From positions 64,001-128,000 of the forward strand of contig JBMOMC010000044.1 of assembly GCA_049325335.1 (NCBI GenBank): a DNA stretch of 64,000 bases, given 5' to 3'. Below the pieces are notes generated by a model. It did not search any database. It saw nothing but the letters and a program-made list of their open reading frames with translations, and had not been told where the DNA came from. How positions within the stretch are numbered: position 1 is the stretch's first letter; each line of letters opens with the position of its first letter. This document shows, one piece after another, positions 1 through 64,000 of this stretch. A program made the translations under genes and the position numbers. This DNA comes from Nitrospirota bacterium (lineage in GTDB: Bacteria; Nitrospirota; Nitrospiria; 2-01-FULL-66-17).

Positions 1-778
1 ACACATGGGGCTGCAGGTTGAGCGCTTCCATCTTCTCCACCAAATGCTCTTTGGCCTCCTTGAGCGCCTGCTTGGCCTTTTTGCGTTTTGCGGGATCGCT
101 CCCGGCCCGCTTCCATCGGATCGCGACGTGGTTCAGGTCCCGGCACGACCCGCGAATCCCACCCAACATGTGAATGACCTTGGCTTTGATCTCCGAGGTG
201 TCGCGTTGGCCCTCGTCCTGTTCGCCCAGGTCGTCCTCGAAGGCCACCACCAGCGCTTCCACCGGCATCGCGTCCTGCCGGAGCAATTCCCCGCGGGCGA
301 GCACTTCTTTGACCGTTATCGGCATGCCGAACACAATCGAGCTGACCTCGCGTTTGCCCTCCTCGATCCGCTTGGCGATTTCGATTTCCCCCTCGCGGCT
401 CAAGAGGTGCACGCTGCCGATTTCCTTCAGATAGAGGCGAACCGGGTCGTCGGTGCGGCTCAGAATCCCGGGGGTAAGATCGATTTCTTTTTCCTTCTCC
501 TCCCCGTCTTCCAGAAACTCCTCGCCGACCTCTTCCCCTTCCTCGATTTCTTCGAGTTCCTCCTCGGCCTCCTCCAGCGGGGAAAACGCGCCCTCCTCCC
601 CGGAATCAACCACCTCGATGTCCATTTCACCGAACATCACCATGAGGTTGTCGATTTGTTCGGACGACAACACGTCGGCCGGGAGCGCGTTGTTGAGCTC
701 GTCGTAGGTCAGGAACCCTTTTTCCTTTCCCAACGAAATGAGGTTTTTGACTTCGTCGAGTTTCTCGTCTTTGGACAT
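1..778 (-). CDS. rpoD: RNA polymerase primary sigma factor RpoD, N-terminal part (runs off window edge)
   Basis: Minus-strand translation from ATG at 778: MSKDEKLDEVKNLISLGKEKGFLTYDELNNALP (region 1.1), acidic linker, DDPVRLYLKEIG (region 1.2); directly downstream of dnaG. Absent from the ORF track. Confidence 0.95.
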   Translation of the reverse strand, partial: MSKDEKLDEVKNLISLGKEKGFLTYDELNNALPADVLSSEQIDNLMVMFGEMDIEVVDSGEEGAFSPLEEAEEELEEIEEGEEVGEEFLEDGEEKEKEIDLTPGILSRTDDPVRLYLKEIGSVHLLSREGEIEIAKRIEEGKREVSSIVFGMPITVKEVLARGELLRQDAMPVEALVVAFEDDLGEQDEGQRDTSEIKAKVIHMLGGIRGSCRDLNHVAIRWKRAGSDPAKRKKAKQALKEAKEHLVEKMEALNLQPHV

Positions 779-794
779 GGACACCCCTGGTCCT

Positions 795-2693
795 CTACCG
801 ACCGGCCGTTTGGGACGGCCCCATGCGCGAACCCCGCAACGGAACGAGATCCACCGATTCCTTTGCGAGCCGATCTTGTTCACCCTGAAGTTGCTGCGCT
901 TCCTCGTGCCGGCCCTGCGCCTCGGAGCGCTGAATCGCGCGCGAGAGTTCCTCCACGCGGCGCCGGCATTGCTCGATGCGCAAGGTCACGACGCAGTCAT
1001 AAATTTCCTGATCCGGGTCGTCGCCGTCGAATTCGTGCGTGGCCAGTTTGGCCAACGCGTCCGCCACGTCATGACGCCCGTCCGCCAATGCGCGATCGCG
1101 CGCGAGCACGGTCGCGTCGCCGTCCCCGGACCGGACCTCCCGCTGGACCAAGTCGACCACGGCGCGCAGCGTGCGGTCGGTCATGGTATCCCCCGACACG
1201 TCGGCCAGGAGCGCGGGGGCCAACCGGCCGTGCACTACCGCCGCGGCCACGATTTTCTCCGCGTGCGGCCACGCCCGGACCGGGGCGTGCGCGCCGCTCC
1301 GACGGACGGATGGCGGAGGCGTGGACATGGGCCCGGCTGGCGTTCGGACGCGGTGCAGCTCTTCGCGTAAGGACGCCTCAGCCACCCCCACCTGATCGGC
1401 CAACCACCGGAGATAGTGGTCGCGGTCGATCGCGTTCGTCAGGCCGGCGATCACGGGCAGCGCCCGAGCCACCGCCGCCTTCTTCGCGCCGGGGTCTCGA
1501 TAGTCGCCGACCGGCGCAAGATGCTCGAGGACGAATTGCGTCAACGGCGCGGCGCGGTCGAGCGCCGCGCGAAACGCCTCGGGTCCGTCTTCGTGGATCA
1601 CGCGGTCGGGGTCCTTGCCGTCCGGGAGCGAGACCACGTCCACGCGCAGATCGATCGGCGAGAACAGGTCCACCGTGCGCAACGCGGCGCGCACGCCCGC
1701 GGCGTCGGGATCAAACACCAGGCACACCCGCGACACCAACCGCCGGATCGCGTCCAAGTGTGCGGGGGTCAGCGCGGTGCCCAATGTCGCCACCACATTC
1801 GTGAAGCCGGCTTGGTGCGCCGCGATCACGTCGAAGTATCCTTCCACGACCACCAGGGCGCCGTTTGCGGCCACGGACTGGCGCGCGACGTCCAACGCAA
1901 AGAGGTGCCGTCCTTTGGAAAAGAGCGGGGTCTCGGGAGAATTGAGGTACTTGGGTTGCGCGTCGTCCAACACGCGGCCGCCGAACGCCACCACCTGGCC
2001 GTGGGTATCCCGAATCGGACACATGACGCGGTGACGAAACCGGTCGTACCGCCCCCCGCCTTGCTGCCTGGGAACCGCCAGCCCCGCGTCCTGGACCTGC
2101 TCCGCGGTCCACCCTTTCGACGTCAAGACCGCCAGCAGGTCGTCCCAGGACGAGGCGGCGTAGCCGAGGCCGAACGCCTGCACGCTCTCCGCGCTCAGGC
2201 GGCGCGACTGGAGATACCGACGAGCAATATCTCCCTCGCGCCCCGCGAGTCGCCGACGAAAATGTTCCGCCGCGGCTGCGTGGATGTCGTACAAGGTTTG
2301 TCGGCGCCGGTCCGCACCACCCGCGGCACGGGTGGGCAACGGCACGTTGGCCTTGCGCGCGAGCCACTGCACGGCCTCGGGAAAACTCAGGGACTCGCGT
2401 TGCATCACGAACGCAAACAGATCGCCCCCCGCCCCGCAGCCGAAGCAATGGTACAGTTGTTTGGACGGGCTGACCGTAAACGATGGGCGCTTATCAGCGT
2501 GGAACGGACACAGCCCGATCGCGTTTTGTCCGGTGCGCTTGAGTGAGACGTAGGCGCCGATGAACTCGACCAACTCCACGCGCTCCCGGATCGCGCGCAG
2601 CGCCGCGTCGCCGAACCCGCCGGCGGGACGGGGTGCTCCCGGCGGGTCACCGGGCTGCGCAGTAGCGTGGCGATCAGGAGCCGATGACGCCAT
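795..2693 (-). CDS. dnaG: DNA primase
   Basis: CHC2 zinc finger (CPFH...CFGC), KYLNSPET, Toprim VVEGYFD and FDPDAAG, KDPD. Confidence 0.97.
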   Translation of the reverse strand: MASSAPDRHATAQPGDPPGAPRPAGGFGDAALRAIRERVELVEFIGAYVSLKRTGQNAIGLCPFHADKRPSFTVSPSKQLYHCFGCGAGGDLFAFVMQRESLSFPEAVQWLARKANVPLPTRAAGGADRRRQTLYDIHAAAAEHFRRRLAGREGDIARRYLQSRRLSAESVQAFGLGYAASSWDDLLAVLTSKGWTAEQVQDAGLAVPRQQGGGRYDRFRHRVMCPIRDTHGQVVAFGGRVLDDAQPKYLNSPETPLFSKGRHLFALDVARQSVAANGALVVVEGYFDVIAAHQAGFTNVVATLGTALTPAHLDAIRRLVSRVCLVFDPDAAGVRAALRTVDLFSPIDLRVDVVSLPDGKDPDRVIHEDGPEAFRAALDRAAPLTQFVLEHLAPVGDYRDPGAKKAAVARALPVIAGLTNAIDRDHYLRWLADQVGVAEASLREELHRVRTPAGPMSTPPPSVRRSGAHAPVRAWPHAEKIVAAAVVHGRLAPALLADVSGDTMTDRTLRAVVDLVQREVRSGDGDATVLARDRALADGRHDVADALAKLATHEFDGDDPDQEIYDCVVTLRIEQCRRRVEELSRAIQRSEAQGRHEEAQQLQGEQDRLAKESVDLVPLRGSRMGPSQTAGR

Positions 2694-3155
2694 TTACGGT
2701 GGAAGTCGCTCCAACACTCGTTTTACGGCGGTGCTGACCGCGCCGCCCTCGGCCCGTCCCGCCACCCGCGACATCACGGCCTTCATCACTTTGCCCATCT
2801 CTTTCACGCTCGAAGCCCCGACCTCGGCGGCCGCCTCGCGCACCAAGACCTCCAACTCCTGTTCCGACAGTTGCGCGGGGAGAAACGTCTGGAGAATCGC
2901 GATCTCCTCCTGCTCCTTGGCGACCAACTCGGCCCGTCCGGCTTTTTGAAATTGTTCCACGGCTTCGCGGCGTTGTTTGATGCCGCTCTGGATCACATCG
3001 AGCACGTCCTGGTCCGTGAGCGGACGGCCCTTGCCCCGATCGATCTCGCGGTTCTTTAACGCGGACCGGACCATTCGAATGACGGAGACCTTGGCGGCCT
3101 GGCTGCTCCGCATGGCCTCCTTCATTTCATCGAGCAACCGTTCCTGCAGCGACAT
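2694..3155 (-). CDS. yqeY: GatB/YqeY domain protein
   Basis: KQRREAVEQF..AGR.EL..KE..EI.IL..FLP and MGKVMK motifs; usual position upstream of dnaG. Confidence 0.9.
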   Translation of the reverse strand: MSLQERLLDEMKEAMRSSQAAKVSVIRMVRSALKNREIDRGKGRPLTDQDVLDVIQSGIKQRREAVEQFQKAGRAELVAKEQEEIAILQTFLPAQLSEQELEVLVREAAAEVGASSVKEMGKVMKAVMSRVAGRAEGGAVSTAVKRVLERLPP

Positions 3156-3189
3156 GGTTCCGTGAACGATCCCGTGTGGAAAGGGTCGT

Positions 3190-3219
3190 ATTATACGGAA
3201 CGCGTTTCCGGAGGGTCAA
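3190..3219 (-). promoter_or_regulatory. sigma70 promoter for yqeY-dnaG-rpoD
   Basis: Minus strand TTGACC-N18-TATAAT. Confidence 0.75.
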
Positions 3220-3249
3220 CCCGAGGCGCGACGCCGCGCGGCGCGCGAG

Positions 3250-3606
3250 TCAGCCCGGGGGCCACGCCATGGGGCGTCCGCCAAGCACGTGCACGTGCAG
3301 GTGGAACACGGTCTGGCCGCCGTCCGCGCCCACGTTGACGACGGTTCGGTAGCCGGACTCGGCCACGCCGAATTTCGTCGCCAGGCGGCCGACGCACGCA
3401 AAGAGCGCGGCCATGATCGACGCGTTGTCGGCAGTGACGGCCTGGAGTCCATCGAGATGCCGTTTCGGAATGACGAGGAGATGGACCGGCGCCTTGGGCG
3501 CGATGTCCTGAAACGCCAAGACCTCGTCATCTTCGTGGACAATGGTGGCCGGCAACTCCCGGCGGACGATGCGGCAGAAGAGACACGTTGATGTGGATGC
3601 GCTCAT
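3250..3606 (-). CDS. Histidine triad (HIT/HinT family) nucleotide-binding protein
   Basis: CLFC, DIAPKAPVHLL, GQTVFHLHVHVLGGR. Confidence 0.93.
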   Translation of the reverse strand: MSASTSTCLFCRIVRRELPATIVHEDDEVLAFQDIAPKAPVHLLVIPKRHLDGLQAVTADNASIMAALFACVGRLATKFGVAESGYRTVVNVGADGGQTVFHLHVHVLGGRPMAWPPG

Positions 3607-3640
3607 GACCGCTCCTGGTCAGGTCCGACGAACTGCGCGG

Positions 3641-4372
3641 TCAGCGCGCGGCTCGTCTCCGTTTGCGCGTGGGTTTGGTCGCGGTCCGTTTGCGCGACGC
3701 GGGCGCACGGTTGGTGAACCGTCGGGCCAATTCGTCGTAGATCGCGGACGGCGGGATATCGTGCCGGCCCAACGCGACCAACGTGTGAAACCACAGATCC
3801 GCGGTCTCCCACACGATCTGATCGCGCACGCCGTTCTTAGACGCGAGCAGCACCTCGCCGGCTTCCTCCGCCACCTTCTTGAGAATACGATCCTCGCCGC
3901 CAGCGAACAACGACGCCACGTACGAGCCTTCCACCGGATGCGCCTTACGGTCCTGGATGACGCGATACACGCGATCCAACACCGCCCCGCCGCCCTCCTG
4001 GTCCGGGATCAATCGTTCGCCATCCACTCGCCGGAAAAAACACGTAGGCGATCCGGTGTGGCACGCGGGCCCGACCTGATCGACTTCAACGACCAATGTG
4101 TCGCCGTCGCAATCGAGCCATACGTTCGCCACACGCTGGGTGTGGCCCGACGTTTCACCCTTCTTCCACAACGTTTGCCGCGATCGACTGAAGAAGTGCG
4201 TGAAGCCCGACTTGAGCGTCCGCTCCAGCGACTCACGGTTCATGTACGCGAGCATCAACACCCGCCCCGATCCCCGCTCCTGCACCACCGCCGGAATCAG
4301 CCCGGCCGTATCGAACCTGACCGCGCTCCAGAGGTTATCGATTTCTGACTTCTTCGCCACACCCACCCCCAC
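3641..4372 (-). CDS. hisIE: Bifunctional phosphoribosyl-AMP cyclohydrolase / phosphoribosyl-ATP pyrophosphatase
   Basis: [45 protein letters not shown]; start codon uncertain. Confidence 0.95.
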
Positions 4373-4411
4373 TCACTGAAGACCGGTTTTGACTCGTTTT
4401 TGCTCCTGATA

Positions 4412-4535
4412 AGCCTGTTCACCGACGGGCCGGATGCCAGGCGGAGCAAGGGGCCGCCCCGGAGCGTACTGAGTGCGTACGTGAGGAGGCGGTCCCGCAG
4501 CGACAACGTCGCAGACGGCCCTCGCTGAACAGGCT
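4412..4535. repeat. 124-bp ERIC-like palindromic miniature element
   Basis: Terminal inverted repeat AGCCTGTTCA...TGAACAGGCT; core CCGGAGCGTACT-N5-CGTACGTGAGGA shared with 22330-22454. Confidence 0.75.
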
Positions 4536-4536
4536 C

Positions 4537-5316
4537 CTACACCAGTCGGACAATGACGCCCCGCTTCGCGAGATACGCCTTCACCTGCCCCACCGTCAAC
4601 CGCCGATCATGAAACAACGACGCCGCCAACACCGCATCCGCTCCCCCCGTCGTCAACGCGTCGTAAAAGTGCTCCAGCGTCCCCGCGCCGCCGGAGGCCA
4701 CCACCGGCACCGGTACCGCGGACGAGACCGCGCGCAACAACTCTACGTCGTACCCCTGCTGCGTGCCGTCGCGGTCGATGCTGGTCAGTAACACTTCGCC
4801 TGCGCCCAACGCCACCGCGCGCTCGGCCCACGCGACCGCCTCCAGATCCGCGGGGCGTCGTCCGCCGTGGGTGAGCACCTCCCACCCGTTCGCACCTCGG
4901 CGCGCGTCGATCGCAATCACGATACACTGGCTGCCGAAGCGCTCCGCGGACTCGCGCAATAACTCCGGTCGCGCCACCGCCGCGCTGTTGATCGACACCT
5001 TGTCGGCCCCGGCCAGCAACAACGCGCGAATGTCCTCCACGGTCCTCACGCCGCCGCCCACGGTCAGGGGCATAAACGCACGCTCCGCGGTGCGCCGCAC
5101 CACGTCCAATAAGATCGGCCGTTCGTCCGACGACGCGGTGATGTCCAAAAAACAGAGTTCATCAGCGCCCCCGGCGTCATAGGCCGTCGCGGCCTCCACC
5201 GGGTCGCCGCTATCGCGCAGGTCCACGAACCGTACGCCCTTGACCACGCGACCGTCCTTCACGTCGAGACACGGAATGATTCTCTTGGCGAACGTCGGCG
5301 CCTCGACCGTGCTCAT
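4537..5316 (-). CDS. hisF: Imidazole glycerol phosphate synthase cyclase subunit
   Basis: [35 protein letters not shown]. Confidence 0.97.
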
Positions 5317-6035
5317 ACCGTCGTTCCGGCCGCCATCGCGTCGCGCAGCGACAACGTTCCGCGATAGAGCGCCTGGCCCACGATCGCCGCCTCGACGCCT
5401 TTGATCGAGGTCAGCGATCGCACGTGCTCCGCCGTGGACACACCGCCTGAGGCGATCACCGGCGTGGGCGTTGCGGCGGCCACCGCGGCCAACGCGTCAA
5501 GATTCGGACCCTCCTGCGTGCCGTCGCGTCGGATATCGGTGTACAACAGCGAGACGGCGCCGGCCGCCGAGGCTTCGCGCGCCACGTCGAGCGCGTCGCG
5601 GTCCGTGGCCTCCAGCCAGCCGCGGATCGCCACCCGGCCGTCCCGCGCGTCGATCGCCACCACCACCTTGCCCGGAAACCGGGCGCACACCTCGCGCAGA
5701 AACGGCGGGTCCAAGGCCGCGCGCGTGCCCAACACCACGCGGTCCGCCCCCAGCGTCAAGTACTCGTCGATGGTGGCCGCGTCGCGCAGGCCGCCGCCCA
5801 CCTGGACCGGGACGCGAGCGGCCCGCACAATCGCCGCGATCGCGTCACGATTCTTCGGGACCCCGTCGGCCGCGCCGTCCAAATCCACGACGTGCAACCG
5901 CACCGCGCCCTCGGAGCGCCAGCGTTCGGCCATGGCCGCAGGGTTGTCGCCGTACACGGTCTCCGCGTCGAACCGCCCCTGTAACAATCGGACGCACCGG
6001 CCGCCCCGCAGATCGATCGCCGGAATGATGATCAT
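5313..6035 (-). CDS. hisA: ProFAR isomerase
   Basis: [37 protein letters not shown] overlaps the hisH stop. Confidence 0.96.
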
Positions 6036-6676
6036 GACGCGGCCCCGGCCGCGGCGGACCGACATGACGCGAACCGCTCAAGCAGCGCCAACCCCAATGC
6101 CTGGCTCTTTTCCGGATGGAACTGGCACGCCGTCACGTTGCCTCGCGCCACGATCGACGGAAACCGCATCCCGTAGACCGTCTCCGCCGCGACCACCGCG
6201 GGGTCCTCCGGCGCCACGTAGTAGGAGTGCACGAAGTAGAAATACCCGCGGTCGGGAATCCCAGTCAACGGCTCCACGCGGCGGCGCATCGACACCGCGT
6301 TCCACCCCATGTGCGGCACCTTGAGGCCCTTCATCGCAGGCGCATCGCCGGGAAACCGCACGACCTTGCCCGGAATCACGTTCAACCCTCGGTGTAGGCC
6401 GAACTCCTCGCTCTCGGTCATCAAGAGTTGCATACCCAAACAAATGCCGAGAAACGGCGTGCCCGCGCCGATCACTTCGCGGATCACGGCAACCAGGCCG
6501 AGGCGATCGAGTTGATCCATCCCGGCTTTAAATGCGCCGACTCCTGGTAGCACCACGCGTTCGGCGCGCCGAATCCGATCGGGATCGCTGGTCACCTCCA
6601 CGGTCGCGCCGAGGCGCTCGAACGCCTTCTGGATGCTGCGCAAGTTGACGACTTGGTAGTCGATGATGGCGATCAT
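6032..6676 (-). CDS. hisH: Imidazole glycerol phosphate synthase glutaminase subunit
   Basis: LPGVGAF, GICLGMQ, QFHPEKS catalytic triad. Confidence 0.97.
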   Translation of the reverse strand: MIAIIDYQVVNLRSIQKAFERLGATVEVTSDPDRIRRAERVVLPGVGAFKAGMDQLDRLGLVAVIREVIGAGTPFLGICLGMQLLMTESEEFGLHRGLNVIPGKVVRFPGDAPAMKGLKVPHMGWNAVSMRRRVEPLTGIPDRGYFYFVHSYYVAPEDPAVVAAETVYGMRFPSIVARGNVTACQFHPEKSQALGLALLERFASCRSAAAGAAS

Positions 6677-6690
6677 GATTCACGGGCCAA

Positions 6691-6749
6691 GAGGTTCAAT
6701 AGTTCAAGGGCTCACATTGCACGTTGAACCCCTTAAACATTGAACGCTC
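6691..6749. repeat. Imperfect palindrome built from GTTCAA/TTGAAC units
   Basis: GTTCAATAGTTCAAGGG ... TTGAACCCCTTAAACATTGAAC in the hisB-hisH spacer. Confidence 0.55.
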
Positions 6750-6755
6750 CTTCTT

Positions 6756-7397
6756 CTACTCCAAGGTTCCCTTGCTCGACGGCACGCCAGCCACGCGCGG
6801 ATCGATCCGCGTGGCCTGTTCCAACGCCCGGCCGAGCGCTTTGAACGTCGCCTCCAGCATGTGGTGCGAGTTTTTCCCGTACGGCACGTCCAGATGAAGC
6901 GTGAGTCCCGCGTGCACCACCAACGCTTCAAAGAAGTGTTCCACCAATTCGGGGTCGAACGAGCGGATCTTGCGCGCGGGCACCGGCACCCGGTACACCA
7001 GATACGGCCGGCCCGACACGTCCACGGTCGCGCGCGCGAGGGTCTCGTCCATGGGCACGGCCCCGGCTCCGAATCGCGTGAGCCCGACTTTGTCCCCCAG
7101 CGCTTGTTTGAGCGCTTGGCCCATCACGATCCCCAAATCTTCAACCGTATGGTGCGCATCCACGTCGAGGTCCCCGACCGCCTTCACGGTCAGGTCTACC
7201 AAGCCATGTTTGCCCATCACCGTGAGCATGTGATCCAAAAACGGCATACCGGTGGCGACGCGCGTGCGACCGGTGCCGTCCAAGTCGAGCGTCACGGTGA
7301 TCGCGGTCTCCTTGGTCTTGCGCGAAATCGCGGCGCGTCTGGCCTGAACCCGGCGCGCGGGCGTGACGCGCCGGCGCATGGCGGTCCGCCCCGGCAC
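6756..7397 (-). CDS. hisB: Imidazoleglycerol-phosphate dehydratase
   Basis: RKTKET, FLDHML, HHTVED, PMDE, HHMLEA; start may be ATG 7379. Confidence 0.97.
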
Positions 7398-7399
7398 GC

Positions 7400-8698
7400 T
7401 CAGTCCTCCGGCCGCAAGCGAATATCCACGGCCTGCGCGTGCGCCTCCAGCCCCTCTACCCGCGCGATCTGCACCACTTTTTCCGCGATGCGTCGAAGGG
7501 CGTCTTGGGAGTACGCGATCAGCCCGCTCTTCTTCGTGAAATGGTCCACGGACAGCGGGGAAAAGAACCGCGCGGTGCCGCCCGTGGGCAACACGTGGTT
7601 GGGGCCGGCCATGTAATCACCCAACGCCTGCGGCGTTTGGTGCCCCAAGAACACCGACCCCGCGTTTTTGACGTATTTGAGCACCTTGTACGGTCGCTCG
7701 ATGGACAACTCCAAGTGTTCTGGCGCGATGTCGTTGGAGATCGCGATGGCATCCAGCACCTCGGGCACGACCATCGCGATCCCCCGGTGTTTCAGCGAGG
7801 CCTCGGCAATCTTGCGCCGGTCCAGCTTGGCTAATTGCAGCGCGATCTCCTTCTGCACCTTCTTAACGAACCCGTCGCTCAGCGCGATCAGAATCGTCCA
7901 CGCGTCTTCGTCATGTTCGGCCTGCGACAGGATATCCGCGGCGATGTGCGCGGGGTGCGCGGTCTCGTCCGCGATGATCAGAATTTCGCTGGGCCCCGCC
8001 ACCATGTCGATGTCCACCGTGCCGTAGACCAGACGTTTGGCGGTCGCGACATAGGCGTTGCCAGGCCCCACGATCTTGTCCACGCGTTTGATGGTTTTGG
8101 TGCCGTAGGCCATGGCCCCGATCGCCTGGACCCCGCCGACCCGATACACTTCGTGAATACCCACCAGGTCCGCGGCGACCAACACGTAGGGGTTCATCTC
8201 CCCGCGCGGGGTGGGGGTGCACATCACGATCCGTTCAACGCCCGCGACCTTGGCCGGGATGCCGTTCATCAACACCGACGACGGGTACGCGGCCTTGCCG
8301 CCCGGAACATACAACCCGGCCGAGGCCAAGGGCCGCAGTTGCTGTCCCAGCGTCACCCCCGCTTCCTCGAAGCTCCACGAGTGCGACTGCTGTTTGGAAT
8401 GAAACGCATAGATGCGGTCCGCGGCGATCTTGAGCGCGTCCACGACCTTGGGATCGGTTTTAGCCAACGCGGCCGCGCGCTCCTCGATGGTGACCAAGAA
8501 CCGTTTCGGGGACATCGCGATGTGGTCGAACTGTTTGGTGTAGCGTGAGACCGCGACGTCGCCTTTGGCGCGCACCTCGTCCAACATCCCGCGCACCTTG
8601 GTTTCGATCCGACGATCCTCGGGCTCGCCGCGGTTGACGAGTTTTTCCAGCTCGCGCCGCCCCCCGCCGCTCTTAAGTTTAATGACCTTCATCGCCAT
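7400..8698 (-). CDS. hisD: Histidinol dehydrogenase
   Basis: [44 protein letters not shown]; start placed at MAMKVI. Confidence 0.97.
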
Positions 8699-8727
8699 GC
8701 GTTGTCCTCTCTTCCCGTTGCCGGGCG

Positions 8728-9381
8728 TCACGTCGGAGACGGGCACGCCGCCGTCACCCGTTCGACGAGTTCACCGATCCTCGCGTGCTTGACCTTCATG
8801 CTGGCCCGATTGACGATCAACCGTGCGGTGGAGCGCACGATTTCCTCGACGATGGTCAGCCCGTTCTCTTCCAACGTCTTGCCGGTGGACACCAGGTCCA
8901 CGATGCTTTCGGCCAATCCGATGCGCGGCGCGAGTTCCACCGCGCCCCACAGCTTGACCATTTCGATCGGCACGCCCCGCTGCGTGAAATACCGATCCGC
9001 AATGTTCGGATATTTGGTCGCCACGCGCAATTTTCCGGCCCTGGCGCCCGCCCACGCCCCGTTGCGGCCCGCGGGCGCGGCCCACACCACGCGGCACGGC
9101 CCGTAGCCCAAATCCACGGGTTCGTACACGTCCTTGGGGTGTTCGAGCAACACGTCCTTGCCGGCCACGCCGAGATCCGCGGCGCCGTATTCCACATACG
9201 TCGGGACGTCCACCGCCCGCACCACCATCACCGACACGTCATCCTGGTTGGTGCGGAACAGGAGCTGGCGCGTGTCGCGCGTGAGGCCCTTGGGTCGGAT
9301 GTCGACCCGGGCGAACAGCTCGATCGTGGGCTCCAACAACCGTCCCTTGGGGAGCGCGATCACCAGTCCCGCGTCGCTCAC
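8728..9381 (-). CDS. hisG: ATP phosphoribosyltransferase, short form
   Basis: [37 protein letters not shown]; 217 aa, so no C-terminal regulatory domain. Confidence 0.96.
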
Positions 9382-10640
9382 GCGGCCTCGCGCACGCGCC
9401 GGATCACGGCGCCGGCTCGCGCCAATTTCTCTTCCATCCGTTCATACCCTCGGTCGAGGTGATACACGCGAGAAATCACGGTCTCGCCCTCCGCGGCCAA
9501 CCCCGCCACCACCAGACACGCGCTCGCCCGGAGGTCCGACGCCATCACCGGCGCGCCGCTCAAACGCGGCACCCCGCGCACCACGGCGTGATGACCCTCG
9601 ACGCGGATGGATGCGCCCATACGTTGTAACTCCGCCACGTGGGTCATCCGATTCTCGAACACGGTTTCGGTCAACACGCTCGCGCCGTCGGCCACACTGA
9701 GCAGAGCCATCATTTGCGCCTGCATGTCGGTCGGGAATCCGGGATACGGTGCGGTGGTCACGTCCACGCCGCGCAACGGCCCGCTCCGCGTCACCCGCAC
9801 GCCGTCCGCTTGGGCGCGGACGTCCACGCCGGCCTCCCGGAGTTTGGCCGACACGGCCTCCACATGCGCCCCCACCCCGCCGCGCAGGAACACGTCCCCG
9901 CCGGTGATCGCGGCGGCCGCCAGGTAGGTGCCGGTCTCGATCCGATCCGGCATCACGCGATAACGCCCGCCCCGCAACGACGAGACGCCTTCAACCGTAA
10001 TCACGTCGGTCCCCGCGCCGTGGATCTTGGCCCCGCGAGCGATCAACGCGTTCGCCAAATCGACGATTTCGGGCTCGCGCGCCGCGTGTTCGATCGTGGT
10101 GGTCCCTTCGGCCAATGTCGCGGCCATCAGCAAATTTTCGGTCCCGGTCACGGTCGGCAGATCGAGCGCGATCCGGGCCCCGCGTAGTTTGCCGGCCTTG
10201 ACCCGGATGTACCCGTGCTCGATTGAGACCTCCGCGCCCATACGTTCAAGGCCGCTCAGGTGCAAGTTGACCGGCCGCGCGCCGATGGCGCACCCGCCGG
10301 GCAACGACACGCGCGCCTCGCCCCGGCGCGCGACCACCGGACCCAACACCAGAATCGACGCGCGCATGGTCTTGACCAACTCGTACGGCGCGTCGGCCGA
10401 CGACAGGGTGCGCGCGGTCACGCTCACGGTTCCGGCGCCGTCTTCCCGCGTGGACGCGCCCAGGTGACGCAAGAGCGTGAGCGTCGTGGACACGTCCCTC
10501 AGTCGCGGGACGTTCTCCAGTACGCACTCGTCCTCGCTGAGCAACGCGGAGGCCAACAACGGCAACGCCGCGTTTTTCGCCCCGCTGATCGGGATCTCCC
10601 CGATGAGCCGCCGCCCGCCCTGCACCACGATCAGGTCCAC
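9378..10640 (-). CDS. murA: UDP-N-acetylglucosamine 1-carboxyvinyltransferase
   Basis: [35 protein letters not shown]. Confidence 0.98.
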
Positions 10641-11497
10641 GCCGTCGCCTCCGTCAGCGTCATCACGCGGGCGATCCCGTTCGCGTCGTCGTCCAGCCGT
10701 TCGAGCGCAAACCCAGCCCTCTCTGCGAACGCACGGACCGCCTCGGCCTGTCCAAAACCCAGTTCGATCACGACCCGCCCGCCTGGCGCAAGCACCGAGC
10801 GCGCTTGCTCTACTAACCGGCGATAAAAATCCAACCCATCAGCGCCGCCCCGCAACGCCTCCGGGGGCTCGAACCGCACCTCGGCCTGCAACCGGTCGTA
10901 GTCTCCATCCGCCACGTACGGCGGATTCGAGACCACCACGTCCGCCCGCACGCCGTGATCCACCAGCGGCGCGCACCAGTCGCCTTCCAACCAGCGCACG
11001 TCCAACAACCCGAGGCGCTGGGCGTTGCCTTGCGCGACCGCCAACGCGCGCACGGACCGGTCGGTTGCGTACACGCGTGCGTCGGGCCGCGCCGAAGCCA
11101 CTGCCAACGCAATGGCCCCGCTGCCGGTGCCCACGTCCGCGACCACGGGCCGTTCTCGGCCCGCCAAAACAGCGAGCGCGGCCGCCACCACGCCTTCGGT
11201 CTCGGGCCGCGGAATCAACACGTCGGGGGTCACGATCACGTCCAATTCACAAAACGTCTCATGACCGATCACGTATTGGATCGGCTCGCGTTGCGCGCGC
11301 CGTTGTACCATCGCCGCGAAGCGCGCCTGTTCGTCCTCCGTCAACGCGACTCCCGGGTCCACGTACGACGCGTATCGCGGCCCGCCCACCGCCGCGGACA
11401 GAAGCGCGTCGGCCTCCACGCGCGGGGATTCGATCCCGGCGGCCACGAACACGTCGCGCGCCCAGCGCACTGCCGCGCTGCGAGTCCGCCGGCTCAC
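10631..11497 (-). CDS. prmC: Release factor glutamine methyltransferase
   Basis: [26 protein letters not shown] start overlaps the prfA stop (alternative ATG 11527). Confidence 0.95.
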
Positions 11498-12582
11498 AAT
11501 TGTTGTAGTTGCGCCGCCTGCGTCCATGCCTGTAACGCGTCGATCAACTCGTCCAAGTCGCCGTTGAGCACCTGATCCAACCGGTGCAACGTGAGCCCGA
11601 TCCGATGATCCGTGACGCGATTTTGCGGAAAGTTGTACGTGCGAATCTTCTCACTGCGTTCGCCGGTACCCACCTGGGCCTTGCGGTCTTTGGCGATTTC
11701 CGCTTCTTGGCGCTCGCGCTCGACCTCCACCAACCGCGACCGCAAAATGCGCATCGCCTTGGCGCGATTTTTGGTTTGCGACCGTTCGTCCTGGCAGCTC
11801 ACCACCGTGTTGGTCGGGATATGTGTGATGCGCACCGCAGAGTACGTGGTATTCACGCTCTGCCCGCCCGGTCCTGAGGAACAGAACGTGTCGATGCGAA
11901 GGTCCTTGGCGTCGATATGATACTCGACCTCTTCGGCCTCAGGTACCACCGCCACCGTGACCGTAGACGTGTGGATCCGACCGCTTGCCTCGGTCACTGG
12001 AACCCGCTGCACCCGGTGCACGCCGCTTTCGAACTTCAACCGGCTGTATGCGCCCTTGCCTTCGATCAGGACAATAGCTTCCTTCATCCCGCCGATGCCG
12101 GTTTCGCTCGACGACACCAACTCCACACGCCATCGGTGGGTTTCCGCGTATTTGCCGTACATACGAAGCAATTCGGCCGCGAACAAGGCGGCTTCACCGC
12201 CCCCGGTACCGGCCCGGATTTCCAAAAAGATATTCTTGTCGTCCCGAGGATCTTTGGGAAGCATGGCCACGCGCAAGGACTCGTACAACGCGGCTCCCTT
12301 CCCTTCAAGGACGCGGGCCTCCTCCATCGCCAGGTCACGAAACGTGGGCTCGGAACGAGGATCCTCGGCCAATCGCCGCGTCTGATCCAACTCGGCCACC
12401 ACCGCGCTGTACGCCTGGTACTGCCCCACCACGTCGGCTAAATCCGCGCGCTCTTTGGACAGACGCTGCAGCGCTTGAGGATCTCCGATCACGGAGGGAT
12501 CCCCCAGGTTTCGTTCGACTTCGGCAAATCGCGAAGCCAGCGCCTCCAACCGCATGATGAGCGGATCGGCTTGTTCAGTCAC
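11494..12582 (-). CDS. prfA: Peptide chain release factor 1
   Basis: [13 protein letters not shown] anticodon-like motif (RVPVTE), GGQ motif; start uncertain (GTG 12582 or ATG 12555). Confidence 0.97.
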
Positions 12583-12660
12583 GGACGACACGAGTGTGAT
12601 TGCGCCGCAGGGATCTCCGCCACACCGAATTCCCTGCTCAGGCATGGCGAATAGTGGGCG

Positions 12661-12867
12661 TTACTTCTTATTATTGCTGTACTTTTTCCGGAAGCGTTCG
12701 ACGCGGCCTTCCGTATCCACGATTTTTTGCATGCCGGTGAAAAACGGATGACACATCGCGCAGATTTCCACACGAATGTCCTTGGCCGTCGATCGTGTCC
12801 GGAGGACGCTTCCACACGCACAGGAAATCAGCGTTTCTTGATAGGTGGGATGGATATCTACCTTCAC
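12661..12867 (-). CDS. rpmE: 50S ribosomal protein L31, Zn-binding (C+) type
   Basis: MK.DIHP.Y, CACG...[16 protein letters not shown]. Confidence 0.97.
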
Positions 12868-12935
12868 CGTCTCACACTCCGATCTGGTTGAATTTCAAAG
12901 AAAAAATATCACTATATCCCTTGAGAAACGGGTGT

Positions 12936-12964
12936 ATTATACCGCGTCGCGACGGCGTTTACAA
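12936..12964 (-). promoter_or_regulatory. sigma70 promoter for rpmE-prfA-...-his operon
   Basis: Minus strand TTGTAA-N17-TATAAT in an AT-rich intergenic region. Confidence 0.75.
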
Positions 12965-13149
12965 GAACATCCTCAATTTTTCTCGAAAATTTATCTCCCC
13001 CACGGTATTCGAGGCCGATCGTCACAGGCGGTGTCCGATGGCTACCAGCTCGTTATTTCACCAGGAATCCCAAACAACCGCCATCGCCTGCGCCGCGGGT
13101 CACGCCTGCGCTTGCGCACCTTCTTTCCGCTGTGTTACGCTCCAGCCTC

Positions 13150-14154
13150 ATGTTTCGATCGCGTCTTGCGTGCGCCGTGTTCGTGGCCACGGCGTGGATG
13201 TTGGGCTGTACAAAGGGCGAACCCACGATCTTCGCCGTCACCGTCCACCCCACCAATCCCCAGATTGTCTACGTCTCATCGAGCCACGGCGTCCTGAAGA
13301 CCCGTGACGGCGGCGCAACCTGGACCCCGATTCACGAAGGGTTGGAGCATTCCCAGGTCCTGGCGTTCGCTATTGACCCGTCGGCCACCTCCACCGTGTA
13401 CGCGGGAACCTTTGCCAACGCGATTTATAAGAGCAACGACGGCGGCCAACGCTGGCGACCCGCTAATGTAGGGATGAAAGAGCACGTGTCGGTGGTCAAT
13501 GCCTTTGCGATCTCCCCGCGCCACTCCGAGGAGATTTTCGCGGCCACCACGGTGGGGGTGTTCCGAAGCACGGACGGGGGCGGACAGTGGGTGGAAACCG
13601 TGCACGGGATGGAAAGCGTGTACGTGGTGGCGATCGCGATCGATCCGAAATCGCCGGATATCATGTACGCCGGGACCAGCGGCGGTATGTACCGCAGCGA
13701 TGATCGCGGCGTACGATGGACGATCATCAATCGCGGACTGATCAAGGGGGAAGTGGGCACCGCCATGGCTTTGGGCGTCAACGCCATCTCCATCGACCCG
13801 GACGACACGCGTCGCCTGGTGATCGCCACCGGAAAAGGCCTCTTCACGAGCCCTGACCGCGGCGCCTCCTGGGAACCGCGTCCGACGGGAGCGGACGTGT
13901 CTTTTATGACGGCGCTCCAGCGCGACCCGGTCGATCCCTCCCGTGTCTACGCAGGCGGCGACCGCGGGCTGTTCATCAGTTCGGATCGCGGCCACACCTG
14001 GAGCGCAGTCACCGCCGAACCCCGACCCGAAATCGTTCGTTCGCTGGCGGCTGACCCGTCTCGCCCCGGCGTGCTCTACGCCGGCACCCAACGCGGACTC
14101 CTCAAAAGCGCGGACAGCGGAGCAACGTGGTCGCAGGTTCCACTCGCCCGCTAA
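13150..14154 (+). CDS. BNR/Asp-box repeat (YCF48/VPS10-like) beta-propeller lipoprotein
   Basis: Lipobox MLGC; seven repeated (S/T)xDxGxxW Asp-boxes. Confidence 0.85.
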   Translation: MFRSRLACAVFVATAWMLGCTKGEPTIFAVTVHPTNPQIVYVSSSHGVLKTRDGGATWTPIHEGLEHSQVLAFAIDPSATSTVYAGTFANAIYKSNDGGQRWRPANVGMKEHVSVVNAFAISPRHSEEIFAATTVGVFRSTDGGGQWVETVHGMESVYVVAIAIDPKSPDIMYAGTSGGMYRSDDRGVRWTIINRGLIKGEVGTAMALGVNAISIDPDDTRRLVIATGKGLFTSPDRGASWEPRPTGADVSFMTALQRDPVDPSRVYAGGDRGLFISSDRGHTWSAVTAEPRPEIVRSLAADPSRPGVLYAGTQRGLLKSADSGATWSQVPLAR

Positions 14155-14792
14155 CGCGCCTGACCGTGATCGCGGTCGCCGTCGGGTGTGCGGTGCTCGG
14201 GGGGCACGCGGCCGCGGCGCGGGCGGAGCTCGAACGCCCGTCCTCGCTCGCGTTTAAACTCGGCTACCACATGTATCCGAACAGCCAGTATTTCGATTCC
14301 TTGGAACGCGCCGGCGCCGGAGGCGCGCAAGACTTTCGCGGGTTAAGCCTCGAACTTTTTGACTACACGTACCAATGGCCTTCGCGATGGGGGCTCAACG
14401 TCTCACTCGGAGGTTTGTACTACCAAAAATTCACGCCCTCTCAAACGGCGCAACACGCGATTTTCGTCCAGACCATGACCGTCACGCCGACCTTTCGCCT
14501 ATCCGGATCCGACGCGGTCGGCACGTGGCTGGTCTATTGCGGGGTGGGTGTGGGCCGATACGGCGCCACCACTCGCTTCGACTTTCTCCCGGGCGACGCC
14601 ACTGAATTCCACAACTACACGCTCGGGTACCACGCGTTGATCGGCGCGGAATACCGTTTTAACGAGCAAGTCGGGTTCCTAGTCGAAGAAAAATTCTCGC
14701 GCGCGCGCATTCGATTCGGACCCGAATTGGACCGCATGGAACTCGACGTCGGCGGGCACAATATCCTGGTGGGCACCAAGATCTATTTCTAG
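14127..14792 (+). CDS. Outer-membrane beta-barrel protein (OmpW/porin-like)
   Basis: Signal peptide, alternating amphipathic strands (YCGVGVGRY, GYHALIGAEYRF), C-terminal aromatic (KIYF). Confidence 0.7.
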   Translation: MVAGSTRPLTRLTVIAVAVGCAVLGGHAAAARAELERPSSLAFKLGYHMYPNSQYFDSLERAGAGGAQDFRGLSLELFDYTYQWPSRWGLNVSLGGLYYQKFTPSQTAQHAIFVQTMTVTPTFRLSGSDAVGTWLVYCGVGVGRYGATTRFDFLPGDATEFHNYTLGYHALIGAEYRFNEQVGFLVEEKFSRARIRFGPELDRMELDVGGHNILVGTKIYF

Positions 14793-14816
14793 ATTGCCGG
14801 TTTGCCGGCCAACAAT

Positions 14817-15230
14817 TCACAGCGCGTCGGCATGTCCGGCGCCCTGCCGGACGTGACTGAGCGTGCGCCGCGCGTGCGCCAGTGCATCATCTGAACGGCC
14901 TTGCGTGGCCGCCTCGGCCGCGCGCTCCGCGCTCCGGATCGCCTCGCGGACGTGCTCAGCGGCGTCCCGCGCGTGGCGGTTCCCAGGCGTGGGGAACGCG
15001 TCCAGCGCGCGCTGGCCGGCCTCGATCACCCGCGCGGCACCGGCCACTATGCCAAGCAGATCCCCACGGTCGTGATTAGCGGCCATGGCGCGCGACGCCG
15101 TCAACATCTCGCTAATCGCGCGTCGGATCGCGGCGGGATCGGCTCCTACCACGGGACCGGCGACCAGCAGCCCCGCGGTCATGCCGATGACCAGCGCCAT
15201 CCCCGCCTTCCGTCCGGTCATGACCCACAC
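14817..15230 (-). CDS. Small periplasmic helical protein, SmbP-like metal-binding
   Basis: Signal peptide, Ala-rich helices with periodic His (HARDAAEHVREAI...AHARRTLSH...GH). Confidence 0.5.
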   Translation of the reverse strand: MWVMTGRKAGMALVIGMTAGLLVAGPVVGADPAAIRRAISEMLTASRAMAANHDRGDLLGIVAGAARVIEAGQRALDAFPTPGNRHARDAAEHVREAIRSAERAAEAATQGRSDDALAHARRTLSHVRQGAGHADAL

Positions 15231-15235
15231 GTCCG

Positions 15236-17164
15236 TTACTCTCGGTCGAAGAACCCGCGCTTGGGAACCAGATTCACCCCGACGAACACGCCGTGCTCGG
15301 ACGCGCCCGCCATCACCAGCCCCATATCCGGAACCACAACGGATTCGAACGGCGCCGCCGAAAATGCGCCGTGGGACGGGTTCCAGGGCTTGCCGTCGTC
15401 ACTCCACCAGAGGCCGCCGCTGGTTGCGGCCAGCACCACGTCCTGGCGCCCGCCCGCGTCCACGGCAACCGCCCGGACATCCACGCCGTGCGGCAACGTC
15501 CGGCCGAGGTCCTCCCAGGTGGTCGACCGCCCGCGACGCGCGTATACCGCGCTCCGGGTCCACGCATACGCCGAATGACCCGCCGCCACGCCCAGGACCT
15601 CGTCGGTACCGGGGATCGTGCCGAGCGGGCTCCACGGTCCGCGGTCCGACTCCCCGCGGAACACGGCCCTACCGACCGCAGCGACCAGCCGTCCCTCACG
15701 ATCCAAGGCTAGACGAAGCGCACCGGACTGGGTCGGGACGGCCACCGCGGTCCACTGCGCGTCGCCGGTCCGACGCACGAACGCGCCCGACGACGTCGCG
15801 GCATACACCCGGCCCTCGGCGGCCAGCAACGCGGTCGGCGCCCCGGTCAACCCCTCGTTGTGCGGCACCCATCGACTCACCGACCAGTCGGCTTGGTACA
15901 CCGAGTCCGGGGTCGCGGCATACTGCGTCCCCTCCTGGTCCACCGCAAGCGCCAGGATCGTCCGCGACGGCAGTCCGTCGTGCAACAGCCCCCACGCCTG
16001 CCCACCGTCCTTACTGCGATAAAGTCCGTTGGCGGCGGTCCCGGCAAACAGCCCGCGACGAGGGTTCACCGACACCGCGCGGACCGCGGGGAACAACATG
16101 CCTCGATCCACCGCGCGCCATGCCCCGCCGGGCGAACGGACGGCCACGCCGGCCGACGTGCCCGCGTAGAGCGCGCCGTCCCGCGCGAGCAACAGACTTT
16201 GGATATTGGTGTTGGGCATACCGTCGCTGATCGAGTTCCATCGCCGACCGCCGTCGTCGCTGTAAAACACGCCCTCCCCCGTACCCGCGTAGATCCCCTC
16301 CGGGCCGATCGCCAACCCTCGAATCGAGAAATTGGTCAGTCCCTCATTTACCACGGTCCACTGCCGTCCTTGATTCACGCTCTTGAACACGCCGCCACCG
16401 AAACTCCCGGCGTACAACGCGCCGCGCGGATCCATCGCCAGCACCCGAATGAAGTTCTCGCGCAAACCGCGATCGTCGGTGAGGCCCTCGTTGATCGAGC
16501 TCCACGAGGCGCCGCGATCGCGGCTCACGAACAACCCGTTGCCGCCGGTTCCGGTGTACACCGTGCCGTCCGAACCCAACGCCAAGGACCGCGCCAACGC
16601 CAGCTCGAGGCCGTGGTTCGCCGCGGTCCACTGGCGACCGTTGTCCTGACTGCGAAAAACGCCGGCCCCGGTTCCCGCGTAGAGCATGCCCGCGCCGGGA
16701 TCGTACGCAATCGCGACAACCTGGTCATTGCCGAGTCCCTCGCCGGTCGGACTCCACCGCCGACCGTCTTCGCTGCGAAACAGACCGCCGCGGATCGTCC
16801 CCGCGAACAACGTGCCATCGGGCGTTCGTCCGAACGTCATGATAAACGGATCACTTGGCCCGGACTCGGCGGGCGCCCACCGCTCCTGCCCCGGCGCCTT
16901 GCGGTACACCCCGTCGCCGAACGTCCCGGCGTAGATCGCGCCGTCCGCGCCTTCCAGCAACGCCTGCACGCTCCCTCCGGTCACCGGGCCGTTGGTCTGA
17001 TACAAGGTGACGTCATTGGAAACCGGCGGCTGGTATCCGTCCTCTTTGGTCAAATAGGCGAACGGCTGCGCCATCCGGCTCTTCTCATCCCGGTCGCACC
17101 CTTCGGGTTGTCCGCTCATGGCCATCCCGACCAGCAGCGCCACTCCCCACATCCGTATCCGCAC
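15236..17164 (-). CDS. Large BNR/Asp-box beta-propeller exported protein
   Basis: Many YAGT.G.GVF.S.D.G..W repeats; GTG 17164 preceded by GGAGGA; the longer ORF-track N-terminus overlaps glnD and is spurious. Confidence 0.8.
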   Translation of the reverse strand: MRIRMWGVALLVGMAMSGQPEGCDRDEKSRMAQPFAYLTKEDGYQPPVSNDVTLYQTNGPVTGGSVQALLEGADGAIYAGTFGDGVYRKAPGQERWAPAESGPSDPFIMTFGRTPDGTLFAGTIRGGLFRSEDGRRWSPTGEGLGNDQVVAIAYDPGAGMLYAGTGAGVFRSQDNGRQWTAANHGLELALARSLALGSDGTVYTGTGGNGLFVSRDRGASWSSINEGLTDDRGLRENFIRVLAMDPRGALYAGSFGGGVFKSVNQGRQWTVVNEGLTNFSIRGLAIGPEGIYAGTGEGVFYSDDGGRRWNSISDGMPNTNIQSLLLARDGALYAGTSAGVAVRSPGGAWRAVDRGMLFPAVRAVSVNPRRGLFAGTAANGLYRSKDGGQAWGLLHDGLPSRTILALAVDQEGTQYAATPDSVYQADWSVSRWVPHNEGLTGAPTALLAAEGRVYAATSSGAFVRRTGDAQWTAVAVPTQSGALRLALDREGRLVAAVGRAVFRGESDRGPWSPLGTIPGTDEVLGVAAGHSAYAWTRSAVYARRGRSTTWEDLGRTLPHGVDVRAVAVDAGGRQDVVLAATSGGLWWSDDGKPWNPSHGAFSAAPFESVVVPDMGLVMAGASEHGVFVGVNLVPKRGFFDRE

Positions 17165-17282
17165 CGGCAATCCTCCCGCTACCGCCACCCGCGGCGCTGA
17201 ACGTCCCCCCACCGCTCCGCGGCCGCCCGTGCCACTGCGGGATACCTGACACCGACCAGTCCCGCGCTTTGAACCGGGGCGC

Positions 17283-19964
17283 TCACGGCGCGCGGGGCTC
17301 CGCGGCGACTCCGGTCGCGTCAACCGCGTAGGCTTCGATCGACTGGATGAGCGCCCGCTTGATGCGGTCCACACGCTCGGCATCCAGGATTTTCCCGCCG
17401 CCGGCGTCCTGCACGTAAAAGACGTCCACGATCTGATCCAACCGCGTGGAAATTTTGGACGAATGAATGGAGAGCCCCAACTCAAACAACGCGCGCGTGA
17501 TCACGTATAACAGTCCCTGCACGTCATTGGCGAACACGTCGATGATGGTGTAGGCATCGGACGTTTCGTTGTCGATCTCCACCTGCGTAGGCTCGGCTCC
17601 GTGCGGCAACCGACGAGTCCGCGGCAAGCGCCGCCCGCGCGCGAACAAATCCTCCACGCGTTGACGCCCCATCACCACCGCACTGAGCGTGCGCTTGAGG
17701 TCCGCGACGCGATCAGGAGACGGTTCGCCGGAGGAATCCGGGTCCTCGAACCGAAACGTATCCAACACCACCCCGTCGCGTCGGGTGAAGACCTGTGCGT
17801 CCAAAATTTGAAACCCCAACGCAGCCAACCCCCCGGCCAGCTTCGAGAACAGCCCCGGAATGATCGAGTCGAACGTGGCCACGGTCAGCTCCGTGGTGCG
17901 CGGCTCGGCTTCCCACGTCGTGTCCACCAACACGCCGCCGGACGGCAGACGATACACCATGTCCAGGTGGTGCACGATCCGTTCCGGAGACGTGACCGCA
18001 AGATACCGATCGGGTATCACTTCGAATTGCCCTGCCAACCACGGCGTCGGGAACCGTTCCCCCGCCAGACTCCGCACCGTCTCCTCGACCCGACGTCGCG
18101 CCGCGGGGTCGCCGGCGGTCGAACCGCCCGCGAGTGTCTCCATGGCCTTGGCGTACAACGCATATAAGAGGTCTTCCTTCCATGCCGTCCACGTGCCCGG
18201 ACCCACCGCGGTGATGTCGGCGTAGGTGAACACGAGGAACATTTGGACCAATTCCGGCTGTCCGACCTGCCGGGCGAACCGCACCAACACCTTGTCGTCG
18301 CTCAAATCTCGGCGGAAGGCGATCTGCGACATCACGAGGTGATGTCGGACCAAGAAGGTCAACACGCCGCGTTCGTGCGCGTCGAACCCCAATCGGTCCG
18401 CCGCGCGCGACGCAATGGCCTCGCCGATTTCGCTGTGATCGCCGCCCTTGCCTTTACCGATATCGTGCAGGAGCAACGCCAAATGGAGCAGATCCTTGCG
18501 GTGAATGCCGCGGTACACGGCGGCGATCCGTCCGTCGTCGCCGTCCAGCGCGCAGGCCGCCTGCACCGCCCGCACGCTGTGCACGTCGACGGTGAACTTG
18601 TGGTACTGATTAAACTGCATCAGCCCGCGCGCCGAGGCGAATTCCGGAATGACCCGTTCGAGGATCCCCACCCGGTGCATGGTCTCCAACGTTCGCCCGA
18701 TTCCGGGCTCGGCAAACAAGGCAAACACCCGCTCTTGAATCGAGGGATCCAGGTACGCGTGGTCGGACAGCCCCGCGACCGCCCGCGCGATCGCGTCCAG
18801 CGTCGACGCCGATACCGGTCGCTCCGTCTCTTGCGACACGCCCAACAACCTGATCACCGCGCCCGGATCAGCCGCGAGCTCCTCCCGGCGACGCTCGGGC
18901 AACAACACGGCGTTCCGGGTCACCACCACCCGCCCCTCGATTTCCCGCGCCGTGATCGCGGTGATGAACCGCCGCCAGGCGCTCGGGCGCTGCACTCGTC
19001 GCGCGAACCGCTCGCTCGTATGCTGGAGCGCGGTGGACAACCGGTAGTACTGCTGCATGAACCGCTCCACCCCGAGTAAGTGCGGGCTGTCCGCGTACCC
19101 GAAAAACTCGGCCAGACGGACCTGCTCGTCGAACGTGAGCACGTCTCCTGGTTTGCCCGCGTGAAAGTGCAGCTCGTTCCGCACGACCCACAAAAAATCA
19201 CGCGCGTCAACGAGGCCTTGCCGCTCCGTCTCGGTGAGCAACCCGCGCGCGACCAGGTCATCCCACGACGCGGTTCCGTAACAGGCGCGCGCCAACCACC
19301 CGATGTAGTGCAAATCGCGAAGTCCGCCCTGACTTTTCTTGATGTCCGGCTCCAACAGGTACACGGTTGAGCCGTACCGGTCGTACCCCGAGTCCCGCTC
19401 GGTCAATTTTTGCGTCACGTACGCGTCCGCGTCCTTGCGCAGTTGCGACAGAAACGCGGCGGTAAATTGCTCGAACAGCGGCCGGTCGCCGGCCAACCAC
19501 CGCGCTTCCAATAACGCGGTGCGAATCGTGGCGTCGCGGCGCCCCAGATCCAAACAATCCCGAATCCGGCGGACACTGTGTCCCACGGTGTACCCGAGAT
19601 CCCAGAGCGTGTGCAGTACGCCTTTACTCACGGCGAGCCCCTCGCCGCGCGCGGGCGGATCAAAGAGAAACATCAGATCCACGTCCGACGCCGGAAACAA
19701 TTCCCCGCGCCCGTACCCGCCGACCGCAATTACGGCGCAACCCGACCCCGGACGCTCCACGCCCTCGCCCGGTACCACCGTCCGGTACAACGACGCGATC
19801 ACCGCGTCCATCAAGGCGGATAATCCGGCCACCGTATCCGGGCCGCACCGCCGACGTTCGTGATCCCGCCGAAGGACGGCGCGTTGCGCGGCGACCGCCG
19901 CTCGCAGCCGCGGCAAGTCGGCGCCGACCGAGATGATCGCCTCACGATCGAGGGTGACGCTCAT
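17283..19964 (-). CDS. glnD: [Protein-PII] uridylyltransferase
   Basis: AVGGYGRGELFPASDVDL, EPDIKKSQGGLRDL, HD domain (YHKFTVD.H, LLHDIGKG), two C-terminal ACT domains; start at MSVTLD. Confidence 0.95.
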   Translation of the reverse strand: MSVTLDREAIISVGADLPRLRAAVAAQRAVLRRDHERRRCGPDTVAGLSALMDAVIASLYRTVVPGEGVERPGSGCAVIAVGGYGRGELFPASDVDLMFLFDPPARGEGLAVSKGVLHTLWDLGYTVGHSVRRIRDCLDLGRRDATIRTALLEARWLAGDRPLFEQFTAAFLSQLRKDADAYVTQKLTERDSGYDRYGSTVYLLEPDIKKSQGGLRDLHYIGWLARACYGTASWDDLVARGLLTETERQGLVDARDFLWVVRNELHFHAGKPGDVLTFDEQVRLAEFFGYADSPHLLGVERFMQQYYRLSTALQHTSERFARRVQRPSAWRRFITAITAREIEGRVVVTRNAVLLPERRREELAADPGAVIRLLGVSQETERPVSASTLDAIARAVAGLSDHAYLDPSIQERVFALFAEPGIGRTLETMHRVGILERVIPEFASARGLMQFNQYHKFTVDVHSVRAVQAACALDGDDGRIAAVYRGIHRKDLLHLALLLHDIGKGKGGDHSEIGEAIASRAADRLGFDAHERGVLTFLVRHHLVMSQIAFRRDLSDDKVLVRFARQVGQPELVQMFLVFTYADITAVGPGTWTAWKEDLLYALYAKAMETLAGGSTAGDPAARRRVEETVRSLAGERFPTPWLAGQFEVIPDRYLAVTSPERIVHHLDMVYRLPSGGVLVDTTWEAEPRTTELTVATFDSIIPGLFSKLAGGLAALGFQILDAQVFTRRDGVVLDTFRFEDPDSSGEPSPDRVADLKRTLSAVVMGRQRVEDLFARGRRLPRTRRLPHGAEPTQVEIDNETSDAYTIIDVFANDVQGLLYVITRALFELGLSIHSSKISTRLDQIVDVFYVQDAGGGKILDAERVDRIKRALIQSIEAYAVDATGVAAEPRAP

Positions 19965-20023
19965 TGACTTTTGGTCCCGCAATCCGGCAGTGTAAAGCCT
20001 TACCAGTTGATGTGGAGCCCGCA

Positions 20024-20458
20024 ATGAGACTGCCGCGCACGACCGCTCTGGAATCGACTTCGCCAATCGCGTCCGACGCGACGCCCCCCGCGTGTCAAAC
20101 TTGCGACCAAATCCTCGCGCGGTTCGCCGGCGCCGGGATCCGTCCAGTCCGCGTGGCGATCCGTTGTCGCCGCTGCGGAACCGTGCATCGACACCACGGC
20201 GCGACCGACGCAGCACCGAAAACGCGCCGCACCGCGAAAGCGGCCGCGGCCATCGCGCGCGAAGCAGCCTACGAGCGGCTGTTGGCGGTCACTTCCGGCC
20301 GGAAAAGTCGTCCCTACTCCCTGTCCGGCGCCTTCAAACCCCACGATGTCATCGAACACCCGACGTTTGGTCTGGGGGTGGTCACCCACCTGGTCGCCGG
20401 GGATAAAATTCACGTCGCGTTTAAGAACGGCGACAAACTGTTGGTCTGCCGGCGGTAA
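20024..20458 (+). CDS. Hypothetical protein: CxxC-CxxC zinc ribbon plus PcrA/UvrD C-terminal Tudor-like domain
   Basis: CQTC...CRRC; F..HDVIEHPTFGLGVV...KIHVAF..G.K.L. Confidence 0.6.
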   Translation: MRLPRTTALESTSPIASDATPPACQTCDQILARFAGAGIRPVRVAIRCRRCGTVHRHHGATDAAPKTRRTAKAAAAIAREAAYERLLAVTSGRKSRPYSLSGAFKPHDVIEHPTFGLGVVTHLVAGDKIHVAFKNGDKLLVCRR

Positions 20459-20469
20459 GTCGCGCGGCG

Positions 20470-20874
20470 TTACCGCCGCGCTCTGGCCGCGCGCCGTTTG
20501 GACTTGGCGGGAGCCGCCGTATGCGCCCCCTTGGTCGGCGGGGGAGGCGCCACGTAGGAGGCCAGCGCGGGATGGGTCTCGGGGTCGATGGGCTGATCCC
20601 ACGTGAGTCCGACCAAAAATCCTCGCGGCGACGGCGCCGTCCACGCCACCACCCCGGTCAACTTCTCCTGCGTCGCGGTGCCGGCCTGATCGAGGAACGC
20701 CATGGTGACGCTCACCGGCTCATTGGGCGGAATGGCCTCCGGAACCCGTAATCCCGCGCCGGAGGCGCTGACGTTGGTGACCACCGCGGTCACGGCGCGG
20801 CCGCCGGACCCCGGAATCACCAAGGTCGCGCCGTCAAGCGTCACGCGACGCGATGTCCGTTTCTCAGTAATCAT
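20470..20874 (-). CDS. PilZ domain (c-di-GMP-binding) protein
   Basis: EKRTSRR (RxxxR) and NVSASGA (D/NxSxxG). Confidence 0.85.
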   Translation of the reverse strand: MITEKRTSRRVTLDGATLVIPGSGGRAVTAVVTNVSASGAGLRVPEAIPPNEPVSVTMAFLDQAGTATQEKLTGVVAWTAPSPRGFLVGLTWDQPIDPETHPALASYVAPPPPTKGAHTAAPAKSKRRAARARR

Positions 20875-21059
20875 ACTGCCTCCCTTAGTTATCGAGTCCC
20901 CATCGTGCGTTTCAGAACGCCCGCGGAACGGTCTGCCGCGAAGCGTTCATCCCTGTCCGTCAGGGTCAAGGGCCGCGGAAGCATACCACAACCCGCGTGC
21001 CCGGAGAAGGGGTCTTCTAGACCGCGTCCGCGAGGACCATCACCGGACCATTACCGGCC

Positions 21060-21088
21060 TTGTGCCCGGCCGTCAAACCGTGTATGAT
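21060..21088 (+). promoter_or_regulatory. sigma70 promoter preceded by 11-bp direct repeats
   Basis: TTGTGC-N17-TATGAT; GGACCATCACC GGACCATTACC at 21034-21055. Confidence 0.55.
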
Positions 21089-21144
21089 CGCTCGGTTCAA
21101 ACGCGCGTCTCAGCCCGAAAAAAAAATGGAGCACATGGAGCACT

Positions 21145-21450
21145 ATGTCGACTACCAATGAACTCACCTCGGCACATGCCGCCGAACTGCGCCTTGCAGC
21201 GCAGGAAGGACAACTCCGCGATACCCAGAGGGAATTGGAGCAGGTTCGTCGGGAGCTGGACGCGCTTCGCGCCGCGGTGGAGCGCCTCACGGCCAGAAGC
21301 GTCGCCACCTGCAAAAAATGCGGAACAACGTACGACATGTTCAGCCATCACTATAGCATCGGGTTGTTCGACAATATCGTCTACGTGAAATGTCCCGCCT
21401 GCCAGACCCCGATGCCGGTTGATCCCCGATTGGGAGTTCGAGCGGAGTAG
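21145..21450 (+). CDS. Hypothetical coiled-coil plus zinc-ribbon protein
   Basis: Heptad-rich N-half; CKKC...CPAC; GGAG RBS. Confidence 0.7.
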   Translation: MSTTNELTSAHAAELRLAAQEGQLRDTQRELEQVRRELDALRAAVERLTARSVATCKKCGTTYDMFSHHYSIGLFDNIVYVKCPACQTPMPVDPRLGVRAE

Positions 21451-21458
21451 TCACGCGC

Positions 21459-21845
21459 GTGTTACCGACCGACAAACTCTACACCGGCCTCACCTGGGAA
21501 CTGTACAAGGAGCACGTCAAGAAATTCTCCCACGCCGCGGTCAAAGGAATGCCCACGGAACAGGAGATGAAAGAAGACTTGGCCGCGCTGGTGGACGCCA
21601 GCACGGTTAAAGTGCTCGCGCAGGAACGCGCGGGCATGATCGTCACGTTTCACTGGCTCGACACATTCCCCGCCTTGGAGGTGTGCGAGATCGGCGACGT
21701 CAAAGGATTTCTCGCGAACCGCTACGGTGGAGGCAAGTTCAAATTAAATCTGTACCACGGGATCAATTTTCTTTCGACCAAGAACTGGGAGACCGAAGGT
21801 CCCCCGCGATGGAAAACCATGATCCGCGGACCGGAAGAAGGGTAA
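21459..21845 (+). CDS. Hypothetical protein
   Basis: Closely packed between neighbours, globular protein-like composition. Confidence 0.65.
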   Translation: MLPTDKLYTGLTWELYKEHVKKFSHAAVKGMPTEQEMKEDLAALVDASTVKVLAQERAGMIVTFHWLDTFPALEVCEIGDVKGFLANRYGGGKFKLNLYHGINFLSTKNWETEGPPRWKTMIRGPEEG

Positions 21846-21848
21846 CCT

Positions 21849-22331
21849 GTGCCGAAAGCCGCGTACCAATTATTAGTGGTGTTTCTGGTGTTTTCCGCAA
21901 CCGTCTACATCCTGCTCATGATCGGGCCCGAGGAATCCGCGACTAAAGCGGGTGAGAAGGACATTACCATTGCGCGGGCGCCCGCCGAAGCCAAGACCTT
22001 GGCCAACCCGTTCCCACTCTCGGACGAGGTTCTGCTCGAAGGCGAGCGCATCTACCAAACCAAAGGCACGTGCTTTACCTGCCACGGCACGGCCGGCCGC
22101 GGCGACGGGCCCGCCGGTCTGGAGTTGAACCCCCGCCCCCGCAACTTCACCAATCCGCGGTTCCACGAGTTGCGGACCGACGGCGAGATGTTTTGGGTCA
22201 TCCGCAACGGCAGTCCGGGCACGAGGATGTTCTCGTATTCGCCGTCGATCATCACCGAAGATGAAGCCTGGAAAGTGATCCACTACCTGCGCACCTTGCC
22301 CACGAAAGCGGGCATGCAGCAGGCGGGTTAG
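21849..22331 (+). CDS. Membrane-anchored monoheme cytochrome c
   Basis: N-terminal TM helix, CFTCH, G.GDGP...PRNFT, G.PGT.M axial Met. Confidence 0.92.
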   Translation: MPKAAYQLLVVFLVFSATVYILLMIGPEESATKAGEKDITIARAPAEAKTLANPFPLSDEVLLEGERIYQTKGTCFTCHGTAGRGDGPAGLELNPRPRNFTNPRFHELRTDGEMFWVIRNGSPGTRMFSYSPSIITEDEAWKVIHYLRTLPTKAGMQQAG

Positions 22332-22454
22332 CAGGCTGCTCAAAAAGCCCATCTGCTGCGTTCTCGGTCGTCGGAAATCCTCACGTACGACCCAGTACGC
22401 TCCGGTTTCCTCCTTCCTGCGGCCTTGCATCTGGGGCTTTTTGAGCAGCCTGCT
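22330..22454. repeat. 125-bp ERIC-like miniature inverted-repeat element
   Basis: Perfect 21-bp TIR AGCAGGCTGCTCAAAAAGCCC / GGGCTTTTTGAGCAGCCTGCT; core related to 4412-4535. Confidence 0.85.
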
Positions 22455-22481
22455 GGTCTTACCAGGTTTTTCAGGGTCCTG

Positions 22482-24668
22482 TTAGTTCGCGCCCGCCTCC
22501 GCCGCGATCAGCGGCCGTCGGTTCTCCAGTTTTGCGCGCGGCGCATCGCGCGTCGAACCGTCCGGTTGTTTGACCGCCACCGAGAGCGGTGACCGCAGCA
22601 CGGGCCACTCGCCCTTTACCACGTTGGTCGGTTCGTCGCCTTCAAAGCCCAGATACCCGTACGTTCGATAGTGCGGAAGTTTGCGCGCCAGCCCCGGGAG
22701 CGCTTCCACGCGGTCGCACCCGATCCACCCGAGCCCGTATTCCGGGTTACGCGGCTGGTGCGCGGCAACCACGACCGCGTGGCCGTCGCGGGCCAGGTCC
22801 GCACCCGGCACACGCGCGGTTGAGTCGTGCAGGGTCATCGGGAGTTCCGAGGCGGCGCGTTCGATCGCGGATCGAAAGCGGTTTTCCCAGCCCAGCACCC
22901 ATACCGCCCGGTCCTCCGGAAGGCGTTCCAGCGTCTCATCGGACACGATCTCGGCGTGCTCCGATGAGTGCGCGACGGCCTCAGCCAACCGTTGATACCC
23001 AGCCCGCAGCTCGGCGGGCGCCGCGGCCGGCACAATGACGGCGACCCGAGGCGCGCCGAATAGTTGCGAGAGCGCGGGCGGCAACTCCGCGCGGTCCAGT
23101 CGTCGAAACAGATCGAACTCCGGATCGACATCCAGACGCACGGGTCGGCCCGGCACCACCAATTCGACCCCCAACCGTTTGGTATCGAGCCGAACCACGG
23201 TCTGGTAGGCGTCCTCTCGGCCTTCAAGGGTCACCGCGACCGGAACCCGCAGGCGGTACGCCGCGCCGGGCTGCGTCTGTTCCAACAATGCGGTGAGGAG
23301 AAACCGATCGCCGAGCGGAGCCGCCTGCGCGCCACCGACCCGCAGCGCCGGAGCGCCCACCCGCTCGACCCACGGCGTGATCATCGACGTCCGGTCCGCC
23401 GACGCGGCCAAGGCCTGGTCCAGATCCGTGAACGTCGCGCGGTGGAAACGAAACGCCTTAAAAAAAGCGCGTAGGGACCGGATAAAGGCATCATCCCCCA
23501 GCTCCCGGCGCGCCATGTGAAACGCCATCAAGGCTTTGCCGTATCCCACCGCCTCGGTCGCGGAATCGCGGCGGGCGCGAAACTCCGTGAGCGGGAAGTC
23601 CCGTTCGTGCGTCACGTAATCCGCGTACTTTTGCAGCGCGGCCCGGCGGTAGGCCGCGCCCGCGCCGCGCTGCTCGGCCATCAAATGATCCGCCAAATAC
23701 GCGGTCAGTCCCTCCGCCCAGTTTCCCCCGCTCGAATCAACAAACACGCCGTTGCCCCACCAGTTGTGCAGGATCTCGTGGGGGTACGACGACGTGAGAA
23801 TAAACGGCAATCGAATAACCGTGGAACCCAACAGCGTAAACGAGGGCATGCCGTAGCCGGTTTCCCACGCGTTTTCTACCATCGCGAACTTGGGGTAGGG
23901 ATACGGACCGAACAGCGCCGAGTACATCGCCACGTATCGCGCGGTTGCGTCCAAGTACTGCTCGGCCAAGGCCGGGTCCGGGGCACGCAGCAGCGCCATG
24001 GCCGTGACCCCGCCTGCGCGACGCGTGTATTCGGTCAGCGGGCCGCCGACCAGGAAGATATCGTCCTGGGGCTCCGGCGACTTCCACCGAACCAGGCCGG
24101 ATTCCCCGTCCGCGCGGCGAGCCGTGCGTTGCCCTTGGCTCACCACCACCCAGTCCCGGGGCGCGCGCACCTCTACGGTGAACGTGACTAAGCGATCATC
24201 AAACGTCGGGTACCACGCGCTCCCGCCGTCGAGGAACACGACGTCCGATGTCACCGCGCCGTTGGCCGACGGATCATCCGACGGCTCGACCCGCCCTTCA
24301 TACGCCACCCGAAACCGCCGCGCCGAGTGCGGGAGCGCCACGGCGTATTCATCGCGCACCACGCGCGCCCCCCCCTCGCCGTCGGGCGCCGGCTCGACCC
24401 GCCTGAGCCGCACGTCGGTATCCAGAGCTCTCGGCGTCCACCCCGCGCGCAGCCGGAACCGGATCGTGCGGTCGGCGTCCGCAGTGTTGATCGGCGGCAG
24501 GGTCACCGCGTCTTCGACCAAGACACGGCCCTGATCGGGGTCAAGCACCACGGAGAGATCGTGGTGGATCGTCGCCATCCCCGCGACCGCCGCGCGACTC
24601 AATTCGCTCCCGGCAACGAGGACCGCGGAGAGGACCATCCACACAACGGTTCCACGCGCGAACACCAT
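22482..24668 (-). CDS. Exported M1-family zinc aminopeptidase
   Basis: Signal peptide; GYGMPS, HEILHNWWGN...W.EGLT.Y (HEXXH-X18-E), YGK. Confidence 0.88.
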   Translation of the reverse strand: MVFARGTVVWMVLSAVLVAGSELSRAAVAGMATIHHDLSVVLDPDQGRVLVEDAVTLPPINTADADRTIRFRLRAGWTPRALDTDVRLRRVEPAPDGEGGARVVRDEYAVALPHSARRFRVAYEGRVEPSDDPSANGAVTSDVVFLDGGSAWYPTFDDRLVTFTVEVRAPRDWVVVSQGQRTARRADGESGLVRWKSPEPQDDIFLVGGPLTEYTRRAGGVTAMALLRAPDPALAEQYLDATARYVAMYSALFGPYPYPKFAMVENAWETGYGMPSFTLLGSTVIRLPFILTSSYPHEILHNWWGNGVFVDSSGGNWAEGLTAYLADHLMAEQRGAGAAYRRAALQKYADYVTHERDFPLTEFRARRDSATEAVGYGKALMAFHMARRELGDDAFIRSLRAFFKAFRFHRATFTDLDQALAASADRTSMITPWVERVGAPALRVGGAQAAPLGDRFLLTALLEQTQPGAAYRLRVPVAVTLEGREDAYQTVVRLDTKRLGVELVVPGRPVRLDVDPEFDLFRRLDRAELPPALSQLFGAPRVAVIVPAAAPAELRAGYQRLAEAVAHSSEHAEIVSDETLERLPEDRAVWVLGWENRFRSAIERAASELPMTLHDSTARVPGADLARDGHAVVVAAHQPRNPEYGLGWIGCDRVEALPGLARKLPHYRTYGYLGFEGDEPTNVVKGEWPVLRSPLSVAVKQPDGSTRDAPRAKLENRRPLIAAEAGAN

Positions 24669-24721
24669 GGCGCGTATTCCCGCATAAGAGTGGGGCGCGC
24701 GTCAAGCGCCGGCCACGCGGT

Positions 24722-24752
24722 CTTGACTTCCGCTCCGAGCCGCTGGTCTAAT
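24722..24752 (+). promoter_or_regulatory. Promoter motif CTTGACTTC-N14-GGTCTAAT (copy 1, DUF2294 gene)
   Basis: Identical boxes and spacing recur at 25135-25165. Confidence 0.7.
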
Positions 24753-24761
24753 TTCACCTCT

Positions 24762-25139
24762 ATGCCTAGAACCGTCGGTCAAGTCGAAGCGGAAATTTCC
24801 ACCGCGCTGATCCAATTTGAAAAAGACTTCATGGGTCGCGGGCCGCAGGAGACCCGAGCCTACGTGATCGAAGACATGGTGTTGGTGCGACTCAAGGGCG
24901 TGTTGACGCCGGCGGAGCAGCAGCTCGCCAAAAATACCGAAGGCACCGAGCTGATCAAACGCCTGCGCTCGAATCTGCTGGAACAGGCCCGCGAGCTGCT
25001 GTCAGGCACGATCGAAAAAATCACCGGCCTGAAGGTCACCAGCCTGTACACCGACATCAGCACCAGAACCGGCGAGCGGGTCATTCTGTTTACGCTTCAC
25101 GAGAATTTGGCGGACCGGTATCGCAATACCTCGGCTTGA
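24762..25139 (+). CDS. DUF2294 / MpsC-family protein
   Basis: GQVEAEIS, FEKDFMGRGP, VRLKGVLTPAEQQL, DISTRTGERV; next to DabA/B as in mpsABC-type loci. Confidence 0.9.
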   Translation: MPRTVGQVEAEISTALIQFEKDFMGRGPQETRAYVIEDMVLVRLKGVLTPAEQQLAKNTEGTELIKRLRSNLLEQARELLSGTIEKITGLKVTSLYTDISTRTGERVILFTLHENLADRYRNTSA

Positions 25140-25165
25140 CTTCGTTCCGGAAGATTCGGTCTAAT
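25135..25165 (+). promoter_or_regulatory. Promoter motif CTTGACTTC-N14-GGTCTAAT (copy 2, dab operon)
   Basis: Overlaps the DUF2294 stop; same as 24722-24752. Confidence 0.7.
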
Positions 25166-25183
25166 AGAGTACATTTTCGGAAG

Positions 25184-25259
25184 ATAGCCCAAAGGATTCC
25201 CATGGAATCAGTTGGGCTGTAGGCCGACTCCCTGGTTGTAGGCGGGTCGGCCTTTTTTT
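25184..25259 (+). promoter_or_regulatory. Candidate transcription attenuator 1 (hairpin plus intrinsic terminator) in the dab leader
   Basis: Hairpin 25184-25220 with AG/AG internal loop; terminator stem 25221-25253 followed by T7; competing pairing AGTTGG/CCGACT. Confidence 0.65.
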
Positions 25260-25329
25260 ATTATGAGAAGGGGGGTCAACCGGCTACCGATCGACCCTGG
25301 ACGGGCCTCAGGGTGGCTCGGTGGATGGC

Positions 25330-25381
25330 AAGCCGGCAATGGTTCCACTGAGGGATCGATGCTGGCTTTTTCGTTTTTTTT
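25330..25381 (+). terminator. Second intrinsic-terminator-like hairpin in the dab leader
   Basis: AAGCCGGCA/TGCTGGCTT stem with inner GGTTCC/GGGATC stem, then TTTCGTTTTTTTT. Confidence 0.55.
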
Positions 25382-25413
25382 AATGTGCTCGAATCCCGGG
25401 ATCCGTCGCGACG

Positions 25414-28041
25414 ATGCTCGCTGACTACTATCCGCTGCTGACCATCGCGGCGCCGCTCGCGGCGGGCGCCCTGACCGCGCTGCCCGCGCGGCTCATCACC
25501 GAACGACACTACCGCATCGGCGCCGTCTGCCACGCGATCGGGTTCGGCGTCGCCCTCCACACACTCTATGACGTCGCCACACGGGCGCACGGACCGATCC
25601 GTCTGCCGCTGTTCGCGTCGCCGTGGAATTTCGTTCCGTCGTTCGACCTGACGATCGACCGGCTGGCGGCGGTCATGATGCTCGTGATTTCGGGCATCGG
25701 CGCACTCCTTTACATCTATTCCATCCGCTACATGCAGCAAGAACGCGGGCAAGCGCGCTATCAGACGCTGCTCACCCTGACGATCACCACGCTGCTGTGC
25801 ATGGTGTCGAGCGCGAATCTGGTGATGCTGTTCGTGTTCTGGCAGCTTCTGAGCTGGCTGCTCTGCCTGCTCACCTATAATTATGCGCACGCGCCGACCG
25901 CCCAAGGATCGTTTCGCACGTTTGTCATTCTCCGGGCCGGAGACGTCGCGTTTCTCTCCGGAATCGTGCTCGCCTATCACCTCTATGGGACGGTGGAGTT
26001 CTCGCAGCTCTTCTCGCGAGCCGCGGCGGACGCCACCGCCTTTTCACTCCTCTGGCCGAGCAACGGCATCGAAATCAGCGGTGCTACCGCGGTGACGCTG
26101 TTGATCTTCGTCGGCGCCATGAGCAAATCGGCCCAGTTCCCACTGCATCGCTGGGTTCCTGACACGCTCTACGCCCCCACGCCCATCAGCGCGCTGCTTC
26201 ATGCGGGCATCATCAATGCGGGAGGATTTCTCATCAATCGCCTCGCCCCGCTGTATGGTATGAGCCCCTGGACCCTGCACGTCGTATTCGGCGTCGGGGT
26301 ACTCACGACAGTAGTGGGCGCGTCCATGATGTTGACACAGAACGACATCAAGAAAACGCTGGGCTACTCCACCGTCGGCCAGATGGGTTATATGATCATG
26401 GAGTGCGGACTGGGCGCGTTCGCGCTGGCGGTTTTTCATTTGATCGCGCACGGCCTGTTCAAAGCCACGAGCTTTTTGAACTCCGGCAGCGTCATCCAGA
26501 CCGCTCGGAAGGATCTCCGGCTCCCGCATCAGTCTCACGCTTCGGCGGGACCCGGGTTTTCGTCCTTGACGTGGGCGACCGGATTCATCACGTCGCTCGT
26601 GCTGCCGCTCATCATTTTGCTCGCCGCCCACGGCGTCCTGCACATCCCATTGCGAGACGCCCAGGGCGTGGTGATCTTTCTCTTCTTCAGTTGGGTCACA
26701 ACATCGCAGGCGATCCTGACGCTCTATCGCCTGCAACCGGTCGGCTCGTGGAAGGTCGCGGCGATGATGCTGGGCACCCTGTTGCTGGTGATGTTCACAT
26801 ATCTGTTCGCGGCCGAGCGGTTCACCTATTTTCTGTATCCAGAGCCCGGTGTGGTGACCGCGTATTTCCAGGCCGCGGCTCTGCCGACGTGGCTGTTCGA
26901 CTCGGTGATCGCGGTCACGGCCCTGTCGATCACGCTCGGCTGGATCGTCATCTACGCGCGGAGCCATGGCCGGTCGATCTGGGCTCCGGGCCATGTCCCG
27001 CTCTGGATCAATGAGATTTACGCGCGGCTGTATCTGCTATTCGTCAACAACGTCTATCTGGACGGCCTAGCGCTCAGAGTTCACCGGCGCGTCCGGCACC
27101 TCGCCGCGAGCCTCGAGCACAGCCCACGCGTGCTGATGGTCGGGGCGGGAATCGCCCTGGCTGTGGGATGGCATCTCGCACATCCCGCGAGCGGGTGGTC
27201 GGTCGAACCGCTCATGAGAATGTTCCTGGTTGCTGCGATGCTGCCGTTGTTCCCTCTTCACGGGATCTATGTCAGCATGTTAACTCGCACGGGGCGGGGC
27301 TCCACCGGAGTTCTTCCCGTTCTTCTGGCTGGCGCCCTGCCGTTGGCGGGCTTGTATGCTCTGTCGGGTCTGCTCCCCATGCTGGCGCCCGAGGTCCTGC
27401 GCGGCGTGGGGGTCCTTGCCTTGGTTGGAACGCTCTACGGATCGTTCAAGGCTCTGGTCCAGTGCAGGGTGCCACACGTGGTGGCCTATGGGGGCCTCGC
27501 GTACCACTCGATCGTGTGGTGGCATATGATCCGGGTCGGGCATGTCACGCCGCAAGCCGTCGTCTCCACGGCCTCGGCCGTGTTGGTGACGTGCGGGTTG
27601 CTGCTGGCATGGAATCGGGTGCGGGCGCGCTACGGTGATGTCGAACTGGGCCGAATCGGTGGGTTGGCCCGGCCCATGCCGCGCTTTGCCACATTGATGG
27701 CGCTGCTCGTGATGGCCGCCATCGGATTGCCGCCGTTCGGTCTGTTCTTTAGCTACCTCTCCCTGTGGCTCGAACCTGCGCCTCACTTCTCCTTCGGCGG
27801 ATCGCTGGGCTGGGCGATCTTCGCCCTTGCATGGTTCATGGCATCCTGGTATCTGTTCAGGCTCATGCAACGGCTCTTGTTCGGACCGCACCGCGAGGAT
27901 CTTCGGTACGACGATCTCAGCCGCGCCGAGGCCGCGCCGCTGGTCCTGGTCCTTGTGCTCCTGTTGGCCATTGGGATGTTGCCGAACGAACTGATCGATG
28001 TGAGTAGCGCCACCGTCCTGTGGCCGATCGGCGGTGAGTAA
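25414..28041 (+). CDS. dabB: DabB/MpsA-like membrane subunit (NuoL-like) fused to a degenerate NuoM-like module, copy 1
   Basis: IDRLAAVM, KSAQFPLH.W.PD...PTP, HAGIINAGG, YST.GQMG, HL.AHG.FKA; C-terminal GGLARPMPRF..GLPPFG. Confidence 0.88.
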   Translation: MLADYYPLLTIAAPLAAGALTALPARLITERHYRIGAVCHAIGFGVALHTLYDVATRAHGPIRLPLFASPWNFVPSFDLTIDRLAAVMMLVISGIGALLYIYSIRYMQQERGQARYQTLLTLTITTLLCMVSSANLVMLFVFWQLLSWLLCLLTYNYAHAPTAQGSFRTFVILRAGDVAFLSGIVLAYHLYGTVEFSQLFSRAAADATAFSLLWPSNGIEISGATAVTLLIFVGAMSKSAQFPLHRWVPDTLYAPTPISALLHAGIINAGGFLINRLAPLYGMSPWTLHVVFGVGVLTTVVGASMMLTQNDIKKTLGYSTVGQMGYMIMECGLGAFALAVFHLIAHGLFKATSFLNSGSVIQTARKDLRLPHQSHASAGPGFSSLTWATGFITSLVLPLIILLAAHGVLHIPLRDAQGVVIFLFFSWVTTSQAILTLYRLQPVGSWKVAAMMLGTLLLVMFTYLFAAERFTYFLYPEPGVVTAYFQAAALPTWLFDSVIAVTALSITLGWIVIYARSHGRSIWAPGHVPLWINEIYARLYLLFVNNVYLDGLALRVHRRVRHLAASLEHSPRVLMVGAGIALAVGWHLAHPASGWSVEPLMRMFLVAAMLPLFPLHGIYVSMLTRTGRGSTGVLPVLLAGALPLAGLYALSGLLPMLAPEVLRGVGVLALVGTLYGSFKALVQCRVPHVVAYGGLAYHSIVWWHMIRVGHVTPQAVVSTASAVLVTCGLLLAWNRVRARYGDVELGRIGGLARPMPRFATLMALLVMAAIGLPPFGLFFSYLSLWLEPAPHFSFGGSLGWAIFALAWFMASWYLFRLMQRLLFGPHREDLRYDDLSRAEAAPLVLVLVLLLAIGMLPNELIDVSSATVLWPIGGE

Positions 28042-30652
28042 CATGTGGCGCGAGTACTACCCTCTGTTAATCCCCGCGGGGCCGGTGGTCGCGGCGCTGC
28101 TGACGGCCCTCCCGTCCCGACTGATCCGCGAGTGGCACTATCGGATCGGGACCTTCGCGCACACGGTGGCGTTCGGCTGCGCCGTGGTGTTGCTCATCCA
28201 GGTGGCGGGGTCTTCGGAGCAAACACCCGTTCGCCTCGATCTGTTCCCCTCGCCGTGGCGGTTTGTCCCATCCTTTACGCTCGCGGTCGACCGCCTGGCC
28301 GCGGTGCTGATGGTGGTGATCTCGGCGATCGGCGCGCTGCTGTATTTCTACTCGATCCGGTACATGCAGCAGGAACGCGGCCGCGCCCGGTACCATGCCC
28401 TGCTCTCCGTCCAGATTGCGGTGCTGCTCGGCATGGTTTCCAGCGCCAATCTGGTCATGTTGTTCGTGTTCTGGCAGCTACTCGGGTGGTTGCTATCCCT
28501 CCTGTCCTACAACTATGCGCATCCACCGACCTCGCAGGGGGCATTCCGAACGTTTATCATGTTGCGGCTTGGGGACATTGTCTTTTTGTCGGGCATCGTC
28601 CTCGCGTTCACCTTGTACGGGACTGTAGATCTCTCGCAGCTCTTTGTCCGGGCCGCGGAGAATCAGTCCACGCTCACCCTGTTCTGGCCCGGAAGCGGGC
28701 TGGACGTCAGCGGCGCGACGGCCGTCACGCTGCTGATCTTTGTAGGGGCCATGAGCAAGTCCGCGCAGATCCCGCTGCACATGTGGCTACCGGATTCGCT
28801 GTACGCCCCCACCACGATCCACGCCCTGCTTCACGCCGGCATCATCAACGCCGGCGGCTTCCTGCTGACGCGTCTCGCCCCGCTCTTCGTCCTCGCGCCC
28901 ACCACGCTTCATGTGACGTTCGCGGTCGGCCTGCTCACCGCGCTGTTGGGCGCGTCCATGATGCTGACGCAGAACGACATCAAGAAGACCCTCGGCTATT
29001 CCACCATCGGACAAATGGGCTACATGATTATGGAATGCGGGCTGGGCGCCTTTTCCCTGGCCGTGTTTCACCTGATCGCCCACGGGCTCTTCAAGGCGAC
29101 GATCTTTCTCAACTGCGGCAACGTCATTCATCTCGCCCGCCGGGAACCACGATCACCGCACAGGCCCGATGCGCGCGGGTTGACCTCGTTCTCGGCGATC
29201 CCCTGGGCGACCGGTTTCATCACGACGCTGGTGCTCCCCCTCGTCATTTTGCTGGCCGCGCATGGAGTGCTCCAGATCCCGTTGCGAATCGGCGAGGGGG
29301 GCGTGATCTTTCTGTTCTTTAGCTGGGTGACGTCCTCGCAGGCGATCCTCACGCTGTATCGTCTGCGAGCGGTCGAGTCGTGGAAGGTCGCGGGCCTCAT
29401 GCTCGTCGCGCTGCTGCTGGTGATGTTCACGTATTTGTTCGCGGCCGAGCGCTTCACGCGCTTTCTGTTTCCGGATCCCGGCGTGGTCACCGCGTATTTT
29501 GAAGCCGCCGCCCTGCCCGGCCCCGTGTTCGACGCGCTCATCGCGGTGACCGCACTCGTGGCCGCCATGGGATGGATTCTGATTTACTCCCGGAGCCACG
29601 GTCGACCGATACCCTTCCCCGCGCGGATCAGCGCACTGCACACCATCGGGTACCTGTTCCTGGTGAACCGGCTGTACCTCGACGGTCTTGCACTGCGATT
29701 GGGACAGGGATTCAGCCGCGCGATCCAGGCGCTCGATCACAACCGCCTGTTTCCACCGGTTGCGGCGCTGCTTGCCGCGGTGCCCGCGATCGCCGTGTCG
29801 GCGGGAACGTTTCCGGATCTCGCGGGCACGCGGATCGCGCTCTGTACACTGACGGCGCTCGCGCTTCCCTTGTTTCCGCTTCACGGCGCGTATGTGCTCG
29901 TCCTGACCCGGTTGCCCGGATTCGCCTCCTCGGCCATGGCGCTCCTGTTGCCGCTGGCCGGTCTATATGGAGCGGCGAGTGTCCTCCCCGAGCTGCCCGC
30001 CAGGGTATTGACGGGGGTGAAAGTGCTGGCATTGTCCGGGGCTGTCTATGGCTCGATTAAAGCGCTCGCGCAGGTTCGGGCGACCGGGTTCATCGCCTAC
30101 GGGGGGGTGGCGCTCTATTCGATTCTCTGGTGGCATGTGGCGGTGGCCGGCCGCGTGATGTCACAGGACGCCATCTTCGCTGGGGCCGCCGCGCTGGTCG
30201 CCGCGGGGCTGTGTCTGGCGTGGCGCGCACTGCAGATACGGTACGGCGATCTCACCATGAACCGGATCGGCGGACTGGCCCGTCCCATGCCGCGGTTCGC
30301 CACCCTGTTGGCCCTGCTGGTCATGGCGGCTGCGGGGTTGCCGCCCTTCGGCCTGTTCTCCGGGTACGTCGCCCTGCTGCTCGATCCATCGAACGAGGTC
30401 GCCCTCGGTAGCTCCGTGGCCATCGGGGTCGTGCTCCTGGTATGGTTCATTGCGTCGTGGTATCTGTTCAAGCTGATGCAGCGTCTCCTATTCGGCCCCC
30501 ATAGGCCGGATCTTCCCTACCAGGATCTTCGCCCTGTAGAAATTGCGCCGCTGGTCGCCGTTCTGCTCATGCTCCTGGCGCTGGGCGTGGCGCCGCATAC
30601 GCTCATCGCTGAAGTCGACACCCTTATGCTGACAGCTTGGAGTCCTCGATGA
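28034..30652 (+). CDS. dabB: DabB/MpsA-like membrane subunit with NuoM-like extension, copy 2 (tandem paralogue)
   Basis: Colinear with copy 1 over its whole length; same motifs. Confidence 0.88.
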   Translation: MSNMWREYYPLLIPAGPVVAALLTALPSRLIREWHYRIGTFAHTVAFGCAVVLLIQVAGSSEQTPVRLDLFPSPWRFVPSFTLAVDRLAAVLMVVISAIGALLYFYSIRYMQQERGRARYHALLSVQIAVLLGMVSSANLVMLFVFWQLLGWLLSLLSYNYAHPPTSQGAFRTFIMLRLGDIVFLSGIVLAFTLYGTVDLSQLFVRAAENQSTLTLFWPGSGLDVSGATAVTLLIFVGAMSKSAQIPLHMWLPDSLYAPTTIHALLHAGIINAGGFLLTRLAPLFVLAPTTLHVTFAVGLLTALLGASMMLTQNDIKKTLGYSTIGQMGYMIMECGLGAFSLAVFHLIAHGLFKATIFLNCGNVIHLARREPRSPHRPDARGLTSFSAIPWATGFITTLVLPLVILLAAHGVLQIPLRIGEGGVIFLFFSWVTSSQAILTLYRLRAVESWKVAGLMLVALLLVMFTYLFAAERFTRFLFPDPGVVTAYFEAAALPGPVFDALIAVTALVAAMGWILIYSRSHGRPIPFPARISALHTIGYLFLVNRLYLDGLALRLGQGFSRAIQALDHNRLFPPVAALLAAVPAIAVSAGTFPDLAGTRIALCTLTALALPLFPLHGAYVLVLTRLPGFASSAMALLLPLAGLYGAASVLPELPARVLTGVKVLALSGAVYGSIKALAQVRATGFIAYGGVALYSILWWHVAVAGRVMSQDAIFAGAAALVAAGLCLAWRALQIRYGDLTMNRIGGLARPMPRFATLLALLVMAAAGLPPFGLFSGYVALLLDPSNEVALGSSVAIGVVLLVWFIASWYLFKLMQRLLFGPHRPDLPYQDLRPVEIAPLVAVLLMLLALGVAPHTLIAEVDTLMLTAWSPR

Positions 30653-33600
30653 ACCCATTGGAAGTGGAAGCGCGCCCGCGCTATCAGGAGACCCAACGGA
30701 CCGAACTACGCACGCTGGTCCGGATCGCGAGCGAGATGGTCGCGCAGTACTGGCCCATGCGGACCTTCGTGCACCACAATCCGTTGCACGGGCTCGAGGA
30801 ACTTCACTTCGAGGAAGCCGCGCGGCGCGCGCGCCAGGCGCTCGGTGGAATGACCTATCTGCCGAACGAGGTGTTTCGCGACTATGTGCGCACGGGGCGC
30901 ATTCGGTCAGATGAGATCGATGACGCCCTCAAACCATTGGCCCAGGATCACCAGGTTGCCCTGGGCGATCGCAAGCTGACGCATCTGGACGTGCTGCGTG
31001 CCCATCTGCTGCACGGCATGTCCGCCCCTCCGGACGACGTCCTGGATGCCATGATCGAACGGCGGAAAGATCGCCGTGCGATCCTCGCGCTCGCGGACCG
31101 CCTGGGCCGCGAAGCCCCACGGGCGATCGAAGAGGCTCGCGCCCAAGCGGAGCTGGCCGCGATCGGCAGATCGATCACGCTGGCCGCCTGGTGCGATCGC
31201 GCGTTGGGCACGCAGGTGACCGAACAGATCAACCGGGAAATGATCAAGTGGTGCGAGGCGTTCCTCGACGAGGAGCACGCCGCCTGGTCCATGCCGGGAC
31301 GAGACATGGGGTTCTACTCCGCGTGGAAGTGGCTCGCGAGCCTGGAGTGGTCCCCCTGCGGTATCGCGCGAAGCCGCCGGAAGCTGGCCGACCTCCCGGA
31401 CAATGCGGAAGAGGCCTTGCTTGATCACTTGGCGGTCCTGGGCGTTTCGCCGGACGCGTGGCAGGACTATCTCGCGTCCCACTTCGTGGCTATGCCTGGC
31501 TGGCCAGGCTTTATCAAATGGCGTGCGGATCAGACCGACTATGAATGGCAGCAGGCCTATCCGATCGACCTGATCCAATACCTGGCGGTGCGCGTGTGGT
31601 ACGAGCGAGAGCTGGTCCAGCAGGTCTGCCGGCGGGAACTGGGTGGCGACGGGACGGTGGAGGCCATCCGCGCCGCGGCGACATCAAAGGCCGCCCGCGC
31701 CGCCGAGAGTCCTGACACCCTTCGGCGCACCGCGGCGTGGCGCCTGCTGGCCCTGGCCCATGCGTTGGACGTGGCACCTCCGGCGCTCATGGACACGGAG
31801 CCAGCGATCCTCCAGACGCTGGTGGACTGGCTGGATGCCTTTCCGGAAGCGGCGCACGGACCGGTGTGGCTGCGAGCGTTCGAGGCCGGCTATCGGGACC
31901 GGCTCTTGGAGCAGCTCAGGCCGCAAGTGGTCCAGTCTCCCAAGGCGACTGCGGTTCGCCCGCAAGCGCAGGCGGTCTTTTGCATCGATGTGCGCTCGGA
32001 ACCGTTCCGGCGGCACTTGGAAGCGGTGGGCGACTTTGGCACATTCGGTTTCGCCGGATTCTTTATTGTCTTCATCCGCTATCAGACCATGGGCGGCCAC
32101 CATGAAACCGATCAGTTTCCGGTGATCATGAAGGCCAAGAACTCGGTGCGCGAAGTACCCCGCATCTATCAGAGTCAATTGCTGTCCCGGCACCGAACCG
32201 GGACCAAGCTGGTTCACACCGCTCACACGCTCCTGCATGATCTCAAGGAAAACGTCGTCACCCCGTACGTGATGGTGGAATCGCTCGGCTGGTTCTACAG
32301 CCTGCCGCTGATCGGCAAGACCGTACTCGCCACGTGGTACCAGCGAGCGGCCGCACGGCTGCGCCGGGTGCTGGTACCGCACATTTCTACCGCGATGACC
32401 GTGGACAAGCTGTCTCGGGAAGAAGTGACCGAGATGCTGGCGGCCGAGCAGCGAGGGGTGATCCGCCGTGCGCTGCAGGAGCGATTCGGCGATCGTGACC
32501 TGAATCTGTCGCTCGAGCGGCTCGAATACCTGCGCAAACGCGCGTTGGAGGAACCCTCCGACGATCAGCACCCGCCCAAAGGGGCGCTGACCACCGACGA
32601 GGAGACGGCCTTCATCGACGTCTTACGCGAACAGTATCGAATCAACCAAGGCGGCGCCTTTTCGCGCATGGAGCGCATTACGCGCATGGGGTTCACGCCA
32701 TCCGAGCAAGCCTTCACCGTGGAGACGGCGCTCCGCATGATGGGCCTGACCGAGAACTTCGCCAGGCTCGTCCTCTTCTGCGGCCACCGGAGCACGTCGG
32801 ACAACAATCCCTTCGAGGCGGCGCTGGATTGCGGGGCCTGCGGCGGCAATACCGGCAAGCCGAACGCCCGCGTCGTGGCCGCCATGGCCAACAAGGCGCA
32901 GGTGCGTCATGCGCTGGCGAAGAACGGCCTCATCATTCCGCAGGACACCTATTTCATCGCCGGCCAGCACGACACCACCACCGATACGGTCGAATTGTTC
33001 GATCTGGAAGACATCCCGCATACCCATATGAGCGACCTCGATCGCTTGCTTCGCGGGCTGGAGAAGGCGGGCCGGCGGACGAGTCGCGAACGATGCGGTC
33101 GATTCCCCGAGTTGCCGCCGGATCTCTCCCTGTCGAAAGCCGTGCGGGAGACCAGCCGGCGGAGCGGCGATTGGAGCCAGGTCAGGCCGGAGTGGGGGCT
33201 CTCGGGCAATGCCGCCTTCGTGATCGGGCGACGAGAGTTGACCCACGGCGTGGACCTCGCCGGTCGGGCCTTTCTCCATTCGTACGATTACCGCGGGGAC
33301 GCCAACGGTCGCCTGCTGGAAATCGTGATGACCGGCCCGCAGGTGGTCGGTCAGTGGATCAATATGGAGCACTACTTCTCGACGGTGGACCCGGAAGTCT
33401 TCGGCGCGGGCAGCAAGATCTACCACAACGTGGTGGGACGCTTCGGTGTCATGTCCGGACCTCAGAGCGATCTGCGCACGGGGTTGGCCTGGCAGACCGT
33501 CATGGACGGACCGCGACCGTATCACGAGGCCATGCGGCTGCTCACGCTGATCGAGGCGCCCCGCAATCTGATCCTGCAGATCGTGCAGCGCCATCGCGTG

Positions 33601-33735
33601 CTGCGCAATCTGTACGACAACGAGTGGGTCCGCCTGGTGGCCCTTGACCCGGAAGAGGGAAGTTTCTTTTACTATCTACCCAAGCAGGGATGGACGCCCG
33701 TTTCCGACGGTCGGCATTCCGACACCACGTTGTGA
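30649..33735 (+). CDS. dabA: DabA/MpsB (DUF2309/UPF0753) carbonic-anhydrase-like subunit of inorganic carbon pump
   Basis: WPM.TFVHHNPL, FCIDVRSE, FGFAGFF, GH, LDCGACGG, RPEWGL, FLHSYD; ATGA overlap with dabB copy 2. Confidence 0.95.
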   Translation: MNPLEVEARPRYQETQRTELRTLVRIASEMVAQYWPMRTFVHHNPLHGLEELHFEEAARRARQALGGMTYLPNEVFRDYVRTGRIRSDEIDDALKPLAQDHQVALGDRKLTHLDVLRAHLLHGMSAPPDDVLDAMIERRKDRRAILALADRLGREAPRAIEEARAQAELAAIGRSITLAAWCDRALGTQVTEQINREMIKWCEAFLDEEHAAWSMPGRDMGFYSAWKWLASLEWSPCGIARSRRKLADLPDNAEEALLDHLAVLGVSPDAWQDYLASHFVAMPGWPGFIKWRADQTDYEWQQAYPIDLIQYLAVRVWYERELVQQVCRRELGGDGTVEAIRAAATSKAARAAESPDTLRRTAAWRLLALAHALDVAPPALMDTEPAILQTLVDWLDAFPEAAHGPVWLRAFEAGYRDRLLEQLRPQVVQSPKATAVRPQAQAVFCIDVRSEPFRRHLEAVGDFGTFGFAGFFIVFIRYQTMGGHHETDQFPVIMKAKNSVREVPRIYQSQLLSRHRTGTKLVHTAHTLLHDLKENVVTPYVMVESLGWFYSLPLIGKTVLATWYQRAAARLRRVLVPHISTAMTVDKLSREEVTEMLAAEQRGVIRRALQERFGDRDLNLSLERLEYLRKRALEEPSDDQHPPKGALTTDEETAFIDVLREQYRINQGGAFSRMERITRMGFTPSEQAFTVETALRMMGLTENFARLVLFCGHRSTSDNNPFEAALDCGACGGNTGKPNARVVAAMANKAQVRHALAKNGLIIPQDTYFIAGQHDTTTDTVELFDLEDIPHTHMSDLDRLLRGLEKAGRRTSRERCGRFPELPPDLSLSKAVRETSRRSGDWSQVRPEWGLSGNAAFVIGRRELTHGVDLAGRAFLHSYDYRGDANGRLLEIVMTGPQVVGQWINMEHYFSTVDPEVFGAGSKIYHNVVGRFGVMSGPQSDLRTGLAWQTVMDGPRPYHEAMRLLTLIEAPRNLILQIVQRHRVLRNLYDNEWVRLVALDPEEGSFFYYLPKQGWTPVSDGRHSDTTL

Positions 33736-33751
33736 CGAGGAGGAACATAGC

Positions 33752-34093
33752 ATGACCGGTCTCTCGCTTCACCCGATGAAAGAAATCCGGATCATCATCC
33801 AGGGCGAACACATCAAACTCGCCACCGACCTGTTGGACGGCATCAAGGCCACCGGCTACACGATCTTCCACAATATCTCGGGCAAGGGGCATCACGGGTT
33901 TCACACCGCCCATCCGATGTTCAACGAAATGGACAGCCTGGTGATGCTCTCGACCGTGGTCCCGCAAGAGAAGGTGGAGCCGATCCTCGCCGGGCTGAAG
34001 CCGCTCTTCGAACGCTACACCGGCGTGATGTTCGTGTCCGACGTGGCCGTGAGCCGGGCCGAATACTTTTCCGCGGCCACCGGCCGGAAGTAA
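33752..34093 (+). CDS. PII-like (SbtB/DUF190-type) signalling protein
   Basis: LHPMKEIRIII.GE, GYTI..N.SGKG.HG, GVMFVSDV.V.R; GGAGGA RBS. Confidence 0.85.
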   Translation: MTGLSLHPMKEIRIIIQGEHIKLATDLLDGIKATGYTIFHNISGKGHHGFHTAHPMFNEMDSLVMLSTVVPQEKVEPILAGLKPLFERYTGVMFVSDVAVSRAEYFSAATGRK

Positions 34094-34158
34094 CCGGTCC
34101 TGTCGAGACGATAGTATAGGGCTTGCGCGTTATCCACACCAATTCTTTGACGCCTTTC

Positions 34159-34187
34159 TTGCGTCGCTGGTGTGTATTCAATACACT
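34159..34187 (+). promoter_or_regulatory. Promoter TTGCGT-N17-TACACT with overlapping palindrome GTGTATT-C-AATACAC
   Basis: Perfect 7-1-7 inverted repeat at 34172-34186 over the -10 box. Confidence 0.55.
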
Positions 34188-34194
34188 GGGTCGC

Positions 34195-35157
34195 ATGGGC
34201 CCCATCGCCCGCCTCATCCTACTGGTCGTCTCCATCATGCCCGCGTGCACCGCTCCCCCATCGCCCGAGACCATCTTCGGCGTCGACCAACGCGAACTCG
34301 ACGCCCTGAAACTGTCCTATTACTCGGACTATGTGTCGTTTATCGGCCGCGATAAACAAGGCATCGTGGCGTTCGCCATCGATACCAATCGGGGACGAGA
34401 TCAGGACACCTGGCAAGCGGATCACTTCGCGGTCTTGTACGACGAACAGACCGGCTGGCAGCGGATGAACGGCAACGGGCCCTATGCCAACGATGCGCAC
34501 CAACTCAAGACGATTCCCGACTCCCCGTACTTTGCCTATCGCGGCTCGCCCCAGGCATGGTGGCACATCCGGAGCGCGGTCAACTCACTGGATCTTCACG
34601 CCGAACCCGTTCAGTTTCATATCAACCGTCAGCAAGGACTGGCCGAATACCGGGTGGGGTCGTCAGGCGCCGCGCTCACGTTGGGCAACCGCGTCATCGA
34701 GGGCCGGATCATCTACGAGCATCTGTTTCTCCCCGGCTACAACCGCCTCTCGCGGCGCTACGTGGGAGACTTGGAGGACTTTCACGGTCTGTATTTGTCC
34801 GTGGACAACGGCGCGGGTGACTTGTACCTGCATCGCCAATCCGGTCAGGGATTCGCGCCGTTGATCGACGCAACCGACGGGTTCCTCGCGCTCGCCAACG
34901 CCCGCAGTCCGCTGAACGCGCTCACGCTCGACCTCTCCGCCACGCGCCCCGCCATCGGGTTCTACCGCTGGCCCGCAGCGTGGCAAGGCACGTTCTCGTC
35001 CGGACCGCCCGCCTACTCGTTTCGCCTCGAATTATCCGAGCGCCATCAAGTGGCCAACTGGCTGGTCGGCGGATTCGCCATGGGCCTCGTGCGCGGCACC
35101 CTCGACACTCCCGACGGGCCGAAGCCGCTCATCGGCCTCGGCGAACTGATTATCTAA
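34195..35157 (+). CDS. Hypothetical lipoprotein (beta-rich)
   Basis: Signal peptide with lipobox-like MPAC; long clean ORF. Confidence 0.7.
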   Translation: MGPIARLILLVVSIMPACTAPPSPETIFGVDQRELDALKLSYYSDYVSFIGRDKQGIVAFAIDTNRGRDQDTWQADHFAVLYDEQTGWQRMNGNGPYANDAHQLKTIPDSPYFAYRGSPQAWWHIRSAVNSLDLHAEPVQFHINRQQGLAEYRVGSSGAALTLGNRVIEGRIIYEHLFLPGYNRLSRRYVGDLEDFHGLYLSVDNGAGDLYLHRQSGQGFAPLIDATDGFLALANARSPLNALTLDLSATRPAIGFYRWPAAWQGTFSSGPPAYSFRLELSERHQVANWLVGGFAMGLVRGTLDTPDGPKPLIGLGELII

Positions 35158-35185
35158 TCATCCGGGACTATCAGTCGCGATTCTG

Positions 35186-35213
35186 GTAGGGGCACGGCAT
35201 GCCGGGTCCCTAC
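35186..35213. repeat. GTAG-type REP palindrome
   Basis: GTAGGGGCACGGCATGCCGGGTCCCTAC. Confidence 0.7.
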
Positions 35214-35300
35214 CCAACGCCCAAGCCACTGCCCAGACGTGGACTTGCGGCAATGGAGAAAATAAATCTGAGGTAGCCCCGCCCGCCAGATCAGCCCAAA

Positions 35301-35534
35301 CTACACTGCGATTTCTCGACGGCGGGCGTGGGCAATGTCCCGAGGCGTAACCGCGCGCACGTGGGAGGCGCGAACCGTGGCCACCGCAACGGTATGGCCA
35401 TCCAAAGCGACGAATTCTACCTCGAACGCTTCGCCATCGCGGTGAACGTGTACCACCGTTCCCACGTCACCGGCTTTGAGACCTTCGTCTGGGAGGTCGT
35501 TGGTTAGAACGATTCGATCATGTTCTTTAATCAT
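35301..35534 (-). CDS. DUF4926 domain protein (putative antitoxin/immunity)
   Basis: MIKEHDRIVLT.DLP..GL.AGDVGTVVHV....AFEVEF. Confidence 0.85.
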   Translation of the reverse strand: MIKEHDRIVLTNDLPDEGLKAGDVGTVVHVHRDGEAFEVEFVALDGHTVAVATVRASHVRAVTPRDIAHARRREIAV

Positions 35535-35874
35535 GTTCGTCCTCGCAGGGGTACGCCGTGATCAAACGGGGCCGGGTGCCGTCCTTCTCAATGATCCAGA
35601 CGCTTCGAATTCGAGGATTTCGGCTGTCTGGCGTGTCGAGTCAGCCTTCCACAATATATCGCGTTCCGTAGTCAGATTCCACGAATTTCACGACCGCGCC
35701 CGCCTGCCCATGTTGTTTCAAGGCCTCGGCCAATGGCGCCCATTCTCCAACCACGAAGCCAAATCGCGCGAAAAACCGTGCTTTAGCGGCTCCGTCTGGG
35801 TGATTCGGAGAGAGCAGATGGTCGGTAATCTTCTCCCGGTCGACTTGGACGCCTTTCCCATTCGGTAACCTCAT
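35527..35874 (-). pseudogene. DUF6883-like putative toxin interrupted by in-frame TGA at 35641-35643
   Basis: KI..HLL...HPDG..KARFF; frame continues after the stop as LDTPDSRNPRIRSVWII...PRLITAYP. Confidence 0.75.
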
Positions 35875-35967
35875 GCGCTCGCGCTTTGTCCTGGACGTTC
35901 CGCGATTCCGAGAACACGACCGTCAGGCCAGCCAACCAGGCGCGAGATTTTCTCGCCCCTCATCAGA

Positions 35968-36792
35968 TCATTTCCCCTTCAGCGTGCTGATATCGATGAA
36001 CGGCGTGGCCCCGCCAGAGACCTGCGGCAGTTTGCCGTCCCATTTATCGATCGCGCGCAGTTGCAGCATGATGGGCGTGAGGGTTTCGCGCTGGAGGCGC
36101 TGGGCTTCGGCCTCGGCCCGGGCTTGGGTGATGCGCTGGTCGGCTTCGATCTTGATGCGGTCTAAATCGCGTTTGGCTTTGAGCGCGGATTGTTCCGCGG
36201 TTTGTTTGGCCTCGATCGCGGAGTTGAACTCGTGCGAGAAGTCGAAGTTCACGATCGAAAACTCATCCACCAGGATGTTGAACTGTGTCAACCGCTCGGA
36301 CAAGCTCGCCTTCACCGCGTCTTTGACCTCGGACCGCCGCGTGATCAGCTCTTCGGCGGTAAAATGCGCGGTTACGGATTTGACCGCTTCCTGCACCGCG
36401 GGGTCGATCACGCGTTCTTTAAAACTAAGCCCGATCTCTTGGTACACCTTGTGCGCGCGGCTGGGATCGATGTGAAAATTCACCGCGATCGTGGACGAGA
36501 CGTTCTGTAAGTCTTTGGACGCGGCGCGCGCGTCGGTTTGCGACTTCTGAACCTTCACGTCGATCGTGATGATCTCCTCGAAAAACGGCAGTTTAAAGTG
36601 CAGGCCCTCCCCGAGTTGCACGTCTTTGATCCCGGACAGTTTGCTGAACAACACCCCGCGCTCGCCGGGCCCCACCACTTTAAAGGACGAGGCCGCCACT
36701 ATCAGCACGCCGATTACGATGGCGATCGTGGTGAGTTGTTTGGTGAAACCGGAGAAATCCGGTCGCTGCTTCATATCAAATACATCTGCCAT
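35968..36792 (-). CDS. Prohibitin/SPFH (band 7) family protein
   Basis: GERGVLF, GEGLHFK.P, SKDLQ, FS.EF..AIE.KQ, KWDG.LP. Confidence 0.92.
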   Translation of the reverse strand: MADVFDMKQRPDFSGFTKQLTTIAIVIGVLIVAASSFKVVGPGERGVLFSKLSGIKDVQLGEGLHFKLPFFEEIITIDVKVQKSQTDARAASKDLQNVSSTIAVNFHIDPSRAHKVYQEIGLSFKERVIDPAVQEAVKSVTAHFTAEELITRRSEVKDAVKASLSERLTQFNILVDEFSIVNFDFSHEFNSAIEAKQTAEQSALKAKRDLDRIKIEADQRITQARAEAEAQRLQRETLTPIMLQLRAIDKWDGKLPQVSGGATPFIDISTLKGK

Positions 36793-36956
36793 CGTTGGCC
36801 TCCTGGGTCGATGAAATGGAACGGCTCCGTGCAGCGGACCGCATTCTACTCCGTCTCGACCCGTGGATGTAAAGCGCTGATCGCCGGCGCGATCCGCTTG
36901 CCAAGTCGGGAATGCCCGACTAGGCTTAGTTCGTCGATGTTGCGGGGGGAACCGTC

Positions 36957-37373
36957 ATGAAGTTTCTGAGCACTGCGATCATCACGTTCGGCATCGTGTT
37001 CAACACCAGCCTTGGAATCGCCGGGTCCACGCCGGCCTCCAACGCCATGACCTTGGGAGTCCCGTCCTATCCGGGCTGGACCGTTCACCGGCTCGACGAC
37101 AAAGTGGACTCATCGGGCAAGACGCACCTCTATCAATACCAGTACTATTCCAACGACCGGGCGCCGCAGATCGTGAGCTTTTACGAAGAGCGGCTCAACA
37201 CCAAGGCCGCGTTCATGGAACCCACGGCCACGTACACCGTGAACACGCCGGACGGCGCCATGGTCCAGATCACCGCGCCCGCGGACGGGGTGGCCCAGAC
37301 CGATGACGCAGGCAACCCGACGGGCAAGACGTGGGCCGCGCTGATTACGATCATTCGGTTTCAGGGCCAATAA
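36957..37373 (+). CDS. Hypothetical exported protein
   Basis: Signal peptide, GVP.YPG motif; promoter TTGCCA-N17-TAGGCT upstream. Confidence 0.7.
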   Translation: MKFLSTAIITFGIVFNTSLGIAGSTPASNAMTLGVPSYPGWTVHRLDDKVDSSGKTHLYQYQYYSNDRAPQIVSFYEERLNTKAAFMEPTATYTVNTPDGAMVQITAPADGVAQTDDAGNPTGKTWAALITIIRFQGQ

Positions 37374-37399
37374 CGCTGATTCGCTGGAGAATCTCCCCT

Positions 37400-37431
37400 G
37401 CCCCCCTTGTCAACACGGGGGCTATTTTTTT
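37400..37431 (+). terminator. Intrinsic terminator
   Basis: GCCCCC/GGGGGC stem followed by TATTTTTTT. Confidence 0.55.
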
Positions 37432-37482
37432 GTGGGCGGTACTGGCCTTTTCAGTCGGCTTTTGATATCAGTACACGCCGCG

Positions 37483-38508
37483 ATGGACCACCCGTATCTT
37501 TACGCGCTTCGCTCCACGATCCTGGTGGCCTTGGTGGTCTCCGGCGCAGCATCGGGGGAATCATTGGCGACGGCGTCACCGCCCATTCCATCGCTGTCTC
37601 CCACAATACCCCTTGCTCCGCCCACGCATTCGGTCTGCGGTCGCTGTCACACCGGGTCCGGAAAACCGACGGTCCAGCCCATAACTGATCCCGCGTGCGC
37701 GGAGTGCCACCTGTTCGGACGTACCGATGTGAGCGTCACGCCGCAACTGACGCGCGTGGCCGCGGCCACGCCCGCGCCAGGCAGGTCACCCGGACCACCC
37801 GTCACACAGACGATGGTCGCGATTTCCGGCGGCGAGTTCGTGATGGGCAATGACGGTCGTGGCGACGACGGGCCCGGCGATGAAGACGAACGCCCCGCGC
37901 ACCGCGTCACCATCACGCCGTTTCGGATCGATCGATACGAAACCACCAACGCCATGTACGACGAGTTCATCCGCGCCACGCGCCGCGCACCGCCCTTTCA
38001 CTGGATCAACGGGCAAGTCCCCGAGGGCAAGGCCGATCACCCGGTGGTGTACGTTAGTTGGCACGACGCGGAGGCGTTCTGCCGGTGGGCCGGTAAACGC
38101 CTGCCCACCGAGGCGGAGTGGGAACGGGCCGCGCGGGGAACCGACGGCCGGCGATTCCCCTGGGGCGATCAGTTCGCTCCGACCAAGGCCAACACACCTC
38201 AGTACTGGCTGACCCAACACGCGGACGGCGACACCCTGCCGGTAGGCTCGTTCCCTGAAGGACGGACCCCGGAGCGCGTCGAGGACATGGCGGGCAACGT
38301 GTACGAGTGGGTGGCGGACTGGTATCAACCCTATCCCGGGAACCGATTTCCCAACGTCCACTACGGGACCAAGAACAAGGTCCTTCGCGGCGGCTCCTGG
38401 TACGACTGCCTGTCCTACGGCTGCGGACTGAGCTCACCGGTGTACAATCGCAGCCGGTTTGCCCCGGACATTAAGAACAAAGGATTCGGATTCCGATGCG
38501 CGCAATAA
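37483..38508 (+). CDS. FGE-sulfatase (SUMF1/EgtB/PvdO) domain protein with N-terminal diheme c module
   Basis: Signal peptide, CGRCH and CAECH, GGEFVMG, RLPTEAEWE.AARG, GNVYEW, RGGSW, GFRC. Confidence 0.9.
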   Translation: MDHPYLYALRSTILVALVVSGAASGESLATASPPIPSLSPTIPLAPPTHSVCGRCHTGSGKPTVQPITDPACAECHLFGRTDVSVTPQLTRVAAATPAPGRSPGPPVTQTMVAISGGEFVMGNDGRGDDGPGDEDERPAHRVTITPFRIDRYETTNAMYDEFIRATRRAPPFHWINGQVPEGKADHPVVYVSWHDAEAFCRWAGKRLPTEAEWERAARGTDGRRFPWGDQFAPTKANTPQYWLTQHADGDTLPVGSFPEGRTPERVEDMAGNVYEWVADWYQPYPGNRFPNVHYGTKNKVLRGGSWYDCLSYGCGLSSPVYNRSRFAPDIKNKGFGFRCAQ

Positions 38509-39446
38509 AGACGGAACCGGGGGTGGGGAGAGTGGGAGAGCGGGCGCAAGAGCAAAACCATGGTGGGCAAAACGCTCGAAAAGGACTTCAGCTTTTTCTC
38601 CGGCTCCCCCGCTCCCCCCACCTCCCCCTCATCCTTCTCGCACTGACAGCCTGCACCCCAATACCTCCCGGCATGGTCTCCGTCCCCGGCGGATCGTTCG
38701 TGATGGGGACGGACCAGGTGGATACGGAACACAAGGCCGCGGAGTACGGGATCATCAAACCGTGGTTTGAAGACGAGCACCCCGCGCACGCCGTGACTGT
38801 CGCGTCGTATTACCTCGACAAGTACGAGGTCACGAATGCGGATTATCAGACCTTCGTGCGTGCGACCAACCGCCGGCCGCCGCCGGACTGGTCGGGCGCG
38901 AGCCATCCGCCGGGCCTTGCGCGTTGGCCGGTGGCGTCGGTCTCGTGGGACGACGCGGATGCGTACTGCCGCTGGGCCGGCAAACGTCTCCCCACCGAGG
39001 CAGAGTGGGAATACGCCGCTCGGGGATCAGGAGGACGACTCTTCCCCTGGGGCGGCACGTTCGAGTTAGGGCATGCCAACATCGGCGGCGGCAGAAACGG
39101 GCCCGTGGCCGTGGGCAGCTACCCGCGGGGACAATCCCAGCTCGGCGTCCATGATCTGGTCGGCAATGTGTGGGAATGGACCGCGGACTGGTACCAGCCA
39201 TACCCGGGCAATCCGACCATGACCCCGACTGACCCGCCCCCCGGCCGCGTGCTCAGGGGCTCGTCATGGTCAGGGGTCGGCCACTTTCCGCCCGGAACCA
39301 TCGAACAGATCCTCGCGCACAACGCGCGCGGCAGCTTCCGGCTGTACGCGGATCCCAACGGACGATTGAACGACGTGGGGTTTCGCTGCGCACGAGATGG
39401 AGTGTACCAGACGAGGGGGAGACGGGGCGAAGGAGAGATGGGATGA
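38496..39446 (+). CDS. FGE-sulfatase (SUMF1/EgtB/PvdO) domain lipoprotein
   Basis: Lipobox LTAC, RLPTEAEWEYAARG, GNVWEW, RGSSW, GFRC; start uncertain. Confidence 0.88.
   Translation: MRAIKTEPGVGRVGERAQEQNHGGQNARKGLQLFLRLPRSPHLPLILLALTACTPIPPGMVSVPGGSFVMGTDQVDTEHKAAEYGIIKPWFEDEHPAHAVTVASYYLDKYEVTNADYQTFVRATNRRPPPDWSGASHPPGLARWPVASVSWDDADAYCRWAGKRLPTEAEWEYAARGSGGRLFPWGGTFELGHANIGGGRNGPVAVGSYPRGQSQLGVHDLVGNVWEWTADWYQPYPGNPTMTPTDPPPGRVLRGSSWSGVGHFPPGTIEQILAHNARGSFRLYADPNGRLNDVGFRCARDGVYQTRGRRGEGEMG
38519..38628. repeat. Octamer-repeat palindrome (purine arm / pyrimidine arm)
   Basis: GGAGAGTG GGAGAGCG ... CTCCGGCT CCCCCGCT CCCCCCAC. Confidence 0.55.
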
Positions 39447-39511
39447 AGATCGAAAGAACTCTAGTGCCCTGGCCCTTTCACCCATTCGCCCCCTCTCCCA
39501 CTCACCCCCTC
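39413..39511. repeat. Octamer-repeat palindrome (purine arm / pyrimidine arm)
   Basis: GAGGGGGA GACGGGGC GAAGGAGA GATGGGAT ... CACCCATT CGCCCCCT CTCCCACT CACCCCCT. Confidence 0.6.
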
Positions 39512-39518
39512 GTGTTTT

Positions 39519-40163
39519 TCACAACAACCCCCGCTTCCGTAAGAATTCCGCATCGACCTTTTCGGATTTGACGTCGCCGCCGGTCAGCAAGCGTTCGACG
39601 TACTTGGCAATCAGATCCGGTTCGAGATTGACGGACGATCCGGGCGGTTTGAGTCCCAGGTTGGTGACGTCCGCGGTGTGCGGGATGATCATCACGCCAA
39701 AGGTTTTCTCGGTCAACGACGTGATGGTGAGGCTTACGCCGTCGATCGTAATCGAGCCCTTGCCCACGCAGTAGCGAAGGATCTCGCGAGGCGCCTCGAT
39801 CGTGAGGTTGATCGCGTTCGCATCCGGTGTGCGGGAGGCCACGCGGCCCACAGCTTCCACGTGCCCGCTCACCAGGTGCCCGCCCAACCGGTCGCCCAAC
39901 CGCATCGCCCGTTCTAGATTGACGCCGTCGCCGGGCGCAAGGCCGCCCAGCGTGGTCACGCGCAGCGTCTCGGGCCCCACGTCCACGGCAAAGCCGTGAT
40001 CGGTCAATCGCACCACGGTCACACACACCCCGTTGACCGTCACACTGTCGCCCACATTCATATCTTTGATCACGCGTCGCGCGAGCACGGTCAACACCGC
40101 GGATTGCAGCCCGCGCTCCAACGCCTGCACCACGCCCAGTTCTTCCACGATTCCGGTGAACAT
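39519..40163 (-). CDS. ribE: Riboflavin synthase (alpha chain)
   Basis: MFTGIVEE, VNGVCVTV, VNLERA, GGHLVSGHV, KGSITIDGVSLT. Confidence 0.97.
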   Translation of the reverse strand: MFTGIVEELGVVQALERGLQSAVLTVLARRVIKDMNVGDSVTVNGVCVTVVRLTDHGFAVDVGPETLRVTTLGGLAPGDGVNLERAMRLGDRLGGHLVSGHVEAVGRVASRTPDANAINLTIEAPREILRYCVGKGSITIDGVSLTITSLTEKTFGVMIIPHTADVTNLGLKPPGSSVNLEPDLIAKYVERLLTGGDVKSEKVDAEFLRKRGLL

Positions 40164-40166
40164 GAG

Positions 40167-40985
40167 TTAGGATTCCTCCCCTAATCGATACAACAAGTCC
40201 ATTGGCCCCTTCCCGTGGCCAATGGCCAGCCCGTGTCGGATCGCCTCGGTGATGTACGATTTCGCGGCCCGCACCGCCGCCACCAAGTCCGCACCCTTGG
40301 CCAGGTGCGCGGTGATCGCAGCCGAGTATGCGCAGCCCGTGCCGTGCGTGTGCGGGCTGTCGATCCACTCCCCGGGGATCACGGTCCACGTTGCGCCGTC
40401 GAACAACACGTCGGTCCCCGGCGCCTCGGACAAATGCCCACCCTTGAGCAACACGGCGCGAGCACCGAGTTGGTGAACCTTGCGGGCGGCCGCGCGCGCG
40501 TCGTCGATCGTCGCAACGCGCATCCCGGTCAGCGCCTCGGCCTCCGGCACATTGGGCGTCACCACCTCGGCCAAGGGCATCAGATCGTGGATCAGCGCGG
40601 TGACGGCACCGGGTTCGAGCAATCGCACGCCGGTGGACGCCACCATGACCGGATCCACGACCAACCGAGGCGAGCCGTGCTTGCGTAAGCGCTCCGCCAC
40701 GGTCCGCACGATCTCGGCCGAATACAGCATCCCGGTCTTGACCGCAGCGATCGCGAAATCGGAGAACACCGCATCGAGTTGCGACTCGATCACGTCGCGC
40801 GGCATCGGGTGAATGCGGCTGATCGTGGTGGTGTTCTGCGCCGTGACGGCAACCACCACCGACAGGCCGAACGCCCCGTTCGCGGCCATGGCTTTGATGT
40901 CGCCCTGAACGCCGGCGCCGCCGCCCGGATCGGACGTCGCAATGGTGAGGGTTTGATGAATCGTCCTCGCGTCGGTCATACCCAT
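40167..40985 (-). CDS. thiD: Hydroxymethylpyrimidine/phosphomethylpyrimidine kinase
   Basis: IATSDPGGGAGVQGD, KTGML, VDPVM, TPN, KGGH, THGTGC. Confidence 0.95.
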   Translation of the reverse strand: MGMTDARTIHQTLTIATSDPGGGAGVQGDIKAMAANGAFGLSVVVAVTAQNTTTISRIHPMPRDVIESQLDAVFSDFAIAAVKTGMLYSAEIVRTVAERLRKHGSPRLVVDPVMVASTGVRLLEPGAVTALIHDLMPLAEVVTPNVPEAEALTGMRVATIDDARAAARKVHQLGARAVLLKGGHLSEAPGTDVLFDGATWTVIPGEWIDSPHTHGTGCAYSAAITAHLAKGADLVAAVRAAKSYITEAIRHGLAIGHGKGPMDLLYRLGEES

Positions 40986-41080
40986 CCGGATATCCGAAAT
41001 GACGGCATTCTACATGGTCCCCGCGTCACCTTCAACGCACAGCACTTGACCTTCGCGGTTCGAATCCTCACACTCAGCGC

Positions 41081-41866
41081 ATGGACCCGTGGCGACTGAT
41101 CGTGGACCCGCCCTCGCCCGCCGGATACAACATGGCGGTGGACGAGACGTTGGCCGACGCGTGCCGTCGAGGATTCATCGGCCCCACGTTGCGACTGTAT
41201 AGTTGGGACCGGCCGTCCATCTCGCTCGGGTACTTCCAGCGGCCCGAGGCGGTCGTGGATCTGGAGCGGTGCCGCGCCGCGGGCGTGCCCGTGGTCAAAC
41301 GCACCACCGGAGGCCGCGCCGTGTATCACTACCGCGAGGTGACGTATAGCCTGGTCGCGCCGACTCCCCACCCGTTGTTCGCGCCGACCATCCGCGGCGC
41401 GTACGAAGTCGTGGCGCGCGCCCTGGCCTCGGGATTGGCCGACCTCGACGTGCGCGTCGAACTTCATCCGCGCGACCCCGAACGTCCTCGCCGCACCGCG
41501 CGGACGCCCCTGTGTTTTGATTCGACGTCCCGCTTCGAGTTGACGGTGCACGGGAAGAAAGTCGTGGGCAGCGCGCAACGCCGCTGGCCCACCGCGTTCC
41601 TCCAGCACGGCTCGATCCTGCTGGCGTACGATGCGACCGAAGCCGAGTCATGGTTTCCCGGTCACGCAGCCGCCCCCGATTCCATCATCGGCCTCAACGC
41701 GTTTCGTCCCGAGATTTCGCCGGATGACATACGTCGCGCCGTGTGTTCGGGCGTGGAACGCGCGTTCGGGGTTCGGCTGGTCCTCGACACGCTCTCGGCC
41801 GAGGAAGCGGACGCCGTTGCACAATCGTCACAATCCCGTGACCTCACCGTGACCCAGGTCGTGTAA
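41081..41866 (+). CDS. Lipoate-protein ligase A / LipM-like octanoyltransferase
   Basis: NMAVDE, LRLYSW, SLGYFQ, KRTTGGRAVYH, CF, GKKVVGSAQ, LQHGSI. Confidence 0.9.
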   Translation: MDPWRLIVDPPSPAGYNMAVDETLADACRRGFIGPTLRLYSWDRPSISLGYFQRPEAVVDLERCRAAGVPVVKRTTGGRAVYHYREVTYSLVAPTPHPLFAPTIRGAYEVVARALASGLADLDVRVELHPRDPERPRRTARTPLCFDSTSRFELTVHGKKVVGSAQRRWPTAFLQHGSILLAYDATEAESWFPGHAAAPDSIIGLNAFRPEISPDDIRRAVCSGVERAFGVRLVLDTLSAEEADAVAQSSQSRDLTVTQVV

Positions 41867-41876
41867 CATCACGGAC

Positions 41877-42584
41877 ATGAGTGCCGCCCCCCTCATTCTG
41901 GTGGTTGAAGACGATCCCAAAACATCGAACCTGCTCAAAGTCTATCTTGAACGCGAGGGGTACCACACGCGTTCCGCCACCGACGGGGCGCAGGCCGTGG
42001 AGATCGCGCAGCGCCACGCCCCGGCGCTGATCATTCTCGACCTCATGATCCCGAAGCTGGACGGGCTCGAAGTCTGTCGTCGCATCCGGCAAACCTCGGA
42101 CGTGCCGATTCTCATGCTCACCGCACGCGTGGAGGAGGTCGATAAGCTGGTCGGCCTTTCGATCGGGGCGGATGACTACGTGACCAAGCCGTTCTCGCCC
42201 CGCGAGGTGGTGGCGCGGGTGAAAGCGATCTTACGGCGCACCGCCCACAAACTCGCGAGCGCCGGCGCCAAGCCCTTGTCCTCCGGCGACCTCGTCCTTG
42301 ACGAAACCAAAGCCAAGGTCACGGTCAAAGGGAAACCCGTGTCCCTGACCGCGATCGAACTGCGCCTGCTGGCCAGACTTATGCGCGCGCCCGGCACCGT
42401 GTTTTCTCGCTCGCAGTTACTCGACGCGTTGTACACGCAGGATGGCGTGCACGTGCTCGACCGCACCGTGGATGTGCATATCGGCCGCCTACGCGACAAG
42501 ATCGAGCCCGTGCCGTCACAACCCGTGTACGTGTTGACGGTACGCGGGCTCGGGTACAAGTTCCGCGACGAGGACGCCGAATGA
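41877..42584 (+). CDS. OmpR-family response regulator
   Basis: LVVEDD, LDLMIP, GADDYVTKPF, RTVDVHI..LR.K, TVRG.GY. Confidence 0.95.
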   Translation: MSAAPLILVVEDDPKTSNLLKVYLEREGYHTRSATDGAQAVEIAQRHAPALIILDLMIPKLDGLEVCRRIRQTSDVPILMLTARVEEVDKLVGLSIGADDYVTKPFSPREVVARVKAILRRTAHKLASAGAKPLSSGDLVLDETKAKVTVKGKPVSLTAIELRLLARLMRAPGTVFSRSQLLDALYTQDGVHVLDRTVDVHIGRLRDKIEPVPSQPVYVLTVRGLGYKFRDEDAE

Positions 42585-43684
42585 CGGTCCAACCCACGCC
42601 GCGTCCGCGGCGCGTGCCCTTGCTCTGGAAACTGATGGGCATCCACCTGTTCGTGCTCTCGGCCGTGATCGCCATCATCTGGATCGCCATCGAGCGGATC
42701 GCGGGCGATTACTTCATGCAGTTGATGAAGGACTACCACATCGACCCGGTCATGCCGCACCAGATGTTCCTGCACGCCACGACATCAACGCTTATTTGGA
42801 CCAGCGTCGGCGCATTCGCGCTCGCGCTGGTCGCAAGTCTGGTGCTGACCCGTCGCATCCTGCGTCCCATACAAGACATGGGCGCGATCGCGGGACGTAT
42901 TGCAGCCGGAGACTATTCCCAGCGCGTGGACGCGATGCCGGGCGACGAGGTCGGCGAGTTGGTGAACGCCTTCAACCAGATGGTGTGCAGCCTCCAGCGC
43001 GTCGAGAAACTCCGGAAGGACCTGGTTGCGGACGTGGCGCACGAACTGCGCACGCCGTTGACCAACATGCGGGGCTACCTCGAAGCCCTACGCGACGGCG
43101 TGTTGCCGCCCTCCCCGGAACAAATCGCGTCGCTGCACGAAGAAGTGTTGCGATTGGTCCGGCTCGTCGAAGGGCTGCACCAGTTGGCCATCGCGGACGC
43201 TGGCGTCCAACGATTGCGCCTCGACACCGTGGACATCGGGACGCTCACCGTGAACACGCTGGAACCGTTCAGAGCCCGGGCCGCCGCCAAGGGCATCAGG
43301 CTCGTCGCGCCGGCTGAAAACGGACATGACAGGGTCCACGTCGATCCCGACCAATTCATTGGTGTGCTGAACAATCTGTTCGAGAACGCGCTGCACTATA
43401 CGCCGCGCGACGGCGAGGTCTTCGTCCGGATCAACCGGGAAGGCCCCGCCGTCGTCCTAAGCGTGTCGAACACCGGGGACGGCATCGTTTCCCACGATCT
43501 CCCATTCGTGTTCGAACGGTTCTATCGCGGCGAGAAATCCCGCTCCCGCGAGCATGGCGGCGCAGGCATCGGCCTCTCGCTCGTCAAGCAAATCGTCGAC
43601 GCCCACGGCGGCGCGGTCTCGGTCCAGAGCGACCACGGCCTCACCACGTTCCGGGTTACGCTGCCGCGAACCGGCGCGAACTAG
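42581..43684 (+). CDS. HAMP sensor histidine kinase (BaeS-like)
   Basis: Two TM helices, HAMP, AHELRTPL, NL.ENA, FERFYR, G.GIGL. Confidence 0.95.
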   Translation: MTVQPTPRPRRVPLLWKLMGIHLFVLSAVIAIIWIAIERIAGDYFMQLMKDYHIDPVMPHQMFLHATTSTLIWTSVGAFALALVASLVLTRRILRPIQDMGAIAGRIAAGDYSQRVDAMPGDEVGELVNAFNQMVCSLQRVEKLRKDLVADVAHELRTPLTNMRGYLEALRDGVLPPSPEQIASLHEEVLRLVRLVEGLHQLAIADAGVQRLRLDTVDIGTLTVNTLEPFRARAAAKGIRLVAPAENGHDRVHVDPDQFIGVLNNLFENALHYTPRDGEVFVRINREGPAVVLSVSNTGDGIVSHDLPFVFERFYRGEKSRSREHGGAGIGLSLVKQIVDAHGGAVSVQSDHGLTTFRVTLPRTGAN

Positions 43685-44343
43685 TCAACGGCGGGGCGAC
43701 TCGATCGCTTCGTCGGCTTGGCCTCCTCGTCCTGTTCCCGCCGCCGCTGGTAAAACGCGGCCACCTTCATGCGATTGCCACACCACTGCATACTGCACCA
43801 GCGCCGGCTGTGGTTCTTGGTCTGGTCGTAGAAAAACAGGATGCAGCGATGGTTCTCGCACCGCCGGATCAACGAAAAATCCGCATCACAAAGGAGATCG
43901 CTTGCCGCCTCCGCGACCGGGACGAGGAGATCCTCCGGCGCCGCAAACTCGGCGTGCACCCGCTTCGTGAATCCCCCCCGGATCTTTGCCACCTCGACAT
44001 ACCCCGTTCGGGCTCGGAGTCGCTGATTGATCACCCCGACCACCGCACGCGGAACCGATTTTCCGTGAGCGATCCGTTCGACCGTCTCGCGTAACGCGCC
44101 GCGAAAGTCCCGGACCTCGGCCAGCGCCCGTTCGGCCGCCGGCTCGCCCGCCCAACGATTGGCGAGCGTTCGCGCCGTCTTGGCGTCGATGACCTGGGCC
44201 TGCGCCAGCCACGCCAGCCACGACTCGAAAACCGTCAACAGATCGCGGCGCTGCCCCTTTACGTTGATCTCCGTATTCACAAAATCGAGACACCGGTGGT
44301 TGCCGATGAACGGAAACCATGGAACGGATCGAGTCTTCACCAT
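43681..44343 (-). CDS. ABATE/CGNR zinc-finger transcriptional regulator
   Basis: CLDFVNT; C-terminal RRCEN..C...FYD.TKN.SRRWCSM..CGNR.K. Confidence 0.92.
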   Translation of the reverse strand: MVKTRSVPWFPFIGNHRCLDFVNTEINVKGQRRDLLTVFESWLAWLAQAQVIDAKTARTLANRWAGEPAAERALAEVRDFRGALRETVERIAHGKSVPRAVVGVINQRLRARTGYVEVAKIRGGFTKRVHAEFAAPEDLLVPVAEAASDLLCDADFSLIRRCENHRCILFFYDQTKNHSRRWCSMQWCGNRMKVAAFYQRRREQDEEAKPTKRSSRPAVD

Positions 44344-44400
44344 TGCCCCTCGGGAACTCCCCTGTGGTCGCGAGATCCGGTCGCCATCTGAATATTCAAC

Positions 44401-44526
44401 TAACGTTCATATAGGAATATACCAGGTTACGCACCGCCCAGCATTCCCCGCCGCTTGTCGGGATAGCCACCCCTTGACGAGGAATACAGTCCGTGTTTAA
44501 CTGTCTATTAGTTAATTTACAGGTTA
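44401..44526. promoter_or_regulatory. Two TAAC-N21-GTTA boxes (44401-44429, 44498-44526), putative CGNR operators
   Basis: Same 29-bp architecture, both ending CAGGTTA, in the divergent intergenic region. Confidence 0.65.
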
Positions 44527-44578
44527 TAAATATTTCGACCCCATTTCGGGGTTGATCTCACCAGAAAGGGGATGGGCC

Positions 44579-45025
44579 ATGAGTATTCAGACCGCAGGCA
44601 TGCACCACCTGGGATTGACCGTGACGAACCTCGATCGATCAAAACAGTTCTACCAAGACCTGTTTGGCTGGAAGGAGCTAGGCGCTGACCTGAAGATGGG
44701 CTACGCTTTCCTGACCGACGGCAAAACCATGATCACGCTCTGGCAACAGAGCCAAGGCGCCTACGACAAGGCGCACGCCGGGTTGCACCACTTCGCTCTT
44801 GCCGTGGGCAGTTCCGACGACCTCGTCCGCGCGGAGCAGGTCTTGCGAAAGAAGGGCGTCCGCATCCACTACGACCGCATCGTACCCGCGATGGAAGGGG
44901 CCAAGGAGGCGGAACTGTACTTCTATGATCCCGATGGCATCAGGGTCGAATTGTTCAGCGCGCAAGGAGGGGAAGGGAAGGAAGCGCCGGTGCGTCACGG
45001 GCCGTCGTGTTTCTTGCCGGATTGA
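44579..45025 (+). CDS. VOC/glyoxalase family protein
   Basis: HHLGLTV.NLDRS..FY, GLHHFAL, YFYDPDG.RVE. Confidence 0.92.
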   Translation: MSIQTAGMHHLGLTVTNLDRSKQFYQDLFGWKELGADLKMGYAFLTDGKTMITLWQQSQGAYDKAHAGLHHFALAVGSSDDLVRAEQVLRKKGVRIHYDRIVPAMEGAKEAELYFYDPDGIRVELFSAQGGEGKEAPVRHGPSCFLPD

Positions 45026-45073
45026 GCGGAGAACAACATGAGAGGGGCGATGAGGAGAGGAGCGGAGCGAATC

Positions 45074-45607
45074 ATGTCGCAAGCAAAGAGTAGACGACAT
45101 AACGAGGTGCACCCCGGCGAGTTTGAGATGCACACCCGGGTCGGCAGCCGGCTGATCGGCCAGCGGATCATCGAGCACATCCGTGATGTCCTGGGCGTGG
45201 GGTTTAAGGAGTTCATCGAGGCTCAGTGCATGTTCTTCCTGTCGACCGCGGACGACGAGGGCCGCCTCGACTGCAACTATCGAGGCGGCCCTCCCGGGTT
45301 CGTTCGGGTGGTCGACGACCGCACGCTCCTGTTTCCGGACTACAACGGAAACGGCTCGTTCATGAGCCTGGGCAACCTCGTGGTGAACCCGAATGTCGGG
45401 ATGCTATTCATCGATTTCGAACGGCAACGGAGAATCCGCGTGAACGGTCGCGCCGAGATCCTCGACGACCCGGAACTGGTCTCGCAATTTCCCGGAGCGG
45501 AACGCATCGTCAGAGTCACGGTGGAGCAGGCGTTCCCCAACTGCTCGCGCTACATCCCTCGGATGGTCCGCGTCGACCCGCCACCCGAGGACTGGCCTAC
45601 GCCATGA
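45074..45607 (+). CDS. Pyridoxamine 5'-phosphate oxidase family (FMN-binding) protein
   Basis: FFLSTAD..G..DC.YRGG.PGFV, FPDYNGN, SLGNL..NP.VG.LFIDF, FPNC.RYI. Confidence 0.88.
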   Translation: MSQAKSRRHNEVHPGEFEMHTRVGSRLIGQRIIEHIRDVLGVGFKEFIEAQCMFFLSTADDEGRLDCNYRGGPPGFVRVVDDRTLLFPDYNGNGSFMSLGNLVVNPNVGMLFIDFERQRRIRVNGRAEILDDPELVSQFPGAERIVRVTVEQAFPNCSRYIPRMVRVDPPPEDWPTP

Positions 45608-46426
45608 AGTACGCCAACCTCGGATGCACTGGCTTGAAGGTGAGCCGTCTGGCGCTCGGGACTATGAACTTCGGCCCAAAGACGAGCGAGGACGAAAGCC
45701 ACGCGATCCTCGATCGCGCTATCGAGATGGGGATCAACCTGGTCGATACCGCCGACATCTACGGATACCGCAGGGCCCGGGGCACGGGCGCACGATGGAC
45801 CGAGGAAATTATCGGCCGCTGGCTCGCGCACGAGAGCGGGCAGCGTGAGCGGATCGTGTTGGTGACCGAGGTGTTTAGCCGGATCGGTGACGGCGAGAAC
45901 GATCACGGGCTTTCGGCCTCCCACATCCGACGCGCATGCGAGGACAGCCACCGGCCAACAGGTTGCCTCCCAGCGACACCTCCTGGGACTGGCCGGCGAG
46001 CAGAGCGTGTACAACCTCGGCAACCGAGCCATCGAGTCGGAAGTCATCCCAGTCTGTCGTCATTACGGTCTGGGATTGCTGGCATGGAGCCCATTGGCGG
46101 CCGGGCTCTTGGCGGGAGCGGCGAACCCGGCGGAACAGGGACGACGAGCCGCTGCACATGTCCGCGAGCAGGTGGATCGTCGAAGGGATCAAGTCATACG
46201 CTACGAGGCCCTGTGCGCCGAGATGGGCGAGACCGCCGCGACGGTGGCGCTCGCGTGGGTGCTCGCCAATCCCACGGTCACGGCCGCGATCATCGGCCCC
46301 CGCACCCCCCAACAGCTCGACGCGAGCCGTCGGGCGCTCGATCTTCCATTGAGCGATGACGTGCGTCGCCGGCTCGACGCGATCTGGCCCGGTCCCGGGG
46401 AAGCGCCGGAAGGGTACGCGTGGTGA
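45604..46426 (+). pseudogene. Aldo/keto reductase pseudogene (internal deletion plus frameshift near 45950)
   Basis: N-half (LG.TGLKVSRL.LGTM, DTADIY) stops at RRACEDS; C-half (Q..YNL, WSPLA.G, ALAWVL, IIGPRT) is in another frame; catalytic ATK reads VTE. Confidence 0.85.
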
Positions 46427-46443
46427 GTCGGATCTCATGCCGC

Positions 46444-46472
46444 TTGACATTCTACCTATTGATAGATAAGAT
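46444..46472 (+). promoter_or_regulatory. tetR promoter TTGACA-N17-TAAGAT with operator TCTACCTATTGATAGA in the spacer
   Basis: Near-consensus promoter; operator repeated at 47077-47092. Confidence 0.75.
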
Positions 46473-46483
46473 CGCACACCATC

Positions 46484-47059
46484 ATGAAGAGCGTTCCGGT
46501 CATCGACCAAATCCTCGACCTCGCCCAACGCCTGGTTCAAACCCGGGGCTACAACGCGATGAGCTACCGTGATTTGGCGGATCAGATCGGCATCAAGACC
46601 TCCAGCATCCACTACTACTTTCCGGCCAAAGAAGACTTGGGACGGGCGTTGATGACCCGCTATCGGCAGGGCATACAGTCGGCATTGGCCGGCATTGACG
46701 CGAAGACCACTGATCCCCGCGTGAAGATCGAGCGCTATGTCGAATTGTTTCGTGAGGCGGTTCGGTCAGGTCGCATCTGCCTGGGCGGCATGCTGGCGAC
46801 CGACCTCACCACCCTGCCGCGGGGCGTCCAGGCGGAGGTGAAGACCTTTTTTACCGAGAACGAGGCGTGGGTAGCCAACGTGCTTGAAGCGGGCCGGGAA
46901 TCAGGGGCGTTTACATTTGAGGGACCATCAAAGGGCAAGGCGGCCACCGTGTTCGCGGCCTTGGAGGGGGCCATGATCGCCGCACGACTGTTTAACGACG
47001 ACAAACGCTTGGTGAGCGCAGCGGACTGGCTGCTCGATACACTCGCCACGCCGCGCTAA
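46484..47059 (+). CDS. TetR/AcrR family regulator (NemR/LmrA-like)
   Basis: HTH GY..MSYRDLA..IGIK.SSIHYYF..KEDL; CLGGMLA. Confidence 0.93.
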   Translation: MKSVPVIDQILDLAQRLVQTRGYNAMSYRDLADQIGIKTSSIHYYFPAKEDLGRALMTRYRQGIQSALAGIDAKTTDPRVKIERYVELFREAVRSGRICLGGMLATDLTTLPRGVQAEVKTFFTENEAWVANVLEAGRESGAFTFEGPSKGKAATVFAALEGAMIAARLFNDDKRLVSAADWLLDTLATPR

Positions 47060-47076
47060 TTTTTTTGGCGCGACTG

Positions 47077-47092
47077 TCTACCTATTAGTAGA
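47077..47092. promoter_or_regulatory. Second TetR operator TCTACCTATTAGTAGA
   Basis: 14/16 identical to 46451-46466; upstream of the SDR operon. Confidence 0.7.
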
Positions 47093-47176
47093 TCACTTTA
47101 TGTCGATGGCCCGGTTCCCATCGGGCACAGAGTAACCACCGGCCGTATTGGCTGACAACACGAGGAGGATCCACTC

Positions 47177-47926
47177 ATGAAACGATTCGAAGGAAAGGTC
47201 GCCGTGATCACCGGCGGAAACAGCGGCATCGGCCTGGCCACCGCCAAGCTATTCCGGGAACAGGGCGCCAAGGTCGCCATCACCGGCCGTGACAAAAAGA
47301 CGCTGGACGACGCGGTCACAGCGCTGGGCTCCGGCACGATCGGCATGCAGGCCGACGTGCGTGAAGCGGGCGCACTTGATCGCCTATTCAAGACCGTCTC
47401 CAGCCAGCTTGGCAAGATCGACGTGCTCTTTGCCAACGCCGGGGTCGCCAAGTTCGCCCCGATCGCGGACACACCGGAATCGCTCTATGACGAAGTGTTC
47501 GACATCAACGTAAAGGGGGTGTTTCTCACGATCCAAAAGTCCCTGCCGCATCTGAATGACGGCGCCGCCATCGTGTTGAACACCACGTTCTTTACCCAGG
47601 CCGGCATGCCGGGAACCAGCGTGTACTCCGCGAGCAAGGCCGCGGTCCGTTCGTTCGTCCGCGTCGCGGCCGCAGAACTTGTGGGCCGTGGGATTCGTGT
47701 CAACACCGTCAGCCCGGGCCCGATCGCCACGCCGATCTATGGACGACTGGGATTGCCGAAGGAGGCCGTAGACGAAATGGCCAAAGGCATCCTCGCGCAG
47801 GTCCCAATGAAACGCTTCGGCCAGCCCGAAGAGGTCGCGCAAACCGTGCTGTTTCTCGCCGGCTCCGACGCATCGTACATCACCGGCGTGGAAATCGAAG
47901 TGGGCGGGGGGATCGGACAGGTCTAA
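47177..47926 (+). CDS. Short-chain dehydrogenase/reductase
   Basis: TGGNSGIG, NAG, YSASK, VSPGP. Confidence 0.95.
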   Translation: MKRFEGKVAVITGGNSGIGLATAKLFREQGAKVAITGRDKKTLDDAVTALGSGTIGMQADVREAGALDRLFKTVSSQLGKIDVLFANAGVAKFAPIADTPESLYDEVFDINVKGVFLTIQKSLPHLNDGAAIVLNTTFFTQAGMPGTSVYSASKAAVRSFVRVAAAELVGRGIRVNTVSPGPIATPIYGRLGLPKEAVDEMAKGILAQVPMKRFGQPEEVAQTVLFLAGSDASYITGVEIEVGGGIGQV

Positions 47927-47949
47927 CCAAGTCTAACGAGGAGAACGCC

Positions 47950-48366
47950 ATGCCACTGACTCTCACACTTTCGGAAGGCGTGTTGCCACCGGGAACCGAA
48001 CAACAAGCGTTCGCGCGCCTATGCGACGCCATGCTGAAATGGCACGATCTTGCGGGCAATGCGGTCATGACGCCCAACGTCACGGGCTCGATCCACGTCA
48101 TCCCGAAGGGACTCACGTTCTCTGGGTCGAAAGAAACGCCCGGCGCCTGGATCGAATGGAAAGTGCCGTCGTTTGCGTTCAACACCAGGGAAGTTCAGCA
48201 AGGGTATTTCTCGGAAGCCACCGACATCATTCACAAGCTGTCGGGCAAGAAGCTGCCTAAAGAGCGTATCTGGATCAACGTTGTCCACGCGGTCGATGGC
48301 GCGTGGGGTATCAACGGCCAGGCACTGACCAACGCCCAGTTGGGCGAAGCGATTTCCAAGGGTTGA
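47950..48366 (+). CDS. Tautomerase superfamily (4-OT/MSAD-like) protein
   Basis: N-terminal Pro after Met; WINVVHAVDG.WGI.G. Confidence 0.75.
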   Translation: MPLTLTLSEGVLPPGTEQQAFARLCDAMLKWHDLAGNAVMTPNVTGSIHVIPKGLTFSGSKETPGAWIEWKVPSFAFNTREVQQGYFSEATDIIHKLSGKKLPKERIWINVVHAVDGAWGINGQALTNAQLGEAISKG

Positions 48367-48375
48367 GAGGAGACC

Positions 48376-48768
48376 ATGAGCACGAACGATCTACACCAGG
48401 TGACCGCGCGGTACTACCAGTTGATTCGGATGGCCGATGTGGAAGGATTCGTCGGTCTCTTCGCGGGCGACGGCGTCAGCCACGATCCCGTCGGCGCGCC
48501 TCCCCACGTTGGGCATGACGGGGTCCGTGCGTTTTTGACTGGCGTCCTCGGTCTGTGCGAAAAGTTAGACATTGTACCGGTGGATATCGTGTTCGATCAG
48601 AATCGCGCCGCGGTGACGTGGAACGCAACGGCGCGCGGCAAGAACGGCACTAAGACGAAATTTAGCGGGATCGACGTGTTCACCTTCGATCAGGACCTTC
48701 GGATCGCGTCGCTCTATGCGTTTTGGGACGCGGGGCCGGTGATGGAGGTATTGACCGCGCGCGGCTGA
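48376..48768 (+). CDS. NTF2/SnoaL-like (ketosteroid isomerase-like) protein
   Basis: LFA.D...HDPVG.PPH.G..GVRAF, GIDVFTFD..RI. Confidence 0.85.
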   Translation: MSTNDLHQVTARYYQLIRMADVEGFVGLFAGDGVSHDPVGAPPHVGHDGVRAFLTGVLGLCEKLDIVPVDIVFDQNRAAVTWNATARGKNGTKTKFSGIDVFTFDQDLRIASLYAFWDAGPVMEVLTARG

Positions 48769-48867
48769 GTGTTTGATGGGTGGCTCATCTTCGCTGGACC
48801 AGTTGGGAACAGGAGTGCCCTTCATGAAGTAAAGAAGCACCATTCCCATATTGCTCGCACTGAACGC

Positions 48868-49320
48868 TTACGGTTCCACCGTGTCCGGCAGAATCTTGTC
48901 CAGCAAGGCGGTGAGTTGCCGAATCTCATTGCTCGTCAAACGGCTCGCAAAGTGCCGTGTGATCGCCGCCGCGTACACTGGCCACATCCTGCGCACGAGG
49001 CGCCGGCCCGCGTCCGTGAGGACGACGAGGCTGCCGCGGCCATCCTCCGGACAGGCCACTCGCCTCACGTGCCCCTCCGTCTCAAGGCGGTCCATCAGGC
49101 GCGAGACATTGTACTTACTGAGGAGCACCTTCGCCCCGATCTCGTACTGCCGAATTTCATGGCGCGGCATCCGATGCACTTCGATCAGGACGTCGTACCA
49201 CGTCAGCGGGGGAAGACCGGCGTCCTTCAGTTCCGCCTCGACCCGCTCTAAGAGGACACTCTGCGCACGCAGGAGACGAGCCCAAGCAAGGACCGTTGAT
49301 TCTGGTATGCGTTCGGCCAC
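48868..49320 (-). CDS. MarR family regulator
   Basis: L.L.WYDVL, SRL.DRLE..G.V.R..C.EDGRG..V.LT..G; GTG start 49320. Confidence 0.9.
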   Translation of the reverse strand: MAERIPESTVLAWARLLRAQSVLLERVEAELKDAGLPPLTWYDVLIEVHRMPRHEIRQYEIGAKVLLSKYNVSRLMDRLETEGHVRRVACPEDGRGSLVVLTDAGRRLVRRMWPVYAAAITRHFASRLTSNEIRQLTALLDKILPDTVEP

Positions 49321-49340
49321 GACCCCAGCGTAGCAAATTA

Positions 49341-49400
49341 TAGTTGCATATACAACCAGAATGTGGTTTACTTGCAAATGTAGTTGCATATGCAACTACA
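49341..49400. promoter_or_regulatory. Paired MarR operators
   Basis: TAGTTGCATATACAACCA (49341-49358) and perfect 22-bp palindrome TGTAGTTGCATATGCAACTACA (49379-49400). Confidence 0.8.
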
Positions 49401-49423
49401 AACATTTCGCCTAGGAGGAAGAT

Positions 49424-49774
49424 ATGGCACAGGTCATCACCCGCAGCGAGATTCAGCAACACCTTGACTCGACCCGCCCCATCACGCTGGTCGAGGCCCT
49501 ACCCGAGCGCTTCTACGCGGACGGCCATCTGCCGGGAGCGCTCAACATCAACCACGATGAAGTGGAGGCGAAAGCCCCCGACCTTCTGCCGAACAAGGAC
49601 GCGTTCATCGTGGTGTACTGCGCCAATTCTGCGTGCGACAACTCCTCGATCGCCGCCAACAAGCTGACTCAGCTCGGGTATCGCAACGTCCGCACATACG
49701 CCGAGGGCAAGCAGGACTGGGTTGGTGCTGGTTTACAACTGGAAAAGAGCGCCGGCACTCACGCGACCTGTTAA
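49424..49774 (+). CDS. Rhodanese-like domain protein
   Basis: Y..GHLPGA.NI, VVYCANSAC, Y.EGK.DW; GGAGGA RBS. Confidence 0.92.
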   Translation: MAQVITRSEIQQHLDSTRPITLVEALPERFYADGHLPGALNINHDEVEAKAPDLLPNKDAFIVVYCANSACDNSSIAANKLTQLGYRNVRTYAEGKQDWVGAGLQLEKSAGTHATC

Positions 49775-49812
49775 CACGGACCGGTGGGCCGGGCGAACCC
49801 CGACCCACCGGT

Positions 49813-50305
49813 AAGGACGCCGAAATCATTGGCTACGCCGCACCGTACGGGGTGTTCTCCGCGGCAAGACGATTCGATCCAGAACTCGATGTGTTTCTGA
49901 TCGCCGACGCCATGCGGGCGGTGCAGACGCAGGCGGGATTCACGGTGCTGCTGAATACGCGTTCGCCGACCGCCCTCACATGGACGCTTTTCTCATCCCC
50001 AGTGGGTTCGGTACTCGGCAAGAGATGTATAACCAGTATCTGCACGACGTTATCTGTGCGCTGCCCGCGTCGTGCCTGTTAACCAGCGTCTGCACCGGAT
50101 CGTGGGGCTACGGGAAGATGGGCCTGCTCAACGGCTTGCCTGCGACCAACCGCAAAGAACCTGATCGCCTGGAGGCCTCGGCGCTGGGCAAGGTGCCCAT
50201 CGATCGCTTGGCCGAGATTGCCCCGGCGTGCCGAATCAGCCGCGCGCGGGTTGTCGACGCCGGGCGGATCACTACCGCGGGCGGGATCGCGTCGGGCATG
50301 GAGAT
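49813..50305 (+). pseudogene. DJ-1/PfpI family pseudogene
   Basis: No start codon; 1-nt deletion near 49956 (AATAC for AAT TAC); SVCTG, RVVD.G.I.TAGGIASG; C-terminus lost. Confidence 0.75.
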
Positions 50306-50329
50306 CCGAGCGGCCGCGTTCCAGTCGGT

Positions 50330-50761
50330 TCATGCGTGGGGCGCAATCACCTTCCGGAAGTGCACGCTGGCCCGTTCCATACCTCGCAGGTCGTAGAAAC
50401 GGTGGGCATCCGTTCTGTGAATTCCCGAGTCGAGGTGCACCTGCTCGCAGCCCGCCTCAGCCGCCTGAGTCATCAACCACGACAACAGCGCGGCGCCGTA
50501 GCCGCGTGAGCGATGGCTTGAGCGCGTCACCAGATCATCGACGTAGAGGAACCGCCCCCAGGCCAGGTTCTCCCCGATTCTATAGCCGGCGACGGCCACA
50601 GGCTCGATGCCTTCGAGGATGTAGGCGAGGCTGTAACCTGATGGCGCTTGGCGTCGCACTCGGGACACGAAATCGCGTTCGGTCACATGCGGGCGCAGCT
50701 CGCGCATCACGGGGAGACATGCCGCAATTTCTTCGTCTGATTTCGCCAGTCTGATTTCCAT
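50330..50761 (-). CDS. GNAT family N-acetyltransferase
   Basis: LYVDDLVT....RSRGYG, LDSG..R.DAHRFY. Confidence 0.92.
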   Translation of the reverse strand: MEIRLAKSDEEIAACLPVMRELRPHVTERDFVSRVRRQAPSGYSLAYILEGIEPVAVAGYRIGENLAWGRFLYVDDLVTRSSHRSRGYGAALLSWLMTQAAEAGCEQVHLDSGIHRTDAHRFYDLRGMERASVHFRKVIAPHA

Positions 50762-50833
50762 AGCCTCCAGAAGGCTCTTTCGGTGGTGATCGAATGATGC
50801 GCCACCTACGCGCCCACTCGGGATGAACGCTGG

Positions 50834-51442
50834 TTAGCGCTCCGCTTTGGGGATCACGAGCTTCAGCGCGGTATGCGTCTCAGAAAAACCGACCACCTTG
50901 TTGGCAACCAACCCCGCCGCGCGGGCCGCGGCCATCACGTCGGTATCTTTGATGCGCGCCTGCTTGCCCTTGAGCGAGACGACCCAGATCGCCCCGTCGG
51001 GCTTGAGCGAGGCCTTGATGCGCGTGAGCGAGTCGAGCTCGTCGAGGCTGTCGGCCGCATAGAAGAGCAGGTCTACATCGCGCTTGGGCTTGGGAGTGAT
51101 CTGGTCCGTCCGGGTCTGAAGTTGTGTGAGAAACGTCTGATCCTGCACGCCGATCACGCACACACTCGCGCCGGGTTTGACGCCCAGCTTATCGAGTAGG
51201 CCTTTGGGGTTCTTGATCTTGCTCGCCCACGCCTCGGCTGTTTTTCCCAGTTCCAACACGGCCGTACCTGCTGGAACGGTCAGCGTGAGGCGGCCGTCTC
51301 GCGCCTCAACATGCGTGAGATTCTTGAGTGGGATCGGGAGCCGAAAGTCTCCCCGGAACACCAGGCTGGTTGAATCGAGGTGGGCCGTGCCTTTGGAACT
51401 GCGCCCCTCAAACCAGCAGGTACAACGTGCCTCTGACCCCAT
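50834..51442 (-). CDS. DUF3052-like hypothetical protein
   Basis: L.DKLG.K, L...G.IWV...K, GLV.NKV..FS..H.AL. Confidence 0.65.
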   Translation of the reverse strand: MGSEARCTCWFEGRSSKGTAHLDSTSLVFRGDFRLPIPLKNLTHVEARDGRLTLTVPAGTAVLELGKTAEAWASKIKNPKGLLDKLGVKPGASVCVIGVQDQTFLTQLQTRTDQITPKPKRDVDLLFYAADSLDELDSLTRIKASLKPDGAIWVVSLKGKQARIKDTDVMAAARAAGLVANKVVGFSETHTALKLVIPKAER

Positions 51443-52100
51443 ACCCTCAGCCGATCATGTGACGAGCCATACTGACGATGAGCACCAAATATATCGCAGA
51501 ACGGCAGCCTCGCCGTCAATCTCGCCTTCCAAGCGCGGTTCGTTCTCACGAACGCGGCGCGCGGGCCGTCTCAGCGACTCCCGCTGACAGCAGTCACCCA
51601 GTAAAGCCCGGCCACTCCCCAACATGGCTCCACAACCCGCTCAACCCGCCAGCCGTCGTGGCTTACGCTCGCCATCCCGTACGTTCACACAATGGTCATA
51701 CGCCGTCATTGTCCTGTCCCGTTCGGCATGTGCGGTGCCTGACGCCAACGCCAACGGGCGATGTACCAAGAAAGACCTGAAGGCGTTCAGCGTCGCGTCG
51801 AATATCGCCAAGGCGAACTTTTTCATCAACCCTTGGGTCACCTGTCGTCACGCCAATTTGGAACGTACGTCACGTGGGGTGGGGCACGGACCACCTCACG
51901 TTTTCCCCCTGCAAAACGGACATTTCACCATGAGTCGAAGCACCACCGACGCACGACCGCGTCTGAACACCAGAATCCCTAAGACAATGTCATCGAATCG
52001 TCACAACCCGATCATGTTCCCGTCAAAGTCCCGGCGTAGAGTGGAGCACGTTGAGCGTGAGCCCCGGCCCGAGCAAGGGCCACAACGCGAGGAGGAGTTA

Positions 52101-52508
52101 ATGGGAACGATGCACATGGCGGGGACCAGGATCGAACGCCTGCTGTTCATCTACAACGCGGACTCCGGCACATGGGGCGCGTTCGTGGACAGCGCCAAAA
52201 AGCTTCTGATGATCAACGGTTGCGCCCTGTGCAGCATCACACACGGGCTGGCCGGCGAGCGGTCGGAGTGGAAAGACTGCAAGGAGGAATTGGGGGTGCC
52301 GATCGACTACGTGCATCGGGACGAGCTGACTTCGCAGCTCAAGGCATTGGTCGGCGACGCGCTCCCCTGCATCGTGGCCCAGACCCGTTCCGGACCGATC
52401 CTCTTGGTGCGGCCGGAAGTCCTGGAGCGTTGTCGGGGCAGCGTCGGCGAGTTGAAGGGCAAGATTCTGTATTACGCCGGGTTGAAAGACCTGGAGCTCG
52501 CCGCATGA
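52101..52508 (+). CDS. Conserved hypothetical protein (CxxC, thioredoxin-like)
   Basis: GGAGGAG RBS; IYNADSG, CALCSITHG....EWK, HRDE, LPC. Confidence 0.75.
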   Translation: MGTMHMAGTRIERLLFIYNADSGTWGAFVDSAKKLLMINGCALCSITHGLAGERSEWKDCKEELGVPIDYVHRDELTSQLKALVGDALPCIVAQTRSGPILLVRPEVLERCRGSVGELKGKILYYAGLKDLELAA

Positions 52509-52589
52509 CACGGGGTTCTTGATAGTGCTGGAGCACGCAGCAAGAGAGGAGGATCATGAATGACCACTCGACACCCAAGGAGAACTGGC

Positions 52590-53090
52590 ATGAACACGAC
52601 TCGATTTTCCGTTGCCGCCCTGTTGCTGGCCGTCGGTCTCGCGTCTCCCTTCGCCCACGCCGAGATGATGGACAAGGGCATGATGCAGGACAAGGGCATG
52701 ATGCAAGACAAGAAAATGATGGGCGGAGAGATGACCGGCATGTTGATGGGCGCCAAAGATCACCATGCGAGCGGGACCGTGTCCCTCACCAAGGATATGG
52801 GCGGTCACACTCTGTTGCGCGTGGAGAATCTGAAGGTTGACAAGGTGCCTGACGGCCGCGTGTACCTGGCCAAAGATGGAGACTACACAAGCGGCGTGGA
52901 GCTTGGGAAGCTCACGCAATTCTCCGGCACGGTACAGTACGCGATCCCAGCCACCGTCGATCCCGCTGACTACAACAGCGTGGTGATCTGGTGCAAGAAG
53001 TTCAACGTGGAAATCGGCCGGGCCATGTTCGACGCAGATGGAATGACGGCGGACGACCACATGCAGGACAAGGGCATGATGAAGCAGTAG
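52590..53090 (+). CDS. DM13 domain periplasmic protein with Met-rich MQDKGM repeats
   Basis: Signal peptide; HHASG, PD..VYL, Y.SVVIWC..F.V..G.A; 18-nt tandem repeats. Confidence 0.85.
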   Translation: MNTTRFSVAALLLAVGLASPFAHAEMMDKGMMQDKGMMQDKKMMGGEMTGMLMGAKDHHASGTVSLTKDMGGHTLLRVENLKVDKVPDGRVYLAKDGDYTSGVELGKLTQFSGTVQYAIPATVDPADYNSVVIWCKKFNVEIGRAMFDADGMTADDHMQDKGMMKQ

Positions 53091-53200
53091 ACTGATCAAC
53101 ACGGCTCGTGCATGGCTGTACCACCATACTCACCGTGGCGAGCGGTCACGCGTCGCCGGGAAACGTCGTGGGTGGCCGGCGGCATAGCGGAAGGACCTGG

Positions 53201-54028
53201 ATGCGGCGTCCCAGATTGGTGCTGACGATTCTCGTTCCCCTCCTTCTGGCGTCGGGGGAAGTTCATGGCGCACCGAGGGCCGAGCGTTGGACCTTCTGGG
53301 ATGCCTCGCGGTCAGACAGCGCGGTACCGGTCGATCACACGGCGTGGGATCGATTCTTGGCATCCTACCTGATATCCGAACATCCGAGCGGGATCAACCG
53401 TGTGCGGTACGCCGACGTCACCACGGCCGATCGAAAGGGCCTCAAGGCCTACCTGGCTCAACTCCAAGCGGTCAAAGTGCGGAGGTTAAACCGAACGGAG
53501 CAAAAGGCCTACTGGATCAACCTCTACAACGCCCTGACCGTCGACGTGATGCTTGATCACATTCCGGTGGCAAGCATCATGGAGGTCAACATCTCCCCGG
53601 GCTTGCTGAGTCGCGGACCGTGGGGGAAGAAGCTGGTTGCAGTCGAGGGCCAGGACCTGGCGCTTGACGACATCGAGCACCGGATCCTCCGGCCGATCTG
53701 GCAGGACCCGCGCGTGCACTACGCTCTGAACTGCGCAAGCCTCGGATGCCCCAACCTCCAGCCCAAGGCGTTCACCGCGGAGAACACCGAACTGATGCTC
53801 GATCAGGCTGCGCAGGAGTACACCAACCACCCGCGCGGCGTCACCGTCAAGAACGGCCGGATCGTCGTGTCGAGCATCTACGTCTGGTTTCAGGACGACT
53901 TCGGGGGCACCGACGCAGGTGTGCTGGCGCACATCCGCCGTTACGCGGACGATCGGCTTCGACGGAAACTCGAGCGCATCACGCGGATCTCCGATCACGC
54001 GTACGACTGGCGCATCAACAGCCCCTAA
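53201..54028 (+). CDS. DUF547 domain protein
   Basis: DH..WD, AYWINLYNA.T, LDDIEH.ILR, DPRVHYALNCAS.GCP.L, SIY.WF..DFG. Confidence 0.92.
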   Translation: MRRPRLVLTILVPLLLASGEVHGAPRAERWTFWDASRSDSAVPVDHTAWDRFLASYLISEHPSGINRVRYADVTTADRKGLKAYLAQLQAVKVRRLNRTEQKAYWINLYNALTVDVMLDHIPVASIMEVNISPGLLSRGPWGKKLVAVEGQDLALDDIEHRILRPIWQDPRVHYALNCASLGCPNLQPKAFTAENTELMLDQAAQEYTNHPRGVTVKNGRIVVSSIYVWFQDDFGGTDAGVLAHIRRYADDRLRRKLERITRISDHAYDWRINSP

Positions 54029-54146
54029 TTTCAATCGCAATCGCGCGAGCGTGTGGTCGTTCGATCGTCCCCGTATGCTGCGCGACCGCGTCGCCGGACG
54101 GGGTATTGCAATCCTCGCGATTTTCGCCATACTTGAGCCCGCTGCC

Positions 54147-55634
54147 ATGGAATGGCTCGGACCTTTTCAGAGTCGCCGCCGGGAGGGATCCCGGCGCGAC
54201 ACATCGCTGACCACCCGTCTCGTTGGATTGATCGCCGTGGTCGTCGTGGCGACCCTCTCGCTGACCACGTGGCGGATCTACGTGGATCGGAACCGGTCGC
54301 TCGAAGACGACCTCGGGCAACGACTCTTGAGCATCGTGCAGACCGCGGCCTTGATGATCGACGGCGCCGCACACGAGGAGATCGCCGCTCCAGAAGATGC
54401 GACGATTCCCGAATTCCTCGAACTCCGTTCGCGCCTTCGGCTGGTCCAATCGGCCAACGGCCTGAACTCGTCCATCTACACGCTGCGGCGCCTCGGCAAC
54501 GCGACCGAGTTCGTGGTCATGACCGATGAGATGCCCTATATCGGCAACCGGTACCAGCTTCGCCGGGAAATGCTCCCCGTGTTCGAACAGGGTCGTTCGA
54601 CGTATACCCGTCTCTACGTGGATGATCACGGCGAGTGGATCTCGGCGTATGCGCCCATTCGCGACGCCACGGGGCATGTCGTCGGCCTGCTGGATCTCGA
54701 TTACCCGGCGGACACGTTTCAAACGGCATCGCGCGCCTACCGGAACCGATTGCTCGCGTTTTCCGCGTTCTCGCTGCTCATCGCGGGAATCTTGGGCGTC
54801 ATGTTCGCACGTTCCGTGGCAAGGCCGGTCCGTTCCCTCACCAACACCATGGCCCGCGTCATCGAGACCGACAATCTGGATGTGACGGTGCAACCTACCG
54901 GAACCATCCGCGAGATGAATGACCTCTCCCGCACGTTCAACATCTTGACCCGATCCCTTCAGCACTCGCGGGAGAAGGTTCGCACCACCCAAATCGTCAC
55001 GATCGGCAAACTTGCCTCGCTCGCCGAGAAACGCGATCCGGAAACGGGCGAACATCTCCTTCGAATGGCCGACTACACTAAGATCCTGGCCCGGCAGCTC
55101 CATCGCACCGATCCGTACCAGGACACGATTACGGAAGCCTGGATCGACGCGATCTATGAAGCCGCTCCCCTGCATGACATTGGAAAAGTCGCCATTATTG
55201 ACCGGGTCCTCCTCAAACCCGGGAAGCTGACCGATGAGGAATTCGCAATCATGAAAACTCACTCCGGTATCGGAGCCGCCGTGCTGGAGGGCGTGGACTT
55301 CCTGGACATCGCGAGCCAAATCGCCTGGAGCCACCACGAGAAATGGGACGGCACCGGCTATCCTCGGGGACTTGCCGGAACCGCCATTCCCTTGCCCGCA
55401 CGGATTGTCGCGCTGGCCGATGTCTACGATGCGTTGACGTCTCGTCGCGTCTACAAAGATGCGATGACCCACGAGGCGGCCCGACGCATCATTCTCGACG
55501 GACGCGGCAAACACTTCGCCCCGGACGTGGTTGAGGCGTTCGTCGACGTCGAACACGAATTCCTCCCGGTTCGCGAGCAATATGCGGATCTGAGCGCTCA
55601 GCCAAAGCACGAGCCGTACGACCGTGCCGCATAG
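54147..55634 (+). CDS. Membrane HD-GYP c-di-GMP phosphodiesterase (periplasmic sensor plus HAMP)
   Basis: Two TM helices, D..GEWISAYAPI, ETGEH, LHDIGK, HHEKWDGTGYP, ADVYDAL; start uncertain. Confidence 0.92.
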   Translation: MEWLGPFQSRRREGSRRDTSLTTRLVGLIAVVVVATLSLTTWRIYVDRNRSLEDDLGQRLLSIVQTAALMIDGAAHEEIAAPEDATIPEFLELRSRLRLVQSANGLNSSIYTLRRLGNATEFVVMTDEMPYIGNRYQLRREMLPVFEQGRSTYTRLYVDDHGEWISAYAPIRDATGHVVGLLDLDYPADTFQTASRAYRNRLLAFSAFSLLIAGILGVMFARSVARPVRSLTNTMARVIETDNLDVTVQPTGTIREMNDLSRTFNILTRSLQHSREKVRTTQIVTIGKLASLAEKRDPETGEHLLRMADYTKILARQLHRTDPYQDTITEAWIDAIYEAAPLHDIGKVAIIDRVLLKPGKLTDEEFAIMKTHSGIGAAVLEGVDFLDIASQIAWSHHEKWDGTGYPRGLAGTAIPLPARIVALADVYDALTSRRVYKDAMTHEAARRIILDGRGKHFAPDVVEAFVDVEHEFLPVREQYADLSAQPKHEPYDRAA

Positions 55635-56064
55635 CCGAAACCGACCGCAACGTGTCCGGACGAGCGATCACACCACCGGTTGCCGGCCGTGGATTCCCGC
55701 CGTTGGACTGCTCGCGGCACTTGTGCTCTCCCCGTTTGACACAGCCCTGGCTTCGGGAACGTTCGTTCCACCGCCGATCCCGCAAAACTTCAAGGACATC
55801 CCGATCAACGAAAAAATCGCGATTGGTGACGCGCTGTTTCATGGCAAGCCGAACAGCATGACTGGGCCGCTGCCGGGCAAGCCGTGTATCGAGTGCCACA
55901 TGGGGGACGCGCGCCTCAAACGCAAGCGACTGATCGAAATTCGAGACCATTTGGAAGAAGCCATCGCCAAGGAGCACCTCCTCCGCTACGGCGTTCCAGG
56001 AGACGAGGTGACCATCAAATGCCTGTACTACTACCTCTATTCGCGCTGGAGGTTGCAGCGGTGA
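55624..56064 (+). CDS. Small exported c-type cytochrome
   Basis: Signal peptide, IG.ALF.G, CIECH. Confidence 0.75.
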   Translation: MPHSRNRPQRVRTSDHTTGCRPWIPAVGLLAALVLSPFDTALASGTFVPPPIPQNFKDIPINEKIAIGDALFHGKPNSMTGPLPGKPCIECHMGDARLKRKRLIEIRDHLEEAIAKEHLLRYGVPGDEVTIKCLYYYLYSRWRLQR

Positions 56065-56885
56065 GGCGCCCCGCGCTGGGCGCAGCGCTGGGGCTGATCG
56101 TCATCGCCATGGCCTCCCCCGCATGGGCCGGACCCTGGACCGTGGCCGAAGGCGAAGCCGTGGTCTCGATGACCTACATCCAGACCGAGTTCGACCGCTT
56201 CTACAATGTCGACAGGGAACGGCGGACCCTGCCCGGGCCGATCCGGCACCGCGACGCGGTCCTCACCTTGACGTATGGGTTTATCGAAGACTGGGACGCG
56301 GCCATTCAGGTCAGTCGATACGACGCAGAGCGATTGTTTCCCGGCAACGAGGCGGCGCAATCAGGATTGGGCGACAGCCGGTTTGGCATCAAGCACCTCG
56401 TCTACCACGGCGCAATCGATGTAGCGGCCCAAGCGGGCATCAAGCTGGCTGGCCGATACGATGCTGACGTCATCCACTCACCCGGAGACGGCCAGACCGA
56501 TTTCGAGGCTCGCGTCCTGGGGGGCAAGTTTTGGGATCGCGCGTTCGTGGATCTCGAAGCCGCATACCGCCTTCGCCTCGGGCCGGTCTCTGACGAGTAT
56601 GAGATCTTGCTCGATGCCGGGTACGCGATCACCTCCTGGCTCCACGGTCGCCTGTTTTCACGGCTGGTGGACGCGCGAACCGGTGTGGGCTCCACCGATG
56701 ACCCTAATGTGGAATTGCGGTTGACCGAGGAAGACACCCTCTCGCTCGGGGGGGCGATCTCCCTTCGGCTGCTGTCGGGGCTGGAACTGACGCTGCAGTA
56801 CACCACGGTGGTCGCTGGTCGCAACACCCCGATCAGGCCCGACCTTGGTGTGAGCGTGGCGTACAGCTTTGACTTCTTTCTGTAA
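56061..56885 (+). CDS. Outer-membrane beta-barrel / transporter-family protein
   Basis: GTG overlapping previous stop; signal peptide AWA; GLGD, terminal YSFDFFL. Confidence 0.7.
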   Translation: MRRPALGAALGLIVIAMASPAWAGPWTVAEGEAVVSMTYIQTEFDRFYNVDRERRTLPGPIRHRDAVLTLTYGFIEDWDAAIQVSRYDAERLFPGNEAAQSGLGDSRFGIKHLVYHGAIDVAAQAGIKLAGRYDADVIHSPGDGQTDFEARVLGGKFWDRAFVDLEAAYRLRLGPVSDEYEILLDAGYAITSWLHGRLFSRLVDARTGVGSTDDPNVELRLTEEDTLSLGGAISLRLLSGLELTLQYTTVVAGRNTPIRPDLGVSVAYSFDFFL

Positions 56886-56892
56886 GCATCCA

Positions 56893-58212
56893 ATGGCGCT
56901 GGATCGGTTCCTCATCGGCGCCGGGCTCGGGCTCCTCGCTCTCTTTGCCGTGCCTGTGATGATTCCTGACTACCCGCGCGCGGTCGTCCCGTTTCTGGGC
57001 GTGTATGGCGCCGCCTCGGTGGTGTGGCTCGCCGCGGTATGGCGCGTGATGCGCGCGGACCACATCGGCCCCCGAACCCTCACTTTGGTCGTGGTCTTTG
57101 CGCTCTTGTTTCGCGGCGTGGTCCTCCCGCAAGCCTCGATCCTCGACGATGACCTCTACCGGTACGTGTGGGATGGCCGCATGACGTGGCACGGGGTCAA
57201 CCCCTATCGTTCTGCCCCAAACGATGACGCATTGTCCGGCTATCGAGATCCCCTGATCTACCCGCACATCAACTTCCCATACGTCCCGTCCATCTACCCT
57301 CCGTTGACCCAGCTCGTGTTCGCATCCGTGGTCGGCCTCTTCGGGGAAACCCTGATCGCGATGAAGCTCGCTTGGACCGTGTTCGATGTTCTGCTCATCG
57401 CGGCTGCCATCGCCCTGCTGCGCGCCGTGAACCTTAATCCCGCGCGGGTGATTGTCTACGCGTGGGCGCCGCTCGCGGTCAAAGAGGTCGCGGGGTCAGG
57501 GCACATGGACGCCTTCCCCGTGTTGCTGACACTCCTCGCCGTATTGTGGGCGGCGCGCAGACCCGTGGTCAGCTCGATCGCCTTGGGTGCGGCCATCGCC
57601 GCCAAGCTGTACCCGATCCTGCTCGTGCCGGTGTTCCTGCGGCAACTCCGCGGCCGCAGCCTGCTCATTCCTACTGTCGTGCTGATCGCCTGCGCGCCGT
57701 TTGCTTCGGTGCCGGCCAACCAAATGTTGCAGGGCCTCCGCATCTACGGCGAGTATTGGATGTTTAACCCCGGCGTGTTCGACCTGCTGCAACGGACACT
57801 CTCACTCATCACCACGCACGGCGTCCTCACAGCCAAGGTCCTCGCGGCCGCCACGGTAATCGCGATCGCGCTGTGGCGGGTCGGACACGGCGCCGACTCG
57901 GTCCGCGACCTGGCCGCGTCCGTGGTCTGGATCCTGGGGTGCACGCTCCTGTTGGCGCCGACCGCGGACCCGTGGTACTTGTTGTGGGTCCTGCCGTTTC
58001 TGTGCGTGCACCCCAATCCCGGGCTGCTTGCGTGGACAGGACTCGCGGTGCTGAGCTACGGCTACTACCATGCCGGAACGGACATCGCATGGCTGAGACT
58101 CATCGAGTACGCACCGGTGCTGATCCTGCTTGGATGGTCGTGGCTGCGCAGTCGTTGGTCCCGAGGAGCCATCCCGGGGCAGGCGGTCTGGACCGCTCGC
58201 ACCTCACCGTGA
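56893..58212 (+). CDS. Polytopic GT-C glycosyltransferase (GT87/DUF2029-like)
   Basis: DDDLYRY.WDG...G.NPY..P, SIYPP, YAW.PL..E..GSGH.D, KLYP, PWY.LW. Confidence 0.85.
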   Translation: MALDRFLIGAGLGLLALFAVPVMIPDYPRAVVPFLGVYGAASVVWLAAVWRVMRADHIGPRTLTLVVVFALLFRGVVLPQASILDDDLYRYVWDGRMTWHGVNPYRSAPNDDALSGYRDPLIYPHINFPYVPSIYPPLTQLVFASVVGLFGETLIAMKLAWTVFDVLLIAAAIALLRAVNLNPARVIVYAWAPLAVKEVAGSGHMDAFPVLLTLLAVLWAARRPVVSSIALGAAIAAKLYPILLVPVFLRQLRGRSLLIPTVVLIACAPFASVPANQMLQGLRIYGEYWMFNPGVFDLLQRTLSLITTHGVLTAKVLAAATVIAIALWRVGHGADSVRDLAASVVWILGCTLLLAPTADPWYLLWVLPFLCVHPNPGLLAWTGLAVLSYGYYHAGTDIAWLRLIEYAPVLILLGWSWLRSRWSRGAIPGQAVWTARTSP

Positions 58213-58928
58213 CGCGCGACGCGCCCGCAGCACCCCGCCGCCCCCGTATCTCGGTGATCGTCCCGGTCCGCAACGACGCAACCGCGCTGCAATCGTGTCT
58301 GGGCTCGCTGGCGGCCTCCCCGTCGCCGAACCCGATCGAACTCATCGTGGTAGACGGACAGAGCTCAGATCGTTCGCTGGAGATCGCGGTTCGATTCGGC
58401 GCGCGAGGCTTGCGTGCGCCCATGGTCGGTCGGAGCGCGCAGATGCACTGCGGCGCCCAACAGGCAACCGGCGACATCCTGGTGTTCCTGCACGCCGACA
58501 CCGTCCTCCCCGCAGGCTGGGTCGACCGCATCGAACAGGCGTTTTGGCTGAGTGCGACACCGCCGGCGGCCGCCGCATTCGACGTGGCGTTCGATTCCAG
58601 CCGGATGGTGTTCAAAGCCCTCTCGGCCCTGGCCAACCTCCGCAGCCGTCTCACCCGCCTGCCCCACGGGGACCAGGCGCTCATTGTCTCGCGGCAGACG
58701 TACATGTCTGCTGGCGGGTTCCCCAACGTACCGCTGATGGAAGAGTACCTGTTCATCCCCAAGCTGAAGCAATTCGGTCGCATCGCCCAGTTCCCGGAGC
58801 GAGTCGTCACCTCATCCCGGCGATACGCCCGCGACGGCGCGATCCGCACCACGCTCAAAAAGGTGGGGTTGATCGTGCTGTTCTACGTCGGGGTGCCGCC
58901 GGCACGGCTGGCTCGCTGGTATTGGTAA
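58209..58928 (+). CDS. GT2 glycosyltransferase, TIGR04283-like (rSAM/arsenosugar-cluster associated)
   Basis: SVIVP..N, VVDG.S.D, GR..QM..GA..A.GD.L.FLHAD, GDQ, GGFP..PLME, TS.RRY. Confidence 0.88.
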   Translation: MTRDAPAAPRRPRISVIVPVRNDATALQSCLGSLAASPSPNPIELIVVDGQSSDRSLEIAVRFGARGLRAPMVGRSAQMHCGAQQATGDILVFLHADTVLPAGWVDRIEQAFWLSATPPAAAAFDVAFDSSRMVFKALSALANLRSRLTRLPHGDQALIVSRQTYMSAGGFPNVPLMEEYLFIPKLKQFGRIAQFPERVVTSSRRYARDGAIRTTLKKVGLIVLFYVGVPPARLARWYW

Positions 58929-59038
58929 CGTTCATCGAATCGTCATACAGCAGTCATCAGGCCTACATGTCCAGCGCGTATGGTCCTTCCTGTTGGGCAG
59001 GCAGTCTGCCCGCTACCACCCTCAACAGGAGGATTTCG

Positions 59039-59710
59039 ATGCACACACCATGGCGTTTGACAGTGGCGGCAGGTCTGATCATAATGGCGAGCGGCCTCTC
59101 CGCTCTCCCGGCGTACGCGGGCGACGACGACGGCCGCCGCTACGCGGTGACCATCACCAACCTGACTCGCGGACAGGTGCTGACCCCGCCGGTCGTGATC
59201 GTGCACAATCGGCAGTTCACCCTGTTCACCCCAGGAGAGCCCGCGCGTCCCGAGTTGGCCCGACTCGCGGAAGACGGCATGACCCAACCGTTGCTCGACC
59301 TGCTCGGCACCGAGCACGGCGTGTACCAAACGCAGGTGGGTAGCGTGATTCCTCCCGGTGCGTCAACTACCGTTGAAATCGAGATCTCCGGTCCGTTCCG
59401 GCTCCTGACCGCTGCCGGCATGCTTGCGTCCACCAATGACGGGTTCTATGCGGTCGAGGACATCAAGGTGTCCGAAAAGGGCAGCATGGAAGTTGACGCG
59501 GATGCGTACGATGCGGGCAGCGAGGCCAACAACGAGTCGTGCGCCTTTATCCCCGGCCCGCCGTGCGGCCACCCTGGCGTTCGCGACACGGTTGGAGCCG
59601 AGGGCTTCGTGCATATCCACGCCGGAATTCACGGTCTCGCGGATCTGGTTCCCGCGATGCACGACTGGCGGAACCCGGTGGCACAGGTCACGATCGAGCG
59701 AATCCGATGA
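59039..59710 (+). CDS. Spondin_N domain exported protein
   Basis: Y.VTITNLT.GQ..TP, LAEDG, ML..TNDGF, YDAGSE.N, VHIH.G, W.NPVA; GGAGG RBS. Confidence 0.88.
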   Translation: MHTPWRLTVAAGLIIMASGLSALPAYAGDDDGRRYAVTITNLTRGQVLTPPVVIVHNRQFTLFTPGEPARPELARLAEDGMTQPLLDLLGTEHGVYQTQVGSVIPPGASTTVEIEISGPFRLLTAAGMLASTNDGFYAVEDIKVSEKGSMEVDADAYDAGSEANNESCAFIPGPPCGHPGVRDTVGAEGFVHIHAGIHGLADLVPAMHDWRNPVAQVTIERIR

Positions 59711-59747
59711 CGAGAGTTCGTGGGTACGGCGCCGGGACCATCGATCG

Positions 59748-59849
59748 TTGACATACCCGCGCATGCACGGTAGATTCGGCTTTCGGTTCGCTCGGCCGAA
59801 TCTCTCAGAAACAAGCGGCCGGGACGCGGGTGCGTCCCGGCCGCTTGTT
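59748..59849 (+). promoter_or_regulatory. Promoter TTGACA-N17-TAGATT with operator-like inverted repeat and 18-bp leader hairpin
   Basis: AGATTCGGC-N14-GCCGAATCT (59772-59803); perfect stem 59810-59827 / 59832-59849. Confidence 0.7.
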
Positions 59850-59875
59850 GTGCTAACCACGACCAGGGAGGCGGT

Positions 59876-62335
59876 ATGAATCTGACGCACGAGATGGTCT
59901 TGCACGCTCCACCTCGCGAAACATTGACTCAAAACGGGGTCCGCGTGTTGCTCGACCCGGCGGGGCCGAACTGGATCGGCACCGACGAGCGCGGCCGGCG
60001 AATTCTGGATCTCTTTGATGGGGCGCACACGTTCGGCCAGGTGGTGCGCGCCTACGCGGCGGAGGCCAAGCTCGACGTGGTCGCAGCCTGGCAGCACGTG
60101 GACACGCTCGCGCGCGATGCGATCCGCCGCGGCATGCTGACGGACCGGCCGATCACGCGCCCGCCCTACCTGGGGCGCGCGGCGCATCTGGGGCCGCGGC
60201 GTTTGACCGAGTTGTGGCTGCACACCAACAATTCGTGCAACCTCGCGTGCAGCCACTGCCTGGTGTCTTCCGGACCCGACGGCGACAAGGGCCTTCCCAC
60301 CGACGTGCTCCTGCGCGTGATCGCCGACGCGAAAGCCCTGGGCGTGCGCCGGTTCTTCTTCACCGGTGGCGAGCCCTTCCTCAGAAAGGACATCCTCGCG
60401 CTGATCGATGCGGCGTTGGAGGACCCCAAAGCGGAACTGGCGATCCTGACCAACGGCCTCCTGTTCACCCCAAGCCGGATCGAGGAGCTTTGCCAACGCG
60501 ATTCCGCGCGGCTCAAGATCCAGATCAGTCTCGACGGCTCCACGCCCAAGACCAACGATCCCCTCCGAGGGAAGGGCAGCTTCCAGCGTATTGTCGACGG
60601 GATCCGCGCCGCGATCCGAGCCAGCCTCTCGGTCACGGTCAGCACCGTGATCACCGAAGCCAACGCCGACGATGTACCCGAGGTTACGCGTCTGGTCGCC
60701 AGGCTTGGCGGCGCCACGCATCACTTGCTTTGGCTGCACAAACGCGGCCGCGCGGATGAGCACGGCGTGGATCGCACCCCGTCGGTAGAACGCGTCATCG
60801 AGGTCGTTCGCCGCTGCCGCGAGGTTGGGCAATCCGTCGGCGTGATGGTCGATAACCACGAGGCGGTCAAGGCACGACTCCGGTATCCCGCAGGCACCAA
60901 GCGCGACCTCGCCAGCGCCGGAATCTCCAGCCTCTGTCTCTATTCAGACGGGCAGGTCTACCCCTCGGCCGCGATGGCCAATGTTCCCGACCTCGCCTGC
61001 GGGTCAATCCTGGATCAATCTCTTCAGGACATGTGGTTGACCAGCTCCGTCGCCACCGAGTTCGCATCGGCGACTGTTGAGGACAAGGTGATCTGCCGGA
61101 CCTGCCCAATCAAGTTTCTCTGCGGAGGGGGCGACATCGAGCACGCGTATTTCTACGGTGGCTCGATCATGGCGCACGACCCCTACTGCGAGCTGCACCA
61201 GGCCATGATCGCCGACGCGCTGCTCGATCTGACCGAGGAACGCAAAACCCTCGTGACCAACCGCAAGTCGGGGTTTTCCGCGCCGATCATCTACACGGGC
61301 ATGGGCGAGGCCGCGGTCACGTGCGCAACAGACGAGACGCCCGGCGAAGTGCTCACCAGCCACTCGGAGTGCGTGCTGACGTTCGACCTGGACGCCCCGC
61401 GCAAGGTCGTCCGCGAGTTTTACGGCAACGCGGCCGAGATGCCGCAGGAAGAGTTGTGCTGCCCGGTGCAACCGAACCCCGAAGACCTCGCCCACATCCC
61501 CCGGGAGGTCATCGAGCGCTTCTATGGCTGCGGCTCGCCGGTGGGCGCGGCCGGGATTCAACCCGGCGAGACGACCCTGGATCTGGGCAGCGGCGCGGGC
61601 ATCGACGTGTTCATCGCCGCGAAGAAGGTGGGCCCCACGGGCCGGGCAGTCGGCGTGGACATGACGCCCCAGATGCTCGCGGTGGCGCGCGACGCGCAGA
61701 AGGACGTGGCCGCTGCGCTGGGCTACGACGTCGTCGAGTTCCGGGAGGGATTTCTCGAACAGATCCCGGCCGAGACCCAGTCTATTGATCTCGTGACGTC
61801 CAACTGCGTGATCAACCTCTCACCCGACAAGCCCCGCGTGTTCGCGGAGATGTGGCGGGTGCTGAGGGACCACGGCCGGATCGTGATTGCTGACATCGTC
61901 GCGGATCAGGAAGTCCCGCCGCACCAACGCAAAGACCCGCGCCTCTGGGGCGAGTGCATCAGCGGCGCGCTGACCGAAGAGGAGTTCCTGGCTGCGCTCG
62001 AGCGCGCAGGGTTCTACGGCCTGCAGGTCTTCAAGAAAACATTCTGGAAAGAGGTCGAGGGGTTCAAGTTTTACTCGGTCACAGTCCGCGGCTTTAAGTT
62101 CGAGAAGACCTCGGGTTGCATCTATGCGGGGCAAACCGCGACGTACACCGGACCGTTCAAAGGCGTGAGCGACGAAGAGGGCCACTGGTTCCCGCGCAAC
62201 GTGGCGATCGACGTCTGCACCGACACCGCCGCCAAACTGTCGCGCGCGCCCTACGCGGGCTTGTTCGTCCTCACCGGAGTCGGGGGAGACATCGCGCCGA
62301 TGGGCGGCTGCAATCCCGCGTCGGATTGCTGCTGA
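59876..62335 (+). CDS. RRE-like / radical SAM / SPASM / arsenite methyltransferase (ArsM-like) fusion
   Basis: [17 protein letters not shown]...[35 protein letters not shown]; ends in DCC. Confidence 0.88.
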
Positions 62336-63453
62336 TGGCCGACGCGCTCTTGATCGCCGCGGTGGTGCTTTGGCTCGCCTACGCCAACGGCGCAAACGAC
62401 AACTTCAAGGGCGTGGCCACGCTCTTCGGTTGCGGCGCCAGCGATTACCGCAGCGCGCTCCAGTGGGCGACCGTCGCAACCCTCGCCGGTTCGCTCAGCT
62501 CCGTCGCGATCGGGGCGGGGCTTGTCGCGAAGTTTTCTGGCAAGGGCCTGGTGTCGGATGCCGTCCTTGCCGACCCGAGTTTTGTCTCCGCGGTAGCCTT
62601 CGCCGCCGTCGCCACAGTGTTGCTCGCCACGCGCCTCGGGTACCCGATTTCCACCACTCACGCGCTCGTCGGCGGACTCGTCGGCGCGGGCGTCGCGGGG
62701 AACGGATGGGGAGGCGTGAACCTCGCGGCGCTCGGCACCACATTCGTCGCGCCGCTGTTTCTCGCACCGCTGACTGCGGTGACCTTGACCGCACTCGCCT
62801 ACTGGCTCCTTCACCGGGCTCGACTGTCGTTCGGGGTTGCGCGTGAAACGTGCGTGTGCGTGGGAGGACACGTTCCAGTGGTCAGAGTGCACCCTGGTCG
62901 CCGCCCGCTCGCGGCGGCCGCTGTTGCAATGCCAACCGTCACGATCGCGTCGTCCCAAGAGTGCTTGCAGCGTTACGGCGGTCGCGTGGCGGGGGTGAGC
63001 CTTCAGACCCTCTTGGATCGGTTGCACTATCTGAGCGCGGGGGCCGTGTGCTTTGCCCGCGGCCTCAACGACACACCAAAAGTCGTGGCGCTCCTGGTCG
63101 CCGCGCAAGCCCTGCACGTGCCGTTTGCGGTCGCGATCGTGGCCGTCGCCATGGCGCTGGGCGGGTTACTCAGCGGGCGGCGCGTGGCCGAGACCATGAG
63201 CCACAAGATCACGGCCATGAATCACGGCCAAGGCTTGACCGCCAACCTCGCCACCGCGGCGCTCGTGATTTGGGCGTCGCGCTGGGGCCTGCCCGTCTCA
63301 ACCACCCACGTCTCGTGCGGCGCCCTGTTTGGCATCGGTGCCATCACCGGTCACGCCCATTGGCGCGCCATCGCGTCGATTGCGCTCGCGTGGATCACCA
63401 CGCTTCCCCTTGCCGCGTTGCTGGCTGCCGCAGCATATCTCTCCCTCGGCTGA
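62335..63453 (+). CDS. PiT (PHO4) family inorganic anion transporter
   Basis: NGAND, P.STTH twice, RGLND.PK; ATG overlaps upstream TGA. Confidence 0.9.
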   Translation: MADALLIAAVVLWLAYANGANDNFKGVATLFGCGASDYRSALQWATVATLAGSLSSVAIGAGLVAKFSGKGLVSDAVLADPSFVSAVAFAAVATVLLATRLGYPISTTHALVGGLVGAGVAGNGWGGVNLAALGTTFVAPLFLAPLTAVTLTALAYWLLHRARLSFGVARETCVCVGGHVPVVRVHPGRRPLAAAAVAMPTVTIASSQECLQRYGGRVAGVSLQTLLDRLHYLSAGAVCFARGLNDTPKVVALLVAAQALHVPFAVAIVAVAMALGGLLSGRRVAETMSHKITAMNHGQGLTANLATAALVIWASRWGLPVSTTHVSCGALFGIGAITGHAHWRAIASIALAWITTLPLAALLAAAAYLSLG

Positions 63454-63493
63454 CTCAGCCGGACGCCGTGTTCAGCGACATGCCTTGAGTGTG

Positions 63494-63569
63494 CTTCGAC
63501 GAGCTCCCCACGAGAAGGGTTTTCGTGTAGGGCCTCGGTGCCAATCCGTTCACCCTGCGCCTGTCGAAG
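63494..63569. repeat. Inverted REP-like pair CTTCGAC...GTCGAAG between convergent genes
   Basis: CTTCGACGAGCTCCCCACGA ... CCGTTCACCCTGCGCCTGTCGAAG. Confidence 0.55.
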
Positions 63570-63578
63570 GACAGCCTG

Positions 63579-64000
63579 CTACCGAATCGTCAGCACACCC
63601 TTCATGCCGGACTCATGGTGCGACACCGGATCCTCCGCGTCGCAGCGAAAACCGAAGTCTCCCACTTTCTTCGGAGTAAATCGTAGGACCACCGTCGAGC
63701 TAGCGGGAACCTCCAACTCCTCTAGCCCCCGCGCCGCCACCACAACGCCCTGGCCTTCAACGTCGACCACGGTGTCGACCAGGGCGTCGGTGACGAACTC
63801 GTGCAGCGCCTTGCCTTCATTTACCAGACGCAGCTCCACTGGTCGATTCCTGCGCAATTCAATGTACGCCGGAGCATACTTGTACTCCGCCAACAACACC
63901 GTAACCGCCTGCACCTCCTGCGGCCGCGATCGGTCGTCCGACAACGCGGCCATCGGAAGGCCCACCACGGTCAACATCGCGGCAACGATTCTCCATCTCA
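63579..64000 (-). CDS. Cupredoxin (type 1 copper) exported protein; start codon probably at the window edge
   Basis: Signal peptide, N.G...HEF, F.C.....SHHESGM.G ligands; frame open to 64000. Confidence 0.85.
   Translation of the reverse strand, partial: RWRIVAAMLTVVGLPMAALSDDRSRPQEVQAVTVLLAEYKYAPAYIELRRNRPVELRLVNEGKALHEFVTDALVDTVVDVEGQGVVVAARGLEELEVPASSTVVLRFTPKKVGDFGFRCDAEDPVSHHESGMKGVLTIR

Follow-up and report, generated by a model that had tools for sequence, protein, structure and literature searches.

The window analyzed here is a stretch of 64,000 nucleotides from the source genome, labeled G000, and it carries a locus in which 274 nt separate mpsC (DUF2294) from two dabB-like genes, which are followed by dabA and a P-II gene. 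Nitrospirota is the label on close relatives of the proteins and the RNA of this locus. Its features are as follows.

24723..24752, plus strand: promoter-like site of mpsC, proposed from the sequence (−35 at 24723-24728, 18-nt spacer, non-canonical −10 at 24747-24752)
24762..25139, plus strand: mpsC / DUF2294, 125 aa (Pfam PF10057, 132 bits)
25136..25165, plus strand: promoter-like site of the dab leader and operon (−35 at 25136-25141, 18-nt spacer, non-canonical −10 at 25160-25165)
25177..25227, plus strand: element 1, antiterminator fold (minimum-energy fold of the growing RNA, and covariation)
25221..25259, plus strand: intrinsic terminator 1 (fold and covariation)
25274..25381, plus strand: element 2, a long hairpin with a second terminator (fold)
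25414..28041, plus strand: dabB-like membrane subunit 1, 875 aa (PF00361 and PF00662; 5′ of dabA)
28034..30652, plus strand: dabB-like membrane subunit 2, 872 aa (PF00361 and PF00662)
30637..33735, plus strand: dabA (DUF2309), inorganic carbon transporter subunit (PF10070, 897 bits)
33752..34093, plus strand: P-II-family protein (PF00543, 79.8 bits)

The match of DabA to PF10070, with two PF00361 genes upstream of it, identifies a DAB/MpsAB operon. We take the P-II-family protein to be SbtB-like, judging by its context; a P-II gene lies 3′ of dabA in most relatives too. The downstream set of dabB, dabA, and P-II resembles that of the DAB/MpsAB pumps, as far as these are described in the accessible parts of bioRxiv 10.1101/476713 and PMC6689103, from which the present locus differs in having two dabB genes. 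Tandem full-length dabB-like genes (25414-30652) are found also in genome G002, while most relatives have a single copy. G000 itself has a single mpsC and a single model-level copy of the RNA described below.

The initial annotation had placed a dab promoter upstream of the leader. A consensus-like site is indeed found at 25136-25165, with a −35 that overlaps the mpsC stop codon, but it is non-canonical, and a promoter and terminator scan tool made no call for either promoter-like site or for the bulged terminators, in the case of the promoters because the −10 lacks its usual A. The mpsC site has the same form. In G000, TTGAC is followed by TAnnnT at a spacing of 17 nt 93 times and at 18 nt 177 times (17.6 expected), so that a spacing of 17 to 18 nt is the norm of this genome, which fits the promoter-like site of the leader. 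Of 23 Nitrospirota-like metagenome copies of the element, 20 lie behind this same non-canonical arrangement, compared with 2 of 71 others, and copies distant from mpsC are also preceded by such a site. Judging from the sequence, we infer that transcription of the leader starts near 25172. The second-position A of the −10-like hexamer is nearly always missing from Nitrospirota leaders, unlike in the common promoters of the genome. The promoter-like site of mpsC ends 9 nt 5′ of the ATG, and the mRNA would thus be nearly leaderless.

Element 1 consists of a basal helix (25177-25180/25224-25227), a 3x3 purine loop, a 9-bp stem, a 2x2 purine loop, and an apical stem, and this fold is the one of lowest energy (−28.9 kcal/mol) for RNA made up to 25230-25240. 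Terminator 1 has its arms at 25221-25230 and 25244-25253, followed by T6 at 25254-25259, and its 5′ arm overlaps the basal helix, which makes the two structures mutually exclusive. The leader thus contains, by sequence and fold, an intrinsic terminator and, in the basal helix, a conserved alternative structure that excludes it. For the region 25150-25290, the folding energy is −56.9 kcal/mol (z = −3.67), a value not reached by any of 200 shuffled sequences. The hairpin with a symmetric AG/AG 2x2 loop that had been described at 25184-25220 is there and lies inside element 1, as is the claimed terminator with its T6. The element is larger than first drawn: the coordinates of hairpin and terminator stand, but its start lies further 5′, at 25177, and a second hairpin and terminator had been missed. 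In this second unit, element 2, the basal pairs 25274-25276/25332-25334 overlap the second terminator, whose arms lie at 25330-25338 and 25361-25369 and whose U-run extends to 25381. The layout of element 2 is present in 9 non-redundant loci, among which the copy in the window is the most degenerate.

We compared two sets of sequences. The first (A1) comprises 17 pattern-picked Nitrospirota leaders, that is, 21 listed leaders minus one false match and three variants of family f3, drawn from 40 regions around dabA and 30 around mpsC in relatives. In A1, hairpin and terminator show two-sided changes in 10 of 25 pairs, a score that none of 500 shuffles reaches. The second set (A3) comprises 69 sequences: the window copy and 68 of 98 terminator-tailed copies, with sequences more than 88% alike dropped. 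The antiterminator fold is paired in 83.0% of A3 cells and has 197 two-sided changes compared with 75.8 ± 10.3 in shuffles (0 of 500), counts that are inflated by relatedness, since kin are not independent; the lowest covarying pair is missing from 15 of the 69 sequences. The search pattern had set the GG, CC, and loop bases in advance, which makes their invariance in A3 circular, and the covariation evidence therefore rests on pairs with one free side. The pair just below the GG/CC pairs is CG in 26, UA in 22, UG in 6, and unpaired in 15 of the 69 sequences; the pair just above the 3x3 loop is CG in 42, UA in 14, UG in 10, and unpaired in 3. Across 107 copies, these two pairs are Watson-Crick in 75 versus 46.9 and 82 versus 54.3 cases. 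The pair above the 3x3 loop is mostly C-G in a low-GC group of copies and U-A or U-G in the higher-GC, Nitrospirota-like group. It therefore runs against base composition, which for one of the two pairs counters the worry that relatedness inflates the signal. Covariation in homologues, which had been named as a check on the element, is thus present in hairpin and terminator (A1) and in the basal helix (A3).

The initial annotation had assigned the switch to a different helix, an antiterminator AGTTGG/CCGACT (25210-25215/25224-25229) within a three-state layout. The complementarity exists in the sequence, but we found no support for it as a switch. In G000 its pair probability is about 1e−16, and a fold forced to contain it reaches −24.9 compared with −46.4 kcal/mol. 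None of its 6 pairs shows two-sided changes in the 17 sequences, a score matched by 141 of 500 shuffles, and it is paired in 65.5% of cells with 0 changes in the 69 sequences, a score matched by 500 of 500. Its partial pairing in Nitrospirota comes from the resemblance of the 3′ arm of the hairpin to the 3′ arm of the terminator. With neither pairing probability nor compensatory change in this antiterminator, the three-state layout loses its support, and with it a PyrR-type three-state attenuator.

The RNA occurs well beyond the window. A strict pattern found 12 loci in 185,579 genomes, all titled Nitrospirota or a subgroup of it, and a relaxed pattern found 119 loci in metagenomes (39 with flanks of only 300 nt), where, for an assumed library size, about 0.7 would be expected by chance. 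The 119 loci reduce to 97 non-redundant copies, 88 of which are followed by a terminator-like tail; the pattern ended after the first bases of the terminator 5′ arm, and the tails lie beyond it. An earlier strict pattern, run on 98 loci, had found only the window element and one unrelated place. In Acetoanaerobium noterae (Bacillota), the element sits right after mpsC (model R1, 33.6 bits; model R2, 56.2 bits), and one downstream protein of the low-GC group is labeled Bacillota. For the MpsC beside a high-GC copy, one homologue (80% identical) is labeled Tepidisphaeraceae, a single label that we take to point to Planctomycetota. The RNA hence occurs in Nitrospirota, Bacillota, and a high-GC group, with metagenome groups set by a rule of thumb under which a Nitrospirota-like copy (L224) fell in the long-hairpin group. 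Genome G078 has an R1 match (28.3 bits) that consists of a bare terminator, and we judged it to be false. The mpsC-sbtA spacer of Anoxybacillus reaches 25.8 bits with R1 and has no R2 match, and its membership is doubtful; on the Anoxybacillus plasmid (L122:6820-6990, 7361-7466), where mpsC precedes sbtA, long structured stretches and terminators flank mpsC.

A search of Rfam 15 with the window and 16 other loci gave no match at gathering score, and at E ≤ 10 chance-level hits only. Neither this RNA nor a regulatory role for MpsC turned up in the published literature that was covered, which mostly excludes subscription journals. The RNA was not found in the main texts of PMC5737381 and PMC11109978, whose supplements may list the motif, or in PMC8632094 and one supplement. 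Given its covariation, the lack of an Rfam match, the promoter-like site that precedes it, and its co-occurrence with MpsC, the view of an uncatalogued, attenuator-type dab leader holds: the conserved attenuator RNA upstream of the dab operon is real.

The base of the fold is retained in several variants that were identified by position or by a model: a form in family f3, a form in family f25 that lies 5′ of a gene similar to monomeric isocitrate dehydrogenase (IDH; structure judged by eye), and element 2. In the f3 loci (L046-L058), an extra conserved hairpin lies upstream of the variant element, and mpsC is divergent. In two loci (L072, L067), hairpin-terminator units recur behind the first terminator, between element 1 and dabB, and look like duplications or insertions that arose locally. 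In another (L102:2474-2561 and 3597-3684), near-identical pairs of promoter-like site and element lie 1.1 kb apart, the second 5′ of dabB. In genome G027 (L255:319-431), the apical loop is expanded by short tandem repeats of the element's own 3′ arm, and the element lies 5′ of an isocitrate-dehydrogenase-like gene.

Among 60 relatives, 32 encode MpsC and 18 have an R2 match at E ≤ 0.001. All 18 clear RNA carriers encode MpsC (18 of 32 MpsC-positive versus 0 of 28 MpsC-negative relatives), which bears out the suggested co-occurrence with DUF2294, in genomes that are samples of relatives and not independent events. Weaker R2 matches occur in G021, with MpsC, and in G042 (83% complete), where MpsC was not found. 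Ten of the 14 MpsC-positive relatives without a clear R2 match belong to family f3. The variant element of this family is present at 8 of the 10 dab loci that have mpsC, with a looser pattern fitting the remaining two, and at 0 of the 4 that lack it. In families f18-f37 (114 genomes), MpsC is found in 6 genomes and R1 matches in 6, with 5 shared; the R1 match in 1 of 108 MpsC-negative genomes is marginal and false. RNA and mpsC lie on separate contigs in some carriers (G027, G029, also G068, G102). In metagenomes, mpsC is within the available flanks of 63 of 97 copies; for copies with at least 600 nt upstream it is in the flanks of 36 of 48, at 130 nt upstream or less in 30. In the short-hairpin group, the RNA begins 8 to 20 nt after the MpsC match in 28 of 32 copies, which leaves no room for a promoter of its own. 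Only 11 of the 33 copies in the high-GC long-hairpin group have mpsC nearby. One locus (G077:C1:1887241-1888820; L113, L120) contains an element, two mpsC paralogues, and a second element, a layout that resembles antiterminator operons.

The MpsC family has 1661 representatives at 50% identity. The AlphaFold model of MpsC (pLDDT 95) is an alpha/beta domain with near-invariant residues R26, R43, K66, and R69. PF10057 is its only Pfam domain, with no CAT, PRD, HutP, ANTAR, PyrR, or TRAP domain. Sequence comparison with solved structures gave no useful match and comparison with the protein atlas no usable one. Foldseek returned nothing at E ≤ 0.001, HutP, ANTAR, PyrR, TRAP, and KH folds included, and in structural comparison the best Z was 6.6, with RbfA at Z 5.3 (rmsd 3.4 over 88 residues), within the noise of the tool; the absence of a significant match indicates neither a new nor a different fold. 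Deletion of mpsC in Staphylococcus aureus caused no growth defect, and the authors call the gene dispensable (PMC6689103, as far as accessible), a statement repeated in the accessible parts of PMC8552792 and PMC13508789.

Given these observations, we lean toward the view that MpsC is an RNA-binding antiterminator for the tandem attenuator of the dab leader, active at low inorganic carbon. Comparison and modeling show the structure, the way it overlaps the terminator, its association with MpsC across genomes, and the kinds of genes that follow it; binding by MpsC, the ON polarity in the cell, and the signal are proposed. The 5′ leader of dabB-dabB-dabA-PII would be a transcription attenuator with two tandem elements. 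As it grows, element 1 would fold into one long hairpin, at whose base a conserved 5′ YYGG would pair with the first bases of the terminator. Unaided, the stronger terminator is modeled to win, and transcription would stop near 25259. A factor that grips the long hairpin via its two purine-rich internal loops would block the terminator and allow the pump genes to be read. This factor would most likely be MpsC, encoded just upstream, and it would act when CO2/bicarbonate or a carboxylation product is low.

The polarity of this model is opposite to the one proposed initially, in which stabilizing the hairpin shuts off the pump genes. Because the covarying basal helix covers the 5′ arm of the terminator, whatever stabilizes it should, in the modeled competition, give read-through. 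In G000, the terminator state is modeled at −46.4 and the antiterminator state at −35.0 kcal/mol, and with the terminator favored by 11 kcal/mol, control would have to be kinetic. It is nonetheless conceivable, if unlikely, that MpsC is a terminator-promoting repressor, which at plentiful carbon contacts the upper hairpin alone or pulls the basal helix apart, whereas free RNA reads through. In RNA ending at the terminator 5′ arm, the basal pair forms unaided (p > 0.5 in 97 of 98 sequences, versus 0 of 98 for the AGTTGG/CCGACT pair), so read-through could be the default; the upper hairpin of Nitrospirota is strong and compatible with the terminator, and repression would fit the normal growth in air of the S. 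aureus mpsC mutant. Such a repressor is, however, at odds with the preference of free RNA for the terminator and with the lack of covariation in the AGTTGG/CCGACT antiterminator that belongs to that model. In addition, in the group where a C follows the 5′ purine run, the middle stem forms only about half of its pairs (mean of 2.6 of 5), and the fold therefore probably needs a stabilizer.

The genes behind the element bear on the signal. The first gene was assigned in 79 of the 97 metagenome copies and is always co-oriented with the element there. Genes for inorganic carbon uptake and conversion follow in 19 copies (dabB 12, sbtA 3, beta-carbonic anhydrase 3, sulP 1), and purK (10), PEP carboxylase (3), and IDH (1) genes in another 14. 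The remainder comprises MFS transporters of the lactate/oxalate-formate type (12), a DUF4914 operon (8), DUF6671 (4), mpsC (4), DUF3360 (1), DUF2459 (1), and signaling, stress, or other genes (16), with 18 copies without assignment. The genes for DUF6671, DUF4914, and DUF3360 proteins (L135, L139, L140, L160, L196, L201), of which the DUF4914 gene often lies behind a gene of about 160 aa of no family, are candidates for inorganic-carbon roles. Low inorganic carbon is the condition under which pumps, carbonic anhydrase, and PurK are required. Since the switch is predicted to be an ON switch, its effector should be active at low carbon, which argues against direct binding of bicarbonate by the RNA. 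In S. aureus, mpsA expression falls 1.7- to 2.5-fold in 5% CO2, significantly in one strain (PMC6689103, accessible part). The accessible part of the DAB paper (bioRxiv 10.1101/476713) names regulators of the LysR and Crp/Fnr types and not DUF2294, and in that of PMC7266159 bicarbonate comes up only in connection with ykkC.

Of the 33 copies in the high-GC long-hairpin group, 16 lie 5′ of signaling or stress-type genes and 12 are without assignment. Seven high-GC copies (L136, L146, L157, L164, L181, L210, L238) precede PAS/histidine kinase, KaiC-like, CsbD, and transglycosylase-associated genes, which suggests that the element is re-used there for a stress or signaling regulon. These unrelated genes weaken the claim of an inorganic-carbon signal, and the place of the group outside the carbon regulon favors a protein go-between over one small ligand.

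The gene content thus also bears on a further alternative, an ON riboswitch whose purine loops bind an ion or metabolite directly, with mpsC as a regulon member that is inherited along with it. ON riboswitches have this architecture of a conserved fold overlapping a terminator, the loop bases are conserved across phyla, mpsC is itself the gene behind the element in G077 and in 4 of the 97 metagenome copies, and degenerate copies of the RNA occur in two genomes without an MpsC match (G019, 95% complete, and G042). We nevertheless consider a riboswitch improbable: in most cases (63 of 107 matches) mpsC lies upstream, beyond the control of the element, the RNA and MpsC go together across genomes, the spacing between the loops varies among the variants of the element, the high-GC group serves unrelated genes, and an ON switch that bound bicarbonate would turn on uptake genes at the time of least need.

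That the switch is under the control of a more general factor, for instance transcription speed or some housekeeping RNA-binding protein, and that MpsC has another job in the same operons, appears very unlikely. MpsC has no recognized RNA-binding fold, and it is present without an RNA match in 7 of 10 genomes of family f15 and in G180, while R2 found no match in one staphylococcal dab locus (n = 1). Against this, the RNA occurs almost exclusively together with MpsC (0 of 28 MpsC-negative relatives at E ≤ 0.001), and the two remain associated while the downstream genes change completely. Finally, the element lies directly 3′ of mpsC here and in most copies, as a mere mpsC terminator with an incidental hairpin would, a notion that we consider highly improbable given the conserved structure 5′ of the terminator, the copies distant from mpsC that lie behind their own promoter-like site and 5′ of sbtA or idh-like genes, the copies 5′ of mpsC, and the co-oriented gene that follows wherever one was assigned.

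As an MpsC-dependent antiterminator, the element would work by analogy with BglG/HutP-type systems, yet belongs to neither family. In BglG/SacY/LicT-RAT systems, an internal-loop hairpin overlaps the 5′ arm of a terminator, the regulator gene is in the operon, and binding leads to read-through. Element 1 is likewise an internal-loop hairpin overlapping the terminator 5′ arm, and the order element-mpsC-mpsC-element in G077 resembles the bgl layout. In contrast, MpsC (125 aa, PF10057 only) has no CAT or PRD, and the RNA differs from RAT in being longer (45 to 70 nt), in its symmetric purine loops, and in its inorganic-carbon targets. HutP of the Bacillus subtilis hut operon binds single-stranded UAG repeats, destabilizes a terminator, and is switched by a small ligand. 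MpsC shares with it that a small single-domain protein is encoded just 5′ of the terminator that it is thought to open, but here a conserved paired fold competes with the terminator, and MpsC has no Pfam or significant fold match to HutP. PyrR attenuators, of which there are several per operon with the regulator gene inside, turn genes off as PyrR stabilizes an anti-antiterminator; the multiple attenuators and the regulator gene within one operon are shared, whereas the three-state layout is unsupported here and there is no Rfam match. Na+-I (DUF1646) and other ON riboswitches of Rfam 15 also have a small conserved fold that overlaps a terminator 5′ of transport genes, but the present element has no gathering-score match to them and is tied to one protein family.

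In sum, the leader holds an uncatalogued RNA, with a corrected switching helix and predicted polarity, and a second element. More tentatively, and with less confidence than we place in antitermination itself, we conjecture that MpsC/DUF2294 may be a new family of RNA-binding proteins that sense CO2 or bicarbonate directly, and that with its RNA it may form a carbon switch in at least Nitrospirota and Bacillota, re-used for other genes in the high-GC group. To our knowledge, how low CO2/bicarbonate is sensed and pumps are induced outside cyanobacteria and proteobacteria is largely open. An RNA of 50 nt, a candidate partner of 125 residues, and a predicted polarity make this question of carbon sensing testable. 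If the proposal is true, the DUF4914, DUF6671, and lactate/formate-type MFS group would become candidate inorganic-carbon genes, and a function would be found for the widespread MpsC family, which has been set aside as dispensable (PMC6689103, PMC13508789, accessible parts).

Follow-up and report, generated by a model that had tools for sequence, protein, structure and literature searches.

In the available excerpts of the literature, the radical-SAM enzymes named as forming C–As bonds are ArsS and ArsL (PMC12159101, bioRxiv 10.64898/2026.04.29.721666). According to such excerpts, ArsS adenosylates DMAs(III) to give DDMAA (PMC13598754) and acts with SsArsM in Synechocystis (PMC8552651), ArsL, ArsM, and ArsQ make up the arsinothricin cluster (PMC8552651), and arsenic is bound by the C-terminal cysteines of ArsL (bioRxiv 10.64898/2026.04.29.721666).

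We analyzed a 64-kb stretch of DNA from a Nitrospirota bacterium (the window), in which an 819-amino acid RRE/radical-SAM/SPASM-ArsM fusion protein (59876..62335, + strand) is encoded next to a PiT-family carrier (62335..63453, +). No published work on this fusion was found in the literature searched. Its radical-SAM half is not ArsS, yet by genomic pattern it appears to act as an ArsS replacement, and we consider it probable that the fusion–PiT pair is a mobile counterpart of the arsM-arsS-pit module, with the work of ArsM and ArsS done by one protein, and would make an arsenosugar precursor. This reading is based on domain content, conserved cysteines, gene neighborhoods, and distribution, from which we infer every chemical step.

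Gene content and conservation of the block

The initial annotation had named eight genes in the block 53201..63453, and ORF and profile checks found all of them on the + strand. They encode a DUF547 protein with a signal-like N-terminus (53201..54028; PF04784, 93.5 bits), a small CxxCH protein which by this motif is a putative c-type cytochrome (55624..56064), a putative outer-membrane beta-barrel (56061..56885; Atlas neighbors at 0.96–0.97), a GT-C-fold (GT87-like) membrane glycosyltransferase (56893..58212; PF09594, 35.2 bits, cut-off 25), a TIGR04283 glycosyltransferase (58209..58928; 224.4 bits, cut-off 182), a spondin-domain secreted protein (59039..59710; NF038123, 143.6 bits, cut-off 40), the fusion (supported by profile, alignment, and predicted structure), and the PiT carrier (PF01384, 208.5 bits), whose start overlaps the fusion stop. 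Neither the CxxCH protein nor the barrel-like protein had a Pfam or NCBIfam match. A gene for a membrane HAMP and HD-GYP protein of the c-di-GMP phosphodiesterase type (54147..55634, +; PF13487, 108.6 bits; PF00672, 25.1 bits), located between the DUF547 and cytochrome genes, had been overlooked, and a DM13-domain gene (52590..53090, +; PF10517, 63.2 bits) lies just upstream of the block.

The stop/start overlaps previously described hold for four of the eight junctions from DUF547 to PiT (−11, −4, −4, and −1), but there is a 7-bp gap at one junction and 110–165 bp at the other three. A sigma-70-like promoter match upstream of the fusion–PiT pair (59748..59776, +; 10/12 consensus) is a weak lead; the scan gave 4 sites against 2.0 ± 1.5 in shuffles, which is not above chance. 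GC3 of the cluster genes (0.72–0.84) is inside the genome range and gives no compositional hint of recent arrival. Positions 52175–61613 were matched by a contig from another assembler with zero differences and even depth; this contig possibly derives from the same source sample and validates the assembly only.

The block is not one conserved unit: the closest relative, 87% identical, has DM13, spondin, fusion, and PiT genes only and lacks the DUF547-to-GT2 block. The version in the congener G231 (locus L240) is approximately 6 kb longer and includes a second barrel, a 485-aa membrane GT2, a second GT-C, a VTT protein, and a MerA-like flavoprotein. DNA matches between the two versions stop at DUF547 and restart at HD-GYP, and the junction 54029..54146 of the present genome, which is missing about 6.1 kb, is spanned by one second-assembler contig without differences.

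Among 114 fusion loci, the DUF547 gene was found in 15 (and in none of 19 sampled canonical arsS loci), the DM13 gene in four, with synteny limited to close relatives, the spondin gene in two, both times in close relatives, the HD-GYP gene in one, and the CxxCH gene in none. G231 has a 77% identical HD-GYP copy in the same place, a 78% identical CxxCH counterpart, and a 67% identical barrel-like protein; outside their own genus, genes for the cytochrome, barrel, spondin-domain, and HD-GYP proteins hardly ever adjoin the fusion. The Atlas lead for the CxxCH protein was DUF1924/cytochrome c, with 153–154 shared features, under the guide value of 170, and Atlas neighbors of the barrel-like protein include PF13557/PF13505 (Phenol_MetA_deg/OMP) clusters. 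The DUF547 protein is an accessory, the CxxCH protein is a lineage-specific passenger, the spondin-domain protein is a passenger, and the HD-GYP protein is probably one as well.

A profile search agreed with the earlier observation that neither ArsS nor TIGR04282 is encoded in the window, and both are encoded elsewhere in the genome. It had been stated that a canonical arsS elsewhere would speak against a variant pathway; such a gene, which is intact, is indeed present on another contig (417 bits, cut-off 300). A canonical arsM is likewise on another contig (355.6 bits, cut-off 263), and a TIGR04283/TIGR04282 pair is on contig C43, separate from the cluster. The TIGR04283 protein of the block is a second genomic copy, 42% identical to the copy on C43 that adjoins TIGR04282. 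The cluster in the present genome is an eroded copy, and the presence of canonical arsM, arsS, and the transferase pair makes it partly redundant. The genome yielded two PF03960 matches and neither Acr3 (PF01758) nor LMWP-type ArsC; thus, the cluster is outside any standard ars resistance operon here.

Transfer of the product via a lipid carrier to an envelope acceptor had also been proposed. This idea has support at the level of the family only, in that GT-C adjoins a polyprenyl-phosphate-type GT2 in about ten related loci and in one (L137) a single 943-aa ORF comprises GT-C, AglJ-like GT2, and TIGR04282. Neither partner GT2 is, however, encoded in the present cluster; for the 485-aa GT2 of G231, the best match in the present genome is 27% identical and not an orthologue, and generic AglJ-like GT2s are found elsewhere in this genome (identity up to 35%). 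In the present genome, lipid-carrier transfer to the envelope is weakly supported, because the cluster lacks the approximately 6 kb that include the membrane GT2 and the closest relative lacks the DUF547-to-GT2 block.

Architecture of the fusion protein

The fusion starts with an RRE/PqqD-like domain (residues 24–88; PF05402, 20.5 bits, just below cut-off), followed by a radical SAM domain with CxxxCxxC at 121/125/128 (PF04055, 95.9 bits) and a SPASM domain (PF13186, 21.4 bits, just below cut-off), in which the first auxiliary cluster site is altered and the second is kept. This architecture was borne out by the structure model (pLDDT 86, pTM 0.85) and fold search. The remodeled SPASM site contains invariant S364, D420, E422, and H423, the linker bears C483 and C499, and the C-terminal end is CC. 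An apparent first auxiliary site in meta142 proved to be a false regex match, and selenocysteine was not found in the family: the 113 aligned proteins contain no U, and a flagged TGA in G020 is a normal stop.

The PqqD match and a fold resembling SkfB, CteB, SuiB, and PqqE raise the question of whether this half matures peptides or proteins in the manner of RiPP enzymes, with ArsM added for tailoring or resistance. The surroundings of 112 fusion genes contained 408 small ORFs with no recurrent precursor among them, although very short or divergent peptides could escape such a search, and peptidase or exporter families do not recur in the neighborhoods. Stand-alone members of the family have a shortened RRE, and a maturase would leave the exclusion between fusion and arsS (see below) unexplained. 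We regard a maturase function as highly improbable.

The radical-SAM half is unrelated to ArsS. The fusion scored 50.1 bits against TIGR04167, over model positions 5–141 only and with a cut-off of 300, and does not qualify as ArsS by this profile. Compared with the genome's own ArsS, identity is 23% over 166 aa, and DUF3641 (PF12345), present on that ArsS, had no match on the fusion. Considering this low similarity and the lack of DUF3641, exclusion between fusion and arsS indicates a common role rather than an identical product.

A long-form ArsM occupies approximately residues 510–800. In a Foldseek search, the matches listed at ranks 1–12 were all ArsM/AS3MT (30–36% identity), the best solved matches being algal ArsM and human AS3MT, and phmmer aligned this half with CrArsM at an E value of 5e-43. 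C528/529, C552, C644, and C694 are conserved in all 113 full-length homologues; three of the four line up with cysteines in the CmArsM chain, and the first has its counterpart in CrArsM. They correspond to the four catalytic cysteines of ArsM, numbered C44/72/174/224. The NCBIfam ArsM scores were under the cut-offs (NF008823, 231 vs 263; NF038099 for arsenosugar ArsM, 155 vs 400), which the fused or divergent N-terminus may have lowered. The ArsM half is 43–46% identical to the arsS-adjoining ArsM of three Nitrospira-type loci, two of which run on into the same Cys-loop PiT.

It is also conceivable that only the ArsM half matters, for simple methylation or detoxification, with a vestigial or scaffold-like radical-SAM half and any arsenosugar coming from the canonical ArsS and the C43 pair. 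The full canonical set dispersed in the present genome would fit this explanation, as would the loss of auxiliary-cluster cysteines in several branches of the family (quick tree, no bootstrap). On the other hand, all 113 aligned sequences have CxxxCxxC, GGEP, and C499, and ArsM-less stand-alone versions of the radical-SAM half (481 aa, tail HCxCVL) still overlap TIGR04282, with a GDPD gene following. Transferases are also retained in fusion genomes without arsS (TIGR04283 in 17/17 and TIGR04282 in 16/17). Such an explanation is very unlikely in our judgment.

Distribution relative to arsS

The initial annotation had placed the locus in an arsenosugar-type pathway, and its occurrence elsewhere supports this: in other genomes, genes for TIGR04282/04283, VTT, a MerA-like flavoprotein, and PiT are found together with the fusion, and fusion and arsS almost exclude each other. 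The 114 fusion loci include TIGR04282-like genes in 27, TIGR04283-like in 15, VTT in 29, MerA-like in 29, PiT in 49, and a separate arsS in none; the corresponding numbers for the 19 sampled arsS loci are 12, 10, 10, 5, and 2. The fusion thus takes the genomic role of ArsS as partner of ArsM, TIGR04282/04283, and Cys-loop PiT.

In 133 other genomes of the same class, 12 had only the fusion, 119 only arsS, none both, and two neither. The family was present in 30 of 401 genomes of the phylum. Of the 21 genomes there that had the family but not ArsS, 20 contained TIGR04282, versus 15 of 125 with neither; 8 of 12 distant family members in this phylum were accompanied by arsS, the 12 comprising 11 of a short-ArsM clade, located beside a B12 radical SAM, and one of the DUF5714 type. 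Among 251 Desulfobacterota genomes (the phylum of G401), the family was present in 23, three of which also had arsS, and TIGR04282 was found in 89 of 91 genomes with ArsS, 19 of 20 with the family only, and 22 of 140 with neither. Viewed from the transferase, 19 of 41 ArsS-negative Desulfobacterota genomes with TIGR04282 had the family versus 1 of 119 without it, and 22 of 130 TIGR04282-positive genomes had neither ArsS nor the family. The idea that most of these 22 contain distant members was not upheld, since a profile search gave one clear and one possible case, with none in 22 controls. Because the genomes are related, and many are also incomplete, the counts overstate independence, and Fisher tests on co-occurrence overstate significance. 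The fusion was absent from five ArsM-bearing genomes of other phyla.

Within the genus, marC and a PNPOx-like gene flank arsS in G000 and in G171, the latter having neither transferase; the same site contains only a 23-aa remnant in G108 and no remnant in G231, and the fusion is found in each of these last two genomes. Taken together, this distribution suggests that bacteria have a second, undescribed route attaching arsenic to sugar.

The PiT carrier contains a conserved CxC...C loop (C173, C175, and C210): in an alignment of 40 PiTs linked to a fusion, 97% had the three cysteines, and 117 of the 118 closest homologues showed the pattern. The same type is found 3' of arsS in two canonical operons (Nitrospira-type arsM-arsS-pit).

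The product of the fusion might instead be a C–As species other than that of ArsS, such as one formed with another SAM fragment or a monomethyl arsenical. The same transferases, joined in some lineages by a polyprenol-linked GT2/GT-C pair, would turn this species into a new arseno-glycolipid of the envelope, and of all the alternatives this one most resembles the initial annotation. An unrelated radical-SAM scaffold with a remodeled SPASM site, the presence of both fusion and arsS in the present genome, and the three fusion copies of G231 could be understood in this way. GT-C with AglJ-like GT2 and DUF547 occurs in 9–11 fusion loci and in none of the 19 arsS loci, and the single ORF of L137 points in the same direction; however, these loci include duplicates and possibly represent few lineages. 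GT-C homologues were found in 11 of the 114 fusion loci and are missing from 103 as well as from the relative with 87% identity, G231's membrane GT2 lacks an orthologue here, and near-exclusion with arsS together with arsS loss in fusion-bearing congeners best fits the same product. We consider a different product unlikely.

Proposed route and relation to known systems

If the fusion–PiT pair is an arsM-arsS-pit equivalent, the Cys-loop PiT would serve in the entry of an arsenic oxyanion or the handling of a trivalent arsenical. Two SAM-dependent methylations of As(III) by the C-terminal ArsM domain would yield DMAs(III), which the linker cysteines beside the radical-SAM domain (the invariant C499 together with C483/C354) may then take over. 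There, addition of a 5'-deoxyadenosyl radical to arsenic might form dimethylarsinoyl-adenosine, the precursor made by ArsS, and TIGR04282, encoded on another contig, and TIGR04283 could convert this precursor to arsenoribosides or arsenosugar lipids.

A bolder variant, which we think quite improbable, is that the fusion represents a third class of C–As bond-forming radical-SAM enzyme derived from a peptide maturase. Its Cys linker would dock in the place of the precursor peptide and ferry arsenic from ArsM to the radical site, giving a non-ArsS arsenical that would be moved by the three-Cys PiT and built by a polyprenol-linked GT-C into an envelope arseno-glycolipid. Such an enzyme would explain why the present genome keeps both fusion and arsS.

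If ArsS can be replaced by an unrelated widespread enzyme, surveys that rely on arsS would overlook many uncultured bacteria that produce arsenosugars. With both activities on a single chain, channeling of DMAs(III) becomes directly testable, and the stand-alone version beside TIGR04282 and GDPD offers a minimal set for the later steps of arsenosugar synthesis.

The DUF5714 fusions (PF18978; Desulfomonile and relatives), for which no characterization was found in the literature searched, have the same RRE-radical SAM-ArsM order, approximately 32% identity, the same linker Cys, and a TIGR04282 association, but are about 1050 aa long, with an extra DUF5714 domain and no auxiliary-cluster motifs. 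Residues 1–450 share domain order and fold with the maturases SkfB (6efn), CteB (5wgg), SuiB (5v1q), and PqqE (6c8v), whereas the first auxiliary ligands are replaced, no precursor peptide was found, ArsM is fused, and the neighbors are of arsenic type. A compact set of radical SAM, ArsM, and transporter, with cysteines ending the radical-SAM module, recalls the ArsL/ArsM/ArsQ cluster; in contrast, NF040542 was not among the best 25 of 100 families for the fusion, the RCCLKC motif is absent, the ArsM half scored 204–209 against the NF040538 cut-off of 500, and a PiT replaces the GntP-like ArsQ. Compared with the ArsM and ArsS pathway, the fusion is one polypeptide of the RRE-SPASM type, with 50 bits to TIGR04167 and no DUF3641, but it shares with that pathway a long-form ArsM with four conserved Cys, a radical-SAM partner, and TIGR04282/04283, VTT, MerA-like, and Cys-loop PiT neighbors.

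Gene content of the cluster and its core

The source genome of the window (3.25 Mb, rated 99% complete; window at C44:64001–128000) is referred to as G000. All eight genes that the initial annotation had placed at 53201–63453 were recovered on the + strand, but a HAMP/HD-GYP gene (54147–55634) had been overlooked. Four of the eight junctions from DUF547 to PiT are overlaps, including that between the 819-aa fusion gene (59876–62335) and the PiT gene (62335–63453); of the remaining four, one spans 7 bp and three span 110–165 bp without overlap. A CxxCH motif and the neighbours given by a language model are the only basis of the cytochrome and barrel labels. A contig by another assembler spans 52175–61613 with zero differences; because its run is possibly the source sample itself, it serves as an assembly check only. 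Elsewhere in the window, an aldo/keto-reductase-like gene (45550–46426) is apparently split across two frames (45226–46359 and 45887–46426) in the ORF list, the only source for this observation.

In a close relative (G108, 87%), the cluster reads DM13-spondin-fusion-PiT and lacks every gene from DUF547 through TIGR04283. A second congeneric genome (G231) keeps the window's gene order, including HD-GYP, cytochrome and barrel (67–79%), and has an extra ~6.1 kb after DUF547 encoding another barrel, a membrane GT2 of 485 aa (no orthologue found in G000), another GT-C, VTT and a MerA-like flavoprotein. Two additional fusion-PiT pairs occur in G231 in different gene settings. Because of this gene content and these additional pairs, the mobile core comprises the fusion and PiT, and the genes upstream form an accessory set at genus level that is shorter in G000, most simply by deletion.

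PiT residues 173–210 (62851–62964) form a CxC...C loop conserved in 97% of fusion-linked PiTs (40 aligned) and in 117/118 closest homologues. Its three cysteines may bind As(III), and this subfamily is a candidate arsenic-binding carrier. For this protein, the model of the CysP sulfate permease gave a higher score (78.7) than that of PitA (54.7), both far below cut-off.

Neighbourhoods and distribution of the fusion and arsS

We compared 114 fusion loci (79 metagenome loci, 7 genome loci and 28 further genomic regions), after excluding L008, whose contig is shared with L201, and three DUF5714-type loci. By tblastn, these contained PiT (49), VTT (29), MerA-like (29), TIGR04282-like (27), TIGR04283-like (15), DUF547 (15), GT-C (11), AglJ-like GT2 (11), LMWP ArsC (9), spondin (2) and HD-GYP (1) genes, counts that are neither independent nor complete given some duplicates and 54 loci below 12 kb. 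Neither a separate arsS nor the window's cytochrome and barrel was found in any of the 114. In 30/46 loci, no more than 300 bp separate PiT from the fusion; among 40 neighbours scanned, matches above cut-off were obtained for TIGR04282 (20 loci) and TIGR04283 (13 loci). In 19 canonical arsS loci, hand-picked from match lists, tblastn detected TIGR04282-like (12), TIGR04283-like (10), VTT (10), MerA-like (5), ArsM (3) and PiT (2) genes, whereas DUF547 and GT-C were absent from all 19. One ORF of a fusion locus joins GT-C, AglJ-like GT2 and TIGR04282 (L137:7171–10002). That the fusion yields some other C-As product, followed by lipid-linked tailoring, is unlikely, and the envelope transfer proposed by the initial annotation is a minority possibility.

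A natural fusion of AglJ-like GT2 and TIGR04282 was also observed at L132:1152–2510. Bufferin-type MNIO genes occur near the fusion in five loci (L128, L131, L132, L137 and L200; e.g., L132:8015–9270, with NF050167 above cut-off).

All of these counts, and those that follow, are inflated by kinship and incomplete assemblies. Among 401 genomes of the same phylum, 30 have the family, 255 arsS and 9 both; TIGR04282 was detected in 20/21 family-positive arsS-negative genomes vs 15/125 with neither. Among 133 other genomes of the same class, 12 have only the fusion, 119 only arsS, none both and two neither; seven families are fusion-only, six have arsS without fusion, and the window's own family is mixed. 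The 17 close-type arsS-negative genomes contain TIGR04283 (17/17) and TIGR04282 (16/17). In the phylum of a Desulfomonile record (251 genomes; family 23, arsS 91, TIGR04282 130), TIGR04282 is present in 89/91 arsS genomes and 19/20 family-only genomes, compared with 22/140 with neither, and the family occurs in 19/41 arsS-negative genomes with TIGR04282 vs 1/119 without. A quick tree placed arsS-negative carriers in several separate clades of the gene. Within the genus, G000 and G171 have arsS flanked by marC and a PNPOx-like gene; at this site G108 retains 23 residues of the arsS C-terminus and G231 nothing, and both carry the fusion.

Several observations argue against replacement. The initial annotation had counted a canonical arsS elsewhere in the genome against its reading, and this holds for G000 because such a gene sits on contig C1 (417 bits), so that both enzymes are present. 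arsS also occurs in 8/12 distant family members from the same phylum, mostly the short-ArsM clade beside a B12-binding radical SAM, and in 3/23 family genomes of the Desulfomonile phylum. In the 22 TIGR04282-positive genomes with neither enzyme, a profile search recovered one or two members only, and G171 has arsS with both TIGR04282 and TIGR04283 absent.

G000 also encodes TIGR04282 adjoining a second TIGR04283 (C43), canonical arsM (C7, 355.6 bits, cut-off 263), a VTT and MerA-like pair (C7) and a further ArsM-like gene on C1. The latter region (C1:27874; L220:7830–11516) matched ArsM/AhpD selenoprotein models best (234.6 bits, below cut-off) and is followed by two more methyltransferase-like genes. 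Neither Acr3 (PF01758) nor LMWP-type ArsC was found in the whole genome, despite ArsM, ArsS and the fusion. In other genomes, ArsS matches lie in 666–704-aa open frames (G624:C1:38316, G536:C12:11412, G648:C1:726373, G560:C22:70825 and G566:C4:45582), which may represent canonical ArsS joined to another domain, e.g., ArsM.

Stand-alone radical-SAM members of 481 aa end in HCxCVL and overlap TIGR04282, followed by a GDPD gene; this minimal three-gene unit was seen at L225:3538–6414 and L227:7737–10622. GDPD would suit glycerophosphate-bearing arsenosugars. arsS is absent from all five genomes with a stand-alone member, two of which are 65–79% complete. In the distant short-ArsM clade, most genomes of which also carry arsS, both auxiliary cluster motifs are intact and the gene directly precedes the B12-binding radical SAM (L212:9763–13685, L219:9823–13722 and L224:12236–13720); these loci possibly represent a separate organoarsenical pathway.

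The fusion protein and its possible chemistry

The fusion opens with a PqqD/RRE-like segment, which is followed by the radical-SAM domain, the SPASM region and an ArsM of the long form. Its nearest named relatives (87–88%) are Nitrospirota records, so the source organism is probably a member of that phylum. The top structural matches of its AlphaFold model (pLDDT 86, pTM 0.85) were algal ArsM and human AS3MT, followed by SkfB, CteB, SuiB and anSME. A role in methylation only appears improbable, and a peptide maturase more improbable still.

A search with residues 1–500 identified 953 proteins among 8000 scored candidates, and of the 120 listed the 113 with a length of at least 790 aa were aligned. 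CxxxCxxC, C499, C528, C529, C552, C644 and C694 are invariant (113/113), the CxxC-x5-C...C set is conserved in 94–99% and the terminal CC in 98%. At the first auxiliary site the fusion branch has S364 and D420, and stand-alone and short-ArsM members have cysteines; the second cysteine set is also missing in some branches of the family.

The reading we favour, with some confidence, is that ArsM would yield DMAs(III), which the linker cysteines would deliver to the radical-SAM site for adenosylation, giving an ArsS-type precursor used in TIGR04282/04283 steps. The underlying ArsS chemistry is treated in PMC13598754, and arsenic binding by terminal cysteines of ArsL in bioRxiv 10.64898/2026.04.29.721666; PMC12608789 offered nothing relevant. 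Literature searches with limited coverage of subscription journals listed no publication on the fusion.

The cluster is a genuine variant of the arsenosugar-type pathway, in which an enzyme not yet characterised probably replaces ArsS. Two of the 19 arsS loci have the order arsM-(arsR)-arsS-pit, with an ArsM 43–46% identical to the fusion C-half and, directly after arsS, a PiT with the same CxC...C loop. The radical-SAM half is distinct from ArsS itself, scoring 50 bits with the TIGR04167 model (cut-off 300) and sharing 23% identity over 166 aa with the ArsS of G000.
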